Origin: a virus
Taxonomy: Duplodnaviria; Caudoviricetes
Reading direction: 5' to 3' (one strand)
Virus record (IMG/VR): IMGVR_UViG_3300022178_000238
Coordinates: 1 to 29,982 of that record
DNA length: 29,982 nucleotides
The notes below the pieces were generated by a model that was given only the letters and a program-made list of their open reading frames with translations, was not told where the DNA came from and did no database searches. Position numbers and translations under genes: made by a program. Below, piece after piece: positions 1-29,982 of this stretch (its first letter is position 1; each line of letters starts with the position of its first letter).

Positions 1-4
1 GTAC

Positions 5-1465
5 TCATACGATACTCCAAGTGCCTGTAACAGTTACAGTGTTGCCATTCGCAATAGTGATTGGCCCTGCACTCATTCCGTTTGTGTTAGCAGGAATTGT
101 TATGTTCTCACTGATTGTGTTTGCGTTGGTTCTGATAATTGAATTGAGGCCCAAGCTAGGCCCACCTTCACTCGCACCAATCGCTTTATAACGTGCGTCA
201 GCTTGTGCCTGTGTATAGGTGTTAGCTACTACGAATGATTGGAACGCTACTATGCGTACAATCGTGCCTACTACCGCCCCATCGTCTAGGACAACTGTAG
301 TTCCGTTTGTCGCCACATAGTCTGCTTTAGGAATGTCCAAGCCACCATAAGTCACATGAATATTATTAGCTGTGTAGCTTAGAGTCTGACCATTTACGTC
401 ACTTCCTGAGAAGCTTGTCTGTCCTGCGGTGGCAATGTATTCATAGGAGTACAGAGACACGTTGCCACTAGAACTTGCTGCAATCCAGTTAGACCCATCG
501 TAGACTTGCATACCCGTTCCCGTTAGGAAGTAGAGGTTGCCAGCCACTAGAGCGTCACCATCATTATTGACGGATGGTTCAGACGCTTTAGCCCCTAGAT
601 ACCTGTCGTCAAACGAGTCAAAGCTTGCGGCTGCTGCTGCGGCAGAGTTAGCAGATGCTGTTGCACTTGCTGCTGATTCACTAGCCTTAGTGGTTGCCGT
701 TGATTCTGCACCCGTTATAGATGCTGCACTCGCTGCACTCGCTGCTGCACTAGCGGCAGATGCTGTAGCACTAGTTGCTGAAGCTGTTGCTGACGCACTG
801 GCCTCTGAAGCCTTGGTTGTTGCTATAGTTTTCTGTGCAGTAGCTAAAGTAACTTGGGTAGTTGCGGTTGCAGCACTTGCAGCACCAGCAGTTGCAGATG
901 CAGCAGATGCAGTAGCACTTACACCACTAGCAGTCTTAGATGTCTCTGAGTTAGTCGCAGACGTAGCAGCTTCAGCAGCCTTAGTTGTTGCTATAACTGC
1001 TTGAGCAGTCGCTGAACTAAGCTGTGAAGTTAGACCAGTTTCTGCCCATGTCTTAGTAACAGCGTCTTGTGCGTTAACAGGGTCAGCTACGTTCTTAATG
1101 CGCTTATTGGCTGCAGTAAACACGTTGTCTGAATCAAGCTTTACCGCTGAATCTGAAGCATCAAAAGCTTCTTGTGATAGGTTAAACAGTTGGTTACTGT
1201 CTGCATCAAGAGCCGCTTCTGTAAGCACAGCACCATCTTGAAAATCAACAACACGCGCTGTTCTTGAAGATGTTCTGCGTACTTCGACTACTGCTCCTGA
1301 TGCTGGTGCTGTTGTTAGCTGAACTCTGCTAGAGTCTAGCCATGTAAATGTGACAGCAACATTATTAACTTTAACACCTACTTCTGCTTGTTGAAGGTAG
1401 GTAAATGTTAAGTTAAATATTCTATTGCTCCCGTCACCTGTGTATGTCACAAAGGATAAGGCCAT
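5..1465 (-). CDS. Tail fibre protein (T7 gp17-like N-terminal adaptor)
   Basis: N-terminus YTGDGSNRIFNLTFTYL...VVEVRRTS...VVDFQDGAVLTEAALD...QEAFD matches the T7 tail-fibre attachment domain. It is followed by an Ala/Ser/Thr-rich shaft, FDDRYLGAK, YIATAGQTSF and a beta-rich C-terminus. It lies directly after gp16. Confidence 0.92.
   Translation of the reverse strand: MALSFVTYTGDGSNRIFNLTFTYLQQAEVGVKVNNVAVTFTWLDSSRVQLTTAPASGAVVEVRRTSSRTARVVDFQDGAVLTEAALDADSNQLFNLSQEAFDASDSAVKLDSDNVFTAANKRIKNVADPVNAQDAVTKTWAETGLTSQLSSATAQAVIATTKAAEAATSATNSETSKTASGVSATASAASATAGAASAATATTQVTLATAQKTIATTKASEASASATASATSATASAASAAASAASAASITGAESTATTKASESAASATASANSAAAAAASFDSFDDRYLGAKASEPSVNNDGDALVAGNLYFLTGTGMQVYDGSNWIAASSSGNVSLYSYEYIATAGQTSFSGSDVNGQTLSYTANNIHVTYGGLDIPKADYVATNGTTVVLDDGAVVGTIVRIVAFQSFVVANTYTQAQADARYKAIGASEGGPSLGLNSIIRTNANTISENITIPANTNGMSAGPITIANGNTVTVTGTWSIV
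620..1010 (-). repeat. Low-complexity Ala/Ser/Thr repeats in the tail-fibre shaft
   Basis: ATTKAAEAATSA, ATTKASEASASA and ATTKASESAASA units separated by SASA/AASA runs. Confidence 0.75.
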
Positions 1466-1496
1466 TATAATTCTCTATGTTTAAATAAGGGGGGAT

Positions 1497-1523
1497 AAAA
1501 GAAACCCCTCGACTGAGGGGCTT
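1497..1523 (-). terminator. Intrinsic terminator between gp16 and the tail fibre
   Basis: Minus strand AAGCCCCTC-AGTC-GAGGGGTTT followed by CTTTT, just after the gp16 stop. Confidence 0.75.
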
Positions 1524-1534
1524 GGTATGGTTAG

Positions 1535-4500
1535 TTAACGTGCATATTTAACTTCACGCTTCTTGTCTTCAAGGACATCATAAAGTTCTCTGAAAGCATC
1601 GGACTCATCAAGCAGCCTACTCTTGGCTTTCTTTCTGTATTTTTTAATAATCTCCGACAAGATTCCGATATGAGGTGAGTCAACATCAAGGTAAGGTGAT
1701 TTAGGTTTACTCTGGTATTGGTTAGAAGTTATTTTATCGTATAGAGCTTCTTCAAGAGTCATGCCTTTTATAGTAACTTCACCGATAAATCTGTTGTACT
1801 TGGCGTACACAGATTCAGTTTCATTCCTATCATAAACCTCACGATAATCTTTGCGACCTGCACTTAGATTCCTTGGTGGCGGACCTAACAATCCATCTTT
1901 ATCTTGCACAACTCGCAAGTCATAGATTTCTGTCATAACAGTTTGCGCCACACTTGATTCATCTGCACGAACATTAGGCTGCTTAAATAGATTCCACCCA
2001 TCATTAGGCTTCAACATAGGCTGACCTGTAATGTCATACTGCGCCCCAAGTTCTTGGGACCATCCATCTATCTTACGCTGTACCTTCTCTAGTAAGTCCG
2101 TAGCTTCACGAACATTAGGGTCAGAGTTCATCTGGTTCAGTGCGTTAGGAACAAAGGATGTTATTGCAGCATCTCTTGTGGTTATGAGCTTGTTGTCCTC
2201 ACCAGCCATTAACTTCATCCAATCGTTTATAGCAGAGAAGTAAGCTTTATTAAGTATGCTTTGTACTAAAGCAACTTGCACAGCCTCAACAACATGAGCA
2301 GTTCCATCTTGAAATCTCTCTGGGTCCATCTTCCAGATGTAATGAGAGTTAGCCATCACACCCATCACAGTAGAGAAAGGTTCAATCTTTGCATAAGGAA
2401 TCCAAGTACCAGCAATCTTTACTGAGTACGGCTTATTTCCTGCCTCTATCCAAGCTTGCTGCATTTTGTAGTCACTAGGACCACCACCAGTTAATTCACC
2501 AGAGTCAGCCTTATACCATAAGTATGCACCTGCCATTGCTCCGACTTTCTTACGCATGCGTAGTTTAGCTATCTGCACTTCATCGCCTGACCTAAGTATT
2601 GCATCTTGCTTTGCAGAGATAAATCTCATAACAGGCATGCCAAATATAGATTCAGGTATAGGTGCGTACTGCAGTGCATAGGAAATAGAGTTAACTGGCG
2701 CGCGTCTAAATGGAAGAATAAACGCACCAGCACCACCGCCTGCTCCAGCTATACCATTAACTGTTTTACCTACAAGACCAACAAGTTCTTCAGTAAAAGT
2801 CTCCATGCGTATCTCGCGCATAATAGCTTCACCTAACTTTGCATCAGCCTTGCCTTGTGGTGTACCCGTATCATCAACTGTTCTAACTGCACCATGCTCA
2901 TCAAACATTCTAGCAATGTGTTGCTGTATAAATAACTCAGCTTCAGCACTACCTTCTTTAAATGCAACCTTTCCTTGTTCAGCAGCTTTCATCTCTAATT
3001 TCTTAGCTTCAACTACTGCGTCAGCAAATGCTAGAGAATGAGCGCGTGTAAATTTATGTTGTTCATCCAATGCCATAAGCACAGTGTGTGCATAGCCTGT
3101 GATGTTCTCATAAATAATACGCTTCTTAGACTTACCTTTGTTGCCTGCTAGGTTTGCACTAGACTCCATGTGAGTTACGTTAGGGTCAGTAAGATGAACA
3201 CCAAGCCTTACAGCTTTCATTGCTTCTTTCCAACCTTGCAAGTAATACTGCATGTTGCCAGAGTATTGTGCTAATGCTCTAGCACGGGCTAACTTATCAG
3301 CACCCTGTGATGCCCTTGATGCCTTGGTCAATCCAAAGTTATATCGGCTTGCATATTCAAGTGCAGGCTCATAAATCATATGGAAATGGTTAGACACAAC
3401 AGCCATTGTCATGGTGGTTAATCCACCCAACATTGAACCAGCACGGACGCGGTTTATCTCAGCGATAATGCGCTTAACTTTAGAGGGAACTAAAGCCTCT
3501 TTAGCTGTTCTAGGATTCTTAATCCTTCCGCTTTCAAGGCCATCTATAATAGAGTTAACCAACGCCTTTATAACAAAAGGACCATTGCCATTAGCTATAG
3601 CTTCTATTGCATTTGCATCTAGTTCAGGTAGTAACACTTCAGCTTCAGCTTCCGCAATTGCTTCCTCCGCACTTTGCTTACCAGCAACCTGTGCATCTGG
3701 GTCCATACCTCCACGAATTAAACTATCGTCTGATATAGCCATAGCCCTTCTTGAGCCTAGGACTCTGGAAGCACCTGCAGATTGGTCGATGGTTAGGGGA
3801 ACAAGTTGGTTAATCATTTGAACTACTTTAACTAACTCACCTTGCTCTAAACCACTTAGGCCACCTTCTTCTTTATGCTTGTAAGCAAGCTCTTTCATTT
3901 TTTCAAATGTCCAAACATGCAAATCACGGGTAGCTTTAATTCGGTTTACAATAGCAGCCATTTCAACTACATCACCCCTAAGACTCTTAACGATTTCAGT
4001 TAAGTCGCCACCCGTAGCTTCTGCTAATTCTTTAGCAGCTATCTTACCTTCCTCAGTAACTTCATCCAGAGTTTTAGTTTCAAGTGGGTTCATCTTTCGA
4101 TGTTGTTCAGAACGCTCTAGAACTAAGTTCTTAGTGTCCTGTGCTGTCTTCATTCGGTTGATGTTGTAGGGCATTGCCTTAGTGTTAGATTCATCGTACA
4201 TCTTAGGCTTTTCATCAAGTGATTTGCTTTCACCTTTAGGGCGTCTAGGCTTCTTAGTTGGCTCATACTTAGCATTTAATACTAGGTCACCATCTAAATC
4301 AGAGTCTTTGTTTTTAGCAGACTCTTTTATGTCAGCCTTGACAGAAGCACCCATCTCTTTGATTTCTTCAACTGACTTATTAGGGAACACACCGCGTAAG
4401 AAACGCATGTACTCACTATGAGATTTAGACTCACCTTTACCAGCTACAATATAGAGTGCTTTATCAACATCACTTTCAAACTTAACATCGTAAGAATCCT

Positions 4501-5773
4501 GACCATAGTTATAGCGAGGCTTTGCACCTGCTAATCCTTGTGGCATTACTGTTGTTGGCTTTAACTCTTCAACGACATATTCACCTGAATCATCTGCGCC
4601 TTTGGCAGCAGAAGATGCAAGTTCTTCAGCATAGTCTTCATCAATGTTACGAGATAGAAACGCCAAGTCATCTTCAGGGATGTCATCACCAAGCTCACCG
4701 ACCAACTCATCAAAGTAATCATCATCAGACACTGTGTCTAAGTCATCAACTAAGTCACCAGTTTCATCAACCTGCGTTGGTGCAGCTTCAATGACTTCAT
4801 CAACAGATTCATCACTGAGTTCAACAACCTCATCAGCTACAGGTACTGCTTCATCAACAACCTCATCAGCATTCTTAGATAAACCTTTAGATGCTCCACG
4901 AAGAGTGAGTGCCGTTAGTCCACCAATAATTATATAACCACCAGCAGCACCAGCCGCAGTGTAGGCTGCTGTTTCTACATAGTCATAGTTATCTCGCTGA
5001 CCTGTCTCAACATCTATCTTCTGGTTGAGTAGGTTGTCAGCACCCATGTAAGCACCAACCTCAATAGCTCCTACTGTGCCTGCACCTTTTGTCGTTTTAA
5101 GAAGTGAACGGACCAATGCACCTGCAGCAGGTTTTAAAGCAATCTTAGAGAGTGTATTAAGAACAAATCCCAAGCCTACATAAGTAGTCATGTCAGTAGC
5201 TAAACCTTCAACAGCACGACCAGTAGTCTTCCATGAAGTAGGTAGTTCCTCATAGTTAGCCATAAGGCGAACAAGGGCCTGCTGTTCTTCATCAGACCAA
5301 TCAGCAACACTAAACGCTAGCTCACCTGTCTTAACCATGTTCCAGCGTGTAGTGCCTAACCAATCTAAACTCTCGCGTGTGAAATCACCATCGCTTAATG
5401 ATTGAATGTGCTGTGCTTGGTAATCAGCTTCAGAAGCTTTTTCATCACTAAGAGTTGCCTGAATGCTCTCTATACTACGAGCAGGCATTCCTTGTGCCAT
5501 TTCTGCAGCAATGTGTTGGCCTTGAGTTTCAGACTGACGCTTTGGTGCTTTAATAAACTTACTGGCTAACACCCTAGAATCAGCTATAGACTGAGCATCA
5601 GCGTGGAAAGTTTCCTCGTTGTAAACAGTTGAAGTATTTTGTTTAGGTGTTGTGTAAGGTGAAACATAGGTGCTTTCTAATTCAGGAACATCACCTACTT
5701 CTTCTTCTTTTTTCTTAGGGCCAATATATGGTGATACATAATTAGGGTCATACTTGGTTGTTGTTGTAGCCAT
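1535..5773 (-). CDS. Large internal virion (ejection) protein, T7 gp16 position
   Basis: 1412 aa, last of three ejectosome-position genes before the tail fibre. It has Gly/Ala-rich hydrophobic segments and a C-terminal region (LPFRRAPVN, PYSVKIAGTWIPYAKIEPF) typical of podophage gp16-like proteins. Confidence 0.82.
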   Translation of the reverse strand: MATTTTKYDPNYVSPYIGPKKKEEEVGDVPELESTYVSPYTTPKQNTSTVYNEETFHADAQSIADSRVLASKFIKAPKRQSETQGQHIAAEMAQGMPARSIESIQATLSDEKASEADYQAQHIQSLSDGDFTRESLDWLGTTRWNMVKTGELAFSVADWSDEEQQALVRLMANYEELPTSWKTTGRAVEGLATDMTTYVGLGFVLNTLSKIALKPAAGALVRSLLKTTKGAGTVGAIEVGAYMGADNLLNQKIDVETGQRDNYDYVETAAYTAAGAAGGYIIIGGLTALTLRGASKGLSKNADEVVDEAVPVADEVVELSDESVDEVIEAAPTQVDETGDLVDDLDTVSDDDYFDELVGELGDDIPEDDLAFLSRNIDEDYAEELASSAAKGADDSGEYVVEELKPTTVMPQGLAGAKPRYNYGQDSYDVKFESDVDKALYIVAGKGESKSHSEYMRFLRGVFPNKSVEEIKEMGASVKADIKESAKNKDSDLDGDLVLNAKYEPTKKPRRPKGESKSLDEKPKMYDESNTKAMPYNINRMKTAQDTKNLVLERSEQHRKMNPLETKTLDEVTEEGKIAAKELAEATGGDLTEIVKSLRGDVVEMAAIVNRIKATRDLHVWTFEKMKELAYKHKEEGGLSGLEQGELVKVVQMINQLVPLTIDQSAGASRVLGSRRAMAISDDSLIRGGMDPDAQVAGKQSAEEAIAEAEAEVLLPELDANAIEAIANGNGPFVIKALVNSIIDGLESGRIKNPRTAKEALVPSKVKRIIAEINRVRAGSMLGGLTTMTMAVVSNHFHMIYEPALEYASRYNFGLTKASRASQGADKLARARALAQYSGNMQYYLQGWKEAMKAVRLGVHLTDPNVTHMESSANLAGNKGKSKKRIIYENITGYAHTVLMALDEQHKFTRAHSLAFADAVVEAKKLEMKAAEQGKVAFKEGSAEAELFIQQHIARMFDEHGAVRTVDDTGTPQGKADAKLGEAIMREIRMETFTEELVGLVGKTVNGIAGAGGGAGAFILPFRRAPVNSISYALQYAPIPESIFGMPVMRFISAKQDAILRSGDEVQIAKLRMRKKVGAMAGAYLWYKADSGELTGGGPSDYKMQQAWIEAGNKPYSVKIAGTWIPYAKIEPFSTVMGVMANSHYIWKMDPERFQDGTAHVVEAVQVALVQSILNKAYFSAINDWMKLMAGEDNKLITTRDAAITSFVPNALNQMNSDPNVREATDLLEKVQRKIDGWSQELGAQYDITGQPMLKPNDGWNLFKQPNVRADESSVAQTVMTEIYDLRVVQDKDGLLGPPPRNLSAGRKDYREVYDRNETESVYAKYNRFIGEVTIKGMTLEEALYDKITSNQYQSKPKSPYLDVDSPHIGILSEIIKKYRKKAKSRLLDESDAFRELYDVLEDKKREVKYAR

Positions 5774-5776
5774 TGT

Positions 5777-7723
5777 TTACTCCGTAAGGCTGGCCTTATA
5801 AGTTGATAGCCTTAAAGGAGGGCCATATTCTTTATAGTAACGGGCGAATGCGCCATCACCGAATTGTAAATCAAACATTTCTGCGTTGGTCTTTCCTACT
5901 AGGAGTTCTTCCTCTAAAGATTTAGCTTCCTCTAAAGTAAATTCCTTTGCTGGATTAAACAAAGCAGCCCTTCTCATGACATCTTCGATATTGGCATGAA
6001 TTATGTCGGTAGGTAACTCACCAGACCAATGCGTCAAACCAGATGTTCCTATTGTCGAGTCGATAAGATAGTCTGCGGCTTCGCCTCCTATGTTTAGTTT
6101 GTCATCTCCAACATTACTATTTTCAGAAGTCTTTATTGCTGCATTTACACCAAGCTTGTAGTCCTTGTAAGCAGCATCTTCTTCTGCTCTTTCATCAACT
6201 AACTCTTTGTAATTAGTGTCCATGACATTCTTTACATGTTCCGACATTCTTTGCATTTGAGTAGTAGAAGGAGCCACTGCACCCTCTTCTTCATAATGCT
6301 GGTCTATAAGCTTATTAAATTCATCATTCCATTTACCAGTAAGCTCTGCTTTTAAAGCAAGTCCACCTCTGTCAAATTCATCTTCCATTTTAACAATGCT
6401 TGAAACCCATAAACCTCTGGGCTGTGTGTTTAGCAGGTTGTTAATTAATGGAGCAGCTTGCTCAATTCCTTTCAGCATGGCTTGCACTTCTTTTAATCTA
6501 GAAGGATGAATGTCTTCGTTAGCAACTGCTTTCATTAATTCAGCGTATGAAGCAACAATATTTGGGTTTTGACGATTTGACATAAGTGCTGTAGAGAAAC
6601 TAATAAATGCCATCTCTTGTGGCTTGCTCTCTGTTCCACCTGTGAGTTTATTAACAGCAGTCATGGTTGCCTGTATCTTTTCAGGAGTCATGTCAGCGTT
6701 GTCAACTAGGTATTGAATTGTCTCTGGAGTAAGTTGAGTCACTCTGTCTTCAGTTTCAGTTAATGAAGTTATAAAGTCTGAGTATGCGCCCTTTGCTGCT
6801 TTTGCTTGTGCTGCTTTTTGTGCAGCAGCGTCAGCAATTGCCTTACTGTTAATCTTAGAATCTGCAGCGTATTCTGCCTGTTGAATTGCTTCAAATGCTT
6901 CAGGCCTTAACTCGCCATTCTTTCCTTTTGCATACCTTACTAGCTTTGCCATGTGGAGATACCTTTCAGCATTCTCAGGTTCATTACCAGCAGCCATTGC
7001 AAGTAATGAATTAAACACAGCTTTGTTAGCCTCTCCCTTTGTTAGGTGAGTTGTTTGTGATATTTCAACAGCTAATGAATCCATATCTTTAATGCGGTCA
7101 GGTAATGGTTGAGATGGGAAGGCTTCACCACCCTCATCAGGATGGTTGTATTTAATCTTCTGATGAACAATACCATCCACACGCATTGACAGGTTTTCCA
7201 TTGTTTCATCTCTGGCTCTTTTATCAATGTACTCCATGTGTCTTTTCTGCATGTCAATCTTGGCATTCACAAGAGTCTCACTTGCGCCAGCCATTAAGAA
7301 CTGACTACCGCCACCATTGTTAATCTTAGATAATACTCCACCATACAGCCCATCAAGAAAAGGCTCGATGTCAGTACCCATATCATTAGAACCTAAAAGG
7401 AATTCCTGATAGGCAGATTCCATTTCTGGTAATGAGTCAAGGGCATATCTCAATCCACGTTGCTCAAACCTGTAGGCAACTGCATCAGGCCTTGTGCTTG
7501 CAAATCCTACTCTGCTATGAAGGTCTTCTGGGCCTTTGCCTAAAGCTTCAGTTACTGCATTAATCTCTGCATTCTTTATAGCGCGGTCATTGTCTGTTTT
7601 GTCTATAGACTGAAGAAGCTTACCAATAGCGTCTGCATTCTTTTGAACCTCTGGACGCATGTAAGTGTCCATTGCTCTTGCCTTTGGTTGAAGAGCAGTT
7701 ACCTGTAATTGTTGTCGAGCCAT
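5777..7723 (-). CDS. Internal virion protein, T7 gp15 position
   Basis: 648-aa predicted helical protein between gp14-like and gp16-like genes; N-terminal LQPKARAMDTYMRP. Assignment is mainly by synteny. Confidence 0.75.
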   Translation of the reverse strand: MARQQLQVTALQPKARAMDTYMRPEVQKNADAIGKLLQSIDKTDNDRAIKNAEINAVTEALGKGPEDLHSRVGFASTRPDAVAYRFEQRGLRYALDSLPEMESAYQEFLLGSNDMGTDIEPFLDGLYGGVLSKINNGGGSQFLMAGASETLVNAKIDMQKRHMEYIDKRARDETMENLSMRVDGIVHQKIKYNHPDEGGEAFPSQPLPDRIKDMDSLAVEISQTTHLTKGEANKAVFNSLLAMAAGNEPENAERYLHMAKLVRYAKGKNGELRPEAFEAIQQAEYAADSKINSKAIADAAAQKAAQAKAAKGAYSDFITSLTETEDRVTQLTPETIQYLVDNADMTPEKIQATMTAVNKLTGGTESKPQEMAFISFSTALMSNRQNPNIVASYAELMKAVANEDIHPSRLKEVQAMLKGIEQAAPLINNLLNTQPRGLWVSSIVKMEDEFDRGGLALKAELTGKWNDEFNKLIDQHYEEEGAVAPSTTQMQRMSEHVKNVMDTNYKELVDERAEEDAAYKDYKLGVNAAIKTSENSNVGDDKLNIGGEAADYLIDSTIGTSGLTHWSGELPTDIIHANIEDVMRRAALFNPAKEFTLEEAKSLEEELLVGKTNAEMFDLQFGDGAFARYYKEYGPPLRLSTYKASLTE

Positions 7724-8172
7724 TAGTCTTTACTCTTGTTGTAACCATCATAGATTTCTAGGCCTGTAACAAATGGACTAGGACCCTGCACACTGCGACC
7801 ATCAGATTGTTTTTGGTAGCCTTGCATTTCATATTGCCTTTGCTGAACACCCATAGAAAAGTTATCCTCAATGTTGTTTGCGTTACGAGCTTCAATTGCT
7901 CTTTGGTTTCTATACAACGCACCAACTAATGAACCACTTTGAAATTCTTGGCCTGCATAAATAGTGGCCTGATTCTGTTTGGCAACGAGAGTGTCTTCAA
8001 ATAAAGAAGCTGATAATGATGTTTGTTCTTGTAGTGTCGCTAGCTGAGTCTGTTTTACTTTTTGGAAATAATCTTCACGCGCTGCTTTGTTCTGTGCATC
8101 TGCTTGGTCTTGCTTTTCTTGATGCTTCATAACAGCAGAGCCTACTGCTACAATTGCTTGTGGGTTGCACAT
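7723..8172 (-). CDS. Internal virion protein, T7 gp14-like
   Basis: MCNP start, hydrophobic N-terminus, Q/A-rich helical body, C-terminal GPS motif, position after gp13. Confidence 0.8.
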   Translation of the reverse strand: MCNPQAIVAVGSAVMKHQEKQDQADAQNKAAREDYFQKVKQTQLATLQEQTSLSASLFEDTLVAKQNQATIYAGQEFQSGSLVGALYRNQRAIEARNANNIEDNFSMGVQQRQYEMQGYQKQSDGRSVQGPSPFVTGLEIYDGYNKSKD

Positions 8173-8173
8173 T

Positions 8174-8632
8174 TCATTTAACCTTTATAAATTCATAGAA
8201 GGGTTCCTGTCCCACCCCATAAGGGAGAAGACGGACCATAGTGAAGCCCATCCATTGAAGCCATCGTATTGCTTTTGGGTTCTCTGAATGGACATAATTA
8301 AATAGCAAGTCGTAGTCCTTATGGACCACATTTAGCCAGTGCTTGCATTCAGCTTTAAGCTGTCTAGTGTGTTGATAGATGCCTGCACTTCCTAACATCC
8401 ACGGGACCCCTACAAAATCCTGGCATGCATTAACTACCCCAAACATTAGGATAGGAATGCCCTGTTCATCCACTGCAACGTATGCATCATCAGAGTCAAT
8501 CATCGCCTGAGTCAAAGCCTCAATAGGTTCTAAACCACAGGAGACTTTTAACTCATGGACATCGGCATCGCGCAAGCGTGGGCCTAACGTATTACAGTCG
8601 TTCACTGTTGCTAGCCTTACGCTTGCTACCAT
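8174..8632 (-). CDS. T7 gp13-like internal virion/assembly protein (GNAT-like fold, DUF2833-type)
   Basis: LRDADVHEL, PILMFGV, PWMLGS, LFNYVHSENPKAIRWLQWMGF; directly after tail tube B. Confidence 0.8.
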   Translation of the reverse strand: MVASVRLATVNDCNTLGPRLRDADVHELKVSCGLEPIEALTQAMIDSDDAYVAVDEQGIPILMFGVVNACQDFVGVPWMLGSAGIYQHTRQLKAECKHWLNVVHKDYDLLFNYVHSENPKAIRWLQWMGFTMVRLLPYGVGQEPFYEFIKVK

Positions 8633-10843
8633 TTATATTCTCCTAGATAGAGTGGTGTAGAACCCTGTCCATTCTGCTGATTGAAATGCAGATGGGTAAT
8701 GGGTTGCATTACTTACTGTGATGGTTAATCGGTCATTTTTAGATTGAACAGGAAACGCAAACACGCCTGATTCAAGAGACACTTGGCCTAATGTTTGAAG
8801 ACCTAAAGCTTCTCCTGTGTACTCATAAGAGTTAGTCGCTCCTTGTGAAGCTGTGTTCACAGTAAAGCGTCCTGTATTCTCATAGAGTATCTTGAAGCTA
8901 CGCATCTGTAGCCTTCCAGAAGTATCAGTAAGCTGACTACCGCCTATGCCTTGAGAGCGTTTGTACTGAGTAGAGAATGTATAAGACATCGTGTATGGAT
9001 AACCAACAAAGCTTTCACCATCAATAGACACTTCGCTCTGGTTTGTCAGTTCATTAGTTCCTGTACGAAGTGCATCAAGATATACCATCTTACCTGTAGC
9101 AGTAACTTCAGGTGACTCTTGTAATTGCATCTTTTCTAAAGTGATAAGCGCACCACGCTTCATTACCCAGTAAACAGTAGACTCTATTGTTCCTATGCTG
9201 AGTATCTTGTCACAGTTAGGGAACTCCCATTTGGACCAAGAAATCTGCAGTGCTTCACCTTGTTGTCTTAAGTATTTATAGATATAGCAAGTTGGCGTTG
9301 TGAACGTACCATCAGTAAGAACAAACAACATATCCTCGTTGGTGTTAGATACCATTGAGGTTGCTTTACCTTTTATATAACGAGGTACATTGAGGGTCGC
9401 ATCAATAGCGATGTTGCTTGCAGTATCTGCTTGAACGAAGAACTCACGAATACCTGTGAAGCCCTCTCTGTTAGTGGCGAAGTAAACATACTCACCAGCA
9501 CCAACAGGCTCTGCTTGTAAAGAAGATTCATATTCAGTCGTCTGATTTATGGACACAGTTTCAGGAGTCAATGAGTCTCCAGCACTTAAAGTGAACTGGG
9601 TTTGGTCAGAGAATAGAAGCAATGTCTCGTTAAATGGAATAGCGTGTCTGAGTATAGATACCTTTGTGTGACTAACTGCCACATCAATAGGGTCTGTTGC
9701 AAGCAAGGTGGTTACAGTCTCAGGGTAAAAATCAAAGTATTTACCAGAGCGACTAAAGATTACATTCTCATCAGCAATCACACCAAAGCGGTTTCTGTGG
9801 AAGAAAACATCATTAAGCTTGCGCCCAATAAAGCTAGGTTCAGGAGCAGATATTAAATCTCCAGCTAATCGCCTTCCCCATGTGTTTGGTTCAAAAGTAA
9901 ATGATGTGTCCGCATTACGCACAAGTTTCCACGGCATAGTTGCAGGGTTGATTGTGTTGTCTGCGCCTATACCAACAGTCTCTTTCCATACACCAACAGC
10001 ATCATCACCCTGTTCATATTCAACATAGTAATTATCACTGTCTGAAGCTTTCTCACCAATGATTTCAATTTGAAAACCATTGAATGCTTGTGCTGGTAAG
10101 TCAGAGAATCTTTGGATAGAACCTTTAGCTGGTATCAATGCTTTGTTACCGAAGGAATCTTCAGTTGTTAAAGTAAAGTCATTACCATCTGTACGCTGAA
10201 TTCTTATAGCGTTGCCTTTAAGAGTAAGGGTATAGGCACTTCCTAAAGAGTTAACTAACTGGTTGCCTAAGTTCTGAGCAATTCCGTTAGTCTTCAATGT
10301 TGTTACATCAGTTGCAGATGTTGTGTAACTAGCCTTCACCACATCATCTATAAGGACTTTGTAGTCTGTAGCATAGTTACCCTGCCTCACATGGACAACA
10401 CCATCAGGGTAAGGGGCTGTCGTAGTAGTTGCAATGGTAGCGGTGGTTATAGTTTTGTTTAATAAGAAAGTGTAATCAGCAATAGTAACTGCTTTAAAAT
10501 CAGTAAGAGGGTTACCTGTAGCAAGGTATGCATATCCTGATGGGGTGTTCACAGTAAACTCAGTGCCTGCAAAGTCAAATACACGGAGGCCCGTGTTGGT
10601 TGCTAATACCAAGTAACGCTCAGTCACATCCCTATTAATAGTATGTATAAAATAATTATCACTAGCAGAAGCATTGGATATTAGTGTAGCCATATGTTCT
10701 GTAGGTGGACGCTTTCTAAGTCCACTTATGATTGAGCTAAATGCATTAATCTGTTCTTGGCCTTGCGACATAAGACGGACACTAGCGGCCTGCTGCGAGA
10801 CACCATTAGCTAGGTTAGGTATTGAACTGCTTACAAGTCCCAT
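8633..10843 (-). CDS. Tail tubular protein B / nozzle (T7 gp12-like)
   Basis: SIPNLANGVSQQ...GLRKRPP N-terminus, PSFIG...FFHRNRFG...ENVIFSRSGKYFDF, WSKW, C-terminal SAEWTG. Confidence 0.95.
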   Translation of the reverse strand: MGLVSSSIPNLANGVSQQAASVRLMSQGQEQINAFSSIISGLRKRPPTEHMATLISNASASDNYFIHTINRDVTERYLVLATNTGLRVFDFAGTEFTVNTPSGYAYLATGNPLTDFKAVTIADYTFLLNKTITTATIATTTTAPYPDGVVHVRQGNYATDYKVLIDDVVKASYTTSATDVTTLKTNGIAQNLGNQLVNSLGSAYTLTLKGNAIRIQRTDGNDFTLTTEDSFGNKALIPAKGSIQRFSDLPAQAFNGFQIEIIGEKASDSDNYYVEYEQGDDAVGVWKETVGIGADNTINPATMPWKLVRNADTSFTFEPNTWGRRLAGDLISAPEPSFIGRKLNDVFFHRNRFGVIADENVIFSRSGKYFDFYPETVTTLLATDPIDVAVSHTKVSILRHAIPFNETLLLFSDQTQFTLSAGDSLTPETVSINQTTEYESSLQAEPVGAGEYVYFATNREGFTGIREFFVQADTASNIAIDATLNVPRYIKGKATSMVSNTNEDMLFVLTDGTFTTPTCYIYKYLRQQGEALQISWSKWEFPNCDKILSIGTIESTVYWVMKRGALITLEKMQLQESPEVTATGKMVYLDALRTGTNELTNQSEVSIDGESFVGYPYTMSYTFSTQYKRSQGIGGSQLTDTSGRLQMRSFKILYENTGRFTVNTASQGATNSYEYTGEALGLQTLGQVSLESGVFAFPVQSKNDRLTITVSNATHYPSAFQSAEWTGFYTTLSRRI

Positions 10844-10846
10844 GTG

Positions 10847-11425
10847 TTACCTCGTTAGTATTCGGCTTACGGAATAGTTACCTGTAAGAATGTTGTAATC
10901 TGCATTCTCTGATTCCTTAAGGCGTAGTGTTGTTAATGCTGCGTATTCATCTTCACGATTCATTCCGTGTAGAGAATCTGAGCTTAGTGTTCTGTCTTGG
11001 AAAATTCTTGATGCTCTAATAACGATGTAATGCTTTGCTGCCTCTGGTATGTCACTAAAATCTAATAACACTACTAGGTCAGCTTTGACTGTTTCAGCAA
11101 AAGTGAATGTGTGATTGAGCCTGTCATATGCTTTGAATCCACGCTGAACAACATCATGCTTTTCAGACTCTTCAGTAGAATCCATTGAGAGCGTGTTGGC
11201 TGGTAATGGTAGTTCTGAATCTTGGTTAAGAGTTAATGGGTAATTGTATTCAGTATTGAAGAACCACCCTTGGCTTTGAACCTCGCGGTTCACTGAGTTT
11301 AAAATTGACAAAGCCGAACTTGCATCCACAGAAGTCATATTGACTAGCGTGTTTACAGGGGCTTCACCAATAGTATTCAGCATTGTGTTGACTGCTTCTA
11401 GTTCAGTCGTAGGTGCTAGTGACAT
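10847..11425 (-). CDS. Tail tubular protein A / adaptor (T7 gp11-like)
   Basis: TELEAVNTMLNTIGEAPV, VQSQGWFFN, FSDIPE...YIVIRASRIFQ. Confidence 0.95.
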   Translation of the reverse strand: MSLAPTTELEAVNTMLNTIGEAPVNTLVNMTSVDASSALSILNSVNREVQSQGWFFNTEYNYPLTLNQDSELPLPANTLSMDSTEESEKHDVVQRGFKAYDRLNHTFTFAETVKADLVVLLDFSDIPEAAKHYIVIRASRIFQDRTLSSDSLHGMNREDEYAALTTLRLKESENADYNILTGNYSVSRILTR

Positions 11426-11445
11426 ATTGCGGCCTTTGAAATATT

Positions 11446-11474
11446 AAAAAAAAGGGAACCGAAGTTCCCCTTTT
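11446..11474 (-). terminator. T-phi-like terminator after the major capsid gene
   Basis: Minus strand GGGAAC-TTCG-GTTCCC (UUCG tetraloop) followed by T8, about 10 nt after the capsid stop; same position as T7 T-phi. Confidence 0.92.
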
Positions 11475-11484
11475 ATGTTTTAGC

Positions 11485-12420
11485 TTATGTAAGCTTTAAT
11501 TCAATGGCACATTCTGGGCGTAATACGCCAGAACCCATTGCGTACTTAGCAACGAATAGAGTGCCTTGACGACGAATGTCGTACTCAGACTCAAGTGCCA
11601 AGTCCATCAACTTAACAGTACCGATAGCAGATGCATGGAATACAACAGCTTTGGTCTTGGTGAAGTCTGCATGGTAAGTATTGTTCTCACCAGTTACTGC
11701 AGATTGGTTGCCAGTAGGTAAGTGGTTAGACATTACAATTGCAATGCCTGCTACACGGATTACTTTCGCATCAGCGTAAACACCAGCACCACCCCAATCT
11801 TTGTTCATGATTGTGGTGTCTTGTGCCATCTTGTAATAGATAGCAGGTGATACAACAGCTACGCGACCATCAGCAGGGATGTCCTTGCTGTCCATCTCTT
11901 CAGCAGCTTCAAACAAAGCAGCGATGATGTTGGCTGTAGTAGTGTAGTTAGCCTTAGAAATCTGAAGGCCAGCCTTGCCAGTACCAGTGATAGTCTCAGT
12001 ACCACGGGCAGCTTGCACTACCATACGTAAAGCGTTCTTATCGAATGCATTTGCCAACGCATTACCTAACTCAGAAGTGTAGGTTGCGCGAACATCGTAG
12101 TGGTTTTTCGCCTCATCAATATTGGAGATGAAGGCAGGTGCTACCAATAAATCGTCAACAGCGATAATCTTCTCAGCGTGTTTAACAGAACCACCAAGAA
12201 TCTCAGCACCAACTACATGGTAAGCTGCAGCAGCAGTACCCATTACAGGGAAAGAGGCTGACTTGCCGTTGTTGATAGTACGGACTTGGTGTAAGCCCAT
12301 CATGATATTCTTTTCTTCAAACTGGGTGATTACTTCACCAGCGAATAATTTTAGAAATAAAGCATCAGTGGCGTTTGCGCCATTGACTTGTCCGATGCGT
12401 GATACAGTTGCGTTACTCAT
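11485..12420 (-). CDS. Major capsid protein (T7 gp10-like)
   Basis: ALFLKLFAGEV, RTINNGKSASFPVMG, IDEAKNHYDVR, KYAMGSGVLRPECA. Confidence 0.97.
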   Translation of the reverse strand: MSNATVSRIGQVNGANATDALFLKLFAGEVITQFEEKNIMMGLHQVRTINNGKSASFPVMGTAAAAYHVVGAEILGGSVKHAEKIIAVDDLLVAPAFISNIDEAKNHYDVRATYTSELGNALANAFDKNALRMVVQAARGTETITGTGKAGLQISKANYTTTANIIAALFEAAEEMDSKDIPADGRVAVVSPAIYYKMAQDTTIMNKDWGGAGVYADAKVIRVAGIAIVMSNHLPTGNQSAVTGENNTYHADFTKTKAVVFHASAIGTVKLMDLALESEYDIRRQGTLFVAKYAMGSGVLRPECAIELKLT

Positions 12421-12482
12421 TTTTAATACCTTGTAAAGAGGATTGAAGTTTCAAGTTGTTTTGTTCCTTGAGGCTCCAGCAC

Positions 12483-12592
12483 TCAATAACTTCCCACAGC
12501 GTTACCCTCCTCGGAGGCGATGTTTCTTTGTCATTAATAGCTTTGGGCTTTTGGAATAGGGGGATGCCTCCCTGCCGCGAGGCTAAAGGAGG
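12483..12592 (-). promoter_or_regulatory. Structured RNA leader upstream of the capsid gene (two hairpins; possible processing or regulatory element)
   Basis: Hairpin CCTCCTT-TA-GCC-TCGC-GGC-AGGGAGG at 12567-12592. A long interrupted stem TTAATGAC/GTTATTGA at 12483-12537 encloses ACAtCG/CGcTGT and CCTC-CGAG-GAGG. Confidence 0.5.
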
Positions 12593-12605
12593 ACTTATAA
12601 AAGTG

Positions 12606-13388
12606 TTACAGAATTGATGAATTGGAAAGTTTGTTCTGAACACTTTGTCGGAATGCTGAATCCTTGGAGTACCGAGGGTCCCTCATGGCTTCCGTTAGTT
12701 GGGCTACGCTATCAAATCGACCACCTGCATTTGCAGAAGTAGTTTCACCACTAATCAATTTAGGGTCACTACCATTGGCGGCTGTATAACGTGCCTTTAA
12801 ACCATGAACAGTCATCTGAATCTGGTCAGAGTTACCACTGTTCATTGTGTCGTTGTAGGCTTCTGTTTCATTAGCGGTCAGGTTCGTACTTGCCCATTCC
12901 ATCATTGAGCCATAAGCTTCTTCACCACCAACACTGTCAAACATAGTTGTTCTTAGTGAGGTAGCTAGCTGCTCTTGACCTGCGATGTATGAGTCCACGA
13001 CTTCCTTTGGAATTCCTGACTTTGCTAATGACTCATAAGTTGCTTCAGTTAAACCTTGATTAGCTTGATATTCTTCTTGCATAGCATCAAAGTTTAACCC
13101 TGCATTTTCAACGACATCTGCTGCCTCGCTGGAGGGGATTTCAGTTTCGGTTTTCACTGATTCAGTGTCACCGCTTGACATCTTCTTCTCCAACTCAGCA
13201 TAAGATTTAGCTAAGTCTTCAGGGGTCTTGAACTTTTCTGGTAACCATTCAGGCCGTTCATCCGTTGTGGATTCTAGGTTCTCCTGAACAGGTTCATTTT
13301 GAGCGTTGTCCGCCTTTGCTACCATCGCATTAATATGCTCTTGGGACTCAGGTTGTGGCTCTTGCTTAATTGTGACTGATTCTACCAT
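12606..13388 (-). CDS. Capsid scaffolding protein (T7 gp9-like)
   Basis: ERPEWLPEKFKTPEDLAKSYAELEKK, VGGEEAY..MMEWA, AMRDPRY; acidic; between portal and capsid. Confidence 0.94.
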   Translation of the reverse strand: MVESVTIKQEPQPESQEHINAMVAKADNAQNEPVQENLESTTDERPEWLPEKFKTPEDLAKSYAELEKKMSSGDTESVKTETEIPSSEAADVVENAGLNFDAMQEEYQANQGLTEATYESLAKSGIPKEVVDSYIAGQEQLATSLRTTMFDSVGGEEAYGSMMEWASTNLTANETEAYNDTMNSGNSDQIQMTVHGLKARYTAANGSDPKLISGETTSANAGGRFDSVAQLTEAMRDPRYSKDSAFRQSVQNKLSNSSIL

Positions 13389-14929
13389 TACTGTTCTTCA
13401 TTTCCTTGTTGCGCCATCATCTGTTCTTTAACAGCATCAAATGCTTGGGGTGCTAATTGCTGCCCAGTTTGTTGCATCATTGCTTGTTCAGATTCTTGTT
13501 GTATTTCTTCATCAGATTTAATTAAGCCCTTCATATCAATACCTAATGATGTACCAACACGCGAGATATAATCTCCAATGTTCATGTACTTCATTAATGT
13601 TTCTGGGCCTAACTGACCAAGCTGTTCCAACATGGCTGCTAGTTTATTTAAATCATGTCCACGACCAAGTGCTTCAAGGCCAGTGGTGATTGTGGGTTGT
13701 ACGATACCTTTAGGAAGAGAAGGAACTTTGCGTTGCTTCTGCATTTGTAAAAGTAATCGGTTTACTAAAGGTAGCTGGAATTCCTGCGACAAGATTGAGT
13801 AGATACCACCTAGGGCATCCTCTAATTCTCCTGCCATGTATCGGATTTCTTCAGCCGTAACACGTTCAGCATTGCGCTGCACTGATGAGTTCATTAAGAA
13901 GGCGTAAGCTAAACGCTCTTTGATTTCCTGTGCGGTCTGAAACGCAATCTGGAAGTCGCCTTGCTTTTGAACTTGAAGTGTACTCACATCATTTGCGTCA
14001 CCCTCACGGATAGCTCCATTAGGTGCTTCAGCAAGAACACGCGCACGGGTTGTGCCATTGGGTCGGACCAAGAATAGAACTTTGGCTGATGCCGCAGAAC
14101 CTTCAACGATGGCTTGGGTTAAAGTTTCTAGTGACTTAAGGTCACCAAGATATTCTTCAACATAACCACGACCCCAAGATTCTCCGTCAATACGAGAAAG
14201 TCTTAAAGGTATCCAAGGAGTCTTATCTAAAGGATATGTGCCTTCTGAATCAGGGACCATCTTTCCTTTAAGCTCTTGGTTAACCTTCCAGTTTTTCCCA
14301 TCACGGACAATGCGAGTGTAGAGTTCTACTGATTCATAACCATGCACCTCACCTTCTTGTTGGTCCATATCACACAAAGCTTGTAGTTCTGGTGATAATG
14401 TTTCAGGAGAAATGTCTTCTTTGGTAATAAGTTCTAAAGCATTACCCATTGGGTCACGCTTGATTACATACCTGTCCATGTGGAACACACGCATACCACC
14501 TTCAGCTTCAGGGAGATACAGCAATACATTACCAGCAACTAACAGGTGTTTAAGTGCTTCAAATGTTGCAATGCGTACTGAGCTAGATTCAATCTCAGAC
14601 ATCACTGCGCGTTCAATTGAGGACAACGCTTCTTCCACTTCTGCTCTTGCACCCTCTTGTTGGGTGAGTTCCTGTAACTTAAAGTCGTCCACTGTTAAGC
14701 GAAAGAAAGGTGAGTTAGGTGGAACTAATGCTAGTAGTAATTTAGATGCTAGGTTGTTTACACCACGCGCACCTATGCCTTGGAATGGCGTATAGAATTT
14801 ACTACTGGCACTATGTCCTGAGTCAGGAACTAAAGTAGGGAGAGTTAGCTTGCTGCATTCTCTTGCCCTATCTAGAAATGGGGTACGCTCTGTCTCCAAC
14901 TTTTCATATCGTTGTCGAATAGAGGTCAT
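13388..14929 (-). CDS. Portal / head-tail connector (T7 gp8-like)
   Basis: QGIGARGVNNLASKL, GESWGRGYVEEYLGDL, ERVTAEEIR...ELEDALGGIYS, TGLEALGRG. Confidence 0.97.
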   Translation of the reverse strand: MTSIRQRYEKLETERTPFLDRARECSKLTLPTLVPDSGHSASSKFYTPFQGIGARGVNNLASKLLLALVPPNSPFFRLTVDDFKLQELTQQEGARAEVEEALSSIERAVMSEIESSSVRIATFEALKHLLVAGNVLLYLPEAEGGMRVFHMDRYVIKRDPMGNALELITKEDISPETLSPELQALCDMDQQEGEVHGYESVELYTRIVRDGKNWKVNQELKGKMVPDSEGTYPLDKTPWIPLRLSRIDGESWGRGYVEEYLGDLKSLETLTQAIVEGSAASAKVLFLVRPNGTTRARVLAEAPNGAIREGDANDVSTLQVQKQGDFQIAFQTAQEIKERLAYAFLMNSSVQRNAERVTAEEIRYMAGELEDALGGIYSILSQEFQLPLVNRLLLQMQKQRKVPSLPKGIVQPTITTGLEALGRGHDLNKLAAMLEQLGQLGPETLMKYMNIGDYISRVGTSLGIDMKGLIKSDEEIQQESEQAMMQQTGQQLAPQAFDAVKEQMMAQQGNEEQ

Positions 14930-14935
14930 GGTTTC

Positions 14936-15160
14936 CTACTTTGTTGGGATGTTAGTGCCAGTGCTAGAGGAAGTACCACCTACTGAACGCTCAATGCGTA
15001 GTGAGCTAGTGCCTTTCTTCTTACGATTTTGTTGTCCGCGTGAAGAATCCTTCTCAGCATTAACGCCAATCTTAGGAACCTCTGGGGCTAATGCCGCTGG
15101 TGGTGGTGTAGGTGGTGGGGGTGGTGGTGTAGGTGCAGGTTTCGATCCGCCAAAACACAT
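14936..15160 (-). CDS. Small proline-rich virion protein (T7 gp6.7/gp7.3-like)
   Basis: MCFGG start, poly-Pro tract, basic KKKGTSSLRI and GTNIP end; immediately upstream of portal; GGAG RBS. Confidence 0.75.
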   Translation of the reverse strand: MCFGGSKPAPTPPPPPPTPPPAALAPEVPKIGVNAEKDSSRGQQNRKKKGTSSLRIERSVGGTSSSTGTNIPTK

Positions 15161-15163
15161 ATA

Positions 15164-15355
15164 TTAATGCTCCATTTGTTCTGTTTGATTTTGGGCTTCA
15201 TATTGCATTCTTAATAAAGCAACAACATGAACAGCACCAACATTGTGAAATATTTCACGCTCCGTATCATCAAGACGGGGAACGCAATCGGGGACTATCT
15301 TCTCTAGATGCTCAACGAGGTCTAAAGGAACATAGGGGAATTCAGTTAAGTCCAT
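15164..15355 (-). CDS. Small conserved phage protein (T7 gp6.5-like position)
   Basis: 63 aa, PYVPLDLVEHLEKIVPD...GAVHVVALL; first gene after the late promoter copy. Confidence 0.65.
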   Translation of the reverse strand: MDLTEFPYVPLDLVEHLEKIVPDCVPRLDDTEREIFHNVGAVHVVALLRMQYEAQNQTEQMEH

Positions 15356-15367
15356 ACAGGAACCTTC

Positions 15368-16081
15368 TTATAGCGCAACCTTTGGTTGACTTTTATGAAA
15401 AGCCTCAATCCACATCTTGCACTCTTTACTACGAACAACATCATCAATACCAAACTCAATGACAGGTACTGGTAGGTTGAAGCGTTGTGCAAGTTCTATG
15501 ATTGTGGATAGGCCACTGGTTTGACGAATGTCTGATTGTGCAATGTCACCATTGATTACGATGCGGCAGTTCTCACCAATTCTGGTGGTGAACATCTTCA
15601 TCTCTTCTGGTGTTGTGTTCTGTGCCTCATCCATAATGACAAATGCGTCACTGAATGAGGACCCACGCATGGTTTCAAAGGGAGCTACGATGATTGCACC
15701 CTTACGTACTGCGTTCTCATACGCACCACCCATGCAGTTCTTAAGCACTTCTACCACAGGCGTAGTCCAAGGAGCCATCTTCTCTTCTAAAGTACCAGGA
15801 AATGACCCTAAACTTCTTGACGAAGGGACATTTGGTCGAGTGAGAATTATCTTATTGATGGTTCCCTGCATGTAGAGTTGCGCTGCCATAGTGCTTGCTA
15901 TGTAAGTCTTACCTGTTCCAGCACAGCCCAAGCTTATGGTTTGAGTGAAGTTGTTAATAGCTTCAATATACCTTGCTTGCATTTTATTCTTCGGCTGGAG
16001 TGCTGTCCGTGTGGTTCGCTCTTCCATAAACTTCTCTTTAATATCACGCTTTGGTTTTAGCTTACGTTGTTGACGCGGCAT
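15368..16081 (-). CDS. phoH: PhoH-family ATPase
   Basis: GCAGTGKT Walker A, KIILTRP, LGSFPGTLEEKMAPW, MRGSSF, MDEAQN, TRIGE, GDIAQSD, VVRS. Start placed at MPRQQ (16081, after GGGGA); 16096 is an alternative. Confidence 0.95.
   Translation of the reverse strand: MPRQQRKLKPKRDIKEKFMEERTTRTALQPKNKMQARYIEAINNFTQTISLGCAGTGKTYIASTMAAQLYMQGTINKIILTRPNVPSSRSLGSFPGTLEEKMAPWTTPVVEVLKNCMGGAYENAVRKGAIIVAPFETMRGSSFSDAFVIMDEAQNTTPEEMKMFTTRIGENCRIVINGDIAQSDIRQTSGLSTIIELAQRFNLPVPVIEFGIDDVVRSKECKMWIEAFHKSQPKVAL
15370..15386 (-). promoter_or_regulatory. Putative phage RNAP promoter, late copy (ACCAAAGGTTGCGCTAT)
   Basis: 15/17 match to the repeat at 27244 and 29939. It sits at the end of phoH directly before the structural module, like T7 phi6.5. 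Confidence 0.78.
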
Positions 16082-16083
16082 GT

Positions 16084-17037
16084 TTACCATCCCCATGAGT
16101 CACCAGACATTCCATCTGCTGAGTAATCTGTAACACGACCCTCAAAGAAATTCTTAAAGGAGTCACCATTCAATACCCAATCAAGCCACGGCAGTGGGTT
16201 AAATTCAATATCCCAATTAGGCTTCAGTCCAAGATTAATTAAACGTCTATCTGCGATATAGCGTATATATTCTTTAACTTCGATTTGAGTGATACCTTCC
16301 ATAGCACCAAGTTCAAACGCCAAATCAATAACTTTATCTTCAAGCGTAACCGCAGTCCGATACATATCGTAGATAGACTGTTTAAATTCATCAGTAACCA
16401 CCTCTGGGTTTTCAGTAATGTACTGACGGAACAACGCAGTCATACCATCAACATGCATTGTCTCGTCACGGATGCTCCACTCAACAATCTCACACATCCC
16501 CTTTAGCTTTCCAAATCGTTGGAAGTTAAGAAGCATTACGAAAGCACTGAACAGACTCATGCCCTCATTACAGACAGTCTGAGCAATCGCCTTGGCTAGG
16601 CCTTGCTTAGTGTCTGGGTCAAATGTTTGCATAAACTCAATCTTGTCAGCCATCGCTTCATATTCTAGAAACGCTGTGTACTCTGACTCTGGAAACCCAA
16701 GGGTGTCATTGAGTAATGCATAGCTACGCATGTGGATAGTCTCTCGCTGTGCGAATGACAGCATCATCATTCTAGCCTCGTTGTTTTTGATACGAGGTAA
16801 GAACACATCAACATAACTACCCCCGACTATCACATCAGACTGAGTGAATAGACGGAGGATTTGGGTGATAAAGTTTTTCTCACTGGAGGAAATCTTTCCA
16901 GACTTCCACTGTGCTACATCTTCATTTAGGTCGCATTCCCATTCACCCCATGCCAGCTTGTCATGCTCAATTGCTTGGTTGACAAAGCTAGGGTTGGCGA
17001 AAGGTTTGTATGCTGGTGATTGGTCTAACAAACTCAT
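16084..17037 (-). CDS. nrdB: Class I ribonucleotide reductase beta subunit
   Basis: Di-metal ligands FTQSD, ETIH..SY (radical Tyr), EGMSLF, DETMH; C-terminal NFFEGRVTDY. Confidence 0.96.
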   Translation of the reverse strand: MSLLDQSPAYKPFANPSFVNQAIEHDKLAWGEWECDLNEDVAQWKSGKISSSEKNFITQILRLFTQSDVIVGGSYVDVFLPRIKNNEARMMMLSFAQRETIHMRSYALLNDTLGFPESEYTAFLEYEAMADKIEFMQTFDPDTKQGLAKAIAQTVCNEGMSLFSAFVMLLNFQRFGKLKGMCEIVEWSIRDETMHVDGMTALFRQYITENPEVVTDEFKQSIYDMYRTAVTLEDKVIDLAFELGAMEGITQIEVKEYIRYIADRRLINLGLKPNWDIEFNPLPWLDWVLNGDSFKNFFEGRVTDYSADGMSGDSWGW

Positions 17038-17040
17038 TGG

Positions 17041-18822
17041 TTATCCTTGGCAAGAAAGGCATTCATCATCATCGGCATAGTCTTGAAGAGCAATACGGGT
17101 AGGCTTGAAGCTTACTGTGTCTGCTTTTGCACCAGCACTTGTACGAAGATAATACAAACCTTTTAATTTTTTGTTGAAAGCCCTTAGATGGACTTCGTTG
17201 ACGTAAGCTTTATCAGTCCCAGCAGGGAAGAACAAGTTTACAGATTGACCTTGGCAGATAAATGGCTGACGCTCTGCTGCGTGGTCTACAACCCAGCGTT
17301 GGTCTAGTTCAAATGCGGTCTTATAAATTTCCTTATCCCAATCATCCATCCACTCTAAATGCTGTACGCTACCTTCGTGCAGAATGATTGAAGTCCATTG
17401 TTCCTCTATCCAACTATGTCTATCAAACTCATTCTTCCATAAGTATGCATAGTCAAAGATTACCTTTTCAAGGTAAGGGTTGACGACAAGGTGCGCTCCG
17501 ACACGGGTACGGTGTGTGAATGCATTAGACTTTAGAGGTTCAATGGATGCTGAACAGCCAGCAATGATTGACGAGTTGGCGTTAGGAGCAATAGCTAACA
17601 AGTGACTATTACGAACTCCATCAACATCAGGACAAGAACCACGCTCACGGGCCAGATGTACAGTAGCAGCTCTAGCTTGAGCTTTGATATGCGTAAACAT
17701 ATCAGTGTTGTAGGACGTAGCCATTGGAGATTCCCAAGGGATACGTGCGCGTTGCAAAGCACTATGGAACCCCATTGCCCCTAGTCCTAAACTTCTCTCT
17801 TGTGTCGCACTGTAGATAGCCTTAAACAATTCTTTAGGAGCATTAAAACAGAAGAATGAAATCACGTTATCCAGCATTTCAATCAGGTCAGCTACCATAC
17901 TGGTATCTTTCCAATGCTCGTAATGTTCTAGGTTCACACTAGATAAACAACACACTGCTGTTCGTTCCTCAGATGTAGGCAAGTGAATCTCATTGCAAAG
18001 GTTAGACCCGTGTATCTTTAGACCCTGCTCTTTCATGGCTGGTGGTAGATGCCTGTTGGCTTCATCAATGAAGTTGAGGTATGGCTCACCAGTGCGGAAG
18101 CGAGTATCAATCAGACGCTCCCAAAGCCCACGGGCTTGCACAGTTTCACGGACAGTTTTATCAGAAGGGTCAATTAAGTCCCACTGACCATCAGCCATAA
18201 CCGCATCCATAAATGAATCAGGGATGTTCACAGCGTTGTGTATATTAAACGCTTTGCGATTCGGGTCACCACCTGTGGGTACACGGATGTTAATGAACTC
18301 AACTATGTCTGGGTGACTGACATCCATGTATGCAGCATAAGAACCCTTGCGAGTCTTGCCCTGCCTGTACGCAGTCATGTCACTATCGACAGTCTTTAGG
18401 AAAGGAATTGGTGAAGGAGCAACGTCACTAACAGAACGGATGTCGCTCCAATGGCCCCCCACTCCGCCACCTTTAACGGATAACCATCGTAGTTCTGACG
18501 TATGGTCGATAAGACCACCGAGGCTGTCAGGAACATAACTAAGGAAACAACTAATAGGAAGTCCACGAACCTTCTCTCCTTGCGCTGGGGCATTTGATAA
18601 TAGTGGGGATGAGAACATGAACCAACCTTTGCTGGCGTAGTCATAGATTCTCTGAGCTAAAGAGTGGTCGTGTTTACCGCGTCCACCACGACAATAAGCC
18701 ATAGCTGCTCTAGCATATGCATCTTGTGGGTCCTCACCTTCACGACAGTAGTAGTCACTAAGAAGTGTTGATGCTTGGTCGGACAGTAATTTGTTACGGC
18801 TGTAATCAACTACAATGCTCAT
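17041..18822 (-). CDS. nrdA: Class I ribonucleotide reductase alpha subunit (short, no ATP cone)
   Basis: PISCF, GGGVG, GEPY, SNLCNEI, VCCLSS, APNANSS, GQSVN, LYY, C-terminal CLSCQG. Start placed at ATG 18822 (GGAG upstream). Confidence 0.96.
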   Translation of the reverse strand: MSIVVDYSRNKLLSDQASTLLSDYYCREGEDPQDAYARAAMAYCRGGRGKHDHSLAQRIYDYASKGWFMFSSPLLSNAPAQGEKVRGLPISCFLSYVPDSLGGLIDHTSELRWLSVKGGGVGGHWSDIRSVSDVAPSPIPFLKTVDSDMTAYRQGKTRKGSYAAYMDVSHPDIVEFINIRVPTGGDPNRKAFNIHNAVNIPDSFMDAVMADGQWDLIDPSDKTVRETVQARGLWERLIDTRFRTGEPYLNFIDEANRHLPPAMKEQGLKIHGSNLCNEIHLPTSEERTAVCCLSSVNLEHYEHWKDTSMVADLIEMLDNVISFFCFNAPKELFKAIYSATQERSLGLGAMGFHSALQRARIPWESPMATSYNTDMFTHIKAQARAATVHLARERGSCPDVDGVRNSHLLAIAPNANSSIIAGCSASIEPLKSNAFTHRTRVGAHLVVNPYLEKVIFDYAYLWKNEFDRHSWIEEQWTSIILHEGSVQHLEWMDDWDKEIYKTAFELDQRWVVDHAAERQPFICQGQSVNLFFPAGTDKAYVNEVHLRAFNKKLKGLYYLRTSAGAKADTVSFKPTRIALQDYADDDECLSCQG

Positions 18823-19039
18823 GTATCCACTCCGTTGTTTCTCTGATTCCTTTGAACCCAATTAGTGTGGCTCCAGTTTCTGTGTTGATTACTGTTGGTA
18901 CACTACGAACTTTGTAATGTATTGCTGCGTCAATGTCCTTGCCTATGTCGATTTCATCATAGTCAACCTCTTCATGGTTGAGGACAGTGCTGACTGCTTT
19001 ACAAGGCTGACACCCTTCAGTATAAAATTTTATAATCAT
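18806..19039 (-). CDS. Thioredoxin/glutaredoxin-like (NrdH-like) redoxin
   Basis: CQPC active site, RSVP cis-Pro motif, GF; 77 aa. The ATG at 19039 overlaps the upstream stop (ATGA) and the gene lies directly before nrdA. Confidence 0.88.
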   Translation of the reverse strand: MIIKFYTEGCQPCKAVSTVLNHEEVDYDEIDIGKDIDAAIHYKVRSVPTVINTETGATLIGFKGIRETTEWIHEHCS

Positions 19040-19785
19040 ATTAGTTTTCCTTGCTCCCACTCACATGAGAATCCACAGTCAAGTGGTTGGTCACGTTTAA
19101 AGTTGCCTCGGTCTGGATGTAATTCATCTAGATACACAGGCCCATCTTTGTCTTTATTTATTGCATGGCCTATGTCTCTCTCAAGCTTGGCTAGCTTGTT
19201 AAAGGCTTCAGGGAAGTCAACACGGATTGCATTAAAATACCCCATTCCTCCCTTTACACATCCGATACAATTGTTGTTGGCGTACCCTAGCCTGTACATT
19301 TCAGGCAACGTAAACCCCATGCGACTAAACCACCTCATGCAGTCTGGCTTTGTAATAGACTTATCCACCAGTATGAAATCAGTATCGACTTCATTATTGG
19401 AATCAATAAACCTATCAACTCTGCTCATCTCATCAATGGTGTATCCAAAGATTTGTACATCGCCATGCCTTTGGTAATCTTTACGTACATTCTTTTTAAG
19501 AATCATTGTGCATGGCGCACCTGTTGGCCCTTTAATAAACTTACGCTTGTGAAACACTTTGAAGATAGAGTAGTCCATTGACTCATCACCTATTATCTTT
19601 ACAGGTATGCCTGTCTTTTCTACAAACTCATTTAGAAAACGCAGGTTATCTTTAGACTCTTCTTTAACTCTGCAATAAACAGCCTCCATCCTGTCTCCAT
19701 ATTTTTCATATGCTAGGTAAGTTGCATAGGCACTGGCAGCACCGCAGCTAAACCAACTGATTACACGGGATTGATTATTTATCAT
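19036..19785 (-). CDS. PAPS-reductase-like / adenine nucleotide alpha-hydrolase (PP-loop) protein, Cys-rich
   Basis: N-terminal strand plus SCGAAS loop, GAPCTMILKK, LPEMYRLGYANNNCIGCVKGG, C-terminal DCGFSC. Confidence 0.72.
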   Translation of the reverse strand: MINNQSRVISWFSCGAASAYATYLAYEKYGDRMEAVYCRVKEESKDNLRFLNEFVEKTGIPVKIIGDESMDYSIFKVFHKRKFIKGPTGAPCTMILKKNVRKDYQRHGDVQIFGYTIDEMSRVDRFIDSNNEVDTDFILVDKSITKPDCMRWFSRMGFTLPEMYRLGYANNNCIGCVKGGMGYFNAIRVDFPEAFNKLAKLERDIGHAINKDKDGPVYLDELHPDRGNFKRDQPLDCGFSCEWEQGKLI

Positions 19786-19809
19786 AGGGTTTTTATTCCA
19801 TGTTGTACT

Positions 19810-19830
19810 TACTTCAGAACTGAAAGTATT
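19810..19830. repeat. 21-bp imperfect palindrome, copy B (operator-like)
   Basis: TACTTCAGAACTGAAAGTATT; 19/21 identical to 27270-27290; in the gap upstream of the PP-loop gene. Confidence 0.65.
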
Positions 19831-20060
19831 TAGTCATACTTAAGATGCTGGAGTTCTAGCCATAGCTGTGCGTAGTGGATAATCTTTTTAACATCAGATT
19901 CAAACTGACCTTTGTGCGGTGCGCGTGTCGCATACTTCACGATGTTGGCAGCACAGAAATCTAGTTCGTTCTTCATGATGTATTCGATAGGCTGGATGGG
20001 GTGCTTGTAATGGTCACCCCCTTCTTGGAAGTCAGACGCTAAGTTTATGGTGGGGTCCAT
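19830..20060 (-). CDS. DUF3310-family protein (related to T7 gp1.7 nucleotide kinase domain)
   Basis: QEGGDHYK..IQPIEYI, FCAANIVKYATRAPHKG, DVKKIIHY. Confidence 0.82.
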   Translation of the reverse strand: MDPTINLASDFQEGGDHYKHPIQPIEYIMKNELDFCAANIVKYATRAPHKGQFESDVKKIIHYAQLWLELQHLKYD

Positions 20061-20779
20061 AATGGTGGTTCCTCTTGGTCAGGGATTAGGTCGCCAACTC
20101 GTAGGATACGAGCGCAACGTGCTTGAACTAAAGCATCATCAACAGTCAGGCCAGCCTTCTCAAAGGCAGTAACAACAGCAGGCCAGTAGTCAGCCTCAGC
20201 AGCATCAAGAATCTTGTCAGCTTTAACAGGTCCAACTTGGGGACATCCCTTATAGTTATCAGCAGTGTCACCTGTTAGAACTTGGGAATAGAAATAGCGG
20301 TCTGCCATCTCTGTAGTAACAGTAACCACACCCCTGTCTGAATGGCGTGGGTTGTACAGTTGACATGGCACACATAAGAAGTCCTTGTCTTCAGATACAA
20401 TGATTGTTTCTGGGTCATCAGTGGCTGCAATACCAATCAAGTCATCAGCTTCATAAGGCTCATTGAGTTCAGCATCGTAGGCATTAACCAACCAGTTCTT
20501 AAGCGCACCTAAAGTCATAGGCTTACGAGTATCTTTACGATTAGCCTTGTAAGATTCTAAGATGTCAGTGCGGTAGTTCTTTTTACCTGTAAGAAACACA
20601 CGCATAACTCTGCAGTCTGTCGCCTTCTTAATGCTTGTTAACGCATCTTCAATGTGACGAATACCATCATCTTCAGATGCATGCAGGGTCCACACATCAT
20701 CATCCCACTTGGTGGCAACCTCAGTTGCAGCAGCAGCTTGGAATGCTAGGATGTCACCATCAATCAGTAGGGTCTTCAT
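20045..20779 (-). CDS. 5'-3' exonuclease (T7 gp6-like)
   Basis: LLIDGDIL, YKANR, EADDLIGI, SEDKDF, GDTADNYKGCPQVG, QARCARILR. Confidence 0.95.
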   Translation of the reverse strand: MKTLLIDGDILAFQAAAATEVATKWDDDVWTLHASEDDGIRHIEDALTSIKKATDCRVMRVFLTGKKNYRTDILESYKANRKDTRKPMTLGALKNWLVNAYDAELNEPYEADDLIGIAATDDPETIIVSEDKDFLCVPCQLYNPRHSDRGVVTVTTEMADRYFYSQVLTGDTADNYKGCPQVGPVKADKILDAAEADYWPAVVTAFEKAGLTVDDALVQARCARILRVGDLIPDQEEPPLWTPP

Positions 20780-20948
20780 CTTCTTCTCCTTTAGAGTTGC
20801 GGTCTGTTATGACACGGATGCCGTACTTGATTGCGACAGCTTGTTCCTGCCAATCTAGATACGCATTCATTGCAAAGCTAAACGCCAGTGCTACAGACAC
20901 AACAGAAAAGCTAAGACAAACAGCGACCATCATTAATGTTTCAATCAT
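20760..20948 (-). CDS. Small hypothetical membrane protein
   Basis: 62 aa with one N-terminal hydrophobic helix and an acidic tail. GGAGG RBS upstream; fills the gap and overlaps both neighbours. Confidence 0.65.
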   Translation of the reverse strand: MIETLMMVAVCLSFSVVSVALAFSFAMNAYLDWQEQAVAIKYGIRVITDRNSKGEEDEDPTD

Positions 20949-21660
20949 TGGTTAAAGCCTCCCAGCTTTGGGGATAAAGTTCGCTTAGTATTTTTGAGAC
21001 TGAACCTGCCAGAACTTGTATTTCCTGTTGAGCATGAGGGTCCATGCGTTGCTTGCAGAACCTAGCGTAGGCAGACAGTGAGCCTGTCCAATACCAACTG
21101 ACCTCCATCCCTTGGGGAAGCAGGAGCCTTGCTTGTTCAGGACACATGCCACCATCAATAGCCATTTGATAAGAGTCCAAGCACATGGTGTTTACAGTTT
21201 GGAAATGCCTGCGCCAATACTTATCGCCTGTTGGATGCATGTCCTCACCAGACCCTTGCTTGATAGAACCTTCAGGGTGCTTCCTAAACTTACGAGGGAT
21301 AAAGAACTTAGGGCTGCTGCTAATGTAACGCCTGCTCTCTTCGTTCTCAGTGAAACCAACCTTGTGTTTGAAACACTGAGTGCGGATAGGAACAGGCGCA
21401 GTCATACGCAGGGTGATTGATGTGTGAGAGAATGGAGTCCAGTGCTTATGCTTGGCTAGATAGTTAATCAAGCCTGCATCTTTTACCGCATCAAACTCTG
21501 TATCGTCAGCAGCAAATGAGACACGCGCTGCTCTGACTACACTGGCATCATTACCCATGTGGTCGATGTACTGAACCTGTCCATTACGGCAGTCCCACCA
21601 ACTCACATCTGCACTGGGACTCATACCCAATTTAACTTTGTCTTTAAATTTTTCAGTCAT
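20941..21660 (-). CDS. thyX: Flavin-dependent thymidylate synthase ThyX
   Basis: VVRAARVSF, LINYLAKHKHWTPF, KHKVG..NEESRRY, PEQARLLLPQ, WTGSL, HAQQEI. Confidence 0.94.
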   Translation of the reverse strand: MTEKFKDKVKLGMSPSADVSWWDCRNGQVQYIDHMGNDASVVRAARVSFAADDTEFDAVKDAGLINYLAKHKHWTPFSHTSITLRMTAPVPIRTQCFKHKVGFTENEESRRYISSSPKFFIPRKFRKHPEGSIKQGSGEDMHPTGDKYWRRHFQTVNTMCLDSYQMAIDGGMCPEQARLLLPQGMEVSWYWTGSLSAYARFCKQRMDPHAQQEIQVLAGSVSKILSELYPQSWEALTND

Positions 21661-21884
21661 TGTTGCTCACCTGATTCTCGTAAGTGCATCAGACCCATGA
21701 CAGTGATATGCCACCGCCTACCGAATTGGTTTGTGCCTACAGTTTTTGTTGATATGAATCCCTCGCACGCACACACAGCCACCAACTCAGCATTGTTTCT
21801 TGCAAAGTCACTGCGTGTTGTGAAGGGGTATTGATAGGCATGGATTAATACCTTAGTGAGTAGCTGCCCAGTTGTCTCCGACAT
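21657..21884 (-). CDS. T7 gp5.7-like protein (host RNAP modulator)
   Basis: SDFARNNAELVA..A.EGFIS...WHITVMG resembles T7 gp5.7 as recalled (SNYVRNNASLVAEAASRGHIS...WEITASG). It follows the DNA polymerase gene; start at ATG 21884 with GGAG RBS. Confidence 0.75.
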   Translation of the reverse strand: MSETTGQLLTKVLIHAYQYPFTTRSDFARNNAELVAVCACEGFISTKTVGTNQFGRRWHITVMGLMHLRESGEQQ

Positions 21885-23652
21885 TGAATTCTCCATCTAG
21901 TGGACATTGAAAGTTGAAGATGCTGGTGACTTCTTTGATAGAAGCTACGGCAATATCCCCTACCTGTTCTGCAATCTCAGCCTTGCAAGCAACTTGGATT
22001 TCATCGTGGACCCATGCACACATTGCAAAGTCACCATCCCATCCATGTTTAAATCCAGCAGCTTTCATAGCCTTAACAAACTGGACCAACCACTGCTTAC
22101 AGATAATGCCGCCTGCACTTTGAAGCAACGCATTCAATGCTGAGTGTGGGCTTCTGATATGCACACGCCTGCGGTCCAAGCCATAGATAAACCCACGCTC
22201 ACTGCTTACCATTACTTGGTCACGTAGCTTGGCTAATGCTGGAGTCTTCTTTAAGAATCTCTCCTTGATAGCTTTGCCTTGCTTACGACCACCGCCTACT
22301 AACTCACCGATTAACTGGTCACCTCCGCCATAATTAAAAGCATAGATGAATCGTTTTGCGCTTGGCCTGTCAGGTAAGCCTGCTGCTAGTTGGTTGGTTG
22401 TGTGGATGTCACCATCAAGAACAACCTTCACGTACTCACCTCTATCATAAGCAGCCATGTAATGTGCGAGGCATCTTAACTCTAGGCCAGAAGCATCTGC
22501 ACCCATGAGCTTCCATCCTTGGGGGACAGTGAATAGCTCACGACACTCCTGACCATAGGGTGCAGAGAGTGAGGGCACTTGTGCAATGTTAGGGTATGCG
22601 TGTGTTGCTCGGCCTGTGACAGCACCATTGGGATTGATTGAGCCATGAATCTTTCCAGACTTCACAACCTTCAACCAGCCTTGCGCTCCGTCAGACAACT
22701 GAGCTATGCGCTTCTGTAGCATGAAGTATTCAGCCATGACTTTAGCTTCGGGGTACGGGATTCCCGTAAGCGTAGTCTCATCAACCTTGGCCTGACCACT
22801 CTTGGTGAACTCTTTAGGTTTCCATCCACGCACTTTCATTAAGCGGTCTGCTATGTGAGCACGCGATGATGGATTGAACTCCACGATTTTGATAGGCGTG
22901 AATGAACAATCAGCAACCATTGATGCGCGAGTTACATCTTTATAGTTGACTGTTCGGGCAGGTGTCTTGAGAGGACCTGCAATAATCCAAGGCTTAAACA
23001 AACCATCTAGCTTTGCCCTGATGTCTGTCCTCTTGGAAGATAGTTCACGATAAAGTAGCGCAGCTTTCTTCTCATCAAACACAAAACCATTGCGCTCTTG
23101 TTTAGCCATGACCCAAGCAACCTGATGCTCAAGCTCTAATGACTGAGGGCTGTAGTCCTGTTTGATTATCTCAGCATACAAGTCAGCAGTTACCTCAACA
23201 TCTTGCTGGCAGTAGGTGAGCATCTCTTCAGAGTACACATCCCATGCTGCTTCTTGCTGTGCGTAGTCACCTTTATGGTTACCTAACCTGTAACCCCAAG
23301 CCTTTAAAGAGTGGGACCCAAACATCTTTCTAGGAAATCCTGGCTCTATTTCTAAGCGGACAGCATCGTCCTCTTTAATGCTGGACCAAATCAACCTGAC
23401 ACATACAAGAGTGTCCACCATTGATGGTGATTTGAATGATGGGTATAGCTTTTTGATAGCAGGCACATCAAACTTGATTCCGTTGTGAGCTATTAACTCA
23501 TCAGCAGATTCAAGCAGCTTGATGCCCTTGTCTATCTCGTTAGGTCTAAAGGAATGAACCTCACCTGAGTTAACATCTTTAGCCACGATACAGTGGATGG
23601 TTGTTAGCTCATCTAGCAGTCCGTTTGTTTCAATATCAACAATGAGTTTCAT
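21853..23652 (-). CDS. Family A DNA polymerase (T7 gp5-like)
   Basis: Exo I DIETNGL, Exo II HNGIKFD, Exo III YCQQD, FNPSSR, motif A DASGLELR, motif B AKRFIYAFNYG, motif C VHDE. Confidence 0.97.
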   Translation of the reverse strand: MKLIVDIETNGLLDELTTIHCIVAKDVNSGEVHSFRPNEIDKGIKLLESADELIAHNGIKFDVPAIKKLYPSFKSPSMVDTLVCVRLIWSSIKEDDAVRLEIEPGFPRKMFGSHSLKAWGYRLGNHKGDYAQQEAAWDVYSEEMLTYCQQDVEVTADLYAEIIKQDYSPQSLELEHQVAWVMAKQERNGFVFDEKKAALLYRELSSKRTDIRAKLDGLFKPWIIAGPLKTPARTVNYKDVTRASMVADCSFTPIKIVEFNPSSRAHIADRLMKVRGWKPKEFTKSGQAKVDETTLTGIPYPEAKVMAEYFMLQKRIAQLSDGAQGWLKVVKSGKIHGSINPNGAVTGRATHAYPNIAQVPSLSAPYGQECRELFTVPQGWKLMGADASGLELRCLAHYMAAYDRGEYVKVVLDGDIHTTNQLAAGLPDRPSAKRFIYAFNYGGGDQLIGELVGGGRKQGKAIKERFLKKTPALAKLRDQVMVSSERGFIYGLDRRRVHIRSPHSALNALLQSAGGIICKQWLVQFVKAMKAAGFKHGWDGDFAMCAWVHDEIQVACKAEIAEQVGDIAVASIKEVTSIFNFQCPLDGEFNVGDNWAATH

Positions 23653-23661
23653 AATGTTTCC

Positions 23662-25305
23662 TTAGAACACAGCCATCACATCATCAACAGGGACTATGTC
23701 AAACACAGTCTGCTCGTAGAGATGTCCAGTTGCTTGGTTGTAGTTAAGTGGTATGGTCATGCCAGTAGACTGACCTGTGTAGCGGTCCTTAAGAACACGG
23801 AAGATAGTAGTCTGCCTGTCCTTAATGTTCTCAGCTTGTTGGTCACGCTCCATGCCGAACATGTAGTGACACCAGAAGCCGATAGCACGGGAGCCTTTGA
23901 AGTGGCGGATGCTTACACGACCACCTTCTTCATGGGGCTTACCATCAGGCGTAGCTAAGTGAGACACCATCATAATAATAATGCCTAGCCTCTTTGCTAG
24001 TTTGGCTATGTCAGAAGTGATGCGCTCCAACTCAACACGCTCATCAGTACCCTGCCCTGTGGCTAGTGCTGTGAGATGGTCAACGTAGAACACACAGATA
24101 CCTTCGGAGTGATGCATGTACTCAATGTTAGACTTAACAACATCCCACTCGCAGACTCCAAAGGAATCATAGAGGCGAATCATGTCAGACTCTTCGAGTG
24201 CATCAATGGCTTGACTGCGTTGTTCATTGGTCCAATCACCATCAGGTATGTGGAACAATTTACCAGCATGTTTACCAGCTAAACGAATGGCAGTCTCAGT
24301 GGGCATCTGCTCTAAGAAGAACACACCGACTCTCTCTTTTAACTCTTGCATATCGTAGATGATTTGCTGTGTTAAGAAGTCAGTCTTGCCTACACCAGTT
24401 CCTGCACCCAAACAATAAACCTCACCATACCTCCGTCCATAGGTCTTATCATTGAGCGTCTTAAGGAACCAAGGCAGGCCCCATTCCACAGGCTTATCAA
24501 GTTCTGCTCGTATGTCTTTAAGACTCACGATACCATCAGGCCTGAACGTCTTTGCATTCCATATAGCATCCATAATTAAACGATGCTTACCTGCCATCAA
24601 CGCTTCGTTGGCATCCTTGAAACCATTGATAGTTCCTATCTTACATTTACCTGCAGGGAACAATGGTGCAATAGATTTGGCTGCTGCCTCACCTGCTGCA
24701 TCTCCATCCATCAGTAGGATAATTTCTGAGAACTTATTAAAGTAACCCATGTTCGCAGCAACAGATTTAGCTGCACCTGCTGCACCATTTGGCACAGATA
24801 TAACAGGCCACTTGTTGTCTTGGACCTGTGAAATAGACATGGCGTCTATGGAGCCTTCGCAGATTACAAGCTTCTTGCCTGACTCAAATAAGTTAGTGCC
24901 AAACATAGGCATCTGACTGAAGTCACCCAAGATGGGGAAGCTCTTATCTGCAGTGCGTAGTTGTTGTGCGACCAGCTTGCCTTCAACATTGTGAAGAGGA
25001 CAGATGTGAACTGGTTGTCCGTTGTGACTACCAACCTTGTAACCAAAGTGACGGGCTGTCTCTTCAGTGATTCCACGTTGTCTCAGTGAACGGACTTCAC
25101 CATCTATCAATGAACTTGCCATGCGTTTGCTACTCCTAAAAGTTGTGGTGTCTCCACCCTCATCAGGCCACTCCATGTGGTCACAGTTAAGGGAGAAGCA
25201 GTAAGCTCTACCAGAGGCGTAACGTGCTAGGTTGTCGCGTGAGTTACAGCTAGGGCAACTCTCGCGTCCAACCATTGGGCTATCATCTTGGTCGCGCTTG
25301 CTCAT
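23662..25305 (-). CDS. Primase/helicase (T7 gp4-like)
   Basis: N-terminal Cys4 zinc finger (CPSC...CFSLNC), TOPRIM EGSID / DGDAAG / KDANE, Walker A GAGTGVGKT, VDHL, SHL, KGSRAI, KDRYTG. Confidence 0.97.
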   Translation of the reverse strand: MSKRDQDDSPMVGRESCPSCNSRDNLARYASGRAYCFSLNCDHMEWPDEGGDTTTFRSSKRMASSLIDGEVRSLRQRGITEETARHFGYKVGSHNGQPVHICPLHNVEGKLVAQQLRTADKSFPILGDFSQMPMFGTNLFESGKKLVICEGSIDAMSISQVQDNKWPVISVPNGAAGAAKSVAANMGYFNKFSEIILLMDGDAAGEAAAKSIAPLFPAGKCKIGTINGFKDANEALMAGKHRLIMDAIWNAKTFRPDGIVSLKDIRAELDKPVEWGLPWFLKTLNDKTYGRRYGEVYCLGAGTGVGKTDFLTQQIIYDMQELKERVGVFFLEQMPTETAIRLAGKHAGKLFHIPDGDWTNEQRSQAIDALEESDMIRLYDSFGVCEWDVVKSNIEYMHHSEGICVFYVDHLTALATGQGTDERVELERITSDIAKLAKRLGIIIMMVSHLATPDGKPHEEGGRVSIRHFKGSRAIGFWCHYMFGMERDQQAENIKDRQTTIFRVLKDRYTGQSTGMTIPLNYNQATGHLYEQTVFDIVPVDDVMAVF

Positions 25306-25496
25306 TACAGTGAGTAGCTAGCGTAGGCTTTACCACGAACACCAGTCTTCATGTTCACGTTGATGGTTCGGCCTTGCTTGTGTAGTGAGTGGACCACAGC
25401 AGCTAGTCGGGTGATTCCATAAAGGCCAATGGCTTCGATGGAAGTTAACGAGCGTCCAGTTTCTAGGTGTGTCATTACTTGATTAGATTGGGTCAT
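25305..25496 (-). CDS. Small winged helix-turn-helix DNA-binding protein (HTH_39-like)
   Basis: MTQSNQVMTHLETGRSLTSIEAIGLYGITRLAAVVHSLHKQG...YASYSL (63 aa). Start moved to 25496 because the longer ORF begins inside the promoter. Confidence 0.78.
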   Translation of the reverse strand: MTQSNQVMTHLETGRSLTSIEAIGLYGITRLAAVVHSLHKQGRTINVNMKTGVRGKAYASYSL

Positions 25497-25568
25497 AGTT
25501 TTTCTCTCGGTTGTTGAGTTCATAAGAATGATGGCCCTCCGAAAAGGGCATACAGTTTGATTACTGTG

Positions 25569-25585
25569 ATGGTGCAACCTTTGCT
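25569..25585 (-). promoter_or_regulatory. Putative phage RNAP promoter (AGCAAAGGTTGCACCAT)
   Basis: 16/17 match to consensus; overlaps the amidase stop; upstream of HTH-primase/helicase, like T7 phi3.8. Confidence 0.82.
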
Positions 25586-26006
25586 ATTTCAACCACTCCT
25601 TGACATCAAAAGCAGGGCAGTCTTTCTTCACATCAGGGAGGTCCCTGTGTCCTAGGATTTCAATGTCTCCATATGAAAGTTGAAGCGTGGTGATGACATC
25701 TGAAAGAACATCAAACTGAATGTCCGTAAAATTATTTTCAGAAATAGAAACGTCATCTTCAGTGACTCCACCAACCATCGCGATGCCGATAGAGTTGTGG
25801 TTGTAGCCCTTTGCATGTGCGCCAACATCACCAATGCTGCGTCCATTCTCAACGATGCCATCACGCCTGATTATCAGTTGATAACCACACCCAAAAAATC
25901 CTCTGTGTCGATGCCATGCATCCACCTCAGTCAAACCTATATCCATGCTAGGCTTGGTTGCCGTGCAGTGAATGATTAGGTATTCGGTTTTGTTTCTCTT
26001 AGCCAT
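25584..26006 (-). CDS. N-acetylmuramoyl-L-alanine amidase (T7 gp3.5 lysozyme-like)
   Basis: IIHCTAT, GY, GAHAKGYNHNSIGI, GHRDL, KDCPAF (Zn ligands His/His/Cys). Confidence 0.95.
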   Translation of the reverse strand: MAKRNKTEYLIIHCTATKPSMDIGLTEVDAWHRHRGFFGCGYQLIIRRDGIVENGRSIGDVGAHAKGYNHNSIGIAMVGGVTEDDVSISENNFTDIQFDVLSDVITTLQLSYGDIEILGHRDLPDVKKDCPAFDVKEWLK

Positions 26007-26407
26007 TCGATTGGTATACTCCCCTTGGCATATTTGAATCCGTGCTTCTCACACCACATAGCATATGTAGTCTTGGAAGCTTTACTGATTCGTTGTTTTG
26101 GATTGCTGAAAACAAAGCGTATGTCCAGATGTGGATGCTCCGATTTCAACAATAAATGTTTGGCTCTATCATCGGTCATGAAGCGGCCCTTTGTTTCCAC
26201 AATGATTCCGCTATTGGTTAAGACAAAGTCAGGTGTGTACTTAGACTGCCTTGCTGGTCGTGTGTATTCGATTTTCATTTCCTCGTAAGAGAACGAGATG
26301 CCTTGGCTGTTAAGCTCATCGGCAACTCTCTTCTCAAGTCCTGAACGGAACCCATACTTAAGACCTACGAAATAGTCTTTAGAAGGGGATGTCGTCAAAG
26401 TCTTCAC
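25976..26407 (-). CDS. Endonuclease I / Holliday junction resolvase (T7 gp3-like)
   Basis: FRSGLE, YTPDF, IVETKGRF, LDIRFVF, TTYAMWCEKHGF. The start codon is uncertain (GTG or TTG overlapping the SSB end). Confidence 0.93.
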   Translation of the reverse strand: MKTLTTSPSKDYFVGLKYGFRSGLEKRVADELNSQGISFSYEEMKIEYTRPARQSKYTPDFVLTNSGIIVETKGRFMTDDRAKHLLLKSEHPHLDIRFVFSNPKQRISKASKTTYAMWCEKHGFKYAKGSIPIEWLRETKPNT

Positions 26408-26999
26408 TCGCCTCTGCTAGTGGAACTAAAGGTGCAGGGCTTCCAGCAGATACAAACTCAAAGCCATCTTCGACATCAAACCCAGACGCTGCTCCTGCAC
26501 CACCGCCACCATCCAGTGCTTCAATCAACTGGACAATCTTCATACGCAGTGACACGCCTGCGCCAACCAAACCCGTGTAATAAACTACAGGCTGGAACCC
26601 AATGCGTACCCGACTGCCATTCCATGTTGGAACCTCATCAGTAACGGGGACCTTACGTGCGTCAATGACCAAAGGCTTCTGCTCAAAGTCACCATTGCGA
26701 CCCTGCACTTTTGCCTTAAGCTTGAACTTGAACGACACATCACCTGTCTCATCATCAATAGAGTAGGGTGGGTTGGTTTTAATCTTATCCTTCGTCTTGC
26801 CTGTCTCATCCATCGCATGTTCAATGGAGGACTGCATGTACCAATCAAGCTTTTCCATCAATGGAAGTGCTGCTGAGTTCTCAATGATTAAGGTGCAACC
26901 ATATTCCCCCAATTCGTTGAACTTATAATCTGGGGTAAAGGCCTTAAGCCATTCGGTACGGCCTTCAGGTGTGACGATTGTTGGTAATTTTTGTGACAT
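26379..26999 (-). CDS. Single-stranded DNA-binding protein (T7 gp2.5-like)
   Basis: TPEG..W...PD, FKFKLKA, GSRVRI, GVSLRMKIVQLIE, acidic tail ending in Phe; position before endonuclease I. Confidence 0.92.
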   Translation of the reverse strand: MSQKLPTIVTPEGRTEWLKAFTPDYKFNELGEYGCTLIIENSAALPLMEKLDWYMQSSIEHAMDETGKTKDKIKTNPPYSIDDETGDVSFKFKLKAKVQGRNGDFEQKPLVIDARKVPVTDEVPTWNGSRVRIGFQPVVYYTGLVGAGVSLRMKIVQLIEALDGGGGAGAASGFDVEDGFEFVSAGSPAPLVPLAEASEDFDDIPF

Positions 27000-27038
27000 A
27001 AATATTTCCTAGTTGTCAGGTGCTTATTAAAGCTAGTG

Positions 27039-27167
27039 TTATTTTGAAAAGTTCTTTATGAACTCGTCTATTAAAATTCCCTGCCCTGCTAATGCAGCAG
27101 TCAGGTCTACTGGTAGAAGCTCACCATTCATAATTAGTAAGGCGGCTTTCATTTGTTCGTAAGTCAT
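27039..27167 (-). CDS. 42-aa hypothetical protein not in the ORF track
   Basis: GGAGG-TCACAA-ATG; translates to MTYEQMKAALLIMNGELLPVDLTAALAGQGILIDEFIKNFSK; fills the gap between terminator and SSB. Confidence 0.75.
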   Translation of the reverse strand: MTYEQMKAALLIMNGELLPVDLTAALAGQGILIDEFIKNFSK

Positions 27168-27180
27168 TTGTGACCTCCAC

Positions 27181-27207
27181 AAAAAAGCCCCTGTTTAACG
27201 AGGGGCT
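27181..27207 (-). terminator. Intrinsic terminator after the RNAP gene (TE-like)
   Basis: Minus strand AGCCCCT-CGTTAAAC-AGGGGCT followed by a T run. Confidence 0.85.
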
Positions 27208-27243
27208 GTTAGCTATTTAGCTTGGTACGGATTCTTCTCCGTG

Positions 27244-27260
27244 ATAGTGCAACCTTTGCT
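27244..27260 (-). promoter_or_regulatory. Putative phage RNAP promoter (AGCAAAGGTTGCACTAT)
   Basis: Identical 17-mer to 29939-29955; just downstream of the RNAP gene, like T7 phi1.1; ends in CACTAT as T7 and SP6 promoters do. Confidence 0.87.
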
Positions 27261-27269
27261 ATCTGCAAC

Positions 27270-27290
27270 TACTTCCGTACTGAAAGTATT
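27270..27290. repeat. 21-bp imperfect palindrome, copy A (operator-like)
   Basis: TACTTCCGTACTGAAAGTATT between the RNAP stop and the phage promoter; 19/21 identical to 19810-19830. Confidence 0.65.
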
Positions 27291-29862
27291 ATGCAAAAGA
27301 ATAACGAGACTCTACTGTCAAGGCTAGGTCCAGCGTACCCTTGTTGGGTGGCAGTGGAATGTCGTCCCTGTTCTCAGGTTTCATCTGAGCGCGTAGCTCC
27401 AAGTAAAGGTTGTGGACAATGTCACCAGCCTCATACATCTCAACCATACTCTCCCTGATGATGTGCCAATACTCATCCGTGTCACCAGCGACTGTTGCAA
27501 ATGAGTCATGGATTTGAGAGAAGCTTGTGATACCAGACTCTGCTGCTCTGGACACCGATAGCACAAGATGCGAGGCATCCCAACTGTGGACTGTGTTAGG
27601 GGCCATAGCTTGTGCAGATTTGCGAGTGCATATCTGGTCGGTCTGCTCCTTTAAAGTAAGGTAGATTAAGCTGCCATTGATGCTGGTCTTAACACGCCTT
27701 GGGTTAGTGTCGTAGTAGGATTGCATGACAGGAAATCCAAGAGGTGTGGTCCACCTGACAGGCATTGCATGCATGGTCCCGTCTGGCATTTCAAACTTCT
27801 CCTTGGCAACCTTACTGGCTGCATCAGTGAGCCAATCCATTAGCTGCGCTGGCCTCTTAACAGAATCTACAACAGCATCCCAAAGCAACCTTGCAATGTA
27901 TGATGCTGCACGATAACCATTATCATAACTGAACGGGAAATCTGCACCCGTCTTGTTACACTCACGGAGCAGTGGATGCATGATGTCCTCTTGGATTTGA
28001 TTCTTAAAACCATATTGTTTGGAGCCATAGCTATAGGTCATAACAGAACGCTTGGCACATGACCTACCGAACCCATACTTCAACCACTCAAGCGCAAGCT
28101 CAGTGTAATTTGGGACCCTCACTCCCATGTTGTTGAAGATGTCTGGACCCCAGTGGTCATGTGGTTTCTCAGAGTCCTTACGTAGCTGAGTCACAACCTT
28201 GTCAGCGACAATCTGATAGAGGTCAATAGGCTTCTCGTTAGGTAGGATGTTTACGTTACGGGCTGTGCTTGTGCATAGTGTAGCCATGCTCAGATGTTGG
28301 AGTCCGCTAGCACTGCCATCAAGGGCTATAGGTATGGATGATACGAATGCATCACCTTGCTCAAGGAATCCTTTCCATTCCATAGCAGCAGCCATGAACT
28401 GTAGCGGCTTGTCAGCATCACACCACTTTCGATTCTCAAAGGGCTTCTCAACACATTGAAGAATCCAATCTTCATTGTCCATCACCCACTGCACCCGTGC
28501 TTCAAGTGTATCCTTAGACACCTTATCAAAGTCACCGCAGTTGGCGAGGTGAATGGCTAGCCACTTCCAACCTGACTCACCCAATGGCTTGCCATTAGCA
28601 AACTTTAAGGTGGCTTTCATTTCATCGGGTCCCATCCCATTGTAAGCTGAGACAGCATAGATACGCCCCCTGAAGTCGAGGTTGTATCCAAAGAAGAACT
28701 CATCGTATTCAGAGAATTCTTCTGCTGCTTCCATAGTGCTGTTGAATGATATGCGCTTGGCTGCGGACTCACGATTGCTAGCTTCGATGCGATTCTTTTC
28801 TTTATAGAATGCGGCCCACTGCTGCTTGGTTTCTAGTTGGAAATCATCTGAGTTTAGTTCAGGCTCATTCCATCTAGGTGGTATGCTCGGACACCACTCC
28901 ACCCCCAGTTCAAACATCTCATTGATGAGGTTCAGTATGTCTGTGTTAACAGACCAAGCTGTTTTCTGCATAGCATTGACACCATGAAGAATGACATCAA
29001 TCTCAGCAGCCTTAAGTTCATCCATGTAGTTGTTGTTGTTGGTCTTAACAAACCTGACAGGTCTACAAAAGTGTGAGTAGTAGATGCCACCATTAAGGTT
29101 GTCATAAGTCCAATCCCTAGGCTGAATAACCAGAGGTTTGTACTGAGGCGCAGTCAGTCCAATGCGAGAACTTCTCTCATCAATCCATGCCAATGTCTCA
29201 GGTGTAGCAACCAGCCTTTTGACTGTGTTGTTTTTCCCTTTAGACTCTGTTGTGATTTGCACTAGCCCGACAGTATCAATCAGGATGGTGAGCAACTTAG
29301 AACCAAGAGACATGAGTTGAGCCTGAGTCCACGCTTCCCAATTGTTAATGGTTCCCTTGGCAGTCTCATCATTCATTGCGTTGATGATTACTGTACGTTT
29401 CCAGTGTCCCTCTTTTCTAGTAGAGGCATCGACAAGACGCTTCCAAAGTTTGGCATCTTGCTTTCGCAGGTCAGCCAATCTGAATTCATCCTCAACCTGT
29501 TCAGCAGCTTTCTTTACTATGCTTTGGAGGGTCCCATACTTGATTGAGATTCCGTTGATGATGAACTTCATAAACACAAACGCAATTACATTAGCATCAC
29601 CACCAGCAAGTAATTTTCTAGCTGAACCAGCGCGCCCACCTCGACCCACTGGTGCTTCCATTTCCTCACTGATACCTGCAGCAAACTTGGCTAGTCCATG
29701 CGTCAACATGGCCTGTCCATATTGAGTCCCCGACTCCCCTCTTTGAGCCTGCTGCTTGCCCAACTGGTTGGCACTTCTTTCAACACCAGCATCCCTCATT
29801 CGCTTCTCAATAAGAAGCTGTGCATCCATCAATAAATCACCTGTAATTACACTGTTAGACAT
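27289..29862 (-). CDS. Single-subunit DNA-directed RNA polymerase (T7 gp1-like)
   Basis: DFRGRIY, motif A DGSASGLQH, motif B AKRSVMTYSYGS, WTTPLGFPV, APNTVHSWDASHL, motif C IHDSF, C-terminal YSFA. Confidence 0.98.
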   Translation of the reverse strand: MSNSVITGDLLMDAQLLIEKRMRDAGVERSANQLGKQQAQRGESGTQYGQAMLTHGLAKFAAGISEEMEAPVGRGGRAGSARKLLAGGDANVIAFVFMKFIINGISIKYGTLQSIVKKAAEQVEDEFRLADLRKQDAKLWKRLVDASTRKEGHWKRTVIINAMNDETAKGTINNWEAWTQAQLMSLGSKLLTILIDTVGLVQITTESKGKNNTVKRLVATPETLAWIDERSSRIGLTAPQYKPLVIQPRDWTYDNLNGGIYYSHFCRPVRFVKTNNNNYMDELKAAEIDVILHGVNAMQKTAWSVNTDILNLINEMFELGVEWCPSIPPRWNEPELNSDDFQLETKQQWAAFYKEKNRIEASNRESAAKRISFNSTMEAAEEFSEYDEFFFGYNLDFRGRIYAVSAYNGMGPDEMKATLKFANGKPLGESGWKWLAIHLANCGDFDKVSKDTLEARVQWVMDNEDWILQCVEKPFENRKWCDADKPLQFMAAAMEWKGFLEQGDAFVSSIPIALDGSASGLQHLSMATLCTSTARNVNILPNEKPIDLYQIVADKVVTQLRKDSEKPHDHWGPDIFNNMGVRVPNYTELALEWLKYGFGRSCAKRSVMTYSYGSKQYGFKNQIQEDIMHPLLRECNKTGADFPFSYDNGYRAASYIARLLWDAVVDSVKRPAQLMDWLTDAASKVAKEKFEMPDGTMHAMPVRWTTPLGFPVMQSYYDTNPRRVKTSINGSLIYLTLKEQTDQICTRKSAQAMAPNTVHSWDASHLVLSVSRAAESGITSFSQIHDSFATVAGDTDEYWHIIRESMVEMYEAGDIVHNLYLELRAQMKPENRDDIPLPPNKGTLDLALTVESRYSFA

Positions 29863-29938
29863 TTGTCTACTCCATTAAATTTACTTTCAATGCTGAATCT
29901 ATACACCCACGCAAGTACCTCGCGCTGGCCTCTCGGCC

Positions 29939-29955
29939 ATAGTGCAACCTTTGCT
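29939..29955 (-). promoter_or_regulatory. Putative phage RNAP promoter upstream of the RNAP gene
   Basis: AGCAAAGGTTGCACTAT followed by GG, about 75 nt upstream of the RNAP start codon. Confidence 0.82.
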
Positions 29956-29982
29956 CTGAGCCATCATTTGGCCCCATTTGTC

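What the first reader, a model, noticed from the sequence alone, without database searches (positions are those of the whole stretch)
18806..19830. Cys-rich PP-loop (PAPS-reductase-like) enzyme translationally coupled to thioredoxin and RNR: candidate novel nucleotide or sulfur-modification system
Seen: a 249-aa protein with an SCGAAS loop, APC..LKK, NNCIGCVKGG and terminal CGFSC. Its stop overlaps the redoxin ATG (ATGA), it has its own operator-like palindrome upstream, and it sits between a gp1.7-related DUF3310 gene and RNR. Established: this superfamily includes thioredoxin-dependent PAPS/APS reductases, DndC, tRNA thiolases and QueC, which use adenylation chemistry and Fe-S or Zn cofactors. 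No cys, dnd or que partner genes are in the window. Inference: rather than sulfate assimilation, it may modify nucleotides, DNA or tRNA, or destroy adenine-nucleotide defence signals, using the phage redoxin.
Basis: partly seen in the sequence, partly recalled or inferred. Interest (0 to 1): 0.75.

Follow-up and report, generated by a model that had tools for sequence, protein, structure and literature searches.

The report
Optional phage PptA-like sulfur-transfer enzyme
This T7-like aquatic phage carries an optional gene, missing from close sister phages that keep the neighbouring thioredoxin, whose protein is 46% identical to PptA (a phage protein deposited in one structure entry with the bacterial sulfur donor IscS), so it likely uses host sulfur to mark phage DNA against restriction and is a new member of a very large known phage family rather than a new thioredoxin-coupled system.

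Summary
The ORF, its motifs and the ATGA overlap are real; the 'system' is not. The 249-aa protein belongs to PHROG 424 (E 6.5e-47) and is 46% identical over 242 aa to PptA of Vibrio phage VH-5. PDB 21FY holds PptA together with E. coli IscS. Its best defence-profile match is SspD; CysH aligns only weakly. The model is a PP-loop/PAPS-reductase fold (pLDDT 90, Z 13.7). The gene is a solo insert of about 790 bp. Six sister phages run DUF3310-trx-nrdA with an 84-100% identical thioredoxin and no such gene, and contigs in 3 of 4 laid runs skip it. Only 1 of 88 homologous viral loci has a thioredoxin directly downstream. The palindrome is a decayed second copy of a hairpin after the RNA-polymerase gene and is absent from a 96%-identical allele. 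Best reading (inferred, 0.55): an IscS-fed Fe-S/ATP enzyme that phosphorothioates phage DNA to evade restriction. No PptA paper turned up in 10 searches, so the activity is unproven here. This scan noted the family before on other genomes. New member of a known kind.

The parts
19036..19785 (-). PptA-family (PHROG 424, 'PAPS reductase-like') PP-loop enzyme, 249 aa; core Cys 92, 173, 176, 237, 241
   Evidence: 46% to PptA; fold; conservation
19044..19831 (-). Optional insert (gene plus 44-nt leader) that replaces an 11-12-nt DUF3310-trx spacer of sister phages
   Evidence: blastn break 19049/19832 against L102, L104, L119; contig joints 19040 or 19043 to 19832
19810..19829 (-). Imperfect palindrome directly after the DUF3310 stop; decayed second copy of the post-RNAP hairpin, not conserved in the L004 allele
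27270..27289 (-). First copy of the 20-bp element, right after the RNA polymerase stop; 7-bp RNA hairpin (z -2.14), also present after RNAP in L187, L188 and L190
18806..19039 (-). Thioredoxin/glutaredoxin (CQPC), 77 aa; belongs to the nrdAB module, a neighbour and not a partner
17041..18822 (-). nrdA, class I ribonucleotide reductase large subunit; start overlaps the redoxin end by 17 nt
19830..20060 (-). DUF3310 / gp1.7-like nucleotide-kinase-related gene, upstream flank of the insertion site

Best explanation
An optional, stand-alone phage gene of the PptA/NinC family (PHROG 424) whose product likely takes sulfur from the host cysteine desulfurase IscS and is predicted to install phosphorothioate in phage DNA so that the genome would escape host restriction. 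Shown: family membership, PP-loop fold, five core cysteines, solo mobility, independence from the thioredoxin. Inferred steps: (1) IscS binds and supplies sulfur and/or builds an Fe-S cluster on C92/C173/C176, with the C237-x3-C241 tail as fourth ligand or sulfur carrier; (2) the S-x-G-x-x-S loop binds ATP and adenylates a backbone phosphate; (3) sulfur displaces AMP; (4) marked DNA passes as self to DndFGH/SspE-type systems or blocks restriction nucleases. The thioredoxin serves NrdAB; the ATGA overlap arises because the gene landed in the redoxin's ribosome-binding region.
For: PDB 21FY chain C 'PptA' is hit at E 8e-71 over residues 2-242. It matches the VH-5 protein QGH73774.1 over the stretch shown, 112/242 identical to the window protein. 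The same entry contains E. coli IscS. PADLOC SspD is the only defence profile hit by the window protein (E 4e-7, residues 17-205) and is hit by 113 of 113 close homologues; the E. coli CysH control reaches only 0.006 over 48 residues. Foldseek's first seven rows are ATP-dependent sulfur insertases or their close kin (LarE, TtuA, NcsA, PH0300). C92, C173, C176, C237, C241 are kept in 91 of 91 viral ORFs including PptA, in 32-33 of 33 bacterial-genome ORFs and at 90% or more in 72 sequences at 33-56% identity. Annotated neighbours are mostly DNA-transaction genes; DNA methyltransferases lie within 3 genes in 13 of 91 viral loci and within 2 genes in 6 of 33 genome loci. Of 26 long homologues scanned, fusions are to a Dam methylase, a C5 methylase, a ResIII helicase, an HTH and an ISL3 piece, none to thioredoxin; 7 are interrupted at about residue 170 and the two read in full carry an intein exactly at C173. 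A phage PAPS-domain-Dam fusion with one neighbouring gene gave escape from Dnd (passages of 10.1101/2021.05.05.442762).
Against: No paper describing PptA's activity was found in 10 searches; reading 'Ppt' as phage phosphorothioation is my guess. Sharing an entry with IscS does not name the substrate, and Fe-S assembly alone would explain it. Characterised PT writers need a partner P-loop NTPase and a DNA-recognition subunit (passages of PMC12914056; PMC12707154), and no such partner recurs in these loci. The loop lacks the KD of the canonical SGGKDS (canonical motif recalled; variants), so adenylation is not assured. The SspD score is weak (28 bits) and that profile also rings in 6 of 14 control genomes; DndC profiles are not hit by the window protein. 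VIA ranks PAPS/APS reductases first (Z 13.7, 13.0), and 18 of 72 diverse members weakly hit the NCBIfam PAPS-reductase model (best 1e-4). The Dnd-escape protein was not shown to be a close relative: no such record appeared among the 60 of 79 hits listed or the 30 listed.
Confidence: 0.55

Rival explanations
1. Anti-defence by decoy: the protein binds IscS or mimics DndC/SspD and jams the host's phosphorothioate (or other IscS-dependent) machinery without modifying phage DNA.
For: Same PDB entry as IscS; PP-loop lacks the KD pair; no ATPase or DNA-recognition partner; the Dnd escape was not shown to be through modification in the passages read.
Against: Strict conservation of five Cys plus K97, R122, N172, K178 across 33-56% identity and inteins at C173 point to a catalytic site. 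Removing host self-marks would not by itself protect phage DNA from DndFGH (reasoning).
Confidence: 0.15
2. A TtuA/NcsA/LarE-like thiolase that puts sulfur on a base or nucleotide (thio-base in DNA, tRNA or a dNTP precursor) using IscS sulfur.
For: Foldseek's top rows are LarE, TtuA and NcsA (E 6e-5 to 2e-4); IscS also feeds tRNA thiolation (established knowledge; ThiI, MnmA, TtcA named in the passage); this copy sits among nucleotide-metabolism genes.
Against: TM-scores are only 0.36-0.44 and VIA scores these enzymes (Z 9.3-11.2) below PAPS/APS reductases; the family's usual neighbours and fusions are DNA methylases, helicases and replication genes; the nucleotide-metabolism site is only one of many landing places.
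Confidence: 0.17
3. One reading: a thioredoxin-dependent PAPS/APS reductase (auxiliary sulfur metabolism), or an enzyme recycled by the phage redoxin.
For: ATGA overlap with the redoxin; best VIA matches are PAPS/APS reductases with the alignment to 2GOY running to residue 236; the DCGFSC tail recalls the ECGLH catalytic tail of CysH (motif recalled).
Against: No Pfam PF01507 or NCBIfam cysH hit for the window protein; hhalign to E. coli CysH gives probability 1.8% and 30%, N-terminal 52-59 columns only, against 96% for lambda NinC; the redoxin stays when the gene is absent; the 93%-identical copy in L011 overlaps thyX by the same ATGA; no cys genes near any homologue.
Confidence: 0.06
4. It destroys or modifies adenine-nucleotide defence signals.
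For: PP-loop fold binds adenine nucleotides; the QueC-like defence enzyme Cap9 is a distant fold match (Z 9.6).
Against: Does not explain IscS in the PptA entry; no profile or neighbourhood link to signal-degrading enzymes in any call.
Confidence: 0.04

Closest known systems
PptA of Vibrio phage vB_VhaP_VH-5 (PDB 21FY chain C; QGH73774.1), deposited with E. coli IscS
   Same: 46% identity over 242 aa, same length (250 aa), seven shared cysteines, S-C-G-A-x-S loop, stand-alone gene in an Autographiviridae genome
   Different: Lies after the RNA polymerase gene in VH-5, between DUF3310 and thioredoxin here; EESKDN for EEHPDN; IscS binding and activity untested for this protein; PptA's published activity not seen
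PHROG 424 'phosphoadenosine phosphosulfate reductase' / lambda NinC
   Same: E 6.5e-47 to the PHROG; hhalign 96% to NinC over 157 columns incl. the CT..LK and NCxxCxK motifs
   Different: NinC is a 290-aa distant branch with an SGGRTS loop; the family name is an annotation, not a tested function
SspD / DndC / BrxP (sulfur-inserting subunits of bacterial DNA phosphorothioation)
   Same: SspD profile hit in 113 of 113 homologues; Cys + CxxC layout like DndC C146/C280/C283 (passage of PMC12193691); IscS as sulfur source
   Different: No SspBC/DndDE/BrxC partner; phage-borne and solo; weak score; DndC and BrxP profiles not hit by the window protein
CysH (PAPS/APS reductase)
   Same: Fold (Z 13.7 and 13.0, 7-12% identity)
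   Different: No family hit, only an N-terminal alignment, no cys operon, no constant thioredoxin partner

Membership tests
PptA / PHROG 424 | Full-length sequence homology to PptA and the PHROG profile | tested here: met
   E 8e-71, 46% over 242 aa; PHROG E 6.5e-47
PptA / PHROG 424 | Conserved cysteine set and S-x-G-x-x-S loop shared with PptA | tested here: met
   C14, C92, C149, C173, C176, C237, C241 identical in PptA and 91 of 91 rows
PptA / PHROG 424 | Stand-alone gene in a phage genome | tested here: met
   No recurring partner in 91 viral and 33 genome loci; VH-5 context
PptA / PHROG 424 | Binds host cysteine desulfurase IscS | not tested
SspD/DndC/BrxP phosphorothioation writers | PAPS-reductase-like PP-loop domain with Cys + CxxC Fe-S ligands | tested here: met
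   Fold; SspD profile E 4e-7; C92, C173, C176
SspD/DndC/BrxP phosphorothioation writers | Adjacent P-loop NTPase and DNA-recognition subunit (dndDE, sspBC, brxC) | tested here: not met
   None among 29 window ORFs or 297 neighbours of homologues; criterion from PMC12914056
SspD/DndC/BrxP phosphorothioation writers | Produces phosphorothioate in DNA | not testable with these tools
   Needs LC-MS/MS or PT-seq
CysH PAPS/APS reductase | Family profile match (PF01507, NCBIfam cysH models) over the domain | tested here: not met
   No hit for the window protein; hhalign 1.8% and 30%, N-terminus only; 18 of 72 distant members hit PRK02090 weakly
CysH PAPS/APS reductase | Linkage to cys genes or a dedicated thioredoxin | tested here: not met
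   Redoxin adjacent in 1 of 88 downstream, 0 of 88 upstream, 0 of 121 genome-locus neighbours; no cys genes
CysH PAPS/APS reductase | PAPS-reductase fold | tested here: met
   Z 13.7, rmsd 3.7, 170 aligned to 7RGE; Z 13.0, rmsd 4.0, 181 aligned to 2GOY
TtuA/NcsA/LarE sulfur insertases | Fold and Fe-S cysteine layout | tested here: inconclusive
   Foldseek E 6e-5 to 2e-4 but TM 0.36-0.44, 13-16% identity; VIA Z 9.3-11.2
QueC | Full-length homology and que gene partners | tested here: not met
   Only residues 1-59 align, E 0.04; no que families in window or neighbours

The most novel reading that the evidence does not exclude
A one-gene phage phosphorothioation writer that needs none of the DndD/SspC/BrxC ATPases or DNA-recognition subunits of bacterial systems and instead rides on the phage replisome (frequent primase-helicase, polA and SF2-helicase neighbours; helicase and methylase fusions), drawing sulfur from host IscS. 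Thousands of phage genes now counted as 'auxiliary sulfur metabolism' would then be backbone-modifying anti-restriction genes, and carrier and non-carrier sister phages in one water sample would differ in backbone chemistry.
Probability: 0.3. Interest if true: 0.7.

Novelty: new member of a known kind. Interest (0 to 1): 0.36.

Why it matters
Phage 'PAPS reductases' are commonly read as sulfur-metabolism genes. This family is large (4658 proteins at E<=0.001; 1674 clusters at 50% identity), travels alone and has a close member deposited with IscS, which points to anti-restriction sulfur chemistry instead. The locus gives a clean natural test: near-identical phages with and without exactly this gene occur in the same sequencing runs. 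The family and its IscS link are already in the PDB and were noted by this scan on other genomes, so this window adds an example and a negative result (no thioredoxin coupling), not a new system.

Tried and rejected
Thioredoxin coupling: rejected. Dedicated operator: rejected as gene-specific; no sigma-70 site in the leader, no phage-promoter motif there; the L004 leader hairpin matched only four unrelated contigs of one kind, one other contig and itself. The idea that the leader is a relic of an earlier position after the RNAP gene (as in VH-5) found no further example in the loci held. Motif bias as a clue to the modified site: GAAC/GTTC are at expectation (0.96) and GATC avoidance is shared by non-carriers, so it says nothing. 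Expression: one RNA run (X15) covers only the first part of the gene at depth 2.5, no evidence either way. 21FY is not in the fold libraries (cut-off April 2026), so its title and geometry were not seen. Complex prediction with IscS was not available; nothing was folded. A search for longer homologues in the word-indexed database could not be made; fused forms come from the top 150 only. The record of Vibrio phage 44E38.1 (Dnd-escape gene) was not located by three accession guesses, so its homology to this family is untested. ESM Atlas only repeated the PAPS-reductase label. Ten literature searches found no PptA paper; subscription journals are not covered and no supplements were read.
Full report
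Context. The window is a 29,982-base virus record, about 73% complete, of a T7-like phage with all main genes on the minus strand: RNA polymerase, SSB, endonuclease, amidase, primase-helicase, DNA polymerase A, ThyX, exonuclease, DUF3310, the target gene, a redoxin, nrdA, nrdB, phoH, then the virion genes. The nearest isolates are only 37-39% identical in RNA polymerase, so the host is unknown. Fourteen of 24 listed runs hold half or more of the sampled words; they are labelled marine, freshwater or unspecified metagenome.

Observation. The ORF (19036-19785, 249 aa), its four motifs, the ATGA overlap with a 77-aa CQPC redoxin and the flanking genes are as described. The overlap is ordinary here: 13 of 28 junctions overlap and 23 of 28 are within 12 nt. 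The AlphaFold model (mean pLDDT 90.2, 113 sequences) matches PAPS reductase (Z 13.7, rmsd 3.7, 170 aligned) and APS reductase 2GOY (Z 13.0), then other PP-loop enzymes; Foldseek lists LarE, TtuA and NcsA first, with TM 0.36-0.44.

Identity. Pfam gives no hit and NCBIfam one weak hypothetical; PHROG 424 'PAPS reductase' scores E 6.5e-47. The only significant PDB sequence match is 21FY chain C, named PptA (E 8e-71; also the only significant one for profiles A1 and A2). It matches the Vibrio phage VH-5 protein over the stretch shown, and that protein is 46% identical to ours over 242 residues. Searching the PDB with E. coli IscS lists 21FY as a further entry, so the entry holds both proteins; that they form a complex is inferred. 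Among defence profiles the protein hits only SspD (E 4e-7, residues 17-205), as do 113 of 113 close homologues; E. coli CysH as control gives 0.006 over a short stretch, although the profile does ring in 6 of 14 control genomes. hhalign gives 96% to lambda NinC but 1.8% and 30% to CysH. The family is large: 4658 proteins, 1674 clusters at 50% identity, 79 phage and 28 plasmid records.

Anatomy. In 91 rows (window, PptA, 89 viral ORFs; the frameshifted L011 and truncated L074 dropped) seven cysteines are invariant; those loci were picked with patterns that include C173, so that column is biased. In 33 of 37 bacterial-genome loci with a callable ORF, C173, C176, C237 and C241 are in 33, C92 in 32, while C14 (15) and C149 (19) vary. 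In 72 sequences (window plus 71 near-full-length representatives chosen from 150) S13, G15, S18, R122, N172, C176 and C241 are invariant and C92, C173, C237, K97, K178 nearly so. C92 plus C173-x2-C176 parallels the three DndC cysteines shared with APS reductase (passage of PMC12193691). The loop is S-x-G-x-x-S without the KD of the canonical motif (canonical form recalled). Seven of the top 150 representatives are split at about residue 170; five carry LAGLIDADG domains, and the two read in full have an intein exactly before the C173 equivalent, which marks this as a site under strong constraint.

The thioredoxin is a neighbour, not a partner. Among 80 loci found with nrdA, 15 have a match to the redoxin; only the two copies of the window's own strain have the PP-loop gene; six (L101-L104, L115, L119) run DUF3310-trx-nrdA directly with an 84-100% identical redoxin. 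The insert replaces an 11-12-nt spacer. Contigs in 3 of 4 laid runs join 19040 or 19043 to 19832, skipping exactly the gene, and in X1 and X10 they occur beside carrier contigs. Close homologues sit elsewhere: before thyX with the same ATGA overlap (L011, 93%), and between a C5 methylase and a helicase (L005, L006, 91%). Over 91 viral loci (nine self, duplicate or annotated loci dropped; some of the rest are near-duplicates) the next gene is a redoxin in 1 of 88 (L004, same site) and the previous gene in 0 of 88; one more locus has a glutaredoxin three genes away. In 121 neighbours from 33 genome loci there is none. No cys, dnd, ssp or que gene appears in any of these. Annotated neighbours are primase-helicase, polA, SNF2 and SF2 helicases, NinB, NinG, RusA, Cro-like regulators and DNA methylases. 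Among 26 long homologues the annotated fusions are to Dam and C5 methylases, a ResIII helicase, an HTH and an ISL3 piece.

The palindrome. It has 8-bp arms with one bulge, reached by 3.7% of shuffles, and does not fold better than shuffles. It is an 18/20 copy of an element right after the RNA polymerase stop, which forms a 7-bp hairpin (z -2.14) and recurs there in three other contigs. The L004 allele has an unrelated leader with its own 8-bp hairpin. A hairpin after the upstream stop may matter for the RNA, but a gene-specific operator is not supported.

Mechanism. Most likely (0.55) the enzyme takes sulfur from host IscS, adenylates a DNA backbone phosphate and swaps in sulfur, protecting phage DNA. 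The chemistry is borrowed from DndC/SspD, where the desulfurase donates and the PAPS-reductase-like subunit transfers sulfur (passages of PMC12839542; PMC10853773; PMC12707154). A phage PAPS-Dam fusion with one neighbouring gene conferred escape from Dnd (passages of 10.1101/2021.05.05.442762), and Aca-regulated phage PAPS reductases have been proposed as anti-RM or anti-PT genes (passages of PMC13551039); their function is called open in PMC11437467 (passages). Against: known PT writers need an NTPase partner (passages of PMC12914056), absent here; the loop is degenerate; no PptA paper was found in ten searches of an open-access library, so the activity rests on inference. All papers were seen as search passages, not whole texts, and no supplements were read. 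Rivals: base or tRNA thiolation (0.17), IscS/Dnd decoy (0.15), CysH-like with the redoxin (0.06), signal destruction (0.04).

Verdict. A real, intact, optional gene and a close member of the PptA/NinC family; it works like SspD by inference but fails the partner test for membership in Dnd, Ssp or BREX-4. Earlier notes of this scan report the same family on other genomes; a search by sequence found none for this stretch. New member of a known kind; interest 0.36.

Noticed in passing
window 29939-29955, 27244-27260, 25569-25585, 15370-15386 (-): Four copies of a 17-bp motif (0-2 mismatches; 0.15 expected) upstream of RNAP, ssb, the wHTH gene and in the phoH end; it recalls an SP6-type phage RNA polymerase promoter (resemblance recalled).
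   Followed up: partly
window 1-29982: GATC occurs at one site only (15144; 2 against 204 expected on both strands) and CCGG never (33 expected); the GATC avoidance is the same in carrier and non-carrier sisters and in VH-5.
   Followed up: partly
L011:4733-5463: The 93%-identical homologue has a frameshift in a T run near codon 50; broken gene or assembly error not distinguished.
   Followed up: partly
P0124, P0146, P0160, P0197, P0237, P0246, P0263: Homologues interrupted at the NNNC motif; P0124 and P0246 show an intein inserted before the first Cys of CxxC, and P0124 is otherwise very close to VH-5 PptA.
   Followed up: partly
P0143, P0216: P0143 (553 aa) appears to join two PP-loop-type domains in tandem; P0216 (883 aa) joins the domain to a C-terminal region that looks polA-like by eye, without a Pfam hit.
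   Followed up: no
L101:170-680, L102:3140-3670, L115:114-660: Sister phages without the gene carry 153-165-aa HNH-like ORFs at other junctions of the replication module, so this module has several insertion hot spots (HNH judged by eye).
   Followed up: no
window 27039-27182 (-): Small ORF (about 42-47 aa) in the gap between RNAP and ssb, after a terminator-like hairpin; unannotated.
   Followed up: no
window 25305-25577 (-): A winged-HTH gene (HTH_39) unusual for T7-like phages; a related gene directly follows the PP-loop homologue in L029, L031 and L197. Whether it binds the duplicated 20-bp element is untested.
   Followed up: no
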